Shown here one piece after another: positions 1 through 64,000 of a stretch of 64,000 nucleotides of DNA. Source of the stretch: an uncultured Bacteroidaceae bacterium (GTDB lineage Bacteria > Bacteroidota > Bacteroidia > Bacteroidales > Bacteroidaceae); assembly GCA_944320965.1 (NCBI GenBank), contig CALUJO010000001.1:11458-75457 (forward strand), given 5' to 3'. Every line of letters starts with the position of its first letter. Position 1 is the stretch's first letter. The notes under the pieces were generated by a model. The model searched no databases. It was not told the origin of the DNA and saw only the letters and a list, made by a program, of their open reading frames with translations. The position numbers were made by a program, and so were the translations under genes.

Positions 1-1059
1 AATTTCAAAACCTTTGTCATAGTGTTCAGGATAGCCTCCGGATACAAGCATTACACTTACAGCCGAACGCTCGTCAAATTCTATATTTCTATCAGCAAGA
101 TTTCCCTCTGCAACACCTTCAAACAGGTCAACAAGGTCACTTTTGATACGAAGCATAACAGATTCTGTTTCAGGGTCTCCCATACGTACATTATATTCAA
201 TTACCATAGGATTACCGTCAACATTGATAAGTCCGAAGAATATGAATCCCTTGTAATCTATACCTTCTGCTTTCAGGCCTTCTACTGTCGGACGGATTAT
301 TCTGGCTTCCACCTTCTTCATCCACTCTTTATCAGCAAACGGAACAGGAGAAACAGAACCCATACCACCTGTATTCAGACCTTTGTCTCCTTCGCCTATT
401 CTCTTGTAATCCTTGGCTTCAGGAAGAATCTTATAGCTGTTGCCATCAGTAATTACAAAAACAGAGCATTCTATACCGCTCAGGAACTCTTCAATAACAA
501 CTGTTGCAGAAGCGTTTCCAAACATTCCGTCAAGCATTTCTCTAAGTTCCTTTTCAGCTTCTTCAAGAGTAGGCAAAATAAGAACACCCTTTCCGGCACA
601 AAGACCGTCAGCCTTCAATACATAAGGAGCCTTCAATGTATGAAGGAAATCAATACCTTCCTGAAGATTTTCCTTTGTAATGCTCTTGTATCCTGCTGTA
701 GGTATATTGTGACGCTGCATGAAACACTTTGCAAATTCCTTGCTTCCCTCAAGTGTTGCTCCTTCTCTTAAAGGTCCGATTACAGGAACAGTGCAAAGAG
801 CTGCATCAGCCTTGAAATAATCAGAGATACCTTTTACAAGGGGATCTTCCGGACCAACAACAACCATATCAATTCCATTGTGAAGAACAAATCCCCTGAT
901 TGCTTCAAAATCGTCAGCTTTCATGGCAACATTCTCGCCAACCGATGAAGTTCCAGCATTACCCGGTGCAATATATAATTTCTCAACTTTGCTGCTCTGG
1001 GCTATTTTCCATGCCAAAGCATGCTCGCGGCCACCTGAGCCTAATAAAAGTATCTTCAT
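1..1059 (-). CDS. purD: phosphoribosylamine--glycine ligase, N-terminal part (C-terminus lies beyond the window start)
   Basis: Hand translation of the minus strand from ATG at 1057-1059 gives [37 protein letters not shown]..., a canonical PurD N-terminus. The frame stays open to the window edge. It is absent from the ORF track because it has no stop in the window. Confidence 0.85.
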
Positions 1060-1074
1060 ATATTATATCTGTTT

Positions 1075-3237
1075 TTATAAGTTTTCAAAAAAGTAAGTTG
1101 ATATCTTATGATGCAAATGTACTCTGTCACGTCCCAATACATTATGGTCATGTCCAGGATAAATGAACAAATCCGGATACACGCGCTTCTCAATACATGT
1201 CTTCATAAACTGAAGAGTATGCTGCGGAACGCATGTCTTGTCATTATAATCATGTATTATCATAAGTTTTCCTTTTAGGTTCTCAGCCAGATTATTAAGA
1301 TTTGTAGCCTCATATCCCTCAGGATTATCCTGTGGAGTATCCATATATCTCTCTCCATACATAACTTCATAAAGAGCCCAGTCAATTACAGGACCGCCTG
1401 CAACACCAACTTTAAACACATCATTATGTCTTAACATCAGTGCAGTAGTCATGTGTCCTCCATAACTCCATCCATGAACACCGATTCTATTCTGGTCAAC
1501 ATATGGAAGAGATTTCAGGAACTCGACACCTTTCATCTGGTCCTTGCATTCTTCTATTCCAAGATTTCGGAATGTACAGTTCTCAAACTCAAGACCGCGA
1601 TTTGCACTTCCACGATTGTCAAGAGTGAAGACAATGTATCCGTTCTGTGCCATATAGCTGTCCCAGCCGCTTGCTCCGCCTCTCCATGTATTTGTTACAA
1701 GTTGTGCATGCGGACCACCATAAACATAAATTACAACAGGGTACTTCTTTGAAGGATCAAAATCAAAAGGTTTTACCAACAGATAATAAAGGTCTGTTGT
1801 ATCATCTGCCGCCTTTATAGTACCATGTTCTACGGTTGGCATATCAATTCCTTCATAAGGATTCTTTGAAGTCAGCAGATTGATAACTTTTCCTTTGCCG
1901 TCTGTTCTCTCTATGTCTATTACTCTTGGAACATCTTTTGAAGAATAGCTGTCAACAATATACTTACCTGTTCCACTCAGTGAGACTTTGTGCCATCCGC
2001 TTTCCTTGGTAACCATCTCACGTTTGCCATTCTTGATGTTTACCTTATAAAGACATGCGTCAAGCGGACTGTTTTCTGTACTCATATAGAAAAGAGTTGA
2101 ACCCTTGGCATCAAAACCCAATATCTCATTAACCAGCCATTTGCCTGAAGTAAGCTGCTTAAAGCTTCCGTCAATGTCATACAGATACAAATGATTGTAT
2201 CCGTCTCTCTGGCTCTGATATATAAACTTGTTGTCATTTCCCGGAACGAATGTTATTGGATTCTGAGGTTCAACATATTTTTCATGTCTTTCTTCAATCA
2301 CTATTGCTTCCTGCTCTCCGGTCAACGCATCATATCTTATTAACTGTGAATGATTCTGATCACGGTTAAGTTCAATTACATAAATCTTCTTTGAATCAGG
2401 ACTCCATGAAATATTTGTAAAATATCTGTCAGTAGGATCTGCTGTCTTCAAGTAAACAACATTTCTTGTATTTACATCATACACACCGACATAAACCTTA
2501 TGACTTGTCATTCCTGCCATAGGGTATCTTATAGGTGCTTCCTTGGCAATTCTTGCATCAATGTCAACAAGAGGATATTCTGTAACCATACTTTCATCCA
2601 TTTTATAGAAAGCAATCTTTGAAGCATCAGGACTCCAGAAAGTACCTTTTGATATACCGAATTCATTTCTGTGAACAACCTGACCGTAAACTATACCGTC
2701 CTTATCAGAAACAACCTCTCCGTTCTTTATATTTCCACTTTCATCAACAGAAACAATGTAAAGACTACTTCCCTTTGTATAAGCAAGATTATTGCTGTTA
2801 GGGGCAAAATCAATATTCTGCGCTGTTTCCTCATATTTGCTCAATACAACAGCTTCCTTTGTTTTCAGATTGTATTTGCATACATTGCCTTTGCGCAGCA
2901 AACGCACTTCGTCAATGTTTCCGTATACAAATTCAACTCCATAAAGGGATGCAACCTTTTCCAATCCTATTTTCTCAAGAGCCGAGTTCAAATCTTCACG
3001 CAGAAGAATTGCATTTTCCTTTCCGTTAACAGGATTAATCGCAAAAAGAGTATCAATATCCGGCTTAATGCATACATCACCGCACCAGCCAAGCCCATAA
3101 ATATTCTCTGGATAATACTTATAGAATGTTTCACCACCCGGAATAAGGTCTTCAAGTGTCAATGTTTTCTTTTCCTGTGCTATCATACCGAACAGAGGCA
3201 AAATAACTGCCATTAGACAAACTAATATTCTTTTCAT
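1075..3237 (-). CDS. dipeptidyl-peptidase IV family S9 serine peptidase (secreted)
   Basis: Internal Met at 3237 starts a signal peptide, MKRILVCLMAVILPLFGMIAQ. A DPP-IV-like propeller region is followed by a GWSYGG nucleophile motif and a C-terminal DHNV. The track ORF extends further upstream only because the overlapping low-complexity region lacks stops. Confidence 0.85.
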   Translation of the reverse strand: MKRILVCLMAVILPLFGMIAQEKKTLTLEDLIPGGETFYKYYPENIYGLGWCGDVCIKPDIDTLFAINPVNGKENAILLREDLNSALEKIGLEKVASLYGVEFVYGNIDEVRLLRKGNVCKYNLKTKEAVVLSKYEETAQNIDFAPNSNNLAYTKGSSLYIVSVDESGNIKNGEVVSDKDGIVYGQVVHRNEFGISKGTFWSPDASKIAFYKMDESMVTEYPLVDIDARIAKEAPIRYPMAGMTSHKVYVGVYDVNTRNVVYLKTADPTDRYFTNISWSPDSKKIYVIELNRDQNHSQLIRYDALTGEQEAIVIEERHEKYVEPQNPITFVPGNDNKFIYQSQRDGYNHLYLYDIDGSFKQLTSGKWLVNEILGFDAKGSTLFYMSTENSPLDACLYKVNIKNGKREMVTKESGWHKVSLSGTGKYIVDSYSSKDVPRVIDIERTDGKGKVINLLTSKNPYEGIDMPTVEHGTIKAADDTTDLYYLLVKPFDFDPSKKYPVVIYVYGGPHAQLVTNTWRGGASGWDSYMAQNGYIVFTLDNRGSANRGLEFENCTFRNLGIEECKDQMKGVEFLKSLPYVDQNRIGVHGWSYGGHMTTALMLRHNDVFKVGVAGGPVIDWALYEVMYGERYMDTPQDNPEGYEATNLNNLAENLKGKLMIIHDYNDKTCVPQHTLQFMKTCIEKRVYPDLFIYPGHDHNVLGRDRVHLHHKISTYFFENL

Positions 3238-3241
3238 CTTA

Positions 3242-4711
3242 TTACCTGTTATTGCGTTTAGGTTTATCATTTCCTCTTTTTCCAAAACTTCTTTCCTTGC
3301 GGGTATCTTTATCCGCACGTGAATCACTATGTCTTCTTTCACGCGAAAAAGGTTTGTCTCCTTTTCCGGAGAACTTTTCCCCTCGTGAAGCCGGCTTTCC
3401 TGCATCACGTCCACGGCTTTCTGAAGTTTTGCCTTTGCGTTCATCCTGTCTGAATGACGGTTTGCCTTCCGGTCGGCGACGTTTGAATTCAGGTTTTCCG
3501 CTTTCAGAAGAACGGCTTCCATCGTCCTTTCCTTCCCTTTTTCTTTCAGAAAGTCCGGTCTTGTATTCCTTATATCTGCCGTCAAACATCGAATACTTCT
3601 TGAACTTACATTCAAGCGCACCGTTGAACAACGGAATGTTCTCCGAACTCTTCAAACCGATATTGTCAAAACACTCGTCCTTATAGCTGAGAATCCATGC
3701 GTCATTACCGGTAAACTGTTTTTTCAATCTTTCGCCTATACATTTGTAAAGGTCTGCAAGATCGGCAGGATTAAGTCTTTCACCATAAGGAGGATTAGTA
3801 ACCATTACAGCCTTTGAACCATTCCAGCTGAACTCCTGCATAGGACGCAAAGCTATTTCAACGTCTTTTGTAACACCAGCAGCCTTAACATTCATTTTTG
3901 CAATGGCAACAGCCTTCGGACTATTGTCAAATCCGTAAATCTTATGATTGAAATCACGTTCCTGAGAATCGTCATTATATATCTCTTCAAACATTTCACG
4001 GTCAAAGTCTCTCCACTTCTCAAAGGCATATCCTTTACGGAATACACCAGGAGCAATATTGCGAGCAATAAGTGCAGCCTCTATAGGCAATGTTCCCGAA
4101 CCGCACATCGGGTCAATAAAATCACATTGTCCGTTCCATCCTGTCATCATTATCATACCTGCAGCCAATACCTCATTAAGAGGAGCTTCAAGCGTATCCT
4201 GACGGTAACCGCGTCTATGAAGCGATTCTCCTGAACTGTCAAGCGACAATGTACATGTCGTTTCGGCAATATGTATATTCAACTGTATATCCGGATTACT
4301 TATTTTTACAGAAGGACGCTTTCCTTCCTTTTCAACAAAATAGTCAACAATTGCATCCTTGACCTTATATGCAACAAACTTTGAATGATGAAACTCATTA
4401 CTGAATACCACAGCATCTACTGCAAAAGATGTATTAGGGTCAAGATAGTCTTCCCATTTTATTTCCTTTACTTTTGCATAAACATCATCTGCATTAAATG
4501 CCCTGAAATGTATGATAGGCTTCAGAATCCTGATAGCAGTACGCAAACAGAAGTTTGCCTTGTACATCATATATTTATCACCAGTGAAGGAAACCATTCT
4601 CCTTCCAATCTCTATATTGTTTGCTCCCAATGCAGTCAACTCTCCTGCAAGCAACTCTTCCAATCCCTGGAATGTCTTGGCTATCAATTCAAATTCTTTG
4701 CCTTGATTCAT
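3242..4711 (-). CDS. THUMP-domain class I SAM-dependent RNA methyltransferase (RlmL/UPF0020-like) with about 105-aa basic C-terminal tail
   Basis: SAM motif I DPMCGSGT and motif IV NPPYGERL follow an N-terminal THUMP-like region. The C-terminus is a K/R/S/E/G-rich low-complexity tail. Confidence 0.8.
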   Translation of the reverse strand: MNQGKEFELIAKTFQGLEELLAGELTALGANNIEIGRRMVSFTGDKYMMYKANFCLRTAIRILKPIIHFRAFNADDVYAKVKEIKWEDYLDPNTSFAVDAVVFSNEFHHSKFVAYKVKDAIVDYFVEKEGKRPSVKISNPDIQLNIHIAETTCTLSLDSSGESLHRRGYRQDTLEAPLNEVLAAGMIMMTGWNGQCDFIDPMCGSGTLPIEAALIARNIAPGVFRKGYAFEKWRDFDREMFEEIYNDDSQERDFNHKIYGFDNSPKAVAIAKMNVKAAGVTKDVEIALRPMQEFSWNGSKAVMVTNPPYGERLNPADLADLYKCIGERLKKQFTGNDAWILSYKDECFDNIGLKSSENIPLFNGALECKFKKYSMFDGRYKEYKTGLSERKREGKDDGSRSSESGKPEFKRRRPEGKPSFRQDERKGKTSESRGRDAGKPASRGEKFSGKGDKPFSRERRHSDSRADKDTRKERSFGKRGNDKPKRNNR

Positions 4712-4750
4712 ATGGTTTTGTTAATCTGTGCTGATATTTATTGTATTTCA

Positions 4751-4758
4751 CAAAGATA
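4751..4758 (-). promoter_or_regulatory. -7 promoter box (TAnnTTTG) for the THUMP methyltransferase gene
   Basis: The minus strand reads TATCTTTG, about 40 nt upstream of the ATG at 4711. Confidence 0.45.
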
Positions 4759-4839
4759 CGGAAATTTAGAGTAATAGTAATGATGCTTTGTGATATTTAT
4801 TTTCTATCTGTTAGAAGTAAAATAACTGAAACGGGCAGG

Positions 4840-5772
4840 TTATTTTTTATTTACCGCCCTAATATTTCTCTTCAGTCCTTCAAACTTTGCCCTTTTTACA
4901 GCCGAGCCCTTGAACAGTCTTCTGTAATCCTCCACTGTAAGCGAATCCCAGTCACTGTTTGTCATGGCAGCCAATTCGTCCGAAAGCGCAAAATCTTCAA
5001 CCTGTGTCGGAACAGCAAAACGGTTCCACGGGCATACGTTCTGGCATGTATCGCAACCATAAATACGGTTTCCCATTACATCCGCCGCAAAATCGGGTAT
5101 TTCCTCACGGTTTTCTATTGTCAGATACGACAGGCATTTCCGAGCGTCAAGTACCTTGTCTGCTACAAGCGCTGAAGTAGGACAACTTTCAATACACCTC
5201 CGGCAGTTTCCGCAACGGTTTTTCATCGGAGTGTCATAGTCAAATGAAACATTGCATATAATCTCTCCCAAAAAGAAATATGACCCCATACCCGGTATTA
5301 TAAGACTTGTGTTTCTGCCAATCCACCCAAGACCGGCACGCCATGCCCAATATCTCTCCAAAACCGGAGCCGTATCACAGAATACCCTCGCGTCGACCAC
5401 ATCTCCTACGACCGATTTTATATAATCAAGAAGCTGCGAAAGTCTGGCTTTCATTACATCATGATAATCTTTTCCATAGGCATAACGCGAAATCTGATAC
5501 CGTTCTTTCGGAATCAAATGCTCAGGAAAGTAATTCAGTGCAACGGATATTATTGACTTTGAGTTTTCTACAAGCAACTGAGGCGATTTCCTTTTATCGG
5601 AATAATTACCCATATACGCCATTCCTGCATTAAAGGAACTGGCAAGCCAATTGTCAAAACAACCGGCTACAGAATTATCTACATCCGAAACTTCGGCAAA
5701 GCCGCAACGTGAGAAACCTATTTCGGCAGCCTTTTTCCTGACAAGTTCAGTTAACAGGCCTGTTTCATTCAT
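4840..5772 (-). CDS. queG: tRNA epoxyqueuosine(34) reductase
   Basis: Two ferredoxin-type clusters, CGNCRRCIESCP and CDTCQNVCPWN, in the QueG-typical arrangement. Length is 310 aa. Confidence 0.85.
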   Translation of the reverse strand: MNETGLLTELVRKKAAEIGFSRCGFAEVSDVDNSVAGCFDNWLASSFNAGMAYMGNYSDKRKSPQLLVENSKSIISVALNYFPEHLIPKERYQISRYAYGKDYHDVMKARLSQLLDYIKSVVGDVVDARVFCDTAPVLERYWAWRAGLGWIGRNTSLIIPGMGSYFFLGEIICNVSFDYDTPMKNRCGNCRRCIESCPTSALVADKVLDARKCLSYLTIENREEIPDFAADVMGNRIYGCDTCQNVCPWNRFAVPTQVEDFALSDELAAMTNSDWDSLTVEDYRRLFKGSAVKRAKFEGLKRNIRAVNKK

Positions 5773-6377
5773 AACGTACGGAATTCATATCCTTGCTCAA
5801 GAAGCCATTCAATTGAACGTGGCAGAGCATACTTCATATTGGCTTCCGACTTTATAGAATCATGGAAAGTTATTATAGAGCCGTTACGGACATATTTTTT
5901 CAACTTGGCAAACACTTCCTTACCGTTAAGCCATTTGCTGTAATCACGCGTAACTACGTCCCACATTATGATTTTATACTTTTCCTTCAGTTTGTGATAC
6001 TGACTGAATGACATATGACCGTGCGGAGGGCGGAACAAATCTGTATGCATATAGCTGTTGGCTTTCTCCACATTCTCCATATATGTATCAAGCGGTGTCC
6101 CGAATCCTTTCAGATGATTGAATGTATGGTTGCCTATACGGTGTCCACGCGATTTGACCATTTCAAACTCTGCAGGATGTTTCCTTATATTATCTCCGAC
6201 CATAAAAAAAGTTGCCTTGATATTGTATTTGTCCAGCAAATCAAGTACCCAAGGTGTTATTTCTGGAATTGGTCCGTCATCAAATGTCAGATAAACTACT
6301 TTTTCCTCCTTGCTCTTCCTCCATATTGCTTTTGGATAAAGAAGATGCAGTATTAAAGGGGGCTGTTCTATAATCAT
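5769..6377 (-). CDS. polysaccharide deacetylase (NodB homology) family protein
   Basis: TFDDGP motif and HTFNH metal-binding motif. There is a 4-nt overlap with queG. Confidence 0.75.
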   Translation of the reverse strand: MIIEQPPLILHLLYPKAIWRKSKEEKVVYLTFDDGPIPEITPWVLDLLDKYNIKATFFMVGDNIRKHPAEFEMVKSRGHRIGNHTFNHLKGFGTPLDTYMENVEKANSYMHTDLFRPPHGHMSFSQYHKLKEKYKIIMWDVVTRDYSKWLNGKEVFAKLKKYVRNGSIITFHDSIKSEANMKYALPRSIEWLLEQGYEFRTL

Positions 6378-6436
6378 CAGATTTTATTTATAAAAAGGGA
6401 TGACAGTATTATCCGCTGTCATCCCAATATTAATAC

Positions 6437-9400
6437 TTAAGCTCCTCTGAACTTCTGGTTAGCAATATCATACAAAGCATCAAACTGCTGTGAATAAACA
6501 TTTGCCTGTTCAGAATTATATTTTCTCATCTGCGAAATGATATCATCCAAAATATAAAGATGAGTCTTTATTTCATTTACTACCGAATTGAACTTATAGC
6601 CATCCATACTTAGATACCAAGTCAGATATTCAACAGAAGTATTTGCCAAATCACCGGCAATTTTGTCTGCCTTGTCTTTCTGTCCAAGTCTGTAATAAAG
6701 TTCACTCAATACTCCTGAAGCTCCTCTGTAGTCGTAAGGTATATTGTATGAAGGAATATGCTCTTCACAGTAGTCAACAACCTTGAGTGCTCTTTCACTG
6801 TCACCTCTGTTCAACAGTTCTTCGGCAAGCTGTATAAACACTCTTCTGTGATTGCTGCTTATTCTCTTGGCATTCTCGTCAAGATATATTCCTTCAGTCT
6901 CAATGCCTCCGAACTTGAACTTGGTCATCAGATTCTCATACATCTTGTCAACATCCATTGTCATTCCAAGTTCTTTTGTTCTGAACGGAGTAATGCGGTA
7001 AGCAAAACCTTCAAGCATAAAGTAATCTTCAAGAGCCGGAAGATATGCATCTCCTCCAACTGTCATTGCCATATACATAGGACGTTCCCAATTTGTATTT
7101 GCAAGAAGTTCAAGCTGCATGATATCTGCAAGATACAACGAACGCTTTCCTTTCAGTGAGATTGCCATACGGTCAGGTATTTCAACTCCTTCAGGAATAT
7201 TCATTCCCGAACGTCTTACAGCATCCTTGTCTATTGTTATATATACAGTATCGGTAGGAATCATTCTCAGATTTTCATCCTTTGCCCTTGCCCAGTATTT
7301 CAACACACTCTTCAATTCGAACGGTTCTTCACCAAACTGCTTCTTCCACTGCAATGAATCCGGTCCGTTATAACCGTCAAGAACAGCTTTCTTGAAGCTT
7401 GGCACTACAGGAACAGGTTCAGAACGGTAAACACGTTCATATTCATATCTGCTCCATGATATAGGCAATGCCGGAGAATCGTAGGCAGGACGTTTCATCT
7501 GGTCAACATACCAGTCTGTCTGCAGATATGAAAGGTTGCAGACACGCATATCCGTACGGAAACCTTCAGTCTCCTGACTGTACCACAATGGGAATGTATC
7601 ATTGTCACCGTTTGTAAAGATTATCGGTGCTCCTTCTTCCTGAGCAGATACCAGATAGTTCTGGCCGAAGTCACGGCAGACATATCTTCCTGAACGGTCA
7701 TGGTCATCCCATGTCTGGCTTGCCATCTGTATAGGAACAAGAAGACAGATAACAGAAACAACCGATGACACAACAGTCTTGTTCAGTTTGATTCTGTGAG
7801 TCAGGAAGTGAACTATTCCTGCAACCCCCATACCAATCCATATAGAGAACGCATAGAACGAACCAGCATAGGCATAATCTCTTTCACGAGGCTGAACAGG
7901 AGTCTGGTTAAGATAAAGCACAATGGCAAGACCTGTCATGAAGAACAGGAAGAATACTACCCAGAAGTTCTGTACTCCACGTCTTCCTCTTGCTGCCTGC
8001 CAGAACAGACCTATAAGACCAAGAATCAACGGAAGACCATAAAATACGTTACGTCCCTTGTTTTCCTTCAGTTCCTTAGGAAGCAGTGACTGGTCGCCTA
8101 CAAGCATCTTGTCAATGAAAGGAATACCTGTTATCCAGTTTCCGTGTTCAATTTCACCATATCCCTGTATATCATTCTGTCTTCCCACAAAATTCCACAT
8201 AAAGTATCTCCAGTACATGAAATTTATCTGATATGAGAAGAAGAATTTTATGTTTTCCCACTGGGTAGGCATCTTCACCATACCGGTTCTGCCACAGTCA
8301 TCATAAGGAACCTGATGTCCTTTTACTCCGTTCATCCATTCTTCATAATACTGGGCATGACGGTCGCTGTACATACGAGGGAAAAGCATATTCTGCGCAT
8401 ACTTGTATTCAGGAACAGTTGCAGATGCATAACTGTCCTTTTCATCCGGAGTAGCTTTTTCCTTACGGTAATATGTTGTACGTTCATCAGCAACAGGCTT
8501 GCAGTATTCACCGTCAGACTCCCACTGTATATGTGAAGTATAAGCCTGTCCATAGAACAGAGGACGGCTTCCGTATTGCTCACGTCCCAGATATTCTCCA
8601 AGAGTAAAAATATCTTCAGGAGAGTTCTGGTCCATAGGTGTATTTGCAGACGAACGGATAACTATAAGCGTATATGACGAATAACCGACCATAATAAGCA
8701 TCATGCACAGCAATGCCGTATTCAATGCTCTTGCTGATATATGGCATATTACATCAGAGAACAGACATACGGCAAATACAAGAAGTACAACAACTCCTAT
8801 AAGGAAACTTGACAAGCCGTGACCATAGAACGGAATACCCAGAAGGGCAACTGTTATAAGGAAAGAAATCTTTCCTCTGACATTCTTTTCGTCAGAGTTG
8901 GCAGCAGCCTTATAAGTTTCGAATGCGCTCCATATCAATACTGCAGCAAGCAGCACAAGATAGAAAATCAATCCTGAGTTGAAAGGCAATCCAAGAGTAT
9001 TTACTGCAAAAAGCTCAAACACTCCGCCAACCTTTACAACACCCGGAACAATTCCATAAAGCACTACTGCAACAAGAACCATTGAAAGACACAACGCAAG
9101 GATAGTTCCCTTTGCCTTGGCTTCAGGATTCTTCTTGAAATAATAAACAAGAACAATTGCAGGAATACACAACAGGTTAAGCAAATGCACACCTATTGAA
9201 AGACCTGTCATATAGGCAATAAGCACAAGCCAGCGGTCGGCATGAGGCTTATCGGCATTCTCTTCCCATTTCAGGATAAGCCAGAATACAAGAGCAGTGA
9301 ACATTGAAGAATAGGCATAAACCTCACCTTCAACGGCACTGAACCAGAATGTATCACTGAATGTATATGCCAAAGCGCCAACAAGACCTGAACCGATGAT

Positions 9401-9754
9401 TGTAATCATCTTTGACGTTGTCATTTCTTCGCCCTTGACAATCAGTTTCCTTGTAAGATGCGTGATTGACCAGAACAGGAACAGGATACATGAAGCACTC
9501 ATCAAGGCACTCATTATGTTAACCATCTTTGCAACCTGTGACGGATCACTTGCAAACAGAGAAAAGAAATTACCTGTAAGCATAAAGAAAGGTGCTCCGG
9601 GCGGGTGACCTACTTCAAGTTTATACGCACTTGTTATAAATTCCGGGCAGTCCCAAAAACTTGCCGTAGGCTCGATAGTCATGCAATATACGATTGCCGC
9701 TATTGCAAAAACCAGCCAGCCTGAGATGTTGTTAACTAATCTGTAAGTTTTCAT
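6437..9754 (-). CDS. large polytopic membrane protein, DUF2723 / GT-C-like putative glycosyltransferase with C-terminal TPR-like region
   Basis: 1105 aa. It has many TM helices in the N-terminal 650 aa and a soluble helical-repeat C-terminus. This is typical of the Bacteroidetes DUF2723 family. The family name is from memory, not from a search. Confidence 0.6.
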   Translation of the reverse strand: MKTYRLVNNISGWLVFAIAAIVYCMTIEPTASFWDCPEFITSAYKLEVGHPPGAPFFMLTGNFFSLFASDPSQVAKMVNIMSALMSASCILFLFWSITHLTRKLIVKGEEMTTSKMITIIGSGLVGALAYTFSDTFWFSAVEGEVYAYSSMFTALVFWLILKWEENADKPHADRWLVLIAYMTGLSIGVHLLNLLCIPAIVLVYYFKKNPEAKAKGTILALCLSMVLVAVVLYGIVPGVVKVGGVFELFAVNTLGLPFNSGLIFYLVLLAAVLIWSAFETYKAAANSDEKNVRGKISFLITVALLGIPFYGHGLSSFLIGVVVLLVFAVCLFSDVICHISARALNTALLCMMLIMVGYSSYTLIVIRSSANTPMDQNSPEDIFTLGEYLGREQYGSRPLFYGQAYTSHIQWESDGEYCKPVADERTTYYRKEKATPDEKDSYASATVPEYKYAQNMLFPRMYSDRHAQYYEEWMNGVKGHQVPYDDCGRTGMVKMPTQWENIKFFFSYQINFMYWRYFMWNFVGRQNDIQGYGEIEHGNWITGIPFIDKMLVGDQSLLPKELKENKGRNVFYGLPLILGLIGLFWQAARGRRGVQNFWVVFFLFFMTGLAIVLYLNQTPVQPRERDYAYAGSFYAFSIWIGMGVAGIVHFLTHRIKLNKTVVSSVVSVICLLVPIQMASQTWDDHDRSGRYVCRDFGQNYLVSAQEEGAPIIFTNGDNDTFPLWYSQETEGFRTDMRVCNLSYLQTDWYVDQMKRPAYDSPALPISWSRYEYERVYRSEPVPVVPSFKKAVLDGYNGPDSLQWKKQFGEEPFELKSVLKYWARAKDENLRMIPTDTVYITIDKDAVRRSGMNIPEGVEIPDRMAISLKGKRSLYLADIMQLELLANTNWERPMYMAMTVGGDAYLPALEDYFMLEGFAYRITPFRTKELGMTMDVDKMYENLMTKFKFGGIETEGIYLDENAKRISSNHRRVFIQLAEELLNRGDSERALKVVDYCEEHIPSYNIPYDYRGASGVLSELYYRLGQKDKADKIAGDLANTSVEYLTWYLSMDGYKFNSVVNEIKTHLYILDDIISQMRKYNSEQANVYSQQFDALYDIANQKFRGA

Positions 9755-9791
9755 TTATAATTGATATGTTTGTAGTTTTTGGCAATTTGTG

Positions 9792-9799
9792 CAAAGATA
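9792..9799 (-). promoter_or_regulatory. -7 promoter box for the DUF2723 gene
   Basis: The minus strand reads TATCTTTG, 38 nt upstream of the ATG at 9754. Confidence 0.45.
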
Positions 9800-9836
9800 T
9801 TAAGTTTGCCTTAATTGACCATACTATTAAAATATT

Positions 9837-10952
9837 TTATAACAGCTTGTAAACATTTCCGGCCAATACCTTGACAACTCCCTTCATTTCAAGTGAAAAC
9901 ATTATCGTTATAAGCTTGTTCACAGAAATAGAAGCCTCAAGAACTATTGAGTTTATCTGCATGTCCCCGTTTTTACGCAGGAGCTCGACAATCTTTTCCT
10001 CTTCGGGGGTAAGTTCAACAAAAAGCTGATGCTGTATATGCCTGTTCTGACCAGGAGTCATGTCTATGTCCCACATCATGCCTTTAACGAAATCGGCAGC
10101 AGACTGCACAAGTCCAGCCTTGTTTATGCTGATATAGTGGTTGCATCCGGCAGAAAAATCATCCCCTACCCTGCCTGGGAAAGCAAAACAGTCACGGCCA
10201 TAATCAACTGCATAGTTTGCAGTTATCAACGCTCCGCCATGTATAGCCGATTCAATCACAACCGTAGCATCCGCCATTCCGGCGACAATACGGTTACGGG
10301 CTATAAAGTTTTGCCTGTCCGGACGTGTATCTGTCATATACTCGGTAAGGATACCACCGTTTGCCTGCATTGTCGAAGCCGTTGTCTTGTGAACAGACGG
10401 ATATATTCTGTCCAGTCCGTGTGCAAGTACCGCAACTGTAGGCAATCCGTATTCTATTGCCGCCCTGTGCGCCTCGATATCAATTCCATAGGCAAGACCG
10501 CTAACTATAAGCGTATTGGGACAAAGTTCAGCCAGATCCCTTACAAAACGGACACAAAGTGTCTTGCCGTATTCGGTTGCATTGCGCGTACCTACGATAC
10601 TGACAACCTTCAGATTGTTCAAATCCGCCTTACCCTTGAAGAAAATGACGTCAGGTGCATCCTGACATTCTCTCAACCTTGAAGGGTACTCCGTCTCGTT
10701 TTCTATTATGATATTTATATTATTCCTGATTGAGTATTCAACCTCCTTTTCGGCTTCCTTGAAAAGATTCTTGTTTTTAAGCCTTTCAACGACATCATTG
10801 CTTATACCGTTTACATGTGACTTGAGGTCATTTACATTGGCAAAAACAGATTCTGCGGTGCCAAAAGCACCAATCAGCTCACGGACGGCTGCAGGACGCA
10901 GTCCCCTGACCATCTTTAAAGCCAGTCGGCAGGTTGCTTCTCTTTCATTCAT
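9837..10952 (-). CDS. dprA: DNA-processing protein DprA (Smf)
   Basis: GLAYGIDIEAHRAA motif in a Rossmann-like DprA core, plus a C-terminal winged-helix-like tail. Confidence 0.85.
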   Translation of the reverse strand: MNEREATCRLALKMVRGLRPAAVRELIGAFGTAESVFANVNDLKSHVNGISNDVVERLKNKNLFKEAEKEVEYSIRNNINIIIENETEYPSRLRECQDAPDVIFFKGKADLNNLKVVSIVGTRNATEYGKTLCVRFVRDLAELCPNTLIVSGLAYGIDIEAHRAAIEYGLPTVAVLAHGLDRIYPSVHKTTASTMQANGGILTEYMTDTRPDRQNFIARNRIVAGMADATVVIESAIHGGALITANYAVDYGRDCFAFPGRVGDDFSAGCNHYISINKAGLVQSAADFVKGMMWDIDMTPGQNRHIQHQLFVELTPEEEKIVELLRKNGDMQINSIVLEASISVNKLITIMFSLEMKGVVKVLAGNVYKLL

Positions 10953-10954
10953 AA

Positions 10955-11365
10955 TTACAAGTATTTAGCAAAAAGACTGTTAAACATCTCGCTGTCACCC
11001 AACTTTCCGTTTGTCAGACAAACAATCTCCACCTTACCTCTTGCAACAATCCTGTTGTCCGGCAATCTGAAAATATCCTGATAGAATATATACTTTATCC
11101 CTTCCTTTACAAGATAAAGACAGGAACGGAACTTCTCTCCGCCCCTTAAAGGAGTTTTGAACGCTATGGATATCCTTGCAACAACAGGATCTATCCCTTG
11201 CTGATGAAGCCCGTCAAACGGGAGTCCCAACGATTCGATAAACTCATGTCTGGTATGCTCCATATAGTGCTGGTAATTGGCATTGTTCACAATGCCCTGT
11301 GCATCACACTCATAGTCGCGCACCTTCATTTCTATACCAAAGATATATTTATCTGTTGTTTCCAT
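10955..11365 (-). CDS. acyl-CoA thioesterase, 4HBT/YbgC-like hotdog fold
   Basis: 136 aa. The N-terminal pattern VRDYECDAQGIVNNANYQHYMEHTRHEF is typical of YbgC-type thioesterases. Confidence 0.7.
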   Translation of the reverse strand: METTDKYIFGIEMKVRDYECDAQGIVNNANYQHYMEHTRHEFIESLGLPFDGLHQQGIDPVVARISIAFKTPLRGGEKFRSCLYLVKEGIKYIFYQDIFRLPDNRIVARGKVEIVCLTNGKLGDSEMFNSLFAKYL

Positions 11366-11366
11366 T

Positions 11367-12626
11367 TTATTGTTTGTTTTTCAGATTCTCGGCAGACACA
11401 ATCCTGTAAAGTTTGTCGCTCGGACGTATCTTGACAGGGACTTTCATTGAAAAATGTTCTCCCTTGTGAACTGTCTGAACCGGTTTCAGGTCAACCCTTG
11501 CCTCGTCAAGTGTCATATACACAGCACCAGTCGTAGTTCCGGTCACAAGCAATTTGTCTCCGACATTAAGCTCGGCAGCCTCAACAAGGAATTCTGCCAC
11601 ACCGATATTGCTGAAATATTTGATACCTTTTCCGGCATAAATCTTACGTTCTGCAGCTTCCGAACCGTAATTGCTGCTCCATTCACCCAATCTCTGTCCA
11701 AGATAATATCCGTTCCAGAAGCCGCGGTTGAATACAGTCTTCAGGCGTTCGTCCCACTCAGCTATCTTCTCTTCGGTAAATGTTCCGTCAAGATATGCCT
11801 GTATTGCCTCCTTGTAGCATTTTACAACAGTAAGAACATACTCAGGACCACGTGCCCTTCCTTCAATCTTGAAGACTCTTACCCCGGCATCCATCATCTT
11901 GTTCATGAAGTGTATTGTCTTCAAATCCTTAGGAGACATGATATATTTGTTGTCTACTTCAAGTTCTATATCGCTTTCCCTGTCTCTGACAGTATAAGCC
12001 CTGCGGCATACCTGCATGCATGCACCGCGGTTTGCAGACGCACCAAGTTCGTGAAGGCTAAGATAGCACTTGCCCGAAACGGCCATGCACAACGCTCCGT
12101 GACAGAACATCTCTATACGTATCTGTTCCCCACGAGGGCCGCATATGTTTTCCTCGCGTATCTGACGGTATATTTCTGAAACCTGGTCAAGGTTCAACTC
12201 CCTTGCAAGCACAACAACATCGGCAAAACGTGCATAGAATTTTAGGGCTTCGGCATTGGAAATATTCAGCTGGGTTGAAAGATGCACCTCAACACCTACA
12301 CGGTTTGCATATTCCATTACAGCGACATCAGCAGCAATAACGGCAGATATACCGGCCTCTTTTGCAGCATCTACAATCTTGTGCATCAACGGTATATCTT
12401 CGTCATAAATTATAGTGTTTATTGTAAGATAACTCTTTACTCCGTTTGCATCACATAATGCTGCAATCTCCTTCAAATCATTTATAGTAAATGTATTTGA
12501 CGAGCGGGCACGCATGTTAAGATTTTCTATACCGAAGTAAATTGAATCGGCACCGGCCTGTATTGCAGCCGCCAATGATTCGCGGGAGCCTACGGGAGCC
12601 ATTATCTCAAAATCCTTTATTGTCAT
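11367..12626 (-). CDS. peptidase U32 family protein
   Basis: N-terminal APVGSRESLAAAIQAGADSIYFG and the U32 signature EMFCHGALCMAVSGKCYLS. Confidence 0.8.
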   Translation of the reverse strand: MTIKDFEIMAPVGSRESLAAAIQAGADSIYFGIENLNMRARSSNTFTINDLKEIAALCDANGVKSYLTINTIIYDEDIPLMHKIVDAAKEAGISAVIAADVAVMEYANRVGVEVHLSTQLNISNAEALKFYARFADVVVLARELNLDQVSEIYRQIREENICGPRGEQIRIEMFCHGALCMAVSGKCYLSLHELGASANRGACMQVCRRAYTVRDRESDIELEVDNKYIMSPKDLKTIHFMNKMMDAGVRVFKIEGRARGPEYVLTVVKCYKEAIQAYLDGTFTEEKIAEWDERLKTVFNRGFWNGYYLGQRLGEWSSNYGSEAAERKIYAGKGIKYFSNIGVAEFLVEAAELNVGDKLLVTGTTTGAVYMTLDEARVDLKPVQTVHKGEHFSMKVPVKIRPSDKLYRIVSAENLKNKQ

Positions 12627-12685
12627 AATAGTATTTATACTGTGAAGTTATAAGCAATAATATGTCTATTTTAATGTATTATTCG

Positions 12686-12693
12686 CAAAGGTA
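12686..12693 (-). promoter_or_regulatory. -7 promoter box for the U32 operon
   Basis: The minus strand reads TACCTTTG, 60 nt upstream of the ATG at 12626. It is divergent from the dusB promoter. Confidence 0.4.
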
Positions 12694-12705
12694 GGCTTTT
12701 TTCTG

Positions 12706-12713
12706 TATTTTTG
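12706..12713 (+). promoter_or_regulatory. -7 promoter box for dusB
   Basis: TATTTTTG, 22 nt upstream of the ATG at 12735. Confidence 0.45.
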
Positions 12714-12734
12714 CACTGATTTTAATACAGATAT

Positions 12735-13715
12735 ATGAATATAGGCAACTTAAAATTGGAAAAATACCCTGTCTTCCTTGCTCCTATGGAAGATGTGACA
12801 GATGTATCTTTCAGACTAATGTGCAAAAAATTCGGTGCAGATATGGTATATACCGAATTTGTTTCAAGCGATGCTCTGATAAGGTCAGTCACCAAAACCG
12901 AACAGAAACTAAAAATAAGCGAAGAGGAAAGACCAGTCGCAATACAGATTTACGGCAAGGATACAGACGCTATGGTTGAAGCTGCCAAAATATGCGAGGC
13001 TGCCAAACCGGATATTCTTGACATTAACTTCGGCTGCCCCGTAAAAAGGGTTGCAGGCAAAGGTGCAGGAGCCGGCATGTTGCAGAATATACCAAAAATG
13101 CTTGAGATAACAAGAGAAGTTGTTAAGGCAGTAAACATACCTGTAACCGTCAAGACAAGACTTGGGTGGGACAGTAATTCGCTTATAATAACCACACTTG
13201 CCGAGCAACTGCAGGACTGCGGAATTGCCGCGCTCACAATACACGGCCGTACAAGGGCACAGATGTACACAGGCGAAGCCGACTGGACCCTGATAGGCGA
13301 AGTCAAGAACAATCCCCGCATACATATACCGATAATAGGGAACGGTGACATTACATCCGACGAAAAAGCCAAGGAATACTTTGACAGATACGGAGTTGAC
13401 GCCATTATGATAGGTCGTGGAAGTATCGGAAGACCATGGATATTCCGCGAAGTGAAACATTATCTCAATACTGGCGAACATCTGCCCAAAGAACCTTTCA
13501 AATGGTATATTGACGTACTGAGAGAAGAAGTCAAGCAAAGTGTTGAAAGACTGGATGAGAGAAGAGGAATAATACATATCCGCCGACATCTTGCAGCAAC
13601 GCCATTATTCAAGGGCATACCAAACTTCCGTGATACAAGAATCGCAATGCTGCGCACCGAATCTGTTGAAGAGCTGTTCGATATATTCGACAAAATAGAA
13701 AGGGACTTTGCATAA
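12735..13715 (+). CDS. dusB: tRNA dihydrouridine synthase
   Basis: LAPMEDVTDVSFR, a TIM-barrel Dus core with INFGCP and HGRT motifs. Length is 326 aa. Confidence 0.85.
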   Translation: MNIGNLKLEKYPVFLAPMEDVTDVSFRLMCKKFGADMVYTEFVSSDALIRSVTKTEQKLKISEEERPVAIQIYGKDTDAMVEAAKICEAAKPDILDINFGCPVKRVAGKGAGAGMLQNIPKMLEITREVVKAVNIPVTVKTRLGWDSNSLIITTLAEQLQDCGIAALTIHGRTRAQMYTGEADWTLIGEVKNNPRIHIPIIGNGDITSDEKAKEYFDRYGVDAIMIGRGSIGRPWIFREVKHYLNTGEHLPKEPFKWYIDVLREEVKQSVERLDERRGIIHIRRHLAATPLFKGIPNFRDTRIAMLRTESVEELFDIFDKIERDFA

Positions 13716-13774
13716 AAGTCCGGAAAAATACAGACTTTTTCCATAAAATAAAATCTTTAAGAAAAGGCAGACAA

Positions 13775-13895
13775 CAACTGTCAGGAAAACGTAGAAGATA
13801 TTTGTCAGAAACCTTTGGTGTTTTAGGTAAATACCTTCTATGTTTTTAGAAAAATCATTTAAAGTTTTTTGAGAAAATCCTCCCAGGCTTTCAGA
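13775..13895. repeat. dispersed intergenic repeat, copy 1 (phased A-run/T-run units)
   Basis: TATTTGTCAGAAACCTTTGGTGTTTT (13799-13824) matches 53316-53341 with one mismatch. Four units of A3-5 N9-11 T4-6 start at about 13809, 13829, 13850 and 13873. Confidence 0.55.
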
Positions 13896-13993
13896 CAATT
13901 AATGACCACAATTTACCAATTGGTCCAACTTACTGTTTTTTCAGCCAATCATAGCAAAGTCATAATATGATAAAAAACAAATAAATTATAATG

Positions 13994-14033
13994 CAAAAAA
14001 ATCCGGTTATCAGTAAAACACATGATAACCGGA
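13994..14033 (-). terminator. intrinsic terminator after the 14068-14466 lipoprotein gene
   Basis: 11-bp stem TCCGGTTATCA/TGATAACCGGA. On the minus strand it is followed by a T7 run (A-run at 13994-14000 on plus). Confidence 0.65.
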
Positions 14034-14067
14034 GCTGCAATATATTTATAATATACGTTAGGTCAAC

Positions 14068-14466
14068 CTATTCCATTGTCCACAACCACTTTCCGTCAAC
14101 TTTCTTCAAAGTCAGGTCATCATCCTTTGTCTTACCGTCTTCGTATAAATACGAGATTTTGACAGTAGCGGTATTACCGTCTTCGGAAACCTCGGCAGTA
14201 CCAACTTCAAATGATTTGATTTTTTCCTGTTCACCCATTCCACTCGCAGCCTGAAGCAATGCAAGTATCATTGCCTTTCCTTTTTCAAGTTCTTCCTTAC
14301 TTGTACCTTCATCATATGCTACATACTCTACAAGCTCCTCATAATTTCCGTCAATTCTCAATTGCATATATTTTTTTGCAGCAGATTCCGGAGAATCAGT
14401 AGAAGAACATGATACGAGAACGATTCCAATAAAAGCAAATAAGCTAAAAAATAATTTCTTTACCAT
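14068..14466 (-). CDS. small lipoprotein of unknown function (possibly DUF4878-like)
   Basis: Internal Met at 14466 gives MVKKLFFSLFAFIGIVLVSCSS, a lipoprotein signal with lipobox Cys. The upstream extension in the track ORF looks non-coding. Confidence 0.5.
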   Translation of the reverse strand: MVKKLFFSLFAFIGIVLVSCSSTDSPESAAKKYMQLRIDGNYEELVEYVAYDEGTSKEELEKGKAMILALLQAASGMGEQEKIKSFEVGTAEVSEDGNTATVKISYLYEDGKTKDDDLTLKKVDGKWLWTME

Positions 14467-14634
14467 AATAATCAGATTTAAAGAATTAATAATATTGTTT
14501 TTTATTTTACCTTTTGCTTCAAATCTATGCAAAAGGCTTCTCTGTTTATGGGCAAAGAATCATTTTTATAATTCAAATGATAAAAAAACAGCGGCAATTT
14601 ATATCAATGGGTAAAATATACAACTTGAAACATA

Positions 14635-15705
14635 CTAATCTGCCTTTTTCACATTGTATTTGCGATATTGCAGAGGGGTCATATTATGCTTCTTCATAAA
14701 TGCACGTCTGTAGGTACTTATTGAATTGAACCCTACAGTCTGCGCAATTTCTTCCTGTGACATCTCAAGATTTTCAGACAAAAGTATCTTTTCTGCATAA
14801 AGAAGTCTGTATCCGTTCACATAATCATAGAAATTTACTTTCAGGACACTGTTCAGGTATGAAGAGAAATAACTGCGGTTTGTTCCTACCATCTTGACAA
14901 CTTCGGGCATTGTCAATTGAGGATTACGGGCAATTTCCTTTATTTCAAACAAATCGCTGAGTTCTTTCTCAAAGCCATAGACCTTTATACTATCCATATC
15001 TATATCATTGGAAGAAAGTGTCTCAATTTCAGCTGCCGAGGATTTAACATCATCATTTATAAGTTCCTGCCTTTTTGACTTATAAGCAATAATGCCCCAT
15101 ATAAGCATAATTGAAAAATAGTAGATTATATCGCCGACATCTCTTCCCGGATATGCCACAAAAAACCATAGAACCAAAGCTACGGCAAGTAATGACACAG
15201 ACCTCCAAAGCCACTTTATATCCACTTTATCTGTATCTGAATAGTATAACTTTATAAGCCTGTTGTATTTTTTTGTGCCAAAATATAAATAAACGATAAT
15301 AAAACCTCCATACAATAATGAATAATACATTGTGATTTCATATACAATATCATATGGGAATATGAAAAAAGAAACAAACAGCAATATGTATGGTGCCATA
15401 TGCATAAGGCCTTTCTTCCAACTAAGGCAACATGGATTTAGCAATTCCATAACATAAAAGGCACACGAAACAACTGCTGGAGATTCGGTCATAAGCAGCA
15501 GCTTGTAATAATATTCGGAAGATGAAAACGGTTCTATCTGATATAATGGATCCTTCAAGAGGAGCAGACTCCAAAAAGAAAAAATACAACCTATTATTGT
15601 ATTAAATCTTTTATTTTTTTTACGCATGAAAAATGAATATGCCTCAGTTGCAAAAAACATAAAACATACACCATTTATAAATCCCAATATCCCTGTAAGG
15701 TCCAT
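14635..15705 (-). CDS. membrane-anchored AraC-family transcriptional regulator
   Basis: The N-terminal 210 aa or so are strongly hydrophobic, with about 6 predicted TM helices. The C-terminal 100 aa form an AraC-type HTH (...YFSSYLNSVLKVNFYDYVNGYRL...ISTYRRAFMKKHNMTPLQYR). Confidence 0.7.
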   Translation of the reverse strand: MDLTGILGFINGVCFMFFATEAYSFFMRKKNKRFNTIIGCIFSFWSLLLLKDPLYQIEPFSSSEYYYKLLLMTESPAVVSCAFYVMELLNPCCLSWKKGLMHMAPYILLFVSFFIFPYDIVYEITMYYSLLYGGFIIVYLYFGTKKYNRLIKLYYSDTDKVDIKWLWRSVSLLAVALVLWFFVAYPGRDVGDIIYYFSIMLIWGIIAYKSKRQELINDDVKSSAAEIETLSSNDIDMDSIKVYGFEKELSDLFEIKEIARNPQLTMPEVVKMVGTNRSYFSSYLNSVLKVNFYDYVNGYRLLYAEKILLSENLEMSQEEIAQTVGFNSISTYRRAFMKKHNMTPLQYRKYNVKKAD

Positions 15706-15753
15706 ATATCACATATAATCAATATCCTAGCAACAAAAATAATATTTTTAAAC

Positions 15754-15796
15754 ATAAAAAACAAAGGCGAAAGAAGTTTTGTTTCTTTCGCCTTTG
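15754..15796 (-). terminator. intrinsic terminator after pnp
   Basis: 14-bp stem CAAAGGCGAAAGAA/TTCTTTCGCCTTTG, with a T-run on the minus strand. Confidence 0.7.
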
Positions 15797-15815
15797 TTTA
15801 CATATATGTTATTAA

Positions 15816-18011
15816 TTATTCCTTGTCTTTCTTAGCAGGACGTTCTTTTCTTTCAGGACGAGGTCTTCTTTCAGGACGCTCGTTTTCCATACCTTCCGGA
15901 CGTGGAAGAAGGACTTTTCTTGAAAGTTTGAACTTACCAGTCTTCTGGTCAATGTCAACAAGTTTGACTTCAATTGAATCACCTTCCTTCAAACCTGCTT
16001 CCTCAACAGTTTCCAGACGCTTCCAATCTATTTCTGAGATATGAAGAAGTCCGTCTTTACCTGGAAGGAACTCAACGAAAGCACCGTAAGGCATAATTGA
16101 ACGTACTGTACCTTTATAAGTTTCACCTACTTCAGGAACAGCAACAATTGCTTTTACACGTGCAAGAGCCTTGTCAATAGCTTCCTTGTTGTTTGCTGCT
16201 ATTTCAAGCTTACCTACATTGTCAACTTCCTCGATAGTAATTACGGCACCGCTTTCTTCCTGGATACCCTGTATAATCTTACCGCTAGGACCGATTACAG
16301 CACCAATCATATCCTTAGGAATATCCATGCATACGATACGTGGAGCATGAGGTTTAAGGTCTTCACGAGGTTCTGCAATAGTCTCTGTAATCTTGTTAAG
16401 GATATACAGACGTCCTTCTTTTGCCTGATTCAATGCGCGTTCAAGGATATCAAATGAAAGACCGTCAACCTTTATATCCATCTGTGTTGCAGTGATACCG
16501 TCCTTAGTACCTGTAACCTTAAAGTCCATATCGCCAAGGTGGTCTTCATCACCAAGGATATCAGACAATACAGCATATTTGTCTTCTCCAGGATTCTTGA
16601 TAAGTCCCATTGCAATACCTGAAACAGGTTTCTTTATCTTAACACCGGCATCCATAAGTGCAAGTGTTCCTGCACATACTGTTGCCATTGATGAAGAACC
16701 GTTTGATTCAAGTATATCTGAAACTACACGTACTGTATAAGGATAATCAGCAGGAATCATGTCCTTCAAAGCTCTCCATGCCAAATGTCCGTGACCGATT
16801 TCACGACGGCCTACACCACGCTGTGCCTTAGCTTCGCCTGTTGAGAATGGAGGGAAGTTATAGTGAAGAAGGAATCTTTCCTTTGACTGGTTCAAAACGT
16901 CGTCAACAATCTTCTCGTCAAGTTTGGTACCAAGAGTAACTGTTGACAATGACTGTGTCTCACCACGAGTGAAAATTGATGAACCATGAGGGCCAGGAAG
17001 GTAACCTACTTCACACCAGATAGGACGTATTTCGGTTGTTGAACGGCCGTCAAGACGCTTGCCTTCATCAAGGATGCAACGGCGCATAGCTTCCTTTTCA
17101 ACATCATGATAATATTTGTCGATAAGCGGAGCCTTTGTTTCAAGTTCTTCTTCAGTGAACTGAGCCTTGAATTCTTCGCATATTGCTTCAAAAGCTTCAC
17201 CTCTTTCCTGTTTGTTTCTGTTACCGCTCTGTGCAACTGCATATGCTTTTGCATAACATGCATCATGAACAGCCTGACGAAGTTCTTCGTCATTTTCTTC
17301 ATGGCAGTATTCACGTTTGACAGTCTTTCCAACTTCTTCCATAAGTTCCATCTGTGCCTTACACTGAGGTTTGATGGCTTCGTGAGCAGCTTTCATTGCT
17401 TCAAGAAGGTCTGTTTCAGAAACTTCCTTCATTTCACCTTCAACCATCATTATATTGTCGTAAGTTGCACCAACCATCAAATCCATGTCTGCGCGTTCCA
17501 ATTGTTCAAATGTAGGGTTGATTACGAATTGACCGTCAATACGTGCAACACGAACTTCAGAAATAGGACCACCGAACGGTATATCACTTACTGCAAGCGC
17601 AGCAGAAGCTGCAAGTCCTGCAAGGGCATCAGGCATATCTACACCGTCAGCAGAGAACAATATGATGTTAACATATACTTCTGCGTGATAATCTGATGGG
17701 AACAAAGGTCTAAGGGCTCTGTCCACCAGACGGCAAGTCAGGATTTCATAATCAGAAGCTCTTCCTTCACGTTTTGTAAATCCGCCCGGAAAACGTCCGA
17801 AAGCAGAATATTTTTCTTTGTACTCTACCTGTAGAGGCATAAAATCGGTCCCGGGAACTGCATCTTTGGCTGCACAAACTGTTGCTAAAAGCATAGTATT
17901 ACCCATGCGAAGCATAACGGAACCGTCCGCTTGTTTTGCAAGCTTTCCCGTCTCGAGCGTGATGACCCTGCCATCTGGCAACTCGATTGTCTTAACAATT
18001 GGATTAATCAT
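15816..18011 (-). CDS. pnp: polyribonucleotide nucleotidyltransferase (PNPase)
   Basis: Full-length match in feel to PNPase, with two RNase PH domains, KH and S1 domains. It ends in a short R/P/E/K-rich tail. Confidence 0.95.
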
Positions 18012-18050
18012 AAGATTTTATTTATTCTTTTTCTTTTCACAAAAATCGTA

Positions 18051-18058
18051 CAAATATA
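18051..18058 (-). promoter_or_regulatory. -7 promoter box for pnp
   Basis: The minus strand reads TATATTTG, 40 nt upstream of the ATG at 18011. Confidence 0.45.
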
Positions 18059-18176
18059 CAGATTAATTATTATAGGCAACCATATATGGCATATAAATTT
18101 TATTGATTTTCAGTATTTTCATACACTTATCGGTTTATTATTACACTTAAAACCTTTGCTGTTAAATCAAAATAAG

Positions 18177-18184
18177 TAACTTTG
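18177..18184 (+). promoter_or_regulatory. -7 promoter box for the TlpA-like lipoprotein gene
   Basis: TAACTTTG, 50 nt upstream of the ATG at 18234. Confidence 0.45.
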
Positions 18185-18233
18185 CAATCATTAATTATTA
18201 AACAATAAAAAAACTGACTAAATCATATAAATC

Positions 18234-19391
18234 ATGAAAAAAATAGGAGTTATTCTTTCATCCATCATACTATTGCTGGCATCATGCTCAGACTCCGAAC
18301 AATTCAAAGTAAAAGGTAACATTTCAGAAGCAGAAGGAAGCATGCTCTATCTGGAACATGTTGATATCTTGGGAAATATACCATTGGACTCTACAAGACT
18401 GAATGCAAACGGAAACTTTAAATTTGCTGTAAACAAGTATAATTCACCGGAATTCTTCAGACTTAGAGTCAATAACAAATTCGTTAATTTCGTAATTGAT
18501 TCGACAGAAACCGTACAGATAAACGGTGACTATACAAAACTTGAAAAAGAATATGAAATATCACCATCAGAAGACAATGAAAAGATAAAAGAACTGTCAT
18601 TAAAACTGAACAGTCTGCAAGCCGACATTGACAAGCTGATGCAAAAGGCTATTGATAAAGAAATGCAGGTTACCGTATTCAATGATTCTGTAGCAAACAT
18701 GATGCAGCATTTCAAGGACAATGTTAAATTGAACTATATATTCAAAGCCCCGGACAAACTGTATTCATACTTTGCTCTGTTCATGAGAGTAAATGATTTT
18801 CTGATGTTCGACCCTTATAACAACAAGGATGATATAAAATGCTTTGCTGCAGTTGCAACAAGTATGGAACGTAAGTATCCTCATTCCGACAGAACCAAAC
18901 ATCTTACAAACATTACTCTGAGAGGAATGAAGAACACACGCAACATGGAAGGCAAAACACTGTATATTCCTGAAGAAAAATTCTCTGAAACAGGTATTAT
19001 AGATATATCACTAAATGACGCGAACGGCAATACTGTCAAACTAAGCAGTCTGAAAGGAAAAGTAGTAATACTTGATTTCATGGTACACCAGTCAACAATA
19101 TCAGTCGGACACAACCTATTCCTGAGAGAACTGTATGACAAATACAAGGACAAAGGACTTGAAATTTATCAGGTATCACTGGATGCTGACGAACATTATT
19201 GGAGACAGACAACAATCAATTTGCCTTGGATTTGCGTAAGAGACCAAAATGGTGTTTATTCGCCACTTGTAGAATCTTACAATATACAGACAATTCCTAC
19301 AATATATCTTGTTGACAGAAACAGTAATCTTGACACAAAAGTTACAGAAATGGAAAATGTGGAAACAAGAATACTGCAATTACTAAAATAA
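18234..19391 (+). CDS. lipoprotein with DUF4369-like N-domain and TlpA/thioredoxin-like C-domain lacking the CxxC motif
   Basis: Lipoprotein signal LLLASCSD. The C-terminal region GKVVILDFMVHQSTISVGHNLFLRELYDKYKDKGLEIYQVSLD aligns by eye to TlpA-type GKVVLIDFWASWCGPC...YKDKGFEI, but has no cysteines. Confidence 0.6.
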   Translation: MKKIGVILSSIILLLASCSDSEQFKVKGNISEAEGSMLYLEHVDILGNIPLDSTRLNANGNFKFAVNKYNSPEFFRLRVNNKFVNFVIDSTETVQINGDYTKLEKEYEISPSEDNEKIKELSLKLNSLQADIDKLMQKAIDKEMQVTVFNDSVANMMQHFKDNVKLNYIFKAPDKLYSYFALFMRVNDFLMFDPYNNKDDIKCFAAVATSMERKYPHSDRTKHLTNITLRGMKNTRNMEGKTLYIPEEKFSETGIIDISLNDANGNTVKLSSLKGKVVILDFMVHQSTISVGHNLFLRELYDKYKDKGLEIYQVSLDADEHYWRQTTINLPWICVRDQNGVYSPLVESYNIQTIPTIYLVDRNSNLDTKVTEMENVETRILQLLK

Positions 19392-19452
19392 TTACGTAAG
19401 TATCTTATACATAAAATATTCTAAACGGATTTGGTTTTAATGAATAAATCCG

Positions 19453-19460
19453 TATATTTG
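19453..19460 (+). promoter_or_regulatory. -7 promoter box for greA
   Basis: TATATTTG, 113 nt upstream of the greA ATG. Confidence 0.45.
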
Positions 19461-19481
19461 CAAAACATTAAGGAAATAAAG

Positions 19482-19517
19482 GGGTTCCGGTCTTAAATGA
19501 TCGGAATTCTTTTTTTT
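19482..19517 (+). terminator. terminator-like hairpin inside the greA 5' leader (possible attenuator)
   Basis: Stem GGGTTCCGGTC/GATCGGAATTC with G-U pairs, followed by T8 at 19510-17. It lies between the promoter box (19453-60) and the greA ATG (19573). Confidence 0.5.
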
Positions 19518-19572
19518 CACATTACTACAGTTAATAAATATAATTAAGAATAAAAACAAAGGAGGATTTATT

Positions 19573-20037
19573 ATGGCTTATATGTCTGAAGAAGGTTACA
19601 AAAAACTGCTCGCAGATTTAAAGTACATGGAAACAGTTCAGCGTCCTGAAATCTCAAGACAGATTGCTGAAGCAAGAGACAAGGGTGACTTGTCAGAAAA
19701 TGCAGAATATGATGCAGCAAAAGAAGCACAGGGAATGTTGGAAATGAAAATTTCACAGTTGAAGGAAGTAATTGCTGCAGCTAAAATCATTGACGAATCA
19801 AAACTTTCGACAGATTCTGTTCAGATACTAAATAAGGTTGAATTGAAAAACGTTAAAAACGGAGCCAAAATGACTTACACTATTGTAAGTGAAAGCGAAG
19901 CTAATCTGAAAGAAGGAAAGATATCTGTCAATACTCCTATCGCTCAGGGACTTCTTGGCAAGAGAGTCGGTGATATTGCCGAAATCAGAGTACCTCAGGG
20001 AACTGTAAGTTTTGAAATAGTAAAAATTTCATTCTAA
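19573..20037 (+). CDS. greA: transcription elongation factor GreA
   Basis: 154 aa. It has a coiled-coil N-domain with the acidic tip (RDKGDLSENAEYDAAKE) and a GreA C-domain. Confidence 0.9.
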   Translation: MAYMSEEGYKKLLADLKYMETVQRPEISRQIAEARDKGDLSENAEYDAAKEAQGMLEMKISQLKEVIAAAKIIDESKLSTDSVQILNKVELKNVKNGAKMTYTIVSESEANLKEGKISVNTPIAQGLLGKRVGDIAEIRVPQGTVSFEIVKISF

Positions 20038-20046
20038 AAAATATCA

Positions 20047-20081
20047 GGGCAGGCTGCAACCGTTGCGGTCTGCCCGTTTTT
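20047..20081 (+). terminator. intrinsic terminator after greA
   Basis: GGGCAGGCTGCAACCGTTGCGGTCTGCCC hairpin followed by GTTTTT. Confidence 0.75.
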
Positions 20082-20102
20082 ATAACTAAAAAACATAAAA
20101 CT

Positions 20103-20501
20103 ATGGCTTCAATTTTCAGTAGAATTATTGCCGGTGAAATACCGAGCTATAAAATAGCGGAGAACGAAAAGTTTTATGCCTTCCTTGACATAAATCCGCT
20201 ACAAAAAGGACATACACTTGTTGTTCCTAAAAAAGAAACAGATTACATATTCGACATTGAAGACAATGACCTTGCCGAAATGATTGTTTTTGCAAAGAAG
20301 GTTGCTGTTGCAGTAAAAGAAGCTATTCCTTGCGTTAAAATAGGAGTTGCTGTAATAGGACTTGAAGTAAGACATGCACACATCCATCTTGTTCCGATGC
20401 AGAAAGAAGGCGACCTTAATTTCTCAAACAAGAAGATGACTCTGCCTGCTGAAGAAATGGAACAGATAGCAAAGGCAATATCTGAAAAAGTGGTTCTTTA
20501 A
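20103..20501 (+). CDS. HIT (histidine triad) family protein
   Basis: HAHIHLVP histidine-triad motif. Length is 132 aa. Confidence 0.85.
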   Translation: MASIFSRIIAGEIPSYKIAENEKFYAFLDINPLQKGHTLVVPKKETDYIFDIEDNDLAEMIVFAKKVAVAVKEAIPCVKIGVAVIGLEVRHAHIHLVPMQKEGDLNFSNKKMTLPAEEMEQIAKAISEKVVL

Positions 20502-20549
20502 CCGACAGACTGAACAATACATAAAAGTCTTCTTAATTATATAAAAATG

Positions 20550-20588
20550 ACAACGGGATATAAGTAGAATTATATCCCGTTGTTTTTT
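20550..20588. terminator. bidirectional terminator between the HIT gene and the DUF4249-like gene
   Basis: 13-bp stem ACAACGGGATATA/TATATCCCGTTGT, flanked by an A-run and a T6 run. Confidence 0.75.
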
Positions 20589-20613
20589 AACTTTTAGTCA
20601 AAAAAGCTGTCAT

Positions 20614-21567
20614 TTACTTCAGGTAAATTGCTTTTTTGTCGGTTATATATGCTCCCAGTATTCCTATGCCTCCACGAACATTACTGTAAATCATTACCGG
20701 TTCGGCAAATCCCATATCACCAAAATCATCCATGCCCGCCTTTGCCATCGTATCACAAAATTTGTAATAGCCTTCGGAAATCTTCATAAGCATAACGGTA
20801 AGTCTTACTTTTGCTCCAAGCGGAATATTTCCATCAGAAGATTCAACAGTTTCAAGCCCACTTTCATACAGATTAGCCCCAAGATTAAGAGTATATGACC
20901 TTCCGTTTATTTTCCGGTCAGTAAAAGTATACAATCCGTCATACATCGGAGAACCGTCAATAATCCAATCCTCAAATATACCTAACTCCGGTTTTAACAA
21001 TGGCTCACCACTAATGTCCAGGTCAATAACCCTCTTTGTAAAAGCATTATAGTCACTGTCTGATGTCAAATCCATATATTCAAGACATATAGCATAGTAA
21101 TCCTGAGTTGCGGAAGGGTCTGAAAAAGTCACTTTGAAATCAAACTTTGAATACGGTCCATTCTCTTTCTTATACAATCTATATTCCAGTTTTTCAATAT
21201 CTGCCTTAACAGGCATTTGAACTTCGGAAAACACATCTTTCATACCACTACATGATACCTCAAGGCGTACATTATCGCCAGAAGCAAAATGACGGTCAAT
21301 ACTGTAGATACCCTTCTCAACATGAGGAACAAGTCCTTCATTATTTCCGTTTACAACAAGTGAAACAGAAGCATTTTCAAGGAAATTATTTTCCGGAGCC
21401 CCATCTTTTATAAAATAACTCTTTGAAAGCCGTACATTAACTCCTTCATCGGAAACAAAACTGTGCATAACTATCTTAGGGTCTTCACGGTATTTTTCAA
21501 CATCTATCTCCTGATAGCAAGATGTAAGAATCAAAATCCCTGCAACTGCATATATTATCTTTTTCAT
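20614..21567 (-). CDS. lipoprotein, DUF4249-like partner of the adjacent TonB-dependent receptor
   Basis: Lipoprotein signal ILILTSCYQ. It lies directly downstream of a CarbopepD_reg-type TonB receptor, which is the usual DUF4249 context. Family assignment is from memory. Confidence 0.5.
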   Translation of the reverse strand: MKKIIYAVAGILILTSCYQEIDVEKYREDPKIVMHSFVSDEGVNVRLSKSYFIKDGAPENNFLENASVSLVVNGNNEGLVPHVEKGIYSIDRHFASGDNVRLEVSCSGMKDVFSEVQMPVKADIEKLEYRLYKKENGPYSKFDFKVTFSDPSATQDYYAICLEYMDLTSDSDYNAFTKRVIDLDISGEPLLKPELGIFEDWIIDGSPMYDGLYTFTDRKINGRSYTLNLGANLYESGLETVESSDGNIPLGAKVRLTVMLMKISEGYYKFCDTMAKAGMDDFGDMGFAEPVMIYSNVRGGIGILGAYITDKKAIYLK

Positions 21568-21603
21568 ATTAACTGTCTTTCCAATTTAATGAATATAAGC
21601 CTT

Positions 21604-24072
21604 TTAAAACTTCAATGTATAACTAAACGACGGTATTATAGGGACAATACCCTCTGCCCTTACCTGAAAAGGTTTCTGAACCATATTGCCATTTTCATAA
21701 TAATATGAATTTGGTTCAATGACTCTGACTCTTATAGGATTCATACGGCAGTATGCATTATAAATACTTATGTTCCATATACCCTCATTGCCACGCTTTG
21801 TCTTCTTATAGATATTTAGTCCCAAATCAAGTCTGTGGTAAGCCGGAAGCTGTACATTGTTTGGATGCTCATAATATCCTTCTGTTGATGTAATCTGTCC
21901 AAGATGTGAACCAATACTCTGATAATTCTCAAGAGCTACAGTAACACGGTTTCCGGTTGCATACGTCCAGGCAGCAAACACTTCCAGTTTCCGGTTAAAA
22001 CGGTGTGCTAAAGATATATTGAACTTATGTCTGTTGTCAAAACGTGCCGGGAACCAGTTTCCATCCCAGAATTCATCAAACTTCCTGTCAGTCCATGATA
22101 ATGTATATGACATTTCTCCACTTGTCTTACCGGCTGCACGTCTAAGCATAAATTCAAGACCATAACTTCTGCCATTACCGGAGATCACATTATCCTCCCA
22201 CGAATCATAATTAGCAGTAAGACGCGGAGTATTACGATAATCAATAACATTACTGATGGTTTTATAATAACCCTCAATCTCGGCTTCCAAATCAAATGGC
22301 AAACTGACAGAAAATCCGGATGATACAAGCCTTGAACACATAGGTTTAACTCTATCCGTTACAGGTACCCACATATCGGACGGCAAACTAAGATAAGTTG
22401 TTGAAAGGGTATGGACATACTGGCTCATCTCCGTATAGGCAGTTTTAAATACCAACCTCTCTGGTATCAGAGTAAATCTTGTAGAAATCCTCGGTTCCAA
22501 AGACCAGTAACTTTTGTTCCTTACACGAAACAACGTTCCTCTTGCCCCTATATTCAGATTCCACCAGTCAAACAAACCTATCTCGTCTTCAATATAAACA
22601 GCTAATTCATGTGCATGTACAGCATTATATGCAGATGACCGTCTGAGCTCATTTACATTATTTTCTTCCTTTGAATAATTATATGATGTATTCTTCTGCG
22701 GCTTGAATATATGAAAAAGATAATCTGAACCAAACCTCACATGATGTCTTGACGAAGGACGATAATCAAAATTAGCCCTATAACCGACATCTCGTATAAC
22801 CGTCATGCTTTCAGATTCATTTATGCTTGTCTTTTCAAGACTACCAAACTTGTCAACAATCATGTTTTCATTATCCTCCTGACCTATCTTGGTCTTGAAC
22901 TGTGAATAGACAAATGATACATCACCATTAAGTTTAGGTCGGAAAACATAATTCCAGTTCAATGAAGATACTATATTACCCCAACCAAGAGACATACGGT
23001 CAGAATAATTTCTGTCGTCTTCCTTTGTCTCACTTGAAATCCTCAAAACATCATAACCGGAATATATACTTATGCCCAACTTATTGGTATCTGAGAACTT
23101 ATGTGTTACCTTGGCATTCAAATCATGAAATGCATATCTGAACTTGGTCTTATCATCCTTATTTAACCTATTGTATATAGCAAAACCTGGAACTGTCAAT
23201 ACATCAAGCCACGAACGGCGCAATGCAATATTAAATGACGTACGGTTCTTGACTATAGGACCTTCAAACTGGAAACGACCTTCGATCAAACCTATTGTAA
23301 ATACACCATGATAATCTGTCATACTTCCATCCTTTGTACGAACATCAACAACAGAAGAAAGCCTTCCACCATATCTGGCAGGGAAACCGCCCTTGTAAAA
23401 GTCAACAGTCTTTATGGCGTCAGTATTAAACGAAGAAAACAGACCTCCAAGATGATTAATCTGATATATTGGATTACCATCAATAAGAAAAAGATTTTCG
23501 TCCGAATTTCCGCCACGGACATACATTCCAGCAACAATCTCCATTCCAGATGCCACACCTGGCAACATTTGCAGACGTCTGACAAGGTCCGGACTTCCTA
23601 AAGGCGCAGGAACAGAAAGAAAATCGTTTGCTTTCAGATTTGTATGCCCCATCTGAGCAGATTTCAATGATGAATTTAGTTTTTCGGCATCAATATAAAC
23701 CTCACCAAGCAAATTTGCTGTATGAAGTGAAATTGTTATAGTCGTATCTGATTTAAGAATAAAATCCACAGTTTCTTCCTTATACCCAACATAAGAAACC
23801 TTTAGAGATACTTTTCCTTCTGGAAGGCGTAAACTGTAAAATCCATAACTGTTTGTTACAGTTCCAAGTGAGCTTTCCTTATCATAAACCGTAGCACTTA
23901 ACAATGTCTCCCCTTCATCATCTGTAACATAGCCATTTACAACAAAAGTAGGTCTGGCACTTCCAGTAGGCAAGGATAACAAATCTTCATTCAAAACATT
24001 TATTCCGGCAAATGCTTTAATTCCACAGGCCGAAACAATAAACAATAAAAGAAATAACAATCGGTTTAACAT
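21604..24072 (-). CDS. TonB-dependent receptor with N-terminal carboxypeptidase-regulatory-like domain
   Basis: Internal Met at 24072 gives the signal peptide MLNRLLFLLLFIVSACGIKAFA. VSYVGYKEE is a CarbopepD_reg motif. It has plug and barrel regions and a C-terminal aromatic beta-signal ...SYTLKF. Confidence 0.8.
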   Translation of the reverse strand: MLNRLLFLLLFIVSACGIKAFAGINVLNEDLLSLPTGSARPTFVVNGYVTDDEGETLLSATVYDKESSLGTVTNSYGFYSLRLPEGKVSLKVSYVGYKEETVDFILKSDTTITISLHTANLLGEVYIDAEKLNSSLKSAQMGHTNLKANDFLSVPAPLGSPDLVRRLQMLPGVASGMEIVAGMYVRGGNSDENLFLIDGNPIYQINHLGGLFSSFNTDAIKTVDFYKGGFPARYGGRLSSVVDVRTKDGSMTDYHGVFTIGLIEGRFQFEGPIVKNRTSFNIALRRSWLDVLTVPGFAIYNRLNKDDKTKFRYAFHDLNAKVTHKFSDTNKLGISIYSGYDVLRISSETKEDDRNYSDRMSLGWGNIVSSLNWNYVFRPKLNGDVSFVYSQFKTKIGQEDNENMIVDKFGSLEKTSINESESMTVIRDVGYRANFDYRPSSRHHVRFGSDYLFHIFKPQKNTSYNYSKEENNVNELRRSSAYNAVHAHELAVYIEDEIGLFDWWNLNIGARGTLFRVRNKSYWSLEPRISTRFTLIPERLVFKTAYTEMSQYVHTLSTTYLSLPSDMWVPVTDRVKPMCSRLVSSGFSVSLPFDLEAEIEGYYKTISNVIDYRNTPRLTANYDSWEDNVISGNGRSYGLEFMLRRAAGKTSGEMSYTLSWTDRKFDEFWDGNWFPARFDNRHKFNISLAHRFNRKLEVFAAWTYATGNRVTVALENYQSIGSHLGQITSTEGYYEHPNNVQLPAYHRLDLGLNIYKKTKRGNEGIWNISIYNAYCRMNPIRVRVIEPNSYYYENGNMVQKPFQVRAEGIVPIIPSFSYTLKF

Positions 24073-24322
24073 TATATAATCATTTATCAGATAACAAACC
24101 AAATAAAATAAGCGGCATTCAACATATCCCAATAAACGGTCCTCCTCAATGTCATTCATTCATGTTTAATACAACATACTTCCGTAGTATTGGATACAAA
24201 TGTATTATTAAATGCCGCTCAATGAAAAAGCACTACTATTATTTTTCATAATGTTAACGCACCAACTATCAAAAACCCCTATCCCTTTCAGAAAAAAATT
24301 TCTGTCCTTGACAAAATCTGCC

Positions 24323-24330
24323 TAAATTTG
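24323..24330 (+). promoter_or_regulatory. -7 promoter box for the LOG-family gene
   Basis: TAAATTTG. It overlaps the TTG that the ORF track uses as a start codon. Confidence 0.4.
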
Positions 24331-24384
24331 CAGTCGAAAAACAAATGGAACATATACTTCCAAGTACAATTCAAAATCATCAAA

Positions 24385-24987
24385 GTGGATAAAATCAATC
24401 GTAATAATATTGAATCAGTCTGCATTTACTGCGCATCAAGCACTAAAATAGACAAATGCTATTTTGAAGCAGCTGCCGAACTCGGGAAAAAACTGGCAGA
24501 AATGAATATAAGAATCATTAACGGAGCCGGTGCGTTGGGACTGATGAGAACAATAACAGATGAAGCACTTGCCAATGGAGGCAAAGTAACAGGTGTAATA
24601 CCTCAGTTCATGATTGAACAAAACTGGCATCACCCGGAACTTACAGATATGATTGTAACAGAAACTATGCACGAAAGAAAACAGAAAATGGCAGAACTTT
24701 CTGATGCATCAATTGCATTACCTGGCGGATGCGGCACATTAGAAGAACTACTTGAGATAATTACATGGAAACAACTTGGGCTATATCTGAAACCTATCGT
24801 CATGCTTAATATAAATTCATATTATGACAATCTGCTGGCAATGCTTGACAAAGCCATTGAACAGAACTTCATGCGAGAGCAGCATCGCAATCTCTGGCGG
24901 GTGGCAAACAGTGTTGACGAAGCTATAGATATGGTATTAAACACACCCGAATGGGATATTAATCTAAGAAAGTTTGCAGCAATATGA
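24385..24987 (+). CDS. LOG family protein (TIGR00730-type nucleotide phosphoribohydrolase)
   Basis: PGGCGTLEEL motif. The start is set at in-frame GTG 24385, because the track's TTG start at 24328 lies inside the predicted -7 promoter box at 24323-24330. The exact start is uncertain. Confidence 0.75.
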   Translation: MDKINRNNIESVCIYCASSTKIDKCYFEAAAELGKKLAEMNIRIINGAGALGLMRTITDEALANGGKVTGVIPQFMIEQNWHHPELTDMIVTETMHERKQKMAELSDASIALPGGCGTLEELLEIITWKQLGLYLKPIVMLNINSYYDNLLAMLDKAIEQNFMREQHRNLWRVANSVDEAIDMVLNTPEWDINLRKFAAI

Positions 24988-25679
24988 CGATACCGTTTCT
25001 TCTTATAGAAATACCAATAGAAAATTCACTTGTAACAAATCCTGTAATTACAATTTTATTTGTTACATCATTCATAATGTCGGCAACAGCTATTGCTTTT
25101 GGTAAAAGAATACTTGTGCAAAACACGAGAAACTTTTTCCAGACACGTGAGAGAAACAGTATCTTTGATACCAGCACAAATATAGAATGGTGGGTAAACA
25201 TAATACTTATGACACAACTGTGCATAATGTTTGCCATCAATATGACTGCATATATCAATTATATTCCAAGTAATATATGGGCACTGACAAAACTGATTTT
25301 ATTCTATTTTCTTTGCGCCGTCGCATATATAAGCATTAAGTTTCTGCTCTATGAATTTCAGGGATGGATGTTTTTTGACAACATAAAAAAAAGAATGTGG
25401 ACAGATTCATATAAAACAATACTTATATGCAACAGCTTTATATTTTTCATCTTGGCATTAATGTCTGTCTACTTGCATTTATCATACCGGATATTACAAA
25501 TATCTTTCATTATTATACTAATAATAAACAAAATACTAATATTATATAAATGGATTCAGCTTTTTTTAAACCAAAAAGTTGGGTATGTGTTATTTATTTT
25601 GCAATTTTGCGCACTTGAAATAGTACCCTGTTTCATTGCTTATAAGGGAGTTATAGAAATCAACACATTGTTAATATAA
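24984..25679 (+). CDS. polytopic membrane protein (DUF4271-like)
   Basis: ATGA start/stop overlap with the LOG gene. It has about 6 TM helices and sits upstream of a hemD-like gene, as is usual for DUF4271 in Bacteroidetes. Family name is from memory. Confidence 0.5.
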   Translation: MTIPFLLIEIPIENSLVTNPVITILFVTSFIMSATAIAFGKRILVQNTRNFFQTRERNSIFDTSTNIEWWVNIILMTQLCIMFAINMTAYINYIPSNIWALTKLILFYFLCAVAYISIKFLLYEFQGWMFFDNIKKRMWTDSYKTILICNSFIFFILALMSVYLHLSYRILQISFIIILIINKILILYKWIQLFLNQKVGYVLFILQFCALEIVPCFIAYKGVIEINTLLI

Positions 25680-25693
25680 AAAAGATATAATAT

Positions 25694-26440
25694 ATGGTAA
25701 ATCGAATCTTGGTTTCTCAGCCAAAACCAGCATCTGAGAAATCACCATATTTTGATATTGCGAAGAAATATAATGTGCAGATTGACTTTCATTCTTTCAT
25801 AAAGATTGAACGTCTTTCACCAAAAGAGTTCAGACAGCAGAAAGTTTCAATTCTTGACCACACAGCCATTATCTTCAACTCAAGACATGCAATTGACCAC
25901 TTCTTCAACCTATGTGAAGATTTGAGGGTTACAATACCTGAAACAATGAAATATTTCTGTATAAGCGAAACGATTGCACTCTATATTCAGAAATATGTTC
26001 AGTACAGAAAAAGAAAAATATTCTTCAGTACAACAGGAAAAATTGAAGACCTTATGCCTTTCATAACAAAGCATAATACAGAAAAGTACTTTACCCCAAT
26101 GTCTTCAGTTCATACTGATGAAATAAAGAATCTGCTTGACAAAGCTGGAGTTCAGCACGATGAAGCTGTAATGTACAGAACTGTGAGCAATTCATTTGAA
26201 GGGATAGATTTGAACAACTATGACATGTTTATATTCTTCACTCCTGCAGGAATCGCATCACTTGGAGAAAACTTCAAGGATTTTGTTCAGGGAGATAAAA
26301 AAATAGCCTGCTTTGGTGCAGCAACAGCAAAAGCCATTAAAGATGCCGGTTTAAGACTTGATCTTGAAGCTCCTAACAAGAATGCTACTTCAATGACTGC
26401 AGCTCTTGACCTTTATCTTAAAGAAGAAAACGGAAAATAA
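25694..26440 (+). CDS. hemD: uroporphyrinogen-III synthase (HemD family)
   Basis: 248 aa with a two-lobed HemD-like pattern (ILVSQPKP..., FFTPAGIASL). Assignment is by overall resemblance only. Confidence 0.6.
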   Translation: MVNRILVSQPKPASEKSPYFDIAKKYNVQIDFHSFIKIERLSPKEFRQQKVSILDHTAIIFNSRHAIDHFFNLCEDLRVTIPETMKYFCISETIALYIQKYVQYRKRKIFFSTTGKIEDLMPFITKHNTEKYFTPMSSVHTDEIKNLLDKAGVQHDEAVMYRTVSNSFEGIDLNNYDMFIFFTPAGIASLGENFKDFVQGDKKIACFGAATAKAIKDAGLRLDLEAPNKNATSMTAALDLYLKEENGK

Positions 26441-26493
26441 GCAAATATTAAAATAAAGACATTTAGTCTTAGCTTAATTCATACAAACAAAAG

Positions 26494-26529
26494 CTCCTGC
26501 CAAAATAATATAGTTGGCAGGAGTTTTTA
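26494..26529. terminator. terminator between hemD-like gene and convergent barrel gene
   Basis: Stem CTCCTGCCAA/TTGGCAGGAG followed by TTTTT. Confidence 0.7.
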
Positions 26530-26552
26530 TTTACGCTTTTATTCAAATATAA

Positions 26553-28205
26553 TCAAAAACAATAATCAAGCCCAATCAAAACAGATGCACCAGAACTTGG
26601 ATAAGCATAATAATACCTGTTATCGGCAGAAACAATATTATATGCCTTTATATATGCACCTAAGCCTTTCAAGAACCTGTAAGACAGTTTTGCAGACAAA
26701 TCATTTATATTGCCTGCAACATGCTTGTCTTTACGGGCAATATGCCTGTATGACAAATTCAGATACATATCTTTTATAATCATTGCATCAAGACCTATGC
26801 CAAGCTCTGCCTTAGGTTTCATTACAAGATACAAATCATCTGCCATACCCCACTTCATGAATTTTCCGTCAAAATCTATCTTGAATCTGTTTTTAAAGGA
26901 ATATGACATATCCAAAGCTCCGTACACTACAGAGGTCTTATGCTGTATCATTGATGAATATTGTGAAAACAACATATCATCAGCTGCAGGCATCAGCATT
27001 ATATCACCCATATTTATATCATATCCAGCATTAATATCAAACATAAATCCTTCAACAGGACTTCCTTTCAATCCTAAACCTGTTTCAAGAGCCTTGTAAT
27101 TCTTTCCAAAGTCTATTACAGAACTTTCCATAAAGTTCGGATTCCAATACGGATTTACTCTTTCAAGAAATCTGTAATCCATTTCTGTTCTTCCTCCGCT
27201 GACGCTTGCATATACATTATAATTCCTTGCAAAGGTATAATCAAACGTAACATCAGGAGAGAAACATACTTTGGCATCACTGTTTACGGCAATATCAAAG
27301 TTCAGTCCGACAAGTAATGATATATTGTTCTTTCTAAGCCTGTAAGACGGATGCAGATTGATCGTTGTAAAATCATTTACTCCGGACATTGAATAATTAT
27401 AGTTACGGGCAATAAAATCAAAACCTATTTTTGAATTGTCATTAAGCTCATAACCAAGCAAGGCATTCAGCCTTATAGCATTCTCGTTGTTCTTTACACC
27501 ACTATATTCATTATTATAAGCCTTGTCAAAGAAAGTATAATCAACAAATATATTATAAAGGAAACTTTCATCGTTATCAGATTTGATACCTATTCTCGCT
27601 CCGGCTTTTGTATGTCTCTGTCGGTCATCTATACTTTTTCCGTCCAAAGCAGGATGATAATTGAAATTATCCAGTCCGAACTGTCCGTCAACATACAAAT
27701 CCATTATATCAAAATGATGCGTATAGTTAAGGTTTGACTCTGTTCCATAATATCTTGCATTCCAATCCTTGCTCTCAACACCTTCTTTTAAATTAAACGG
27801 TTCCCTTTTGTCATTGACACCTTCAAATACAACATTAAACTTTAATTCATTATTTCTGAAAAGAGGAGAATTATAATAAAGACCGGCATCAGCATGACCG
27901 TTATTACCATATCCGGCATACATATATAATTGCTTTGCCTTGTCGGGACGCTGTTTATTATAAACAAGCTCCATCGGAGAAAATGCAAAGCTACCGTCAT
28001 ACACATTCGGTGCAACCGAATACTCAACGTCTGTCTTTGGAGCAGATTTCTTCTCTATCCCAGGCAATACATTGATCTTATCCGCATCATTTATATCCGG
28101 ATTGTACTCCTTTTCAACAACAATGGTTCTTTCGTTCTTCACCTCCTGTGCCATACTGCCAACAGCAACAAGAAACATGAATGAAAACAATATGTATCTG
28201 TTCAT
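26553..28205 (-). CDS. outer-membrane beta-barrel protein of unknown function
   Basis: Signal peptide MNRYILFSFMFLVAVGSMAQE, alternating beta-strand pattern rich in Y/N/G/D, and a C-terminal beta-signal ...GLDYCF. Confidence 0.5.
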   Translation of the reverse strand: MNRYILFSFMFLVAVGSMAQEVKNERTIVVEKEYNPDINDADKINVLPGIEKKSAPKTDVEYSVAPNVYDGSFAFSPMELVYNKQRPDKAKQLYMYAGYGNNGHADAGLYYNSPLFRNNELKFNVVFEGVNDKREPFNLKEGVESKDWNARYYGTESNLNYTHHFDIMDLYVDGQFGLDNFNYHPALDGKSIDDRQRHTKAGARIGIKSDNDESFLYNIFVDYTFFDKAYNNEYSGVKNNENAIRLNALLGYELNDNSKIGFDFIARNYNYSMSGVNDFTTINLHPSYRLRKNNISLLVGLNFDIAVNSDAKVCFSPDVTFDYTFARNYNVYASVSGGRTEMDYRFLERVNPYWNPNFMESSVIDFGKNYKALETGLGLKGSPVEGFMFDINAGYDINMGDIMLMPAADDMLFSQYSSMIQHKTSVVYGALDMSYSFKNRFKIDFDGKFMKWGMADDLYLVMKPKAELGIGLDAMIIKDMYLNLSYRHIARKDKHVAGNINDLSAKLSYRFLKGLGAYIKAYNIVSADNRYYYAYPSSGASVLIGLDYCF

Positions 28206-28215
28206 AACTCAATTC

Positions 28216-31200
28216 TTACTGATTGTTCTTAAGTTTTTCAAGACGTACATCAATCATTGAAGCAATATCGTCTTTTTCATTATAGTTCTGCTTCAAACTG
28301 AGAAGGAACTGACGTGCATCAATATTCTTTCCTTGCTTCATATATATATCTGACTGAAGAATAAAGCTTCTTGCCATCCAATATGCATGTGGAGTTCCTT
28401 TCTCTATATAATCCATAATTTCTTTCTCTGCCTCCGAATCATTGCCGGCATTAAAATACAATTCTGCAACCCTATACTTAGCCTCAGCACCATACACATT
28501 ACGAGTATCTCCAGAAATAGTCTTCCATTCTTTCATTGCAGAATCCTTGTCTCCCATATCCATATATGCAATGGCACTTAAATAATGGGCTTCAATAGCA
28601 AGCTGTGGATCAACTTTTGAATGCTGCAAAAGTGCGTTAGCAGCCTCAACAACCGTCTTGCTGTCATTAAGCTTTTCTGCACATCTCATAATTCCGGTTT
28701 CGGCAAGAATCTTTCTGTCTTCCATAGATGCCATATCCCTCAAACTGCGGTATGCGGACATTGCCTTTTCAAGATCTCCGGTTTCATAATATATCTCAGA
28801 AAGCATGACAAGCGATTCTTCCGCAAACTGACTTGCTTCGGCACTATTGACCTTTTCAAGATAAGGTATCGCTTCCTGATGATTCTTTTCATTATACTTG
28901 TAAAGTCCTATGTAATAGTTGGCATTTATACTGAACATTCCATCAGGATAGTCTTGAAGATATGCTTCCATTGCATATGCGCCTCTCGGTTTGTCACCGT
29001 TCATGTATATTCTTTCAGCAGCAAGATAAGTCAATGAATCCTTTTCTGATACTTCAACAGAACCTCCATTACCGGTTGTTCCAAGGAATTTGAAATATTC
29101 ATCAACCTTATTCTGGTCAATATAAAGGTTTCGTAAGTCATTCTGTGCCTGTCCTGCTTCAGGAGTTCCAGGATACTTGCTGATTACATTCTTATATGCC
29201 TCTTCAGCCTTACTGTAATTCCTGTTCTGATAGTACAGCAAGCCTATTTCAAACTCTGCTCTACGCACATACTGAGAAGAAGGATATCTGTTTATAAGTT
29301 CTGTATATGTAGCTATCGCCGCAGTATTGTTTTCAGAAAGCACATAAGCCCTTCCTTTTTCAAAAGTAGCGTCATCACAATATACTGATTCCGGATACTT
29401 TGATATCATCTGGTCAATCTGTCTTATCTTGGCATCATAGTTCTTCTGTAAGCCAAGAATAAAGGAACGCTGGAACATTGCATAGTCACTCTGGGCAGGG
29501 TCTGTCTTTGCAGCCAAATCATAGTATTTCTCTGCTTCATCAAAGTTTCGGCTTCTGTAATAACAGTCACCCATTCGGTTCGCCATATCAGCCTTAACGT
29601 TTGCCTTCATTGAAGAAGATACATTCTCCGAACGACGGAAATAGGCAAGTGCCTTTCCATACTGTTTCTTCTTGAAGTTTATATATCCAAGATTATAAAA
29701 TGCCATAGCATAAGTCTCCGTGTTCCTGTCATTTTCAATCTCTGTATACATGACAAAATCATTTGCGGCATTGTCAAAGTCATTAAGTCTGTAATATGAT
29801 TCACCACGCCAGTAAAGAGCATCAGCCTTTGCCTTTCTGTTATATTGTCCCAAAGCTATTGAACGGCTAAAAGTTGAAACAGCATCAGAATAGCTTCCAT
29901 TTGCAAACTGCTCAGCACCGTAACGCATCAGAATTATCTGCTTGGCTTCAAGAATCTTTGGAGTCGGATTCTTGATTTTATCCATTGATTCAAGAGATGA
30001 TTTATATGATGTCGTTGCAAGATAGGCATCAGCAAGATATTTGCTTACCATTGCCGTATATCGGCTTTGCGGATACTCGTTCAGTAGTCTTTCAAAAACA
30101 GTAACGGATTCGTTGAACGGAGAATATGATGTTTCATGAATACAAAGGGCATAATTGTAAAGAGCCTGCAAAGTAACATCCCTGTTAAACGAAGAAGACG
30201 AAGCATGGGCAAAAGCCATTCTCGCCTTTTCTGTATCACCCATTCCAACATTTGAAATACCTATATGCAGGTAAGCATTCTGACTCAATGCATCATCAAC
30301 ATCAGTAACTTTTGAAAGGTATTCAACCGCCTTTGTATATCCTCTTGTGTTGAAATAACTCATACCGAGCATATAAACAGCCTCTCTTTGTGGAGCATTG
30401 ACAGAAGTACAATAGCTTTCAAGAAACGAAATAGCATTGTTATAATCATTCAATCTGTAAAGCGACTGTCCCTTTATCCTGTACAATTCATTTATATCAT
30501 TACATTCATTGCCGTATGTCTCCAAAATATTATTTACTGCAGACAAAGCCTTTTCATATTTTCCTTCCTTATAAAGGATATCCGCAATATACCTCTGTGC
30601 ATCCTGAGCATATTTCTCATTATCCGTTAATTCAGAAAACTCATTATATGCCTTTTTCAGGTTTCCTTCAGAATAATAAATATGAGCAAGATTATAGGCA
30701 GCATCATCCTTATACTTGCCGCCAACCTCCTTTAGCACAGAAAAATTCAGTTTTGCTATTTCTGTTTTTCCTGTTTCCCTTGATGATACGGCAAGAGCAT
30801 ACATACCTTGCTGACAATCATTATCCGGAAGCATAAACAGATCACACTTGTCCAAATATTCAAATGCTTTATCATATTCGGAATATCTGAAACTATTGTC
30901 ACCGGCAATGAAATAGAGTCTGTTTTTATATCCGGTATAAGGATAGTCCTCAAAAAATCTCTCCACATCAGAAGTTTCAAGTTTATTCATTCTGTATCTG
31001 GAAGAGATTATCATATATCTTATTTTCTCCTGATTCTTTATATCATCTGTTCTTTTAAGAACATTGCAGAGCTCAACCTCAGCAGCCTGATAATTTCCAT
31101 TTTCAAAAAGAACTTCACTTCTTCTCAAACTATTGTCTGCATTGGGCACAGTCGTTGTCTGCGCATTCACACCGCATAGTCCGACAAGAAGCATGGAAAA

Positions 31201-31227
31201 TAAAACCGCATATTTTTTTATTCTCAT
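28216..31227 (-). CDS. tetratricopeptide-repeat protein (secreted, 1003 aa)
   Basis: It has a signal peptide, then more than 15 TPR-like units with recurrent A..Y..G..Y..A and Y....A.......P patterns. Confidence 0.75.
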   Translation of the reverse strand: MRIKKYAVLFSMLLVGLCGVNAQTTTVPNADNSLRRSEVLFENGNYQAAEVELCNVLKRTDDIKNQEKIRYMIISSRYRMNKLETSDVERFFEDYPYTGYKNRLYFIAGDNSFRYSEYDKAFEYLDKCDLFMLPDNDCQQGMYALAVSSRETGKTEIAKLNFSVLKEVGGKYKDDAAYNLAHIYYSEGNLKKAYNEFSELTDNEKYAQDAQRYIADILYKEGKYEKALSAVNNILETYGNECNDINELYRIKGQSLYRLNDYNNAISFLESYCTSVNAPQREAVYMLGMSYFNTRGYTKAVEYLSKVTDVDDALSQNAYLHIGISNVGMGDTEKARMAFAHASSSSFNRDVTLQALYNYALCIHETSYSPFNESVTVFERLLNEYPQSRYTAMVSKYLADAYLATTSYKSSLESMDKIKNPTPKILEAKQIILMRYGAEQFANGSYSDAVSTFSRSIALGQYNRKAKADALYWRGESYYRLNDFDNAANDFVMYTEIENDRNTETYAMAFYNLGYINFKKKQYGKALAYFRRSENVSSSMKANVKADMANRMGDCYYRSRNFDEAEKYYDLAAKTDPAQSDYAMFQRSFILGLQKNYDAKIRQIDQMISKYPESVYCDDATFEKGRAYVLSENNTAAIATYTELINRYPSSQYVRRAEFEIGLLYYQNRNYSKAEEAYKNVISKYPGTPEAGQAQNDLRNLYIDQNKVDEYFKFLGTTGNGGSVEVSEKDSLTYLAAERIYMNGDKPRGAYAMEAYLQDYPDGMFSINANYYIGLYKYNEKNHQEAIPYLEKVNSAEASQFAEESLVMLSEIYYETGDLEKAMSAYRSLRDMASMEDRKILAETGIMRCAEKLNDSKTVVEAANALLQHSKVDPQLAIEAHYLSAIAYMDMGDKDSAMKEWKTISGDTRNVYGAEAKYRVAELYFNAGNDSEAEKEIMDYIEKGTPHAYWMARSFILQSDIYMKQGKNIDARQFLLSLKQNYNEKDDIASMIDVRLEKLKNNQ

Positions 31228-31248
31228 ATAAATAAAAGTATTCGTTGT

Positions 31249-31662
31249 TTAAATCATAGCCAAGGCTTCGTTCTCAGCCTTTTCCATTATTTCCCTTTCA
31301 CCGGGTCCTTTATCGTTTATTCCGCAAAGATGAAGTACTCCATGAATAATGGTTCTGTGCAATTCTTCATTATAATCTGTCTTGAATTCCTCCGAATTTG
31401 TCCTGACCGTATCCAGACTTATAAACAAATCCCCGGAAATAATATTGTCCTCGCAATAGTCAAAAGTTATTATATCTGTATAATAGTCATGCTGAAGATA
31501 TTCACGGTTCACTTCAAGAATCTTTTCATCCGAACAGAAAATATATGCAATATCACCAACCTTTCTACCATATTTAGCTGCAACTCTCTTTATCCAGTCT
31601 GTTGTTTCTCTCTTCTTTATTGACGGCATCTTGACTCCGTCTGTCTGATATGTCACTGCCAT
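31249..31662 (-). CDS. ybeY: rRNA maturation RNase YbeY
   Basis: HGVLHLCGINDKG zinc-binding motif. Length is 137 aa. Confidence 0.85.
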   Translation of the reverse strand: MAVTYQTDGVKMPSIKKRETTDWIKRVAAKYGRKVGDIAYIFCSDEKILEVNREYLQHDYYTDIITFDYCEDNIISGDLFISLDTVRTNSEEFKTDYNEELHRTIIHGVLHLCGINDKGPGEREIMEKAENEALAMI

Positions 31663-31693
31663 AATTGTTTATTTTATAATAAATAACAAATTG

Positions 31694-31701
31694 CAAATTT
31701 A
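31694..31701 (-). promoter_or_regulatory. -7 promoter box for the ybeY-TPR-barrel operon
   Basis: The minus strand reads TAAATTTG, 32 nt upstream of the ybeY ATG. Confidence 0.45.
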
Positions 31702-31753
31702 CGAACTTTATATAATGTAATATCTATTATTCTATATTTTAAGTTATTGTTTC

Positions 31754-32986
31754 TTAATGAAAAAAGAAATAGCTTATGACAATTGCAGCAACGATACCCG
31801 TAAAGTCGGCAATCAGTCCGCATGGAAGTGCATGTCTTGTCTTGCGGATACCGACACTGCCAAAATAAACTGCAAGGATGTAAAGAGTAGTATCAGTTGC
31901 CCCTTGCATTATGCTTACGGTATGACCCACAAAAGAATCGGCTCCGTAATGTTCCATAGCCTCAACCATCAGTCCGCGCGCACCGCTTCCGCTCAGCGGT
32001 TTCATCAATGCCGTAGGAAGAGCCGGAACAAAGTCGCTGTTTACTCCAAGCATTGAAACAAAAGCGGCAATTCCGTCAATTATATAATCCATTGCTCCTG
32101 ATGCCCTGAACACGCCAACTGCAACAAGTATTGCAACAAGATAAGGGATAATCTTTATCGCTGTATTGAATCCGTCTTTTGCACCTTCAATAAACGACTC
32201 ATATACATTTATCTTTTTAATCATTGCCGAAACAATGAATATTATGATAATAGTGAACAGTATTATATTCGCAATCAGCGTAGAGTAAGTATTCATCGTA
32301 TCCTTGTCAAGACCAGCAAACAGATACATTATACCGGCTATGAACAGCGAAACAATTCCGAGGAATATAATAATGGAACGGTTCAGCAGATTGATTCTCT
32401 GATATACAGAAACTGCAATAAGCCCGGCAAGAGTTGAACAGAATGTTGCAATAAGTATAGGCACAAAAACATCGGTAGGCTGTGCAGCTCCCATCTGCGA
32501 ACGGTACATCATTATGCTTATAGGAATGATGGTAAGACCTGAAGTATTCAGTACAAGAAACATTATCATAGGGTTTGATGCCGTATCCTTATCCTTGTTC
32601 AGTTCCTGTAGTTCCTTCATAGCCTTCAATCCCAACGGTGTAGCAGCATTGTCAAGTCCAAGCATGTTGGCCGAAAGGTTCATGAATATGCTTCCGTTCA
32701 CGGGATGACCTTTGGGAATATCAGGAAAAAGACGGCAGAACACAGGACTGAGCAACCTTGACAAAGCATTAATAACACCTCCATTCTCCCCAACTTTCAT
32801 AATGCCAAGCCATAGTGTAAGTACACCTGTAAGACCTATCGACAGTTTGAATGCCGTTTCAGCCGAATCAAAAGTAGACTGAACAATGGCATTGAATACC
32901 GTTGTATCACCAAGAAAAAGGACTTTTGCCAAAGCAACGACAAATGCTATCAGGAAGAAACCTATCCAAATATAATTGAGAGCCAT
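31754..32986 (-). CDS. nucleoside-recognition-domain membrane protein (SpmA/SpmB-like fusion)
   Basis: Start is set at Met 32986 (MALNYIWIGFFLIAF...). It is polytopic, with two Gate-like halves. Confidence 0.6.
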   Translation of the reverse strand: MALNYIWIGFFLIAFVVALAKVLFLGDTTVFNAIVQSTFDSAETAFKLSIGLTGVLTLWLGIMKVGENGGVINALSRLLSPVFCRLFPDIPKGHPVNGSIFMNLSANMLGLDNAATPLGLKAMKELQELNKDKDTASNPMIMFLVLNTSGLTIIPISIMMYRSQMGAAQPTDVFVPILIATFCSTLAGLIAVSVYQRINLLNRSIIIFLGIVSLFIAGIMYLFAGLDKDTMNTYSTLIANIILFTIIIIFIVSAMIKKINVYESFIEGAKDGFNTAIKIIPYLVAILVAVGVFRASGAMDYIIDGIAAFVSMLGVNSDFVPALPTALMKPLSGSGARGLMVEAMEHYGADSFVGHTVSIMQGATDTTLYILAVYFGSVGIRKTRHALPCGLIADFTGIVAAIVISYFFFH

Positions 32987-33158
32987 AATCTTCAAATATT
33001 TAATATGGTACAAATATACGAAAAGCCGCGCGCAGAGGCAAACAGAAAACGCAGTTTTCAGGATTGGCTCTGCCAAGTCGTATCCTATATTATTCAAATA
33101 TAAACAAATGCAGCCAATTCAAACGAACCGGCTGCACTTCAATTATAAATAAATTTTA

Positions 33159-35399
33159 TTATTTCTTCATTATGAAACGTATATTCTTTGCCTTAACAAA
33201 ATCGGCATGAGGAATTGTGTAGTCCTTATATCTCTTGCCGTCTATTTCAATATGGTCAATATATATTGAGTTACCGCCTTCAGGGCGTAATGTTTCCAAT
33301 ACAACCTTGTCATTTCCCCAATATTTAGGGTCAAGCTTTATTTCAACACGGTCAAATACAGGCGAAGTGAATGTATATGTAGGGTCGCCCGGACAGTCAG
33401 GATAGAATCCCATCATACTGAACAGTGCCCATGTTGACATTGTTCCTGTATCGTCATTACCCGGCAATCCGGCAGGCTCATTACGGAAATGCTTTTCAAG
33501 AAGTTCGCGCACAGTCTTCTGAGTTCTCCATTCTTCACCTTTGAAATGACTGAACAGATAAGGATAAATGATGTCAGGTTCGTTTGCCATATCAAAATGA
33601 TTGTCATCAAATATTCTCTGCAGGTTATCTACAAATTTCTTGTTTCCGCCCATAAGCTTTGCAAGTCCTTTAGGGTCATGAGGAATGGCAAATGTATAGT
33701 TCCATGCACTTCCTTCGTGGAATCCAGGTACAGGCTCAAAGTTCTCTCCCTGTTTAGGATTGAAAGGAGTCAGGAATTTTCCGTCGGGAGTGATAGGACG
33801 CAATGCCTTGTATTCCTTACAGTAATAGTGTTTGTAGCCCATTGAACGTTCAAGGAACAGTTTATAGTCTTCCTTCTTGCCAAGGTCTTTTGCAAGCTGT
33901 GCAAGGTTCCAGTCTGCAATATAGTATTCAAGCGCATGTGATACAGAATTGTCAAACTCTTCTCTCAAAGGCACATATCCGCGGCTCATATAATCATCGT
34001 TGTCCGGACGCATAGGGTTGTCCTTTCCAGGAGTTGTAGCTGATTTGTACATTGCTTCATAAGCAAGGTTTATATCAAAGTTCTTTAGTCCTCTTAACCA
34101 TGAATCGGCAATAACACACAATGAAGGGTCACCTTCCATTGTAAATGTTTCGCGTCCGTAAAGTTCCCATTTTGGCAACCAGCCCCATTCCTTATACATG
34201 CCAAGCATTGTATTTATCATATCAAGCTGGCGGTCAGGATAGATAAGAGTATTCAATATATGCACATTGCGGTATGTATCCCACAATGAGAACACGGTAT
34301 AACGGTCACCATCTGTTTTTCCAATACCGTCACTCTCCATCATAGGATATTCGCCGTTAACATCCTGAAGAATGTTAGGATGGATCTGAAGATGATACAT
34401 TGCCGAATAGAAAATTGTACGCTGGTCAGGAGTTCCGCCTGTAACCTGTATTGTAGAAAGTGCGTCATTCCACATATCGCGGGCATCCTGTCTTACTTTC
34501 TCAAAATTGAATTCAGGCTGTTCTGCATTCAGGTTTTCCCATGCATTTTCAATACTTACATATGAAATACCCATCTGTACTTCAATCTGTTCGCCTTCCT
34601 TGGCATCATAGCTGAAGAATACGCCTATATCATCGCCTGAGATTTCCTTACGATACTTTGTATATATCTTATACTTACCGTTATCCTGATCCCATTCAGC
34701 CTCAACTCCTGTCATAGGACGCTGCATTTTCCAATAACCTGAACTTGCAGGTTTCTTGTTGATACGCATTGCAAAGTAAACAGGGAACACGGCCTGACGT
34801 GTATAACAGAATGTACCGAAAAGCTTTGTTCCTTCAATTTCAGTATCACTTATAAAGCGTACTGATGCACCTGTTTCATTTGTCAGTCCTTCACCAAGGT
34901 TAAGCAGTACATTTGCCTGACCTGCAGGGAATGTAAATCTTGATATTCCTGTTCTTTTTGTTGCCGAAACTTCGGTCTTGATATTATATTTTGTAAGAAC
35001 ATTGCTGTAGTATCCCGGAGTTGAAACTTCATCCTTATATTTGCTTCCGTATTCCTTGTATTTTACATTAAGCTCACCTGTTGTAGGCATAAGAAGAAGT
35101 GAAGCCATATCAGGACAACCTACTCCGCTAAGACTTGTGTGGGCATAGCCTGTAAAGAAACAGTTTTCACTTGTATAAGGTGTTGACCACCATCTTGCGT
35201 CCTTGTCATACTTGTTCTCATCGGAACCCATTACATTGAAAGGTACAACCGACATCATACCGACAGGGCATATCGCACCAGGATTTGTCGTACCAAAATT
35301 GGCAGAACCGATAAACGTGTTTACATAATCGACTGGTTGCTGAGCAAATACACTTATTGACATTGCAGCAGCAAGAAACGATGTTTTAAGTTTTTTCAT
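33159..35399 (-). CDS. GH92 family alpha-mannosidase
   Basis: It has a signal peptide, the N-terminal VDYVNTFIGS pattern, and length and motifs typical of Bacteroidetes GH92 alpha-1,2-mannosidases. Confidence 0.85.
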   Translation of the reverse strand: MKKLKTSFLAAAMSISVFAQQPVDYVNTFIGSANFGTTNPGAICPVGMMSVVPFNVMGSDENKYDKDARWWSTPYTSENCFFTGYAHTSLSGVGCPDMASLLLMPTTGELNVKYKEYGSKYKDEVSTPGYYSNVLTKYNIKTEVSATKRTGISRFTFPAGQANVLLNLGEGLTNETGASVRFISDTEIEGTKLFGTFCYTRQAVFPVYFAMRINKKPASSGYWKMQRPMTGVEAEWDQDNGKYKIYTKYRKEISGDDIGVFFSYDAKEGEQIEVQMGISYVSIENAWENLNAEQPEFNFEKVRQDARDMWNDALSTIQVTGGTPDQRTIFYSAMYHLQIHPNILQDVNGEYPMMESDGIGKTDGDRYTVFSLWDTYRNVHILNTLIYPDRQLDMINTMLGMYKEWGWLPKWELYGRETFTMEGDPSLCVIADSWLRGLKNFDINLAYEAMYKSATTPGKDNPMRPDNDDYMSRGYVPLREEFDNSVSHALEYYIADWNLAQLAKDLGKKEDYKLFLERSMGYKHYYCKEYKALRPITPDGKFLTPFNPKQGENFEPVPGFHEGSAWNYTFAIPHDPKGLAKLMGGNKKFVDNLQRIFDDNHFDMANEPDIIYPYLFSHFKGEEWRTQKTVRELLEKHFRNEPAGLPGNDDTGTMSTWALFSMMGFYPDCPGDPTYTFTSPVFDRVEIKLDPKYWGNDKVVLETLRPEGGNSIYIDHIEIDGKRYKDYTIPHADFVKAKNIRFIMKK

Positions 35400-35433
35400 T
35401 ATTTATTTGGTATTAAAATGTTTTCCTTGTTTA

Positions 35434-35441
35434 CAAAGATA
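35434..35441 (-). promoter_or_regulatory. -7 promoter box for the GH92 gene
   Basis: The minus strand reads TATCTTTG, 35 nt upstream of the ATG at 35399. Confidence 0.45.
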
Positions 35442-35640
35442 AGCATTATTCTTAAATACAACACATTATACAATACTTTTGCTATACCATATAAATTATT
35501 TCTGAGTACAAATAATATTATACTTTTCAATACAAATTATAATGATTTAAACAGGCTATTCATGTACAACAAAAGAAAATAGCATTTGCATTCCAATAAA
35601 AAAAGGCTTTAAAAATTTGGAAGATATCTGCAAAAGCCAT

Positions 35641-35648
35641 TATCTTTG
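35641..35648 (+). promoter_or_regulatory. -7 promoter box for tRNA-Gln
   Basis: TATCTTTG, 32 nt upstream of the mature tRNA 5' end. Confidence 0.45.
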
Positions 35649-35679
35649 CAATGCTTTTGAAACGAAGCAATCATAAGTT

Positions 35680-35750
35680 TGGACTATGGTGTAATGGCAG
35701 CACAACAGGTTTTGGTTCTGTTTGTCCAAGTTCGAATCTTGGTAGTCCAA
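35680..35750 (+). tRNA. tRNA-Gln (anticodon UUG)
   Basis: Hand-folded cloverleaf. The acceptor stem TGGACTA pairs with TAGTCCA. The anticodon stem ACAGG pairs with TCTGT, around loop TT-TTG-GT. The T-arm is CCAAG-TTCGAAT-CTTGG and the discriminator is A. CCA is not encoded. Confidence 0.85.
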
Positions 35751-35760
35751 CTACAAAAAA

Positions 35761-35788
35761 CGACTCTGAATAATCAGAGTCGTTTTTT
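35761..35788 (+). terminator. intrinsic terminator after tRNA-Gln
   Basis: Stem CGACTCTGA/TCAGAGTCG with loop ATAA, followed by T6. Confidence 0.7.
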
Positions 35789-35862
35789 GCAATATGCTAT
35801 GAAACTATCTATATTGAATAAAATAATGTTTAACTCATATAAAAAAATTACTCTGTAACAAT

Positions 35863-36468
35863 TTATTTTAAATATTTAATAATGAAATAAATCAAATATG
35901 CAGAGTCTGATTTTATATAAATACCATCTGTTTTATTACGTATTGTTATACATAATTGGTCAATATATTCCATATTAAGATTCACTATATCTGACAAATA
36001 ATAACTTTTATGACCAGAATCTATAAAATCAATAGTATCATTAAATATAAATATTTGTCTTTTTGCTGTTTGATTTTGTTGATTTAACCAAACCTCAGCA
36101 GATACTTTATAATAGCACTTTCTGCCATAACATATTGCATTATCATATTTTATTGGGCATAATACTTTTGCTATTTGAGACTTAATCGCATCTAAAGACA
36201 TATTTAATACATATGAGTTACTCTGCCTCACAAATTTCTTCATTACAGAATTTAAATCTATAACATTTTCACATCTATATATCGCTGAACAAAGTTTTTT
36301 TGTTTTATACAAAATATATTTATTTTTAATCCAATGTATAATTAATCTTATAAGGAACATTAGAACAAATATTAATAATAATCCTTTAGCCCAACTTTCA
36401 TTAGTATAAAATACACATGCAAAACAAATCACACCTACTATATACCACCAATTACTAATTTTATCCAT
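35863..36468 (-). CDS. hypothetical membrane protein (2 N-terminal TM helices plus about 140-aa soluble C-terminal domain), island gene 4
   Basis: 201-aa ORF in a block that is about 18 % G+C. TM helices are WWYIVGVICFACVFY and GLLLIFVLMFLIRLII. Its ATG lies 1 nt after the stop of the upstream ORF. I recognise no family. Confidence 0.55.
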   Translation of the reverse strand: MDKISNWWYIVGVICFACVFYTNESWAKGLLLIFVLMFLIRLIIHWIKNKYILYKTKKLCSAIYRCENVIDLNSVMKKFVRQSNSYVLNMSLDAIKSQIAKVLCPIKYDNAICYGRKCYYKVSAEVWLNQQNQTAKRQIFIFNDTIDFIDSGHKSYYLSDIVNLNMEYIDQLCITIRNKTDGIYIKSDSAYLIYFIIKYLK

Positions 36469-36469
36469 A

Positions 36470-36832
36470 TTATGCTTTATAATTTAAAATACCTATTATA
36501 TAAGTTGCTAATACACAAATCAAGAATGTTACCCTGAATATATCCCAAGAATATTTTAATCTATAATCAAATTTTTCTACATTACTATTTCTATATTTAA
36601 ATTGTTGTGAAACAACTTCTTCAAAATTCTTATAAGTATATATCATAATTAATAAAGGGAATATTATACTTAAAATACCCGCTGATAACAAAAATTTAAG
36701 CATTACACTTTTATCTGATAATACATTAGATATGACTATATGTTCCTCATTTAAAAATAATATAATCAAAACTTCTATAAACAAAATTGTTTTAGGAGAA
36801 CGAGATATTAACCAACATAAAAATGTTTTCAT
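36470..36832 (-). CDS. hypothetical small 3-TM membrane protein, island gene 3
   Basis: Start is set at Met 36832 (MKTFLCWLISRS...), 1 nt after the stop of the nuclease-like ORF. It has three hydrophobic helices and no recognised family. Confidence 0.5.
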   Translation of the reverse strand: MKTFLCWLISRSPKTILFIEVLIILFLNEEHIVISNVLSDKSVMLKFLLSAGILSIIFPLLIMIYTYKNFEEVVSQQFKYRNSNVEKFDYRLKYSWDIFRVTFLICVLATYIIGILNYKA

Positions 36833-36833
36833 A

Positions 36834-37412
36834 CTACCACCAATTACGTAACCAGAATTCATTAAACAAATCACTTTCTGAATCTTCTTTATATTCATTT
36901 AAAAATAAATCAGATAGTGGCAAATATCTAAATCCAGCTTCTTTGCAATTATGAATCATCATTTCTGGTATTTCATCAAAACAGGTAATTAGTACATAAT
37001 GTAACTTAAAAATATTCTGATCATAAGTTTCTTCAAATATTTTTCTGTATCTAATAAGTTGATTATCATGTACCTGTGTATATACTTTATTTTCTATTAA
37101 AATAGCATAATGTTCTATTTTACCATTGTATTCTAATTCTATATTTGCATGAAGGTCAATATAATTCCACTGCTTCCAGGTTTCTACATAATTTACTTTT
37201 ATATCTTCATTATTTTCTATTCCTAACAAATTGAATAATATAGATCTGCAATATTTATATAATATAGGCTTTTCTCTACTATAAGTAATTGCTGCACGTC
37301 TTATTGTCCAAGATAAAATATAGTCCAAAATAGTTTCAATATGACCACTATTTTCGCTTGAATCTTTCATCAGTAATGATTTTTCCATAATAAAATTATA
37401 TTCCTTGTCCAA
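36834..37412 (-). CDS. PD-(D/E)xK nuclease-like protein (short, 184-192 aa), island gene 2
   Basis: Ordered motifs: helix Glu (HIETILDYILSW), Asp (NYIDLHANIE), Glu-x-Lys (AILIENKV) and Q..RY (HDNQLIRYRK). The start is either 37412, giving a 17-nt overlap with the upstream ORF, or 37388. Confidence 0.55.
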   Translation of the reverse strand: MDKEYNFIMEKSLLMKDSSENSGHIETILDYILSWTIRRAAITYSREKPILYKYCRSILFNLLGIENNEDIKVNYVETWKQWNYIDLHANIELEYNGKIEHYAILIENKVYTQVHDNQLIRYRKIFEETYDQNIFKLHYVLITCFDEIPEMMIHNCKEAGFRYLPLSDLFLNEYKEDSESDLFNEFWLRNWW

Positions 37413-38355
37413 TTAATGTTTGATCAAATTTAATAGACTCATATGCCAAGCTTTCATCATCTCCTTTTTTCATAATTGTACAAAGAAATGCTTGCATATT
37501 ACTATATCCTACGATATAACTATTTTTTGTGTTTTTCGCTTTAACAAAATAAACTCTCTCAATATCAAATAAAGTATTTACTAAATGATTATATATTATT
37601 GTATATGCATATTCTAAAGTACAATCAATAGATGTTGATTCGTTCATCATACATTGTAAATACACATTTCGTAAATCTATGTCTTCAACATTAGAAACCA
37701 TTATTCCATCATCTTTTGAATAAAAAGAATTATCTGGAAAAATAAAAGTAGTAGTAATTTTCTCAAATTCTGAAGAGTTTATCCATTCACCCAAATCAGA
37801 AAAAGATTTTTCATCATTATAAACAGAATACAATTCATTAATATGTTCTTTAGTTGCATAGAAATCTCCAACCAAGGCATCTCCCATCTTTTCCCTAATA
37901 TCATCAAAAGAGTTTTCTATTTGTTTTACTTTCTGATTCAAAGAATTGATTTTTTCTTGATATATATCATCATAAGATTTACCTAAAAATGGCTGTAAAT
38001 CACTTATCATTCCATCAAATATCATATCCGCGTTATAAACTTTATTATATTCTTTTTCATATTGTTCTTTTATAAAGTATGCAGATTCTTCTAACTGAGG
38101 ACAGTAATTTTCATTCCATAGTTCAATTATCCTTTCATTTACCAATTCTCCGCACATTTCTCCAATGAGAATAGAATCAATTTTTTCTTTTTGTTCTTTA
38201 GTTGGATAAAAATTACACCCACAGACAAAGAATGTTAATACTATGAATAATAGAGGTTTTAAATAATATTTACATAATAGATTTCTAAAATGTGAACTTA
38301 AATACATAAGTGATGATTTCTTTGAAACTGTCACCCCAAAAATCAAATTTTTCAT
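37396..38355 (-). CDS. hypothetical lipoprotein, island gene 1
   Basis: The n-region has K/R residues, the h-region is LLFIVLTFFV, and the lipobox is VCGC. A helical/coiled segment (QEKINSLNQKVKQIENSFDDIREKMG) is followed by a beta-rich C-terminus. No recognised family. Confidence 0.55.
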   Translation of the reverse strand: MKNLIFGVTVSKKSSLMYLSSHFRNLLCKYYLKPLLFIVLTFFVCGCNFYPTKEQKEKIDSILIGEMCGELVNERIIELWNENYCPQLEESAYFIKEQYEKEYNKVYNADMIFDGMISDLQPFLGKSYDDIYQEKINSLNQKVKQIENSFDDIREKMGDALVGDFYATKEHINELYSVYNDEKSFSDLGEWINSSEFEKITTTFIFPDNSFYSKDDGIMVSNVEDIDLRNVYLQCMMNESTSIDCTLEYAYTIIYNHLVNTLFDIERVYFVKAKNTKNSYIVGYSNMQAFLCTIMKKGDDESLAYESIKFDQTLIGQGI

Positions 38356-38409
38356 ATTGTATTAAATTTTATGATTCTTTGTGCCTAAGAATCGAATATT
38401 TATATGAAG

Positions 38410-38616
38410 AAGCGTGGCACTACTATGCCATGTTCTGATTTGGAGGTCGTAGGAAAAAACCTTTAGCACGAATATGGAAATAGCAGCCCACGCTATAGCA
38501 TGAGAAACCACTATGCCATCCTTGTGCTAAATTTGAAAGTTTCCTACGTTTCCAAATCACAAGATAAGCATAACACTTCTTGTTATAAACAAATTAAAGA
38601 ATGAACATCTTCATTC
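38410..38616 (-). ncRNA. candidate structured 5' leader or ncRNA of the island operon
   Basis: Nested long-range helices: 38436-44/38551-59 and 38448-56/38540-48 (9 bp each), then 38462-71/38522-31 (10 bp) and 38474-77/38516-19. Local hairpins lie at 38414-31, 38480-96 and 38373-92. G+C is locally higher than in the surroundings. Strand is assigned from the promoter box at 38623-30. Confidence 0.3.
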
Positions 38617-38622
38617 AGACTA

Positions 38623-38630
38623 CAAATATA
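38623..38630 (-). promoter_or_regulatory. -7 promoter box for the AT-rich four-gene island operon
   Basis: The minus strand reads TATATTTG, a perfect consensus. It lies 268 nt upstream of the first island ATG (38355), implying a long leader. Confidence 0.4.
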
Positions 38631-38691
38631 ATCAAGATATATAATATTCCAAAGTTTACTATTTATATAACTATCATTACCATAACATTAT

Positions 38692-38699
38692 TATCTTTG
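38692..38699 (+). promoter_or_regulatory. -7 promoter box for the Crp/Fnr-family gene
   Basis: TATCTTTG, 101 nt upstream of the ATG at 38800. It is divergent from the island promoter. Confidence 0.4.
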
Positions 38700-38799
38700 T
38701 TAAATAATCAACTTGAATTTAATTAATATATATTCATCCTATCTATAATACTTATATAGTAACAAATTAAAATCTCTTATCAATTATAATATCAGAAAC

Positions 38800-39384
38800 A
38801 TGCAAAATATAATAAAGAAAATACGTCAATATTATCCTGTATCAGACAAATCCATTGAGGAACTTTTCTCCGGAATGAAACAGGTGTTTTATCCCAAGCA
38901 CCATATTCTGATTGAGGGAGGAAAGAAAAGCGGCAATGTGTTTTTCATTGAAAACGGATTCAGCCGTTCATACTGTCTGATAAACGGCGAAGAGGTAACA
39001 ACATGGTTCTCAAGAGAAGGCGACATAACGTTTGCCCTTAATGATTTGTATCACAATACAGCAGGATTTGAGTTTGTTGAACTGCTTGAAAATTCCGAAC
39101 TGTTTGTCATTTCAACAGAAAAACTCAACAGACTGTGTGAAACAAACATTGAAATAGCAAACTGGTCAAGGGTATGCCACCAGGAATGCCTGCTTAAATT
39201 GCAGCTGACAAGAATAGACAGGCTTACACTGTCGGCACAGGAAAGATACGAGAAACTTGTTCTTGAACAACCAGATATTCTGCAAAGAGCCAATCTTGGA
39301 CATCTTGCATCCTATCTGGGAATGACACAACCAAGCCTCAGCAAAATAAGGGCAAAGAAACAAACAGGCAAAATCAACCCATAA
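38800..39384 (+). CDS. Crp/Fnr family transcriptional regulator
   Basis: The N-terminal cNMP-binding-like beta-roll (VFFIENGFSRSY) is followed by a C-terminal HTH (LGHLASYLGMTQPSLSKIRAK). Confidence 0.75.
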   Translation: MQNIIKKIRQYYPVSDKSIEELFSGMKQVFYPKHHILIEGGKKSGNVFFIENGFSRSYCLINGEEVTTWFSREGDITFALNDLYHNTAGFEFVELLENSELFVISTEKLNRLCETNIEIANWSRVCHQECLLKLQLTRIDRLTLSAQERYEKLVLEQPDILQRANLGHLASYLGMTQPSLSKIRAKKQTGKINP

Positions 39385-40498
39385 TCCATTTACCGAAACT
39401 GCCTGTCCGACGAACTGCAGCAACAAATCCCCATGTAACAGCCAGCAAAAGAACAGAGCTGACAATCATTTTAAGCATCGTATGTATCGGAAGTGACCCG
39501 ACAAACATATAACATGGACCAAGAAACATATAGTGTGACATCCATATTCCGAGCGTACACTTTGACAAACTCTCAACAGCACTGCCGGATACTGAACCGA
39601 CTGATTTTATATTTTGTATCAAAAGAAATACAGGCAAAGCCATAAACAAAACATTGGGACTGCAATATGTATAGAAAAGTTCAACAAGCTCTACAGGCTG
39701 TCCCGGTACGGATGTTATGCTTTTAAAACCGAAAAATGTCACACAATACCCTGCTGCAAACATAATTACAGACAATACATACATCAGAGTACGACTTATT
39801 CTGAACTTATGATGCGTCAAATAATAGCCTAAAAGAAGGTAACCGTTGAATCCGGCAAAATAGTAAAGCATTCCAAATTCATTCCACGAACATGTTCCCC
39901 ACAAATCATTTGTCAGATACTGGCGTATATAGGGAATGAAAAGCGTGACGAACCATATTATCAGAAAAAATCTTTGTTCCTTTTCCGACGCACGGCTTAC
40001 CCAGGCAGAGAATATGGGCAAATAAAGATAAAGGCCTATCAGAAGATAGACATACCACATCTGTATGGCAAAAGACGAAAAATTGAAAGGTATCATTGCT
40101 ATATTGTGCAAAGCATCACCAAGCTCCTGTGAAGGCTCTGCCCAGGCAAAGAAATCGTTTATTACGGAAGGGGAAAATCCCAAAACACCAGTTATCCAAG
40201 GAAACAGATTGTATAGAACCGACCAGAAAAGAAACGGTACTACAACGCGCAAAAGACGTTTTTTATAAAAAGTATGCATATCCTGACGGACAGGCAAAAG
40301 CAAAGCTCCGGTCACCATAACAAACAAAGGAATAGCTGGACGCATAAATGAACCGTAAAGGCTTCCCCATAGGTTATACCAAGGTTCAAAACGCTCGGCA
40401 GGAGTTACGTTATCGGTACAATGAACAGCAATCATCATAAAAACCGCTATTACCTTTATCAAATCAAGCCATAAGATTCGCCTGTTAACTTTTTCCAT
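39374..40498 (-). CDS. acyltransferase 3 family membrane protein (O-acyltransferase)
   Basis: Start is set at Met 40498 (MEKVNRRILWLDLIKVIAVFMMIAVHC...), the typical Acyl_transf_3 N-terminus. It has about 10 TM helices. Confidence 0.75.
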   Translation of the reverse strand: MEKVNRRILWLDLIKVIAVFMMIAVHCTDNVTPAERFEPWYNLWGSLYGSFMRPAIPLFVMVTGALLLPVRQDMHTFYKKRLLRVVVPFLFWSVLYNLFPWITGVLGFSPSVINDFFAWAEPSQELGDALHNIAMIPFNFSSFAIQMWYVYLLIGLYLYLPIFSAWVSRASEKEQRFFLIIWFVTLFIPYIRQYLTNDLWGTCSWNEFGMLYYFAGFNGYLLLGYYLTHHKFRISRTLMYVLSVIMFAAGYCVTFFGFKSITSVPGQPVELVELFYTYCSPNVLFMALPVFLLIQNIKSVGSVSGSAVESLSKCTLGIWMSHYMFLGPCYMFVGSLPIHTMLKMIVSSVLLLAVTWGFVAAVRRTGSFGKWIMG

Positions 40499-40613
40499 AT
40501 TAAACTCATCTTTTTGTTTAAACCAGAGCAAAAATATAATATGCTTGTGAGAAAAAATTTAACTTAAGCAAAAAAAGATTTTGGTTTACTATTTTGTTAT
40601 TATCAAGATTCAC

Positions 40614-40621
40614 TATATTTG
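40614..40621 (+). promoter_or_regulatory. -7 promoter box upstream of the structured RNA and lipoprotein gene
   Basis: TATATTTG, 345 nt upstream of the ATG at 40966. Confidence 0.35.
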
Positions 40622-40794
40622 CAACAATCCCAATTGGGATATATATAATTAAAAGGCGTTTACTAAACGCTTTGTTTTGGCTGCTTGAAACTTCGCACAC
40701 TTCAAATCCCGTCAAAAACAAAGCAACGGTAGATGTTCATTTTGCGTATACATTAATTCTGTCATATCTTATGATAGAAATATTCTGTATATAC

Positions 40795-40891
40795 AGACGT
40801 GGACTTCTTTGCGTTGCTCGTTTTGATGGGATGGGCAATGCGAAGGCCTCAAGCAGTGAAACGGGTAAACAGTAATAGAGTTTCCACGTCT
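40795..40891 (+). ncRNA. candidate riboswitch-like structured RNA (class unknown)
   Basis: A perfect 9-bp closing helix, AGACGTGGA (40795-803) with TCCACGTCT (40883-91), is followed by a T-run. An inner 9-bp helix at 40809-17/40835-43 has two G-U pairs that form only on the plus strand, with a 17-nt loop TCGTTTTGATGGGATGG. Confidence 0.3.
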
Positions 40892-40965
40892 TCTTTTTAT
40901 ATATCAATCACTATTGTTTTTAATCTTTGTTATGGAAACTCAGCAAAGTCTTAAATTTTATAGTT

Positions 40966-41763
40966 ATGAAAAGATTTATTGATTTGTGCCTGTACATGGC
41001 ATTTATCGTTTTCGCCTCATTCATGTTAACCGCCTGTGAAAAAGACAATGAACCATCAAAAGGAAAAGGTGGAAACACAACATCGACTGGAAATGTTCCC
41101 GACCCCGAAGGTACAATAAATGTCTCAATGAGAAATGGAAACAGCAAAGAAGCGACAAAAATTGACACTCAATTCTTTATTGATTATGACAATAATTTCT
41201 CAAGCTATACTTCTGAAAGATGTTCTTTTGCGTGTGTTGGAAAAGTAAACGGATTAGGAAACATAACAGGAATACCAACTAGTGGTTGGGCAACAAAAGT
41301 GGCAGTAGAACCTGGTAATGGATATGTTGTTCGTCATTTCTATAAATATGGTCATTGCTATTATTATCGCCTATATGTTGAAGATTATATTCTTAATACA
41401 TCCGGCGGTATAATCGGCGCAAAAGTAAAATACCAGACTCCGTTCAAAGGCAAAGATGTTGAAATAAAACTGGATTTGGAAGATAGCAGGTTTGATGTTG
41501 TTGATGACGAAATTTATTTTTATATGAACAGCGGGATAGAATATATATATTTCAAAGATTTCAATGATATAGTTTATTTTGATGTAGAAATCGAAAACAG
41601 TAAAAATATATTAGCATTTCAGGAATCATCAAAAACAAACCATCCAAGTGACGGCATCTTTTTAGATGCTTCTTATAGTTATTTACCAGCATCTGGAACA
41701 GTAGTAATTACAACAGCTTATGGAAAAGAAACAAGATTCCATATTTTAGACCGTAGATATTAA
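40966..41763 (+). CDS. hypothetical lipoprotein
   Basis: Start is set at Met 40966 (MKRFIDLCLYMAFIVFASFMLTACEKD), a lipoprotein signal. A G/N/T/S-rich linker is followed by a beta-rich domain. No recognised family. Confidence 0.55.
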   Translation: MKRFIDLCLYMAFIVFASFMLTACEKDNEPSKGKGGNTTSTGNVPDPEGTINVSMRNGNSKEATKIDTQFFIDYDNNFSSYTSERCSFACVGKVNGLGNITGIPTSGWATKVAVEPGNGYVVRHFYKYGHCYYYRLYVEDYILNTSGGIIGAKVKYQTPFKGKDVEIKLDLEDSRFDVVDDEIYFYMNSGIEYIYFKDFNDIVYFDVEIENSKNILAFQESSKTNHPSDGIFLDASYSYLPASGTVVITTAYGKETRFHILDRRY

Positions 41764-41980
41764 TTCAGCCTTCTTTTTATAGAAAAATCAATCAAACCAT
41801 ATTTAAAATATTCCATAAAAGACATAAAACATTTTACGGGAATAGGATATCTTTAAAAAGATGATAGATATAAACACTAAAAATATCAGACATTTTTGGT
41901 ATTGATGTAGTATATAAATTTCATTTATTTCCTATTGTTTTTTTGGATAAATACAAAGGACATTTCAGAAAAATATAGAA

Positions 41981-42017
41981 AAAAGCCGGAATCAGTCAAA
42001 TGTGATTCCGGCTTTTT
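41981..42017. terminator. bidirectional terminator between lipoprotein gene and aqpZ
   Basis: Stem AAAAGCCGGAATCA/TGATTCCGGCTTTT with flanking A and T runs. Confidence 0.7.
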
Positions 42018-42048
42018 ATAAATAAAAATACCAAACAATTATTTGTTA

Positions 42049-42735
42049 TTATTTTTCTGATTCAAATATCCTCCAGACAATTGCACTCAAAGCTGCACCA
42101 ACCATTGGGGCAACAATGAAAAGCCATAACTGTGAAAGTGCATCTCCGCCTTCAAACAATGCAGGACCTATGCTTCTTGCCGGATTAACTGATGTTCCTG
42201 TAATAGGAATACATACAATATGAATCAGAACAAGTGTAAGACCTATTGCAAGTCCTCCCATTGAACCTGCACCTTTCTTTGAATCGGTTGCTCCTAGAAC
42301 AACAAGCACAAAGATAAATGTAAACAGCATTTCGGCAAGAAATGCCTGTCCCATCATACCTTCTTTAAAACTGTTTGAACCTGTTACAGTAGGACCTGCA
42401 TGATCACCAAGGGAAACAAGCGCATAAAGAAAAGCTGATCCTATTATAGCACCTATTACCTGGAAAAGCATATACATCCCGGCTTCTTTTCCTTTCATTC
42501 TGCCAGACAAAAATACCCCGAATGTTATTGCAGGATTAATATGGCATCCGGAAACATTTCCGATTGTATAAGCCATTGCAACTACGGCAAGACCAAAAGC
42601 CAATGCCACACCAATTGTTCCTACTCCCGCTCCGACAGCTTCCCCTGCACTGCCGGCAAAGATTGCGCTCCCGCAACCCATAATGACAAGAACCATTGTC
42701 CCTATCATTTCTGCAATATACTTTTTCATAAGCAA
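42049..42735 (-). CDS. aqpZ: aquaporin Z
   Basis: Two NPA boxes (HINPAITF and SVNPARSIG) and six TM helices. Confidence 0.9.
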   Translation of the reverse strand: MLMKKYIAEMIGTMVLVIMGCGSAIFAGSAGEAVGAGVGTIGVALAFGLAVVAMAYTIGNVSGCHINPAITFGVFLSGRMKGKEAGMYMLFQVIGAIIGSAFLYALVSLGDHAGPTVTGSNSFKEGMMGQAFLAEMLFTFIFVLVVLGATDSKKGAGSMGGLAIGLTLVLIHIVCIPITGTSVNPARSIGPALFEGGDALSQLWLFIVAPMVGAALSAIVWRIFESEK

Positions 42736-43095
42736 GATTTTTAATTCCCTAAAATATACTAATAATCACAGACTTGCATAAAAAAGTCTTTTATTGAAAC
42801 ATATAATTTAAGTTTATTTACACGTGTAAAGGAATTTATAACTTTATTTACCTATATGACAAAAATTAATGGCAAACACAATTTACAAAAACAATAATAG
42901 CAACCTGCTTTCAGGCTGCTATTATGAGAAAACTAAAAACTAAACTAAATTCATATTGATTTACCTGTCTTTCGCCAAAGAGCAAGTTGTACAATACTAG
43001 TATGAAAATATAAAATATTTACTTTATACTTCTAAGACTAATATGAAGACAAAAGGTTTAATCAAGTCCTGTAAAAAACCTTATTTTAACATTTA

Positions 43096-43785
43096 TTATT
43101 GATTTACCCTCTTCCAGAAAGCCAGAATATCCTTGTATAAGCCGAAACATATTATTTTATCTCCGGGATTCAATACATATTCAACATCGGTTTCATCAAT
43201 CACATCATAATTTGTTTCGGATATGCCAAGAAAATTCTTGCTTATTTTCTGTCCCATCACTGCAACTATTTTCAAATTGAAGTTTTCTGCCAGATTCAAT
43301 TTGTCCAGTGTATTTCCGGCAAGCGATTCCGAAACATTGAACTTGATTACATAATGTCTGTCGTCTATCTTATAGATTTCATTCTCAGTATCATTCTTTA
43401 TCGCAAGAACGGTCTTGCGTGCCGCATCCTCCTCTGGTGTAAGAATCTTGTCTATACTGAATCCTTTCAAAATGGAATTGTGTATTTCGTCAATAGAACG
43501 TGCATAGATATGCTTCACATTCTTCTGCTTCAAAAGCGCAACAACACGTATTGAAGCCCCGAATTCGCCTATTGCAACAATAACAACATCAACACTTGAA
43601 AGCGGAAGTATGTCCAGAGCCTGCTCGTCTGTCGCATCAAGAACAAAAGATGTGGCAATCTTGTCTTTAACAAGTTCAACACGTGCAGGGTCAATATCGG
43701 TACCTACAACCTCATGTCCCAGTTCTGACAACTGTTCGGCAAGAACTTTTCCATAATTACCCAAACCTATTACTATGTACTTCAT
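43096..43785 (-). CDS. trkA: TrkA/KtrA-type potassium uptake protein, NAD-binding subunit
   Basis: Rossmann motif MKYIVIGLGNYGKVLAEQL...VVGTDID, plus a TrkA-C-like C-terminus. Confidence 0.8.
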   Translation of the reverse strand: MKYIVIGLGNYGKVLAEQLSELGHEVVGTDIDPARVELVKDKIATSFVLDATDEQALDILPLSSVDVVIVAIGEFGASIRVVALLKQKNVKHIYARSIDEIHNSILKGFSIDKILTPEEDAARKTVLAIKNDTENEIYKIDDRHYVIKFNVSESLAGNTLDKLNLAENFNLKIVAVMGQKISKNFLGISETNYDVIDETDVEYVLNPGDKIICFGLYKDILAFWKRVNQ

Positions 43786-43791
43786 ATATAT

Positions 43792-45612
43792 TTAGTTTAT
43801 TATAATATTATCTGACGGATATTTGTAATTTTGATTGCTTACAGGTTTTATAAAGCTCAGCATAAATGTCAATATACCAACTCTTCCTATAAACATAAGT
43901 ATTATAACCACATACTTTGACATATCACACAACGAAGGAGTAAGGTTCAGACTGGAACCTACCGTATTCACTGCAGAAATACACTCAAATACTATCGCGG
44001 TAAAAGACTTGTCCGGCTCAAGGAAAGTTATGATTGTTATTGCAACAAACAACACAACTATCTGAATCATCATTGTTGCATTTGCTCTTTGTATTGAATC
44101 CTGAGAAATCGTACGCTGAAATGCCTCTACACGATTGCTGTTTTTCAATACTGCTTTCAGGTTAAGCAGAATTACCGCAAAAGCATTTACTTTAAGTCCT
44201 CCGGCAGTTGACTGCGAACCGCCGCCTATGAACATAAGCAGCATTGTTATAAATATAGTCAAAGGCATGAATGTAGTTATATCAACCCCTACAAAACCTG
44301 CCGTTCTCGGAACTACCGCATTGAAAAAAGCCTGTGTCAGTTTGTCGGCAACAGGAAGACCGGCAAATGAATTGTTCCATTCAATCAATGCAATCAGTGC
44401 TGTACCAACAAAAAGCAGTATAAATGTGAACAGCAGTACAATCTTTGTATTAAGATTATAAAGATGCTTTTTATGCTGAATCCTGTAAGGTTTACGTATT
44501 ATCAGATAAAACAGATTTCTTACTTTAAAGAACAATACTTCTTTAAGGTTAACCAATATAGGAAAACCTATACCACCGAAAATGACCAGTCCGGAAATAA
44601 CCAGAAAAAGCATATTATGGTTCTGAAGAACAAGAGGATTGTTAAGATTGTTTTGCAGCGTTGAAAAACCGGCATTGCAAAATGCCGATATTGAATGGAA
44701 TATGGAGAATCCTACCTCTTCCTCAAAACTCATATTCAAAGTATCATGAATGCTTAGCCATATTGCAAAAGCTCCCAAAGCTTCTATAACAACAGTAAAA
44801 AGCAAAATATAAAGCAATGTTGACAGCAATGAATTAAGGGATTTGCTGTTTACCATATCCTTCATAACAATCTGGTTGTATATGGAAGAACCTCCCATAA
44901 AAAATACTGCAAAGAAACTTGTGAAAGTCATTACTCCCAAACCGCCAATCTGGATGAGAAGTATGATGATTGCCTGTCCCAATGTAGTAAATACGGTACT
45001 AACATCAATAGTTGTCAATCCCGTAACACAGACTGCACTGGTGGCTGTAAAAAGGGCATCTATAAAGGATATACCGTTGACAGTTGCCTTAGGTATCATC
45101 AAAAGACCTGTACCAATCAATATTATGACAAAAAAGCTGACGGCAAGTATAAGCGACGGATTTGTCCTTTTACCCAAAAGACGGGTTATTCCAGCCGAAA
45201 GATTCTGGAGCGAAAGCAGCAACAACAAAACCAGCATGAAATAGTGACTGTGCAATATCTTCCAAAGATACATCATATATCCGGATTCAGGGCAATAAAA
45301 TATTACAGGTATTAATGTTGACAGCAAAAGTATATCAAGAATCCACCCGAAATACCGGGTCTCCTGCTTCGTGTTTTCATAGCTCAGCGTAAAATTCACC
45401 CCGAAAGAGACAAGATATACAATCCAAATAGCCTTATAGACCAAATGTAAATCAGCTCTTATTTCATCACTTATTATAAAACCATATTCATAGACAAGTA
45501 ATGCTATAAACAGTAATGATGAAAAATAGGAAACAGCATTAATTATTTTCAATATTAAAGGAAAAACCTTTATATTGTCTTCAAATATATCTTTTGACTT
45601 TTTGCGTATCAT
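43792..45612 (-). CDS. trkH: TrkH/KtrB family potassium transporter, membrane subunit
   Basis: 606-aa polytopic protein with TrkH-type pore-loop motifs (CVTGLT, CNAGFS, PRTAGF, VGSSL). It is adjacent to trkA. Confidence 0.8.
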   Translation of the reverse strand: MIRKKSKDIFEDNIKVFPLILKIINAVSYFSSLLFIALLVYEYGFIISDEIRADLHLVYKAIWIVYLVSFGVNFTLSYENTKQETRYFGWILDILLLSTLIPVIFYCPESGYMMYLWKILHSHYFMLVLLLLLSLQNLSAGITRLLGKRTNPSLILAVSFFVIILIGTGLLMIPKATVNGISFIDALFTATSAVCVTGLTTIDVSTVFTTLGQAIIILLIQIGGLGVMTFTSFFAVFFMGGSSIYNQIVMKDMVNSKSLNSLLSTLLYILLFTVVIEALGAFAIWLSIHDTLNMSFEEEVGFSIFHSISAFCNAGFSTLQNNLNNPLVLQNHNMLFLVISGLVIFGGIGFPILVNLKEVLFFKVRNLFYLIIRKPYRIQHKKHLYNLNTKIVLLFTFILLFVGTALIALIEWNNSFAGLPVADKLTQAFFNAVVPRTAGFVGVDITTFMPLTIFITMLLMFIGGGSQSTAGGLKVNAFAVILLNLKAVLKNSNRVEAFQRTISQDSIQRANATMMIQIVVLFVAITIITFLEPDKSFTAIVFECISAVNTVGSSLNLTPSLCDMSKYVVIILMFIGRVGILTFMLSFIKPVSNQNYKYPSDNIIIN

Positions 45613-45631
45613 TGATTTATATTTTCTTAGA

Positions 45632-45639
45632 CAAAACTA
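45632..45639 (-). promoter_or_regulatory. -7 promoter box for trkH-trkA
   Basis: The minus strand reads TAGTTTTG, 20 nt upstream of the ATG at 45612. Confidence 0.35.
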
Positions 45640-45806
45640 ATCAATAAAGTTTATATGAAGAAATATGATATAGATTATTTTAAATATCACATTCAGAGGA
45701 AAATATTTAATATAATAACGACTATTAATTCACTTTTTATGAAAATAAACATAAACAGATAAGAAAAAATACGTTTTTTTTATTGCATTTATATCATAAA
45801 TTGTCA

Positions 45807-45814
45807 TATATTTG
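45807..45814 (+). promoter_or_regulatory. orphan plus-strand -7 promoter box with no downstream plus-strand ORF
   Basis: TATATTTG, followed by hairpins. The next plus-strand gene is 3.9 kb away. Confidence 0.3.
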
Positions 45815-45820
45815 CCACTG

Positions 45821-45953
45821 AAATTAATGCAGCGGCATTAATTTATATTTTTATATTTTCCCTTTTCTGTTTTTTATTTATGGCATTTCAATAATTATAT
45901 ATGGAAATGCCATTCTTTTATTAAAAAAGGTCGGTAAAAACCAACCTTTTATT
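45821..45953 (+). ncRNA. candidate small RNA (speculative)
   Basis: It has an orphan promoter box, then a perfect 10-bp hairpin AAATTAATGC-AGCG-GCATTAATTT (45821-44). A perfect 10-bp inverted repeat ATGGCATTTC/GAAATGCCAT follows (45880-89/45904-13), then a terminator hairpin at 45927-48 followed by TTTT. Confidence 0.2.
45921..45948. terminator. hairpin after pyrC-like gene, usable on both strands
   Basis: Stem AAGGTCGG/CCAACCTT with one mismatch, an A6 run upstream and TTTT downstream. Confidence 0.5.
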
Positions 45954-45954
45954 A

Positions 45955-47304
45955 TTAATATTCAAATGTTAATCTTTGTCCTTTTATTCCGTCATTTATC
46001 TTGCCATTGTCATAGACTATGTTTCCGTTTACAAATGTCATAAGCACTTTATGTGAGAATTTTCTTCCTTCAAGAGGACTCCATTTACATTTACTCTCAA
46101 TCATAGTGTTATCAAGAACCCAGTCTTCCGGTGATACCAATGCAAGGTCGGCATAATAACCTTCCCTGATATATCCGCGTTTCTCTATATGATAAAGTTC
46201 GGCAGGAGCGTGACACATCTTGTTAATAACCTCTTCATAGGACAATACTCCCTGCGAAGCCATATCAAGCATTGTGACAAGCGAGAACTGAAGCATAGGC
46301 ATTCCTGATACTGCCTTGACTGCTCCACCCTCCTTCTCAGAAAGAAGATGAGGTGCATGGTCGGTACCTATGACATCTATCCTGCCGCCTTTTGACAATG
46401 CCCTGCGCAATGCATCACGGTCTTCAACACTCTTTATTGCAGGATTGCACTTTATACGTGTTCCAAGTGTCTTATAATAACTACTGTCAAAAAGAAGATG
46501 TGCAACACAGGCTTCGGCTGTTATATGCTTGTCTTTCAAATTACCGTCAGACAACAATGAAAGTTCCCTGGCTGTACTTATATGCATTATATGAAGACGT
46601 GAACCGTATTTGTCGGCAAGTTCAACGGCAAGAGCAGAAGAACGGTAACATGCTTCTTCATTCCTTATAAGAGGATGATATTCCACAGGAACATCATCTC
46701 CGAATTCTGCCTTGTATTTCTTTGTCAGTTCTGATATAATGGATGAATCCTCGCAATGGGTAGCTATAATCATATCCGTACCGTCAAAAATACTGCATAG
46801 GGCAGATTTACTGTCAACAAGCATATTTCCGGTACTTGACCCCATAAAAAGCTTTACACCGCAAACATTTCTTTTGTCAATACGGGAAAGAAGGTCTGAA
46901 TTGTTGTTTGTAGCTCCAAAATAATATGAATAGTTAACCAGACTGTTCTCGGCAGCATTTGCATATTTCGCCTCAAGTGCTTCAATTGTTGTTGTAGGAG
47001 GATTGGTATTAGGCATATCCATATACGAAGTAACTCCTCCGGCAGCTGCTGCACGTGTCTCGCTTACTGTGTCCGCTTTATGAGTATATCCCGGATCACG
47101 GAAGTGTACATGGTCATCAATAACTCCTGGAACAAGCAAAAGTCCATCGGCGTCTATCTCCTTATCCGCATGAACAAGTTCATCACCATAAAATATTTTC
47201 TTTATTTTACCTTCGGAAATTATAACAGAGCCCTTACAGGTTTTGCCCTCATTTATAATAGTCGCATTGCGAATTACAATATCTTCCATATCATTTCCTT
47301 TCAT
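45955..47304 (-). CDS. pyrC: dihydroorotase-type cyclic amidohydrolase
   Basis: DDHVHFRDPG (HxH) and GTDHAPH motifs. The start may instead be Met 47289 (MEDIVIRNA...), which would remove the 14-nt overlap with the upstream gene. Confidence 0.8.
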   Translation of the reverse strand: MKGNDMEDIVIRNATIINEGKTCKGSVIISEGKIKKIFYGDELVHADKEIDADGLLLVPGVIDDHVHFRDPGYTHKADTVSETRAAAAGGVTSYMDMPNTNPPTTTIEALEAKYANAAENSLVNYSYYFGATNNNSDLLSRIDKRNVCGVKLFMGSSTGNMLVDSKSALCSIFDGTDMIIATHCEDSSIISELTKKYKAEFGDDVPVEYHPLIRNEEACYRSSALAVELADKYGSRLHIMHISTARELSLLSDGNLKDKHITAEACVAHLLFDSSYYKTLGTRIKCNPAIKSVEDRDALRRALSKGGRIDVIGTDHAPHLLSEKEGGAVKAVSGMPMLQFSLVTMLDMASQGVLSYEEVINKMCHAPAELYHIEKRGYIREGYYADLALVSPEDWVLDNTMIESKCKWSPLEGRKFSHKVLMTFVNGNIVYDNGKINDGIKGQRLTFEY

Positions 47305-48031
47305 ATTTGCGGAACCAGCTCCACACTTTCAATTTTATAACCCCGAAAAGTGCCTCGCTGAATATGCCTCCGCTCATTTTTGAAGTACCTAATTCCCTGT
47401 TAATAAATATGACAGGTACTTCCTTTATCTTAAATCCGAACTTGTAAGTAGTAAATTTCATTTCAATCTGGAAAGCATATCCCTTGAAATGTATATTGTC
47501 AAGATCAATAGTCTCAAGAACCTTACGTCTGTAACACTTGAATCCTGCAGTAGTATCATGAACAGGAATACCTGTTATAAACCTTACATACTTGGATGCA
47601 TAGTAAGACATAAGAACACGTCCCATAGGCCAGTTCACAACATTTACACCGGTTATATATCTTGAACCAATTGCCAAATCGGCTCCTTCCTCACTGCATG
47701 CCTTGTAAAGTCTTGGCAAATCGGCAGGATTGTGCGAGAAATCGGCATCCATTTCAAATATATATTCATAACCGTTCTCAAGTCCCCATTTGAAACCTGT
47801 AATATATGCAGTACCAAGTCCAAGCTTTCCTTTTCTTTCTATCATATAGAGACGCTCAGGAAACTCTTTAATCAACCTGCTTACTATCTGTGCAGTGCCG
47901 TCAGGAGAATTGTCTTCTATTACAAGAATATCAAAATTCTTCTCCAAAGAAAAGACCGCTCTTATAATTTTTTCAATATTCTCCTTCTCATTATATGTCG
48001 GTATAATGACTATACTGTCAGACCTGTTCAT
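47291..48031 (-). CDS. GT2 polyprenol-phosphate mannosyltransferase (Dpm1-like)
   Basis: IIPTYNEKENI, EDNSPDGT and MDADFSH motifs. Confidence 0.8.
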   Translation of the reverse strand: MNRSDSIVIIPTYNEKENIEKIIRAVFSLEKNFDILVIEDNSPDGTAQIVSRLIKEFPERLYMIERKGKLGLGTAYITGFKWGLENGYEYIFEMDADFSHNPADLPRLYKACSEEGADLAIGSRYITGVNVVNWPMGRVLMSYYASKYVRFITGIPVHDTTAGFKCYRRKVLETIDLDNIHFKGYAFQIEMKFTTYKFGFKIKEVPVIFINRELGTSKMSGGIFSEALFGVIKLKVWSWFRKYERK

Positions 48032-48092
48032 AATCTTTTACTGTTACTTTATCTACTTACCGTGCAAAGGTATACAAATTCATATAAATATC

Positions 48093-49082
48093 CTACAAGC
48101 CAAGTTTTGCGGATATGTCAAGCATCCTCTTTATAGGATTTATAGCCTTTTCGGCAACAGAAGGATCAACTTCTATCAACGGCCATTCATATTTCAATGA
48201 ATTGTAAAGTTTCGCCATTGTATTAAGACGCATGAAATTACATTCATTACATGCACAAGTACTGTCTTCCGGAGGAGCAGGAATGAAATTCTTATCCTTG
48301 CACTGCTTGCGCATCTCGTGAAGGATACCTGATTCGGTTGCAACTATATAGTTTTTATTGTCATGCTTCTTTGCATAATTAAGCAGAGCTGCTGTTGAAC
48401 CTACAAAATCAGCGAGCTTTACAACAACTGATTTACACTCCGGATGTGCAAGAACAAGTGCATCTGGATATTGTTTCTTTAATTCAATAATCTTCTCAAC
48501 AGAGAACTGTTCATGAACATGACAAGCACCGTCCCACAAAACCATATTTCTTCCGGTTACTGAATTAATGTAATTTCCAAGATTCCTGTCCGGACCGAAT
48601 ATTATCTTTTCATCTTCAGGGAAACTTTCTACAATCTGACGTGCATTTGTTGAAGTTACAACAACATCAGTAACAGCTTTTGTTGCAGCAGAAGTATTGA
48701 CATAAGAAATAACTGTATGGTCAGGATGTTCTTCAACAAACCTTGCAAATCTGTCAGCAGGACAACTGTCGGCAAGCGAACATCCGGCATTCAGGTCAGG
48801 AACGATAACCTTCTTGTCAGGACACAATATCTTTGCCGTTTCGCCCATGAAATGAACTCCGCACATTACAAGTATATCCGCATCGGTCTTTGCCGCCCAT
48901 TGTGCAAGTGCAAGGCTGTCTCCAACAAAATCAGCTATATCCTGTATCTCACCTTCCTGGTAGTAGTGCGCAAGGATAACCGCATTCTTTTCTTTTTTCA
49001 GTTTATTTATTGCCTCTTTTATGTTGTCGGTATCTACAACTTCGTCAACATAACCTTTGTTTTTCCAAGATTCTTTTATCAT
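48093..49082 (-). CDS. nadA: quinolinate synthase
   Basis: 329 aa with NadA-typical segments (ILAHYYQ, VHFMGE, three-cysteine cluster context). Confidence 0.9.
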   Translation of the reverse strand: MIKESWKNKGYVDEVVDTDNIKEAINKLKKEKNAVILAHYYQEGEIQDIADFVGDSLALAQWAAKTDADILVMCGVHFMGETAKILCPDKKVIVPDLNAGCSLADSCPADRFARFVEEHPDHTVISYVNTSAATKAVTDVVVTSTNARQIVESFPEDEKIIFGPDRNLGNYINSVTGRNMVLWDGACHVHEQFSVEKIIELKKQYPDALVLAHPECKSVVVKLADFVGSTAALLNYAKKHDNKNYIVATESGILHEMRKQCKDKNFIPAPPEDSTCACNECNFMRLNTMAKLYNSLKYEWPLIEVDPSVAEKAINPIKRMLDISAKLGL

Positions 49083-49682
49083 ATTTGTTCTAAAATTGAG
49101 TTTACCTTAAGCTTCCTCTCAACAATTCACATTATATTATTATAATCCTTATTTTATTTATTCTTTTAAATGAATATTAATGATGATGATAATGGTGTGT
49201 TAGTATTGTTGGAAATATTTTTGGTTTTTATTTGCATAATAACTTATTAAACTGATAGGATGACGTTTTCAATATTATATTCACATTTGTATTTCACTTA
49301 TATATCTTATAAATCAGTTAAATATAGTATTCTGTCAACACTATGTTAGTAATCGCAAAGTTAGTATTTTTTTTATATCAAGGTTATTGAAAAGCAGGTA
49401 TAACTATGTGTAAATATCAAAAATAAAAAATAAAAACTTTATTTGGATTATTGATTATTGCTGGAGTATGACAGTTGTTTTGAATAATGCAACAGTAAAT
49501 TATTATTTTCTTTAATCATTGATTATACACATTTTCAACACTTTTACACACATGTGTCTTTAATATTGATTTTGTTTAGACAATTCTGAATATCAGTATT
49601 TTATATTGTATGGTATTAATATTTTCAAAAAACGGTATCAACATAATGGATTATACTGTTTGCCGTGTTTATGAATAAAGCA

Positions 49683-49690
49683 TATCTTTG
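49683..49690 (+). promoter_or_regulatory. -7 promoter box for the TrmH-family gene
   Basis: TATCTTTG, 28 nt upstream of the ATG at 49718. Confidence 0.45.
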
Positions 49691-49717
49691 CACATATAAC
49701 AGTCATATTTTGGGTTT

Positions 49718-50251
49718 ATGAGAAAGTTGAAAATTACCGAACTTAACAGATTAAGTGCCGAAGAATTCAAGAATGTTGAAAAACTTCCGTTGGTTGTTGT
49801 TCTTGACAATATAAGGAGTTTGCACAATATAGGTTCTGTGTTCCGTACTTCTGATGCGTTCAGAGTTGCAAACATATATCTTTGCGGTATAACTGCAACA
49901 CCGCCTCATGCCGAAATACACAAGACAGCTTTGGGAGCTGAAGACACTGTTGACTGGAAATATTTCAATGATACCTTGGATGCGGTCAAGGAGTTGAGAG
50001 ACAACGGTTTTGATATATTCTCGGTTGAGCAGGTCGAAGGCAGTGTAATGCTTGAAAACTTTGTACCTGAAAAGGGCAGGAAATATGCTGTTATATTGGG
50101 TAATGAAGTCAAAGGTGTCAGACAGGATGTTGTTGATGCAAGTGACGGATGCATAGAAATACCGCAATATGGAACAAAACATTCGCTTAATGTTTCGGTA
50201 ACATCGGGTATTGTTATCTGGGATTTGTTCTGCAAGCTTTCCAGACTGTAG
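49718..50251 (+). CDS. TrmH/SpoU family RNA 2'-O-methyltransferase
   Basis: SpoU motifs NIGSVFRTSDAF, LGNEVKGV and IPQYGTKHSLNVSV. Confidence 0.75.
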   Translation: MRKLKITELNRLSAEEFKNVEKLPLVVVLDNIRSLHNIGSVFRTSDAFRVANIYLCGITATPPHAEIHKTALGAEDTVDWKYFNDTLDAVKELRDNGFDIFSVEQVEGSVMLENFVPEKGRKYAVILGNEVKGVRQDVVDASDGCIEIPQYGTKHSLNVSVTSGIVIWDLFCKLSRL

Positions 50252-50283
50252 TTTTCAACTTATAAACATGTTTGTTGATATGT

Positions 50284-50877
50284 TTATAACTGTCCGTTAA
50301 GTACCTGGACAACCACTCTTTCAATCATTTTGTCTTCGCCTTCCGGATCATAGTCAACCTTTAGTGTTGAGCCGAATGTCTTTGCAAATATCTGATATGT
50401 AGAGGCTTTGAAAGATCCCATGAAGGCTTTTATTATTTCAAACGATGATTGGTTACTCTGTCTTGCAATAAGCTTTATCAGCATTTGTCCTTGTGAATAA
50501 GTGAGTTTTTTCATTTCAGCTGTGAACTGTTCCTTGAGTCCTTTTTCAACAGCTTTCATGTGTTTGCGTTTTGCCCTCTGGGTAGGAAGCGTTTCAACAT
50601 ATTCATAAGTTTCGATAATAAGATTGTTTATCATCGTTGCAATGGGAAGAACTCTTTTTACATTTCTGACAAGTTTCAGATAGTTGATATATTCTTCTCT
50701 GTTTTTAAATGTTATTCTTGGATAGATATAAACAGTCCGCAGCGTAACCGATGGTATTGTATCTCCCTCATATATACAGCTTTTTGTCATATAGCTGACT
50801 TTCTGTGCCTTTGTAACAGACGGAAAAATCAACATTACCAACAATGTTAACAATATGTTCAGTTTGATTCGCTGCAT
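50284..50877 (-). CDS. secreted protein of unknown function (possibly DUF4294-like)
   Basis: Signal peptide MQRIKLNILLTLLVMLIFPSVTKAQ. Length is 197 aa. The family guess is from memory only. Confidence 0.45.
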   Translation of the reverse strand: MQRIKLNILLTLLVMLIFPSVTKAQKVSYMTKSCIYEGDTIPSVTLRTVYIYPRITFKNREEYINYLKLVRNVKRVLPIATMINNLIIETYEYVETLPTQRAKRKHMKAVEKGLKEQFTAEMKKLTYSQGQMLIKLIARQSNQSSFEIIKAFMGSFKASTYQIFAKTFGSTLKVDYDPEGEDKMIERVVVQVLNGQL

Positions 50878-50940
50878 TATGATTTATGTTGTGTGGAATT
50901 GCGGTGTGAGGTAATGTGCAATAGTTTTTACACATTTATG

Positions 50941-50968
50941 AAAAGGTGTGTAAAACATTACACACCTG
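50941..50968 (-). terminator. intrinsic terminator after rnr
   Basis: 10-bp stem AGGTGTGTAA/TTACACACCT with loop AACA. A T-run follows on the minus strand. Confidence 0.65.
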
Positions 50969-50977
50969 TTTGAAGTA

Positions 50978-53131
50978 TTATTCGGCAAGAACAAAGTCAA
51001 GCTGTTTTTTCTCCAGATTTGCTCTGCTTACTTTTATGGTTATTGCGTCACCCAAAGAGTATATATGTTTGGTCTTTTCGCCGATAAGACGGTAATTCTT
51101 TTCATCGAATATATAGAAGTCATCGTCAAGTTCGCGCATAGGAATCATTCCTTCACACTTGTTTTCGTTGATTTCAACATAAAGTCCCCATTCGGTAACT
51201 CCTGAAACAACTCCGTCAAATGTCTTTCCTATAAACTGGCTCATATATTCAACCTGTTTGTATTTGACAGATGCTCTTTCGGCATTTGCAGCAATCTGCT
51301 CCATTGCAGAACAGTGGTCGCACAGGTCTTCATATTTAGCTTCGGTAACACTTCTTCCTCCGTCAAGATATCTTGCAAGCAGACGGTGAACCATCATGTC
51401 GGGATAACGTCTGATTGGTGATGTAAAGTGGGTATAATATTCAAATGCAAGTCCATAGTGTCCTATGTTATGGGTTGAATATCTTGCCTTCTGCATAGCC
51501 CTTATTGAAACGGTTTCTATCAGGTTTTCCTCTTTCTTGCCCTGAACATCGTCAAGCAGACGGTTAATTGACTTTGACAAATCGGTCTTTGTGCCTCCTG
51601 TCCTTATCTTGTAACCGAATCTTGCTATGAATGTTGACAAATCAGACAGTTTGGTCGGGTCCGGAAGATCATGGATACGGTAAGGGAATACCTTGGCTTT
51701 CTTTCCTTTAGGCACTTTACCTACAAATTCGGCAACAGTCCTGTTGGCAAGAAGCATGAACTCTTCTATAAGTTTGTTAGCATCCTTTGAAACCTTGAAA
51801 TAAACGCTTAACGGCTTTCCGTTTTCGTCTATTTCGAATTTCACTTCATATCTGTCAAAATTGATGGCACCATTTTTGAATCTCTTCTCGCGTATTATTT
51901 TTGCGAGTTTGTCAAGTTCAAGAATTTCTTCCTTGAAATCACCTTCTCCGGTTTCTATTATCTGCTGTGCTTCCTCGTAGGTAAATCTTCTGTCAGACTT
52001 GATTATTGTTCTGACTATCCTTGAATCTTTTACTTCGGCATTATCGTCAATGTTGAATATTACCGAGAATGCAACCTTTTCCTCATTAGGTCTCAGTGAA
52101 CAGAGGTTATTGCAAAGTCTTTCCGGAAGCATTGGTATTGTTCTGTCAACCAGGTATACTGAAGTGGCACGCTTTTCGGCTTCCTTGTCTATGATATCAT
52201 GTTCCTTTACATAGTAGGTTACATCGGCAATATGCACGCCTACTTCCCAAAGACCATTTTCAAGCTTTCTTATTGACAATGCATCGTCAAAGTCCTTGGC
52301 ATCTCTAGGGTCTATCGTAAATGTAGTTACGTTTCTGAAGTCTTCCCTTTTTTCAATTTCTTCCTGAGGTATTTCTTCTGGAATTCTGTCGGCTGCGTCT
52401 TCAACATTTTTCGGGTACACATAAGGCAATCCGAATTCGGCAAGAATGGCATGCATTTCGGTGTTGTTGTCTCCGGCTTTGCCCAATACGTCAATAACCT
52501 TTCCTATAGGGTTTTTGGCTTTTTCGGGCCATTCAACAATCTTCACTATTGCCTTGTCGCCGTTCTTGCCGCCCTTAAGGTCTTTTTTGGGAATGAAAAT
52601 GTCATTTGCCAGGTTCTTGTTTTCAGTGATTAGGAATGCATAGTTTGCCGTCACTTCAAGTGTTCCGACAATGTTTTCTTCTGCCCTTTCAAGAATTTCA
52701 ATGACTTCGCCTTCAGGTCCTTTCTGCGGCGAGTGTGCATAGCACACTATTTTCACCCTGTCGTTGTTCATTGCGTGTCCCGAGTTTCTTTCTGCAATGA
52801 ATACAGGTTCGCTTTCATCATCCGGGATGAACGAGTTTTTTCCGTTGTTGAAACGTTTGAATGTTCCAACCATTTCTTTGCCTTTCTGTCCGAAGATGTA
52901 TGTATTGTTTTCATCCTTGCTTATGATACCGTTGTCGATAAAGTCATTGATGATATCCATACATATCATTTTCTGCGGATGAGTCTTTAGGTTAAGGGCT
53001 GAAAAGATATTCTTTGCACTGAGATTTATACCCGGTTTGCTTTTGAACAGGGATATGATAGCTTTTGTTATCTCATTCTTTTTAAGTCTTTTACCCTCTT
53101 TTTTCGTTTTCTTTTCTTTCTTTTTGCCCAT
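50978..53131 (-). CDS. rnr: ribonuclease R
   Basis: Lys-rich N-terminus, cold-shock/OB domains, RNB catalytic domain (DPRDAKDFDDALS) and a C-terminal S1 domain. Confidence 0.9.
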   Translation of the reverse strand: MGKKKEKKTKKEGKRLKKNEITKAIISLFKSKPGINLSAKNIFSALNLKTHPQKMICMDIINDFIDNGIISKDENNTYIFGQKGKEMVGTFKRFNNGKNSFIPDDESEPVFIAERNSGHAMNNDRVKIVCYAHSPQKGPEGEVIEILERAEENIVGTLEVTANYAFLITENKNLANDIFIPKKDLKGGKNGDKAIVKIVEWPEKAKNPIGKVIDVLGKAGDNNTEMHAILAEFGLPYVYPKNVEDAADRIPEEIPQEEIEKREDFRNVTTFTIDPRDAKDFDDALSIRKLENGLWEVGVHIADVTYYVKEHDIIDKEAEKRATSVYLVDRTIPMLPERLCNNLCSLRPNEEKVAFSVIFNIDDNAEVKDSRIVRTIIKSDRRFTYEEAQQIIETGEGDFKEEILELDKLAKIIREKRFKNGAINFDRYEVKFEIDENGKPLSVYFKVSKDANKLIEEFMLLANRTVAEFVGKVPKGKKAKVFPYRIHDLPDPTKLSDLSTFIARFGYKIRTGGTKTDLSKSINRLLDDVQGKKEENLIETVSIRAMQKARYSTHNIGHYGLAFEYYTHFTSPIRRYPDMMVHRLLARYLDGGRSVTEAKYEDLCDHCSAMEQIAANAERASVKYKQVEYMSQFIGKTFDGVVSGVTEWGLYVEINENKCEGMIPMRELDDDFYIFDEKNYRLIGEKTKHIYSLGDAITIKVSRANLEKKQLDFVLAE

Positions 53132-53269
53132 AAGCTTTCAACTTGTTCACAATATACAAAGTAACATATTTTATGTTGATATTGTTGACAATTATATGTT
53201 ATTAATTATAAAATGTTTATGTCCGGCACTGTTATGAAACCATGTCCTGGTATTTTATTGTTAAGTTTT

Positions 53270-53375
53270 TGATATTGTAAAAACCTTCGGTATTTTTGCT
53301 TGAAAACATTCAAGGTATTTGTCAAAAACCTTTGGTGTTTTTGTCATAAACATTCAAGGTTTTCTGTAAATATGT
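53270..53375. repeat. dispersed intergenic repeat, copy 2 (tandem duplication of a 45-nt unit)
   Basis: Units start at 53279, 53303, 53324 and 53348. Unit 1 (AAAAACCTTCGGTATTTTTG) resembles unit 3 (AAAAACCTTTGGTGTTTTTG). Unit 2 (AAAACATTCAAGGTATTTG) resembles unit 4 (AAACATTCAAGGTTTTCTG). Confidence 0.6.
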
Positions 53376-53438
53376 TTAATGTTTTTTTTAGACACATTTA
53401 TTGCAGCGGAATATTGGCATATCAGCACATTGTCAGTA

Positions 53439-54218
53439 TCAGTATGATGCTGAAGCTTCGATACCGTTATCCTTCAGCATAGTCACAATCCGGTCAAGTT
53501 CTTCGTGTGTAGCCTTTAGCAGTTCATGGTCAGGAGTTTCACGGTCAATGGTGTATATCATTACTTTTTCCGGCTTTATTTCCTTTAACACCTCAATCCA
53601 TGGCAGCACATATTTGTCGGATGTATTGTCAATGTCCTTTCCGTCTTCCGATTTTCCTTTCATGAACATTGTCTGGATAATGGCATGTCCGTTGAACGCT
53701 TTAAGATGTCCTATTATTTCATCAAGGTCGTATTTTCCTGTAGGTCTGTCAACTGTCTTGATATATTCAATATCTACAGTATCAAGTTTCAGGATATTGT
53801 TGTCAACTTTCATCAGTGCGTTAAAAACTTCTTTTCTGTTTATCAGAGTAGAGTTGGTAAGTACGCTGACTTTTGCTTTCGGACAATATATGTCTCTCAG
53901 CTGTATTGTATCGTCAATTATACCGTTGAATTCCGGATGGCCGGTAGGCTCGCCGTTGCCAGCAAAAGTAATTACATCAGGCAATTTGCCTTCTGCCGAC
54001 ATTTCCTTCAGTTTTTCTTCAAGTTTTTCACGGACTTCTTCTCTTGAAGGTCTTTTTTCCTTCGGTCGGAAATCTTTGTTGAAACCGCATTCACAGTATA
54101 TGCAGTCGAAAGTACATATTTTTCCGTCTCCAGGCATAAGGTTGACACCAAGTGAAATACCAAGCCTGCGGCTGTGTACGGGTCCGAATATCGGTGAAGG
54201 ATATATAATTGTGCTCAT
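53439..54218 (-). CDS. radical SAM protein
   Basis: CTFDCIYCEC contains the CxxxCxxC cluster motif near the N-terminus. Length is 259 aa. Confidence 0.75.
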   Translation of the reverse strand: MSTIIYPSPIFGPVHSRRLGISLGVNLMPGDGKICTFDCIYCECGFNKDFRPKEKRPSREEVREKLEEKLKEMSAEGKLPDVITFAGNGEPTGHPEFNGIIDDTIQLRDIYCPKAKVSVLTNSTLINRKEVFNALMKVDNNILKLDTVDIEYIKTVDRPTGKYDLDEIIGHLKAFNGHAIIQTMFMKGKSEDGKDIDNTSDKYVLPWIEVLKEIKPEKVMIYTIDRETPDHELLKATHEELDRIVTMLKDNGIEASASY

Positions 54219-54312
54219 AAATCAGAATGTTAATTGTTGGACATGATTTATATGTTTATGCAAAGTTAACTTTTAATGGTTTAATTATTGGGTATGATGT
54301 ATTAAATATGGT

Positions 54313-56397
54313 TTAAAACTTGATTGTAAGACTTATTCCTATGTCCGATCTTATGTTTCCTGATATTTCTTCGGGTCCCGAGCCTATCGTTTCCCTGTCT
54401 TCAAACACTGTTGCGGTATATCTTGCCGCAACGGTTATAAACTTTTTGAAGTCATATCTTATTACTCCAGCGAAATACATTCCCTTCCCGTAAACAGACG
54501 GAAAATAAAACTGGTAGGGCAGATTCTTTGTTGTTATGTAAATCCTTGAATCATAACTGTTTGTATCGAAAAGTGAATACGCAGCGCTTATCTGCATCGG
54601 GAAGGTTGGCAGTTTGTAACTGAAGTTCTGTGTAAGTGCAAACCCACTGTTCTTTTTAAGGTTTTCAACATTGAAGAATGTGTAATCAACATAAGTTTTA
54701 AGTGTGAATATATTGTTAAGGCTGTATCCGCAGTAAAGTCGCAGTTTGTTGTTCTTTCTGTTGTAGGTTTCTTTTACGGATTTTTCGTCAGTATAGTTGT
54801 ATTCGCTTTTTCTGTATCTGTAGTCCAGGTAGAAACTCAGATTATAGCCTGGAGTAACTGTAATTCTTGAATTCAGTTCTTCGCCTGATGAAGGCTTGTC
54901 AACATTGTATTTCAGCCACGGATGTCTGTAGCTGTCAAACGTAATGTATAGCTTTATTAGTGACGAAATAGTGCTTTCTGCCCCTAAGAATATTCCGGAT
55001 TCATTCTGTACTCTGCCGCCTGAGGCAAACGACGATGAATTGAGTGATGAGTACTGTTTGTCATAATATCTGTGGAGGATAAAGAATCTCAATCCGTTTA
55101 TGGGATAGAATGTGATGGAATTAAGCGTGGCTATGTGTCCTTTCGAGTCTGTTGCGGTTTCTCCTCCCAAAAATATATTCTTCCATCTCAGGTTGTATGA
55201 AAGGCTTGCATTGAAGAATTCTTTCCCCGAAGGGTAATATATGTTGTATATTCTTTCATCAGGTTTCAACATTCTGTTTAATATGTTATAAACAGCGGTT
55301 AATTCAATGTTGAAAAAGCTGCTGTTATATTTTATATTACTGCCAATCAGATTGTTGTTTACCTTGTTTCTTGCTGCAATGTCCCTTTCAAGCCGGTGGT
55401 ATCCGTCCTTTTTCAACGATGAAACCAACCCATTATCAACAACACCATCCATCTTTCTGAATGAATAGAACATACTCAGGTCAAAGCCTTTTATCCTTGC
55501 CGTTCCCGCTATTCCGTGCAGGTAATTCACTTCGTCGGTTGAAGAGTGTTTCTTTATCCCACTGCCCTTCCCTATGATGTTTGCCATGTATATGCTTTTC
55601 CCCATGTAGAAGTCATTGCTTAACACAAGTCCTTTTCCGAAGCTTGCCTTGTAGTTTCCTGCTGCAAGTGTCTTTATCCATTTATAATCGGACAGATAGA
55701 AATGGAAAGAATAATGATCATATCCTTTGCGGTTGGTGTTTCTGAAGAATTCTTCGCCAGGGTCTTTTTCGGTTGTGAATCCTATGCTAAGATTGTCTTT
55801 GTACGAAAATCTGTATCTGACAGAAGAATATGCCGGCGAGCCTATATAATAGCTTCCAGGAAATTGTTTACGGATTGAATCGCTTACATTGCTATATCCT
55901 TTCTTTTGTTCAATACCTGTTGAAAACCTGCTTGAAAACTCATTCTTTCCGTATTTGAACATATCTTTAATTCTTTTGCTGTCAGTGTGTTCAATGCCTT
56001 TATCAACAGTAACAAACATTGTTAGCAATTGTATTGTTGAAATGTCAATATCCTCAACAAGCCTCAGCTCGTTCAGTGAATGCATCCTGCCGTAGGTGTA
56101 TATATAGAACAGTATGTTTTCAACCTGCAGAGGTGAAAGAAAGGGAAACTGTTCAAGCTGTTCCTGTGTGGCTGTATTTATGTCGATAGGATTTTCGGCA
56201 AGGTATGAAAGGTTTTCCTTCAGTTCTTCCACAGCCTGAATATCCTCTTCTTCAAAACTGGTGAACTGTTCTATAATATCGTCAATTGTATATGTTGAAA
56301 ACCTCTCCTGTGCAAACATGTTTTCAACATTGCATATAATTGAAACAATGACAGTTAACAATGTTATAAACAAATGTGTTGATTTCGTTCTTTTCAT
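54313..56397 (-). CDS. outer-membrane beta-barrel protein with N-terminal ComEA-like helix-hairpin-helix domain
   Basis: It has a signal peptide. The HhH segment is INTATQEQLEQFPFLSPLQVENILFYIYTYGRMHSLNELRLVEDI. About 500 aa of beta-barrel-like sequence follow, ending in the beta-signal ...ISLTIKF. Confidence 0.6.
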   Translation of the reverse strand: MKRTKSTHLFITLLTVIVSIICNVENMFAQERFSTYTIDDIIEQFTSFEEEDIQAVEELKENLSYLAENPIDINTATQEQLEQFPFLSPLQVENILFYIYTYGRMHSLNELRLVEDIDISTIQLLTMFVTVDKGIEHTDSKRIKDMFKYGKNEFSSRFSTGIEQKKGYSNVSDSIRKQFPGSYYIGSPAYSSVRYRFSYKDNLSIGFTTEKDPGEEFFRNTNRKGYDHYSFHFYLSDYKWIKTLAAGNYKASFGKGLVLSNDFYMGKSIYMANIIGKGSGIKKHSSTDEVNYLHGIAGTARIKGFDLSMFYSFRKMDGVVDNGLVSSLKKDGYHRLERDIAARNKVNNNLIGSNIKYNSSFFNIELTAVYNILNRMLKPDERIYNIYYPSGKEFFNASLSYNLRWKNIFLGGETATDSKGHIATLNSITFYPINGLRFFILHRYYDKQYSSLNSSSFASGGRVQNESGIFLGAESTISSLIKLYITFDSYRHPWLKYNVDKPSSGEELNSRITVTPGYNLSFYLDYRYRKSEYNYTDEKSVKETYNRKNNKLRLYCGYSLNNIFTLKTYVDYTFFNVENLKKNSGFALTQNFSYKLPTFPMQISAAYSLFDTNSYDSRIYITTKNLPYQFYFPSVYGKGMYFAGVIRYDFKKFITVAARYTATVFEDRETIGSGPEEISGNIRSDIGISLTIKF

Positions 56398-56407
56398 TGT
56401 TTTTCTG

Positions 56408-57223
56408 TTAGAAAGAATAATTTACCCCGCACATATATTCAAGTCCGAGAGTATTGTGGTATTTTGCTCCTAAATTTATTGAAAATGCTTTCAGATTTAT
56501 CCCTATCCCGAATGTCGGTATGAAAGGTTTGGCTATGATTCCCATTCTTATTGCAAGTTCCTTTATGGGCATGTATTCGGCACCTGCCTTGTAATAAACT
56601 TCTTCGGATATGCTTTTTTCCACTTCACAGGTTAGTAACAATGTTGATAAAGGTTTATAACTTATTCCTGTTGCAATCATTACAGGAAGCTTTTCCATTG
56701 ATTTTCCCTTGATTATACCTTTCCTGACAGGATTGTTTATAACCAGACCGATTGTTAGTTTCTCTGTTGGTTTTATCAACATTCCTATGTCTGCGGTAAT
56801 TGCATGGACATTGTTTTCCATACTGTACATCTGCCAGAAAAGATAGTTTATTCTTATCCCGAGCGCTATATGTTTTGACAGTTGTCTGTTGAAATAGATG
56901 CTTGCCTTGTTCTCATTGTATGCGTTCATCCCGAAACGTGAAATGTATATCCCTGTATTCAATATCCTGTTATTGTACATGCCAAAACAGGAATAGGTTG
57001 AAAGTTCTTTCATTCCGTAACGGTTGATATAGTTTGCTGCAATTGTTGATTTTGTTTCAAATGCATAGCCCGAAGGGTTGCCTGCCGAACATATTGCTGT
57101 GTATGCTTTTCCCATGGACCATGAACGGATATCGGCATACGAAAACAGGTCTTCTGCATACATCATTTTGGGAGATATAAACAGTATTGTCAGTAATATG
57201 GAGAGGTACAGGGTGTTTTTCAT
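56408..57223 (-). CDS. small outer-membrane beta-barrel protein (PorV/PorQ/FadL-like feel, tentative)
   Basis: Signal peptide, N-terminal IRSWSMGKAYTAI pattern, alternating strands, and C-terminal ...GVNYSF. Confidence 0.45.
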   Translation of the reverse strand: MKNTLYLSILLTILFISPKMMYAEDLFSYADIRSWSMGKAYTAICSAGNPSGYAFETKSTIAANYINRYGMKELSTYSCFGMYNNRILNTGIYISRFGMNAYNENKASIYFNRQLSKHIALGIRINYLFWQMYSMENNVHAITADIGMLIKPTEKLTIGLVINNPVRKGIIKGKSMEKLPVMIATGISYKPLSTLLLTCEVEKSISEEVYYKAGAEYMPIKELAIRMGIIAKPFIPTFGIGINLKAFSINLGAKYHNTLGLEYMCGVNYSF

Positions 57224-57397
57224 ATAAGTGTAAATTATTATGCTACCATACTGTCAGGTTATTTAAATATGATATACAGTATATTATGCCTTTCCGTATG
57301 TAGCAAATGTAATAAAATATTGTTTAACATAAATGGTTTTGAATGATTATTTGTGAGTTAATTGTTTAAAAAACAGCTTATTTAATTTCTTTATTAA

Positions 57398-57405
57398 TAA
57401 CTTTG
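57398..57405 (+). promoter_or_regulatory. -7 promoter box for lrgAB
   Basis: TAACTTTG, 44 nt upstream of the ATG at 57449. Confidence 0.45.
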
Positions 57406-57448
57406 CAGCCGATTAGAGGATAAAAAATTGTTCTAAATTTATAGTAGT

Positions 57449-57799
57449 ATGATAAGACAGTGTTCCATTCTTTTCGGTTGCCTTGCTCTTGGTGAATTGA
57501 TAGTGTGGCTGACCGGAATAAAATTGCCTTCAAGTGTGATAGGCATGTTGTTGCTGACTCTTTTCCTTAAACTCGGAATTCTCAAGCTTGAATGGGTAAG
57601 AGGGATAAGCGATTTCCTTGTAGCAAACCTTGGATTCTTTTTTGTTCCTTCGAGTGTTGCCCTTATGCTTTGCTTTGACATAATAAAGGCAGAGCTGTTG
57701 CCTATAATAGTATCAACGGTTGCCAGCACCGCTCTTGTACTTGTATTTACCGGCTGGACTCATCAAATCATGCGCAAAAATGGATTACTTAGAAAATAA
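57449..57799 (+). CDS. lrgA: CidA/LrgA family holin-like protein
   Basis: 116 aa with 4 TM helices. It lies directly upstream of, and overlaps, an LrgB-like gene. Confidence 0.75.
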   Translation: MIRQCSILFGCLALGELIVWLTGIKLPSSVIGMLLLTLFLKLGILKLEWVRGISDFLVANLGFFFVPSSVALMLCFDIIKAELLPIIVSTVASTALVLVFTGWTHQIMRKNGLLRK

Positions 57800-58475
57800 A
57801 TACTTTCTTATTGCCCTTACATTCATTGTATTCTATCTGGCAAAACTGTTGCAGAAAAAGACAGGTCTGGTAATATTGAACCCGATTCTTGTTACAATGA
57901 TTCTGCTTATTTCATTCCTTGAAGTTTCTGATATAGATTATGAAACCTATTATGAAGGCGGAAAGTTTATAGAATTCTGGCTAAAGCCTGCTGTTGTAGC
58001 TCTTGGAGTACCTCTTTACCTGCAGCTTGAATCAATAAAAAAACAGCTTGTACCCATACTTGTTTCACAGCTCGTGGGATGTGTTGTCGGTATTGTTTCG
58101 GTTGTACTGATTGCAAAGTACATGGGTGCGTCTACTCCTGTAGTTGTTTCACTGGCAGCAAAATCAGTGACTACGCCTATAGCAATGGAAGTAACTCAGG
58201 CTCTTGGCGGAATACCTGCACTTACTGCTGCTATTGTTGTCTGTGTGGGCATATTCGGAGCGCTGTTCGGGTTTAAGGTTCTTACATGGGGAAAGGTAGG
58301 CAGCCCGATAGCGCAGGGATTGTCAATGGGTACTGCATCGCATGCCGTCGGAACTTCGGCAGCAATGGAAGTAAGCGGAAAATACGGAGCTTTTGCAAGC
58401 CTCGGTCTGACAATAAACGGTATCCTGACTGCATTGCTCACTCCTATAGTAATGGAACTGCTGGGATTGCTTTGA
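57780..58475 (+). CDS. lrgB: LrgB family protein
   Basis: Start is set at ATG 57780 (MDYLENKYFLIAL...). It is polytopic with LrgB-like segments (SVTTPIAME, GTASHAVGT). Confidence 0.75.
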   Translation: MDYLENKYFLIALTFIVFYLAKLLQKKTGLVILNPILVTMILLISFLEVSDIDYETYYEGGKFIEFWLKPAVVALGVPLYLQLESIKKQLVPILVSQLVGCVVGIVSVVLIAKYMGASTPVVVSLAAKSVTTPIAMEVTQALGGIPALTAAIVVCVGIFGALFGFKVLTWGKVGSPIAQGLSMGTASHAVGTSAAMEVSGKYGAFASLGLTINGILTALLTPIVMELLGLL

Positions 58476-58536
58476 TTGTTGAAATAATGTATATAAGATA
58501 ATATTGTCACAGCTATTCATTAAGCGGATATTTGCG

Positions 58537-58544
58537 TATCTTTG
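58537..58544 (+). promoter_or_regulatory. -7 promoter box for mutS
   Basis: TATCTTTG, 22 nt upstream of the ATG at 58566. Confidence 0.45.
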
Positions 58545-58565
58545 TAGACTTTGCATTTACAAATT

Positions 58566-61202
58566 ATGAAGAAAGAAACTGTAAATATGGCCAATGATGT
58601 TGTAATGACGCCGATGATGAAGCAATACTTCGACCTGAAGCAGAAGCATCCGGATGCGGTATTGCTGTTCCGTTGCGGTGACTTTTATGAAACATATTCG
58701 CAGGATGCCGTAATTGCATCCGAAATACTTGGAATAACTCTGACGAAACGTGCGAACGGTAAGGAAAAAACTGTTGAAATGGCAGGTTTTCCTCACCATG
58801 CGCTTGACACATATCTTCCAAAGCTGATAAGGGCAGGAAAGCGTGTAGCAATATGTGACCAGCTTGAAGACCCGAAGACAACCAAGAAACTTGTAAAGCG
58901 AGGTATAACCGAACTTGTCACTCCCGGCGTTTCAATAAACGACAATATCCTTAACCACAAGGAAAACAATTTCCTTGCTGCCATATATTTTGCAAAGCCT
59001 AACCTTTGCGGTGTCTCTTTTCTTGATATATCTACCGGTGAATTTCTTCTTGCCGAAGGAGATACCGACCATATAGACAAGCTTCTGAACAATTTTTCGC
59101 CAAAGGAAATACTGTTTGAGCGAAACAAAAGAGCGATGTTTGAAGGGGCTTTCGGCACAAAACATATAACTTTTGAACTTGACGACTGGGTATTTACCGA
59201 AACAACAGCGATGGAACGTCTGCTGAAGCACTTTGAAGTAAACAATCTCAAAGGCTTCGGGGTAGAAAAGCTTAAGAACGGTATCATTGCTTCGGGGGCA
59301 ATCCTTGAGTATCTGATAATGACCCAGCACACAAATACAAGGCATATAACTTCATTACGCCGTATTGAGGAAGACAAGTACGTGCGTCTTGACAAGTTCA
59401 CCATAAGGAGTCTTGAGCTGTTGCAGGGCATGAACGAGGAAGGATTGAGCCTGCTTCAGGTTATCGACAAGACAATAACTGCAATGGGGGCCCGTATGCT
59501 TAAACGCTGGATGGTCTTCCCGTTAAAGGAGGTAAAGCCGATAAACGACAGATTACAGATTGTAGGTTTCCTAAAGGACAATATGCAATTGCGCGAGGAG
59601 ATTGAAGACAATCTTCATCTCATAGGTGACCTTGAAAGAATAATTTCAAAGGCCGCCGTAGGAAGAATATCACCTCGTGAAGTTGTCCAGCTGAAAGTTG
59701 CATTGAAGGCTATAGAGCCTATAAAGTTTGCCTGCAAGAATTCCGGAAACGAGAGCCTGCAAAGACTGAGCGACATGCTCAATGTGTGCGAAACCATACG
59801 TGACCGTATAGAAAAGGAAATAGTCAATGACCCTCCGCTTCTTACAAACAAGGGAGGCATAATAAAGGAAGGTGTCGACAGCGAGCTTGACGAACTCCGC
59901 AAGATTGCATATTCCGGTAAAGACTTCCTTTTGCAGATACAGAAACGTGAGAGCGATGAAACAGGAATCCCGAGTCTGAAAATAGGATACAACAATGTTT
60001 TCGGTTACTATATTGAAGTGCGTAATACACATAAGGAAAAGGTTCCGGCAAACTGGATAAGAAAACAGACGCTTGTCAATGCTGAAAGATACATAACCGA
60101 AGAATTGAAAGAATACGAGGAAAAGATACTTGGGGCTGAAGACAAGATTCTTATTCTTGAAAACAGGATATATAACGAGCTTGTAGTCGCTTTGTCCGAC
60201 TTTATTCCTACTATACAGGTCAATGCAAATGTCATAGCAAAGATTGACTGTCTGCTTTCGTTTGCCAACGTGGCAATAGAGAACAATTATGTCTGTCCTG
60301 AGGTTGTTGACAATGATGTGCTTGACATCAGACAGGGACGTCACCCTGTAATTGAGAAACAGCTTCCGCTTGGCGAGACATATGTTGCAAATGACGTCTA
60401 TCTTGATACGGAAACACAGCAGATAATAATCATAACAGGACCGAACATGGCGGGTAAGTCTGCTTTGCTGCGTCAGACGGCTCTTATAGCACTTATGGCA
60501 CAGATAGGTTCTTTCGTACCGGTACAAAGCGCAAAGATTGGTATTGTTGACAAGATATTTACACGTGTTGGGGCAAGCGACAATATCTCTTTGGGCGAAT
60601 CAACCTTTATGGTTGAGATGAACGAGGCGGCCAATATCCTGAACAATGTATCTCCGCGCAGTCTTGTTCTGTTTGACGAGCTTGGACGAGGAACATCAAC
60701 TTACGATGGAATAAGCATAGCCTGGGCTATAGTTGAATATCTTCATGAAAACCGCCGTGCACATCCGCGTACTCTTTTTGCCACTCATTATCATGAGTTG
60801 AATGAAATGGAAAAATCGTTTGGCAGAATAAAGAATTTCAACGTATCTGTACGCGAAGTTAACGGTAAGGTCATATTCCTGCGCAAACTTGTTCCGGGCG
60901 GAAGCGAGCATTCCTTCGGTATTCATGTTGCAAAACTTGCCGGAATGCCAAGAACAATTGTAGAGCGTGCCGACGAGATTCTTGCCAGACTTGAAAGCGA
61001 TAACGTAAAACAGAATCTTGGTACAAAGGAGAAACTGAAATCGCAATCGGAGCAGACAAGAGGTATGCAGCTCAGTCTTTTCCAGCTTGAAGATCCGGTT
61101 CTCTCTCAGTTGCGCGACGACATCCTGGCTATTGATGTAAACAGTATGACTCCGCTTGAGGCTCTTTACAAGCTGAACGAGCTGAAGAAAATGCTGAAAT
61201 AG
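58566..61202 (+). CDS. mutS: DNA mismatch repair protein MutS
   Basis: N-terminal [28 protein letters not shown], Walker A GPNMAGKS, and [12 protein letters not shown]. The start is set at ATG 58566 because the track start at 58551 would sit at the predicted transcription start. Confidence 0.92.
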
Positions 61203-61244
61203 CATAGTAAATTTGTTATTATTTCAAGAGTAATTAAATATGTT

Positions 61245-61285
61245 AAGGTGCAGCAAATATTGGATTTTGCTGCACCTTTTCTTTT
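61245..61285 (+). terminator. intrinsic terminator after mutS
   Basis: 13-bp stem AAGGTGCAGCAAA/TTTGCTGCACCTT followed by TTCTTTT. Confidence 0.8.
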
Positions 61286-61373
61286 ACTCTATAATTTCTT
61301 CACTATATCTTCATTAGAAAAATGGTTAACATATTTTATAATATGTTTAATATTTACTGAAACTTAAAATACA

Positions 61374-61381
61374 TACATTTG
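61374..61381 (+). promoter_or_regulatory. -7 promoter box for the B12 riboswitch and btuB operon
   Basis: TACATTTG, immediately upstream of the riboswitch. Confidence 0.45.
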
Positions 61382-61387
61382 CACCGC

Positions 61388-61590
61388 ATTGGTTCGTACA
61401 GTCCGTTTACGGACTTACGATTAAAAGGGAATCAGGTGAGAATCCTGAACAATCCCGTTGCTGTATGTTTCATTCAATGTAGCAGACAAATACTCTTGCC
61501 ACTGAAGAGAAAATCTTTGGGAAGGCGTCTGCCAACAGAAACGAGTCAGAAGACCTGCCATGCAACATAAGTTCAATAGCTTTCGAGGAT
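61388..61590 (+). promoter_or_regulatory. cobalamin (B12) riboswitch
   Basis: Conserved core AAAAGGGAATCAGGTGAGAATCCTGAACAATCCCGTTGCTGT, B12 box GCCACTG at 61498-61504, GGGAAGGC, and AGTCAGAAGACCTGCC. It lies between a TAnnTTTG promoter box and a btuB-like gene. Confidence 0.8.
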
Positions 61591-61723
61591 AAAGGCTGTG
61601 AATCGGGATAATTGGCAAAACAGGCTGATTTGTTTTTGGATGTTTGCCGGTATATGCTTATCCACACATATTTATATTCTTTGAGGCTATTTGGTAAGTT
61701 TATAATTATCAAATAGGATAGGA

Positions 61724-63730
61724 ATGAAGTATTATTACGTTAGGTTTCTGGTATGTATGGCCATTTGTCTGTCGTTTTGTACAGTGTTGACTGCCCAGAA
61801 CAGGCTTGACAGCATACAGATATTGGATGAAGTAGTTGTCACTGCAAAGTCTTACAGGGAAGTTATTCCCGCTCAGCGTCTTTCAGGCAAGGAGCTTGAA
61901 TCGTTGAATTCGCACAGTATTGCAGATGCCCTCAGATATTTTTCAGGTGTCCAGATAAAGGATTACGGTGGTGTAGGAGGAATAAAGACCGTAAACATAC
62001 GAAGTATGGGTACAAACCATATAGGTGTTTTCTATGATGACATACAGTTGGGCAATGCACAGAACGGACAAATTGACCTCGGGCAGTATTCTTTGGACAA
62101 TATAGAAGAGATATCATTGTTCAACGGTCAGAAAAGTGACATATTCCAGTCAGCGAAAGATTTCAGTTCTGCCGGTTCCATCTATCTCAGGACAAGAAAG
62201 CCTGAGTTTTCCTATGGCAAGGTTTACAATCTTAAAGGCAATCTTCGTTTCGGTTCTTTCGGCGTACTGAATCCTTCGGCTCTTGTTGAATTGAAGTTGT
62301 CGGAGAATATGAGTCTTTCTCTTAATACCGAATGGCTTAAAGGGAACGGAAAGTACAAGTTCAGATACAGGCGTGTAAATCCGGCAGGCGAGATTGCTTA
62401 TGACACAACAGCAGTAAGACAGAATGGGGACATCAATGCCACAAGGCTTGAATTGGGAATGAACCAGAGATTCAATACAGGGGAATGGAGTCTGAAAGCC
62501 TATAATTACAATTCTGAACGTGGCGTACCCGGAGCCATTGTAAACAATGTTTGGAGGAGAGGTGAGCGTATATGGGACACGAATTCATTTGTCCAAGCGT
62601 CCGGACAAAAGGATTTCGGAAGAAATATAAAGACTCAACTAAAGGCAAAGTATGCCCATTACAGGACACATTATGTAAACAATGACGACAAACAGATAAA
62701 GGTTGATAATCTTTACAAGCAGAAAGAGTTTTATTCGTCTTTATCGGCAATGGCAGGAATATTGCCCAATTGGGATGTTTCTGTTGCATATGATTTCCAA
62801 TGGAACAGTCTTGAATCAGATATGTGGGGATTTGTATGGCCTGTAAGATATACAAATATGGTTTCTGCTGCTACTGCTTTCAAATGGAAGGGGCTGAAGA
62901 TGCAGGCAAGCGGTGTCGGTATTTTTGTAAATGACAAAGTAAGGGAACAGCAGGCTCCGCCTCCCAAGAATGTTTTTGTTCCGGCTTTTTTTGCTTCATA
63001 CCAGCCTTTTGAAAAGCATGACTTTACATTGCGCGCTTATGTAAAGGAAAGTTTCAGAATGCCCACATTCAATGACCTGTATTATGCTGATATGGGAAAT
63101 GCACAACTCAATCCGGAAACAGCTTATCAGTACAATGTCGGAACTGCATATAACAGAAAAAACAGTAAAGGCTTTTTCAGGAACATAAAGTTTCAGGGCG
63201 ATGTTTACTATAATTATGTCGACAATAAGATTATTGCCTATCCCAAGGGACAGCAGTTCAGATGGACAATGCTTAATTTGGGAAAGGTTGATATAAGAGG
63301 AATTGATGTATCTGCGCAAACAACAATGGCACTATTCAGAGAACTTATGATGACGGTACGTGCCCAATATACCTATCAGAGAGCTATTGATATAACAAAT
63401 CCTGAGGATAATTATTACAGGCATCAGATTCCTTATATCCCTTGGCACAGCGGTTCTGCCGTTGTAAATCTTTCATACCGTACTTTAATGTTGAACTACA
63501 GTTTTATATATGTGGGTGAAAGATACAATCAGCAGGAAAACATAAGGTATAACAATACCCAGCCCTGGTACACAAGTGACGTATCGCTTACTTACGGTTT
63601 CAGGATAAACAGGGTTTCATCAAAGGTATGTCTTGAAGTAAACAATCTGTTCAGTCAGGACTATGATGTTATCCTTAACTATCCTATGCCCAAACGTAAT
63701 TACCGTGCAACTTTAACCATTGAAATATGA
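61724..63730 (+). CDS. btuB: TonB-dependent vitamin B12 receptor (BtuB-like)
   Basis: Signal peptide, then a plug domain with a TonB-box-like DEVVVTA, then a 22-strand-type barrel. It sits immediately downstream of the cobalamin riboswitch. Confidence 0.8.
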   Translation: MKYYYVRFLVCMAICLSFCTVLTAQNRLDSIQILDEVVVTAKSYREVIPAQRLSGKELESLNSHSIADALRYFSGVQIKDYGGVGGIKTVNIRSMGTNHIGVFYDDIQLGNAQNGQIDLGQYSLDNIEEISLFNGQKSDIFQSAKDFSSAGSIYLRTRKPEFSYGKVYNLKGNLRFGSFGVLNPSALVELKLSENMSLSLNTEWLKGNGKYKFRYRRVNPAGEIAYDTTAVRQNGDINATRLELGMNQRFNTGEWSLKAYNYNSERGVPGAIVNNVWRRGERIWDTNSFVQASGQKDFGRNIKTQLKAKYAHYRTHYVNNDDKQIKVDNLYKQKEFYSSLSAMAGILPNWDVSVAYDFQWNSLESDMWGFVWPVRYTNMVSAATAFKWKGLKMQASGVGIFVNDKVREQQAPPPKNVFVPAFFASYQPFEKHDFTLRAYVKESFRMPTFNDLYYADMGNAQLNPETAYQYNVGTAYNRKNSKGFFRNIKFQGDVYYNYVDNKIIAYPKGQQFRWTMLNLGKVDIRGIDVSAQTTMALFRELMMTVRAQYTYQRAIDITNPEDNYYRHQIPYIPWHSGSAVVNLSYRTLMLNYSFIYVGERYNQQENIRYNNTQPWYTSDVSLTYGFRINRVSSKVCLEVNNLFSQDYDVILNYPMPKRNYRATLTIEI

Positions 63731-64000
63731 TAAAAGACAGCAATAAGAAATACCGTCGTACCGGAGCATGCCTTTTGGTCTTTCTGTGCCTTGTATTTGT
63801 CTTTTCCTGCAGGAAGCTTGAAATAGTTGTTCCAACGGAATATGAAATAATCAGTGACAATACTTACAGCTCGTCTTCAAGTGTAAGGGGAATGTATCTG
63901 GTTAATGAGGGAAATATGGGAAGCAACAAATGCACCCTTGATTATCTTGATTATCCTACAATGCTTTATGCAAGAAATTTCTATGCTGAAAAGAATCCTA
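63727..64000 (+). CDS. lipoprotein, N-terminal part (YncE/DUF5074-like beta-propeller, BtuG-like context); continues past the window end
   Basis: Hand translation from ATG 63727 (ATGA overlap with the btuB stop): MIKDSNKKYRRTGACLLVFLCLVFVFSCRK...GMYLVNEGNMGSNKCTLDYLDY. This gives a lipobox Cys and a propeller-blade-like motif. Confidence 0.55.
   Translation, partial: MIKDSNKKYRRTGACLLVFLCLVFVFSCRKLEIVVPTEYEIISDNTYSSSSSVRGMYLVNEGNMGSNKCTLDYLDYPTMLYARNFYAEKNP

Follow-up and report, generated by a model that had tools for sequence, protein, structure and literature searches.

Organization of the AT-rich block beside tRNA-Gln

Four tightly packed minus-strand ORFs, here called genes A to D, occupy positions 35863-38355 of the 64-kb stretch of DNA that was analysed (the window), next to a tRNA gene. 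The features of the block and of its tRNA-proximal flank are as follows.

35680..35751, plus strand: tRNA-Gln(UUG), convergent with the operon (ARAGORN; Rfam tRNA, 60.4 bits)
35753..35790, no strand assigned: G+C-rich hairpin bounded by an A-run and, at its other end, a T-run, AAAAAACGACTCTGAATAATCAGAGTCGTTTTTTG (read from the sequence)
35863..36468, minus strand: gene D, 201 aa, two N-terminal TM helices, helical linker and beta-rich domain (ORF)
36470..36862, minus strand: gene C, 130 aa, predicted 3-TM membrane protein (ORF and gene calls)
36834..37388, minus strand: gene B, 184 aa, predicted stand-alone PD-(D/E)xK nuclease, PF14281 (Pfam, PADLOC, alignment, AF2, Foldseek)
37396..38355, minus strand: gene A, 319 aa, signal peptide ending in ...FFVCGC, helical N-terminal half (ORF)

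ORFs, composition and tRNA calls confirmed the AT-rich, same-strand, four-gene block described in the initial annotation. The G+C content of 35863-38355 is 24.5%, compared with 37.6% for the whole window, and no other 2.5-kb stretch in the 64 kb is poorer in G+C (2.5-kb windows: mean 37.6%, sd 3.6%). Hand counts made earlier on 60-nt lines were exact on recount, with 10, 11 and 12 G+C at 36541, 37081 and 37921 and 24/60 at 34081. The view of the block as compositionally foreign and adjacent to a tRNA is thus supported. Neither within nor beside it did we find an integrase, transposase, methyltransferase, ATPase, RT or cyclase, as had been noted before. By its flanking GH92 protein (76-82% aa identity), the organism stands closer to Bacteroidaceae / Ca. 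Avibacteroides than to Prevotella, and the gene upstream of the block encodes a divergent Crp-like regulator. On either strand, the hairpin at 35753-35790 supplied the 3′ stem for a weak MCS4 match; it is probably a bidirectional terminator serving both the tRNA gene and the operon.

Two gene starts needed attention. The 17-nt overlap of A and B claimed earlier arises only if B begins with the TTG at 37412. In all homologues, and in the gene calls made for 21 contigs, B begins instead at ATG 37388, which yields 184 aa and, with the A stop at 37396-37398, leaves a gap of 7 nt. As for the two single-nucleotide gaps, the one at 36469 is correct, and the one at 36833 depends on the start chosen for C: gene callers start C at 36862, giving 130 aa and a 29-nt overlap with B, and the alternative start at 36832 (120 aa) leaves a gap of 1 nt.

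Gene B encodes a predicted PD-(D/E)xK nuclease

The assignment of the second gene to the PD-(D/E)xK nucleases is supported by an intact set of active-site residues, by a Pfam match and by the fold. B scores 24.3 bits (E 3.3e-5) against PF14281 (PDDEXK_4), above the gathering cut-off of 22.3, and most of its homologues carry precomputed PF14281 matches. An alignment of 27 B-family sequences places the motif residues at E18, D78, E99-x-K101 and Q110xxxY114; D78, E18, Q110 and Y114 are invariant, and conservation reaches at least 90% at E99 and K101. The D...(D/E)xK motif and the restriction-endonuclease-like alpha/beta fold that characterise the superfamily are both present. B showed no sequence-level relation to any PDB chain. 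In Foldseek searches its AF2 model (pLDDT 91.8) matched the nuclease domains of AspBHI, MspJI, Card1 and FokI, as well as a 200-aa phage PD-(D/E)XK protein (TM 0.52). The best solved-structure matches, to AspBHI, MspJI, Card1 and Can2 (E 1e-3 to 3e-2, probability 0.87-0.99), have low TM-scores (0.27-0.38), and the SRA-like or CARF sensor domains of these proteins are missing from B.

The earlier statement that the block matches no named system has to be qualified: B matches the PADLOC candidate PDC-S26 with its core (E 3.5e-9), although over only about 80 of about 400 profile positions. B shares the catalytic core with PDC-S26, including D...ExK and QxxxY. Yet the profiles span about 400 positions, whereas B, with 184 aa, is a minimal stand-alone domain, and PDC-S26 is itself only a candidate. 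We rejected B as a PDC-S26 protein, as its residues 71-150 align only to positions 100-175 of the 415-position profile. A type II restriction-modification system was rejected as well, because a methyltransferase domain is absent from A-D and from the flanking genes.

Genes A, C and D are near-orphans

B is the sole member of the four with a real family and a recognisable, if predicted, activity; A, C and D are near-orphans as judged by sequence searches. A is probably a lipoprotein, given the lipobox read in its sequence; profile and PDB searches returned neither a family nor a PDB match for it, and only 3 related clusters were found among 5.8 billion proteins. The beta-rich domain of D has four conserved cysteines (C60, C66, C113 and C118, from the alignment with a 53% homologue). 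For D we found no Pfam, NCBIfam or PDB relatives, only 2 related clusters among 5.8 billion proteins and just 6 representatives in a profile search of 1.84 billion; its AF2 model was unusable (pLDDT 59). The sole profile match of C is a weak one to PADLOC 2TM_IV (E 1.8e-4). This match is partial, being confined to the TM region and to 74 of 235 positions, and a cyclase is absent, so a role of C as a CBASS 2TM effector was rejected. In two assemblies C is interrupted, the homology to the window ending inside it at 36586.

The four genes do not travel together beyond close strains

In the initial annotation the block was read as a nuclease and membrane-protein defence cassette. In such a single anti-phage or anti-plasmid system, A-B-C-D would act together, the envelope proteins sensing or blocking invasion and activating or positioning the nuclease. 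The tight packing into one operon agrees with this, and so do two adjacencies that each recur once: A next to B at locus L022 (A at 51% identity) and B next to D at locus L017 (50-53%), in an unrelated genomic context and together with two exported proteins, X (TonB_C domain) and Y (lipoprotein). Membrane proteins also follow B homologues at two further loci (L015 and L247). However, L017 lacks A and C, and its proteins X and Y resemble none of A, C and D. The complete set, whose co-occurrence elsewhere had been proposed as a test, was seen only in closely related strains (84-100% aa). A and D are nearly unique to the lineage, C is disrupted in some strains, B homologues at 70% identity are solitary and flanked by housekeeping genes, phage-borne homologues partner an XRE regulator instead, and no PADLOC multi-gene model fits. 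The four-gene defence system is therefore unsupported, and we regard it as unlikely.

Among the four genes, B alone is a plausible defence gene. Its family is found with defence-type neighbours, in line with the earlier proposal: relatives occur with a WYL regulator on one side and an HpaII-type endonuclease (RE_HpaII) on the other, and on phage-like (IMG/VR) contigs the B homologue lies behind an XRE regulator, beside a type II Zorya (ZorA2/B2/E2). One IMG/VR contig with a B homologue, L247, contains a terminase. In another explanation, B would be a selfish or addictive nuclease, toxin-like or of a regulated restriction-like kind, that stabilises its carrier DNA, with A, C and D as unrelated passengers. 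B occurs as a single mobile gene at many unrelated positions, the XRE-HTH protein that precedes it on phage-like contigs (84-97 aa) matches the PADLOC 'control protein', capH and PDC-M69A profiles, and in cluster P0022 a relaxase domain is joined to B sequence. But neither the window nor the solitary loci have an antitoxin or regulator beside B, a methyltransferase partner was not seen, and toxicity would be a supposition of this explanation itself; we consider it quite improbable.

A conserved promoter-leader module precedes the operon

Upstream of A, the stretch 38373-38655 is G+C-richer than the operon downstream and contains four further elements.

38373..38393, minus strand: P2, small hairpin GAUUCUU-aggcaca-AAGAAUC, 18 nt ahead of the A start codon (fold)
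38405..38582, minus strand: P1, 175-nt extended hairpin with an apical region (core ATAGCGTGGGCTGCTATT, 38479-38496) that is invariant, partly by construction because the loci were gathered with the exact 18-mer (fold, covariance model)
38599..38616, minus strand: P0, 5′ hairpin GAAUGAA-gaug-UUCAUUC at the predicted transcript start (fold)
38623..38655, minus strand: predicted Bacteroides-type promoter, -7 box TATATTTG at 38623-38630 and TTTG within ACTTTGG at 38649-38655 (TAnnTTTG consensus)

The promoter consensus of Bacteroides is TTTG / TAnnTTTG. We defined the module family in this analysis by a covariance model of P1 (model R1) together with the promoter, P0 and the start-codon spacing. 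In the window, TAnnTTTG and P0 stand ahead of a full-length sense P1 (171.9 bits, E 1.9e-36, model positions 1-175), and a start codon comes no more than about 50 nt after it. The initial annotation had overlooked this conserved module of the native leader. Searches of Rfam 15 gave no match at E <=1 over 38373-38655, nor for canonical copies at four other loci (L232, L233, L130 and L150).

The P1 fold is very stable (dG -71.9 kcal/mol, z -7.4), and across the family 97.2% of pair cells are paired versus 38-50% in slid controls. Compensatory cells number 137 versus 43±8 in shuffles; covariation is seen, for example, at columns 39/147 (GC:32, CG:25) and 34/153 (GC:29, AU:27). The sense strand is the more stable one in 94/94 copies, and G-U pairs are responsible. 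A hairpin at the P0 position is present in 64/64 representatives with differing stem sequences, and one at the P2 position is predicted in 62/62 folded representatives, 27 of which have a GGRACUG-like loop motif. TAnnTTTG lies 46-51 nt ahead of P1 in 83/106 unique flanks.

P1 as a DNA element that the operon merely adjoins (MITE-like repeat, integron-like recombination site, or conjugative single-strand promoter or priming hairpin) would account for the long imperfect palindrome with 10-bp terminal inverted repeats (AAGAAGCG.../...CGCTTCTT), the adjoining relaxase genes, the highly diverse downstream cargo and one locus pair that differs by an indel beginning directly after the core, and the pairing data alone are also compatible with a sense-polarity single DNA strand; it is nevertheless very improbable, given that the invariant G-U pairs become A-C mismatches on the opposite strand, a double-strand-type promoter box stands at a fixed upstream distance, P0 and P2 lie to either side of P1 and share its orientation, with a start codon at a fixed distance, truncated copies end at differing positions (model 104-161) with no common crossover, and the 64-kb window has a single copy.

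Integron cassettes (attI/attC) similarly combine a conserved hairpin element with diverse, promoter-less-looking genes, and the indel of the locus pair starts beside GTT. P1 differs in its position at the 5′ end of the cargo, its sequence conservation, its own promoter and its strand-specific G-U pairs. An integron cassette array, which calls for an integron integrase and for an attC site at the 3′ end of every cassette with a common crossover point, was rejected, as there is no integrase, only a single 5′ element, and no junction shared by the truncations.

The leader accompanies cargo of Bacteroidales mobilizable elements

The 18-nt P1 core was found on more than 120 gut-metagenome contigs, and the P1 profile gave 122 matches, 94 of them unique. 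The first ORF begins about 40-50 nt past P1 and falls, over the loci, into 56 unrelated clusters; cargo includes blaMUN-1, DarT, AbiEi, HamA, LmuA, TmtA and lipoproteins, and further a TolC-like protein, a BspA-type LRR protein and TetR. At 29/96 loci the leader is preceded, at a distance of about 90-110 nt, by the end of a relaxase-like ORF, which shares 30% identity over 228 aa with the MobV relaxase annotated in pBUN1, where the order is integrase, primase-helicase, toprim, MobV, leader, blaMUN-1. The relaxase is followed by an identical promoter-leader both in pBUN1 and at these 29 metagenome loci. A convergent tRNA-Ser on the opposite strand was seen 0.8-4.4 kb past the leader at 8 metagenome loci, and the tRNA-Gln of the window has the same convergent geometry. 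Taken together, the leader is, on comparative grounds, a conserved putative promoter with a structured 5′ UTR marking the cargo position of Bacteroidales mobilizable elements.

The locus resembles mobilizable elements of the NBU1/NBU2 and Tn4555 type in having a tRNA at one end and low-G+C accessory genes, which in those elements fill the interval from the mobilization backbone to the attachment site. The sites used by NBU elements are tRNA-Leu and tRNA-Ser, whereas the tRNA here is tRNA-Gln. To our knowledge, the promoter-leader module is not a described feature of such elements. An integrative mobilizable element holds an integrase and a relaxase and is inserted at a tRNA 3′ end with att direct repeats; the window contains neither of the two genes, nor a primase or a detectable att repeat. 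In tblastn searches of the 64 kb with the pBUN1 integrase, its MobV relaxase and a metagenome relaxase there was no trace of these genes (best E 0.65), and no direct repeats of the tRNA 3′ region of at least 9 nt occur in 38300-39000.

The rAID-1 orphan-immunity arrays of Bacteroidales are associated with a XerD-like recombinase and consist of low-G+C, acquired, co-directional small genes, many for lipoprotein or membrane products, with at least 2 co-directional downstream genes at G+C <=41% as the criterion (10.1101/471110). The block is similar in its four co-directional small genes at 22-26% G+C, its lipoprotein and membrane products and the conserved non-coding sequence nearby. It differs in that A-D abut or overlap with no intergenic repeats and that similarity of A-D to immunity families was not detected. 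We rejected the block as rAID-1, since the upstream gene is the divergent Crp-like regulator and no recombinase, XerD-like or other, is nearby.

Proposed origin and expression

We favour, with a probability of roughly 60%, the reading that the region came from a mobile element and is an accessory cargo unit left stranded beside tRNA-Gln, and not a coherent four-gene defence system. As the leader marks a mobile-element cargo position, the origin of the block can be explained without a dedicated defence island. Transcription would start from the promoter (-7 box 38623-38630) with a structured 5′ UTR of about 260 nt formed by P0, P1 and P2, read through A-B-C-D and probably end at the bidirectional hairpin 35753-35790. 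Located directly past the relaxase gene in integrative mobilizable elements of Bacteroidales, the module would drive any cargo placed in the slot that separates the backbone from the tRNA attachment site; here the integrase-primase-relaxase backbone would have been lost from the genome, leaving leader and cargo. B would be a small, cytoplasmic, Mg-dependent PD-(D/E)xK endonuclease that presumably cleaves DNA, is able to act alone and most likely restricts incoming DNA. The probable lipoprotein A and the predicted inner-membrane proteins C and D are lineage-restricted envelope proteins that could be of an exclusion type or act as partners of B.

Several observations speak against the cargo origin. 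Loss of the entire backbone to just short of the promoter is awkward, and the leader-cargo unit may move or recombine otherwise. The adjacency of B and D (L017) and of A and B (L022) at about 50% identity is not predicted by random cargo and hints at some functional coupling. No empty site offered a comparison: the nearest GH92/tRNA-Gln locus (L023, 82% aa) carries different genes past the tRNA, which leaves insertion presumptive. No direct repeat of the tRNA 3′ end was found at the far side. The block is in all recovered long contigs of the species, with no visible variability.

More tentatively, and at somewhat less than even odds, the promoter-P0-P1-P2 module may represent a new, widespread class of cis-acting RNA leader that controls mobilizable-element cargo, with A-D domesticated under that control and B restricting incoming DNA. 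Control could act via an element- or host-encoded factor that binds the invariant apical region or, alternatively, by processing or attenuation at P1, and the genes under it would cover resistance, defence or surface functions.

The block makes only a modest defence candidate, with one small nuclease of a known superfamily and three orphan envelope proteins, and it illustrates that an AT-rich, tRNA-adjacent location and a nuclease with membrane proteins are insufficient to call a system. Its main value lies in the strand-specific, strongly covarying promoter-leader of about 260 nt, found upstream of unrelated accessory genes on more than 100 gut-metagenome contigs, with an extended-spectrum beta-lactamase and several recognised defence genes among the linked cargo. 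Should the module prove to be a regulatory RNA, Bacteroidales mobile elements would have in it a shared switch for expressing their cargo. It would then also be a practical marker of cargo slots that could lead to new resistance and defence genes in gut genomes and a ready-made expression part for Bacteroides engineering.

Composition and gene content of the block beside tRNA-Gln

The initial annotation described a very AT-rich operon of four same-strand open reading frames next to tRNA-Gln(UUG), and in its main lines this description holds. The four ORFs, A to D, lie on the minus strand and fill positions 35863-38355, with a G+C content of 24.5% vs. 37.6% for the window, and the block is the lowest-G+C 2.5-kb stretch of the 64 kb. 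The hand counts reported for single 60-nt lines proved exact (10, 11, and 12 G+C in the block; 24/60 in the GH92 gene). Two more stretches below 30% G+C (1-kb windows) were seen at 45001-46300 and 48801-50100. The tRNA-Gln(UUG) gene occupies 35680-35751 on the plus strand and is followed, as proposed, by a terminator-like hairpin with flanking A- and T-runs (35753-35790), which, judging from its form, would serve as a terminator for the tRNA as well as for the operon that converges on it. The gene starts required revision. A 17-nt overlap between A and B had been suggested, but it rests on an unlikely TTG start, and all gene calls and homologues use the ATG at 37388 (184 AA). For gene C the gene calls place the start at 36862 (130 AA), although the earlier choice of 36832 is still possible.

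Gene B encodes a PD-(D/E)xK nuclease

The B product scores above the cut-off of Pfam PF14281 (PDDEXK_4), and its core matches the PADLOC candidate PDC-S26 over only about 80 of the approximately 400 profile positions. An alignment of 27 homologues shows no change at E18, D78, Q110, or Y114 and hardly any at E99 and K101; as read from it, these residues form a complete D...ExK plus QxxxY site. A PDB sequence search with the B profile gave nothing usable. The AlphaFold model is confident (pLDDT 91.8), and the solved structures nearest to it are the nuclease domains of AspBHI, MspJI, Card1, CinB, and FokI, all with low TM-scores; among viral structures the best match, at TM 0.52, is with a phage protein of 200 AA named 'PD-(D/E)XK nuclease superfamily protein'. 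Family, active site, and neighbourhood together make DNA cleavage the most likely activity of B, which may act in the restriction of incoming elements. One B-family cluster, P0022, is chimeric, with B residues 1 to ~150 followed by a relaxase domain (PF03432); either the two are genuinely fused or the assembly has joined them beside a mobilization gene.

Genes A, C, and D encode predicted envelope proteins

Genes A, C, and D encode predicted envelope proteins: A carries a lipoprotein-like signal ending in FFVCGC, C has three transmembrane (TM) segments, and D has two, followed by a domain with four conserved Cys. Searches of the three against Pfam, NCBIfam, PHROGs, and PADLOC returned sub-threshold or compositional matches only, the weak ones falling in TM regions, and PDB sequence searches with A and with the D profile yielded nothing usable. 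Related clusters are few (three for A and two for D among 5.8 billion proteins), and the D profile found six representatives among 1.84 billion. The predicted structure of D, built from three sequences only, was too poor for a fold search (pLDDT 59).

The A-cluster member P0044, recorded on 7 contigs of up to 60 kb, is a 132-AA version; some strains may have a truncated or split A. Two independent assemblies (L003 4255-4352, L004 2361-2445) match the window only as far as 36586, within gene C, and have unrelated sequence beyond. This stop may mark the boundary of an insertion element, which would imply a disrupted C in some strains.

The four genes stay together only among close relatives

We found an identical or near-identical cassette at the same position in 17 long metagenome contigs, and variants at 95% and 90% nucleotide identity retain all four genes. 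The proposal of a four-gene unit stands for close relatives, but beyond them the set falls apart. Homologues of B at 70% identity are solitary, between housekeeping genes; one at 56% is flanked by a WYL regulator and an HpaII-type endonuclease, one at 54% lies after miaA and before a membrane protein, and those at 38-41%, on 15 IMG/VR contigs, are preceded by an XRE-type HTH gene wherever examined. On contig L013 (6703-9787) the HpaII-type restriction endonuclease gene (PF09561) comes right after a B homologue and WYL/WCX regulator; no methyltransferase is visible in this 16.5-kb locus. On two IMG/VR contigs, L235 and L245, the distance from a B homologue to a complete type II Zorya (E values: ZorA2 1.6e-227, ZorB2 4.5e-82, ZorE2 3.9e-114) is 2 kb. 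These Bacteroidales-type contigs (L235 5722-11719) carry a small hotspot of XRE-HTH gene and B homologue, an Nmad2-domain gene, and ZorA2/ZorB2/ZorE2. A terminase was seen on L247, a related contig of the same set, but not on L235 or L245.

Partial linkage does recur in two loci. In L022 an A homologue (51%) adjoins B (76%), and L017 combines B (50%) and D (53%) with a lipoprotein, Y, and a secreted protein of 648 AA, X, which has a TonB_C domain. No similarity was detected between A, C, or D and either X or Y, or between A, C, or D and the membrane protein of L015, another locus with a B homologue. A and D are thus occasional companions of B, and because of the two recurrences an exclusion-type role of A, C, and D, or a partnership with B, is possible. 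Since B homologues mostly occur apart from A, C, and D, B is autonomous and mobile and the four-gene 'system' is lineage-specific. A true A-B-C-D system has a lower probability given this dispersal. Lower, too, is the probability that B is a selfish or addictive nuclease.

Putative integration site and strain variation

No trace of an integrase or relaxase was found in the whole 64 kb, and no repeat of the tRNA 3′ end at the far side of the block. An identity with rAID-1 was rejected, as rAID-1 has a recombinase and intergenic repeats, whereas the block has neither. The 80 GH92 loci of the genome collection contain no homologues of A-D; only one of them, L023, retains the tRNA-Gln. In this nearest relative with GH92 beside tRNA-Gln (82% AA identity, an uncultured Bacteroidaceae) synteny ends at the tRNA: housekeeping genes lie past it, and both the block and the Crp-like gene are missing, so the locus does not provide a clean empty site.

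All long contigs of the species that were retrieved via the flanking Crp-like protein carry the block. Contigs starting at 38545 are strain bubbles and not cases of block absence: co-resident strains behind the breaks carry cassettes 5% apart, and an invertible promoter or a repeat was rejected because a 30-nt overlap between contigs explains the breaks. A second presence/absence polymorphism lies 2 kb from the block, where 1.5 kb with a DUF5036-like lipoprotein gene (window 40579-42071; gene 40927-41763) is swapped for ~250 nt in strain contig L002.

A structured, predicted promoter-leader module precedes gene A

Between A and the divergent Crp-like gene lies a G+C-richer leader, the feature that tells most about where the block came from. 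The stretch ahead of the A homologue in L022 shares 77% identity with it, vs. only 51% identity of the A proteins. The module has the following parts in the window.

Features of the promoter-leader module (window positions, minus strand)
38623-38630, minus, -7 box
38599-38616, minus, hairpin P0
38405-38582, minus, extended hairpin P1
38373-38393, minus, hairpin P2
38355, minus, ATG after the module

TAnnTTTG is the Bacteroides -7 promoter consensus. It stands 46-51 nt before P1 in 83 of 106 unique flanks and is followed by the small hairpin P0, found in 64/64 representatives with differing stem sequences. P1 itself is a 175-nt extended hairpin (dG -71.9 kcal/mol, z -7.4); a second small hairpin, P2, lies between P1 and the start codon, and in most of 102 loci the first ORF starts ~40-50 nt after P1.

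The 18-nt apical core of P1 occurs in at least 120 metagenome contigs, its invariance being partly by construction, as loci were collected by the exact 18-mer. A P1 profile search gave 122 copies (94 unique). When 58 non-redundant copies are aligned with MAFFT, 97.2% of the pair cells hold a pair vs. 38-50% with slid partners, and 137 cells are changed on both sides vs. 43 ± 8 in shuffles (0/500 shuffles reach 137); columns 39/147, for example, hold GC:32 and CG:25, and columns 34/153 GC:29 and AU:27. The sense strand folds better in 94/94 copies (mean -66.0 vs. -55.1 kcal/mol), and several invariant G-U pairs correspond to A-C mismatches on the opposite strand. These sequence comparisons argue strongly that the P1 structure is under selection. 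Action of P1 at the DNA level has a lower probability beside this strand preference.

Neither the window copy nor the canonical copies match an Rfam 15 family. Literature searches by core sequence and topic found no description of the leader, with incomplete coverage, so that a prior description is possible. FopS sRNAs were rejected as its identity, being PUL-associated and unrelated to the leader. The module seems to represent a structured RNA family that has not been catalogued.

Divergent and truncated copies were also seen. In L018 a divergent relative of the leader (35.7 bits) lies upstream of the 90%-identical cassette, whose upstream flank differs (159-711 and 792-963) and includes a 44-AA truncated lipoprotein ORF; two ORF fragments there presumably resemble the C-terminus of Bacteroides KilA-N-type proteins, a likeness not confirmed by Pfam. 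R1, the covariance model of P1, also matches sequence ahead of the B homologues of L013 and L015, but scores of 28 and 24 bits, respectively, are too low to be trusted. The related elements L147/L169 and L130 differ by 1.5 kb beginning exactly after the P1 core (…GCTGCTATTG, followed by TT…), which we read as one event, either a deletion or an insertion; L147 lacks the right half of P1 and continues directly with a GNAT-like gene. An integron-like crossover at the core was rejected, as truncated copies have differing end points.

The module marks the cargo slot of mobilizable elements

An ORF of 400-470 AA, which shares 30% identity with an annotated MobV relaxase across 228 AA, ends ~90-110 nt upstream of the module in 29/96 loci. 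In eight loci a tRNA-Ser lies 0.8-4.4 kb downstream on the opposite strand, the same geometry as tRNA-Gln in the window. The first genes after the module fall into 56 unrelated clusters; 51 representatives include DarT, AbiEi, HamA, LmuA, TmtA, a TolC-like protein, a BspA-type LRR protein, TetR, and a Crp-like protein, and many are lipoproteins without any family. On the evidence of these neighbours, the module is a marker of the cargo slot in integrative mobilizable elements. Only about one in ten of the recognisable cargo genes is defence-related, so cargo position alone is no argument for defence.

In B. uniformis pBUN1 (NZ_AP019725; L233 6001-7130) the genes run integrase, hypothetical, primase-helicase, toprim, MobV relaxase, module, and blaMUN-1, an extended-spectrum beta-lactamase gene. 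Because blaMUN-1 begins 46 nt past the module, directly downstream of the MobV relaxase, its expression is probably governed by the module. A plasmid record from B. finegoldii has the module ahead of a six-gene operon of hypotheticals, the last of which encodes a NERD nuclease.

The best-supported reading of the block is a cargo unit of mobile-element origin, fixed beside tRNA-Gln without the element's backbone, in which the module's promoter would express A-B-C-D as one transcript. The cassette is a new instance of a familiar kind, mobile cargo with a stand-alone PD-(D/E)xK nuclease. It is the promoter-leader module, whose genomic role at the head of mobile cargo is clear, and not the cassette, that raises the finding above the ordinary.
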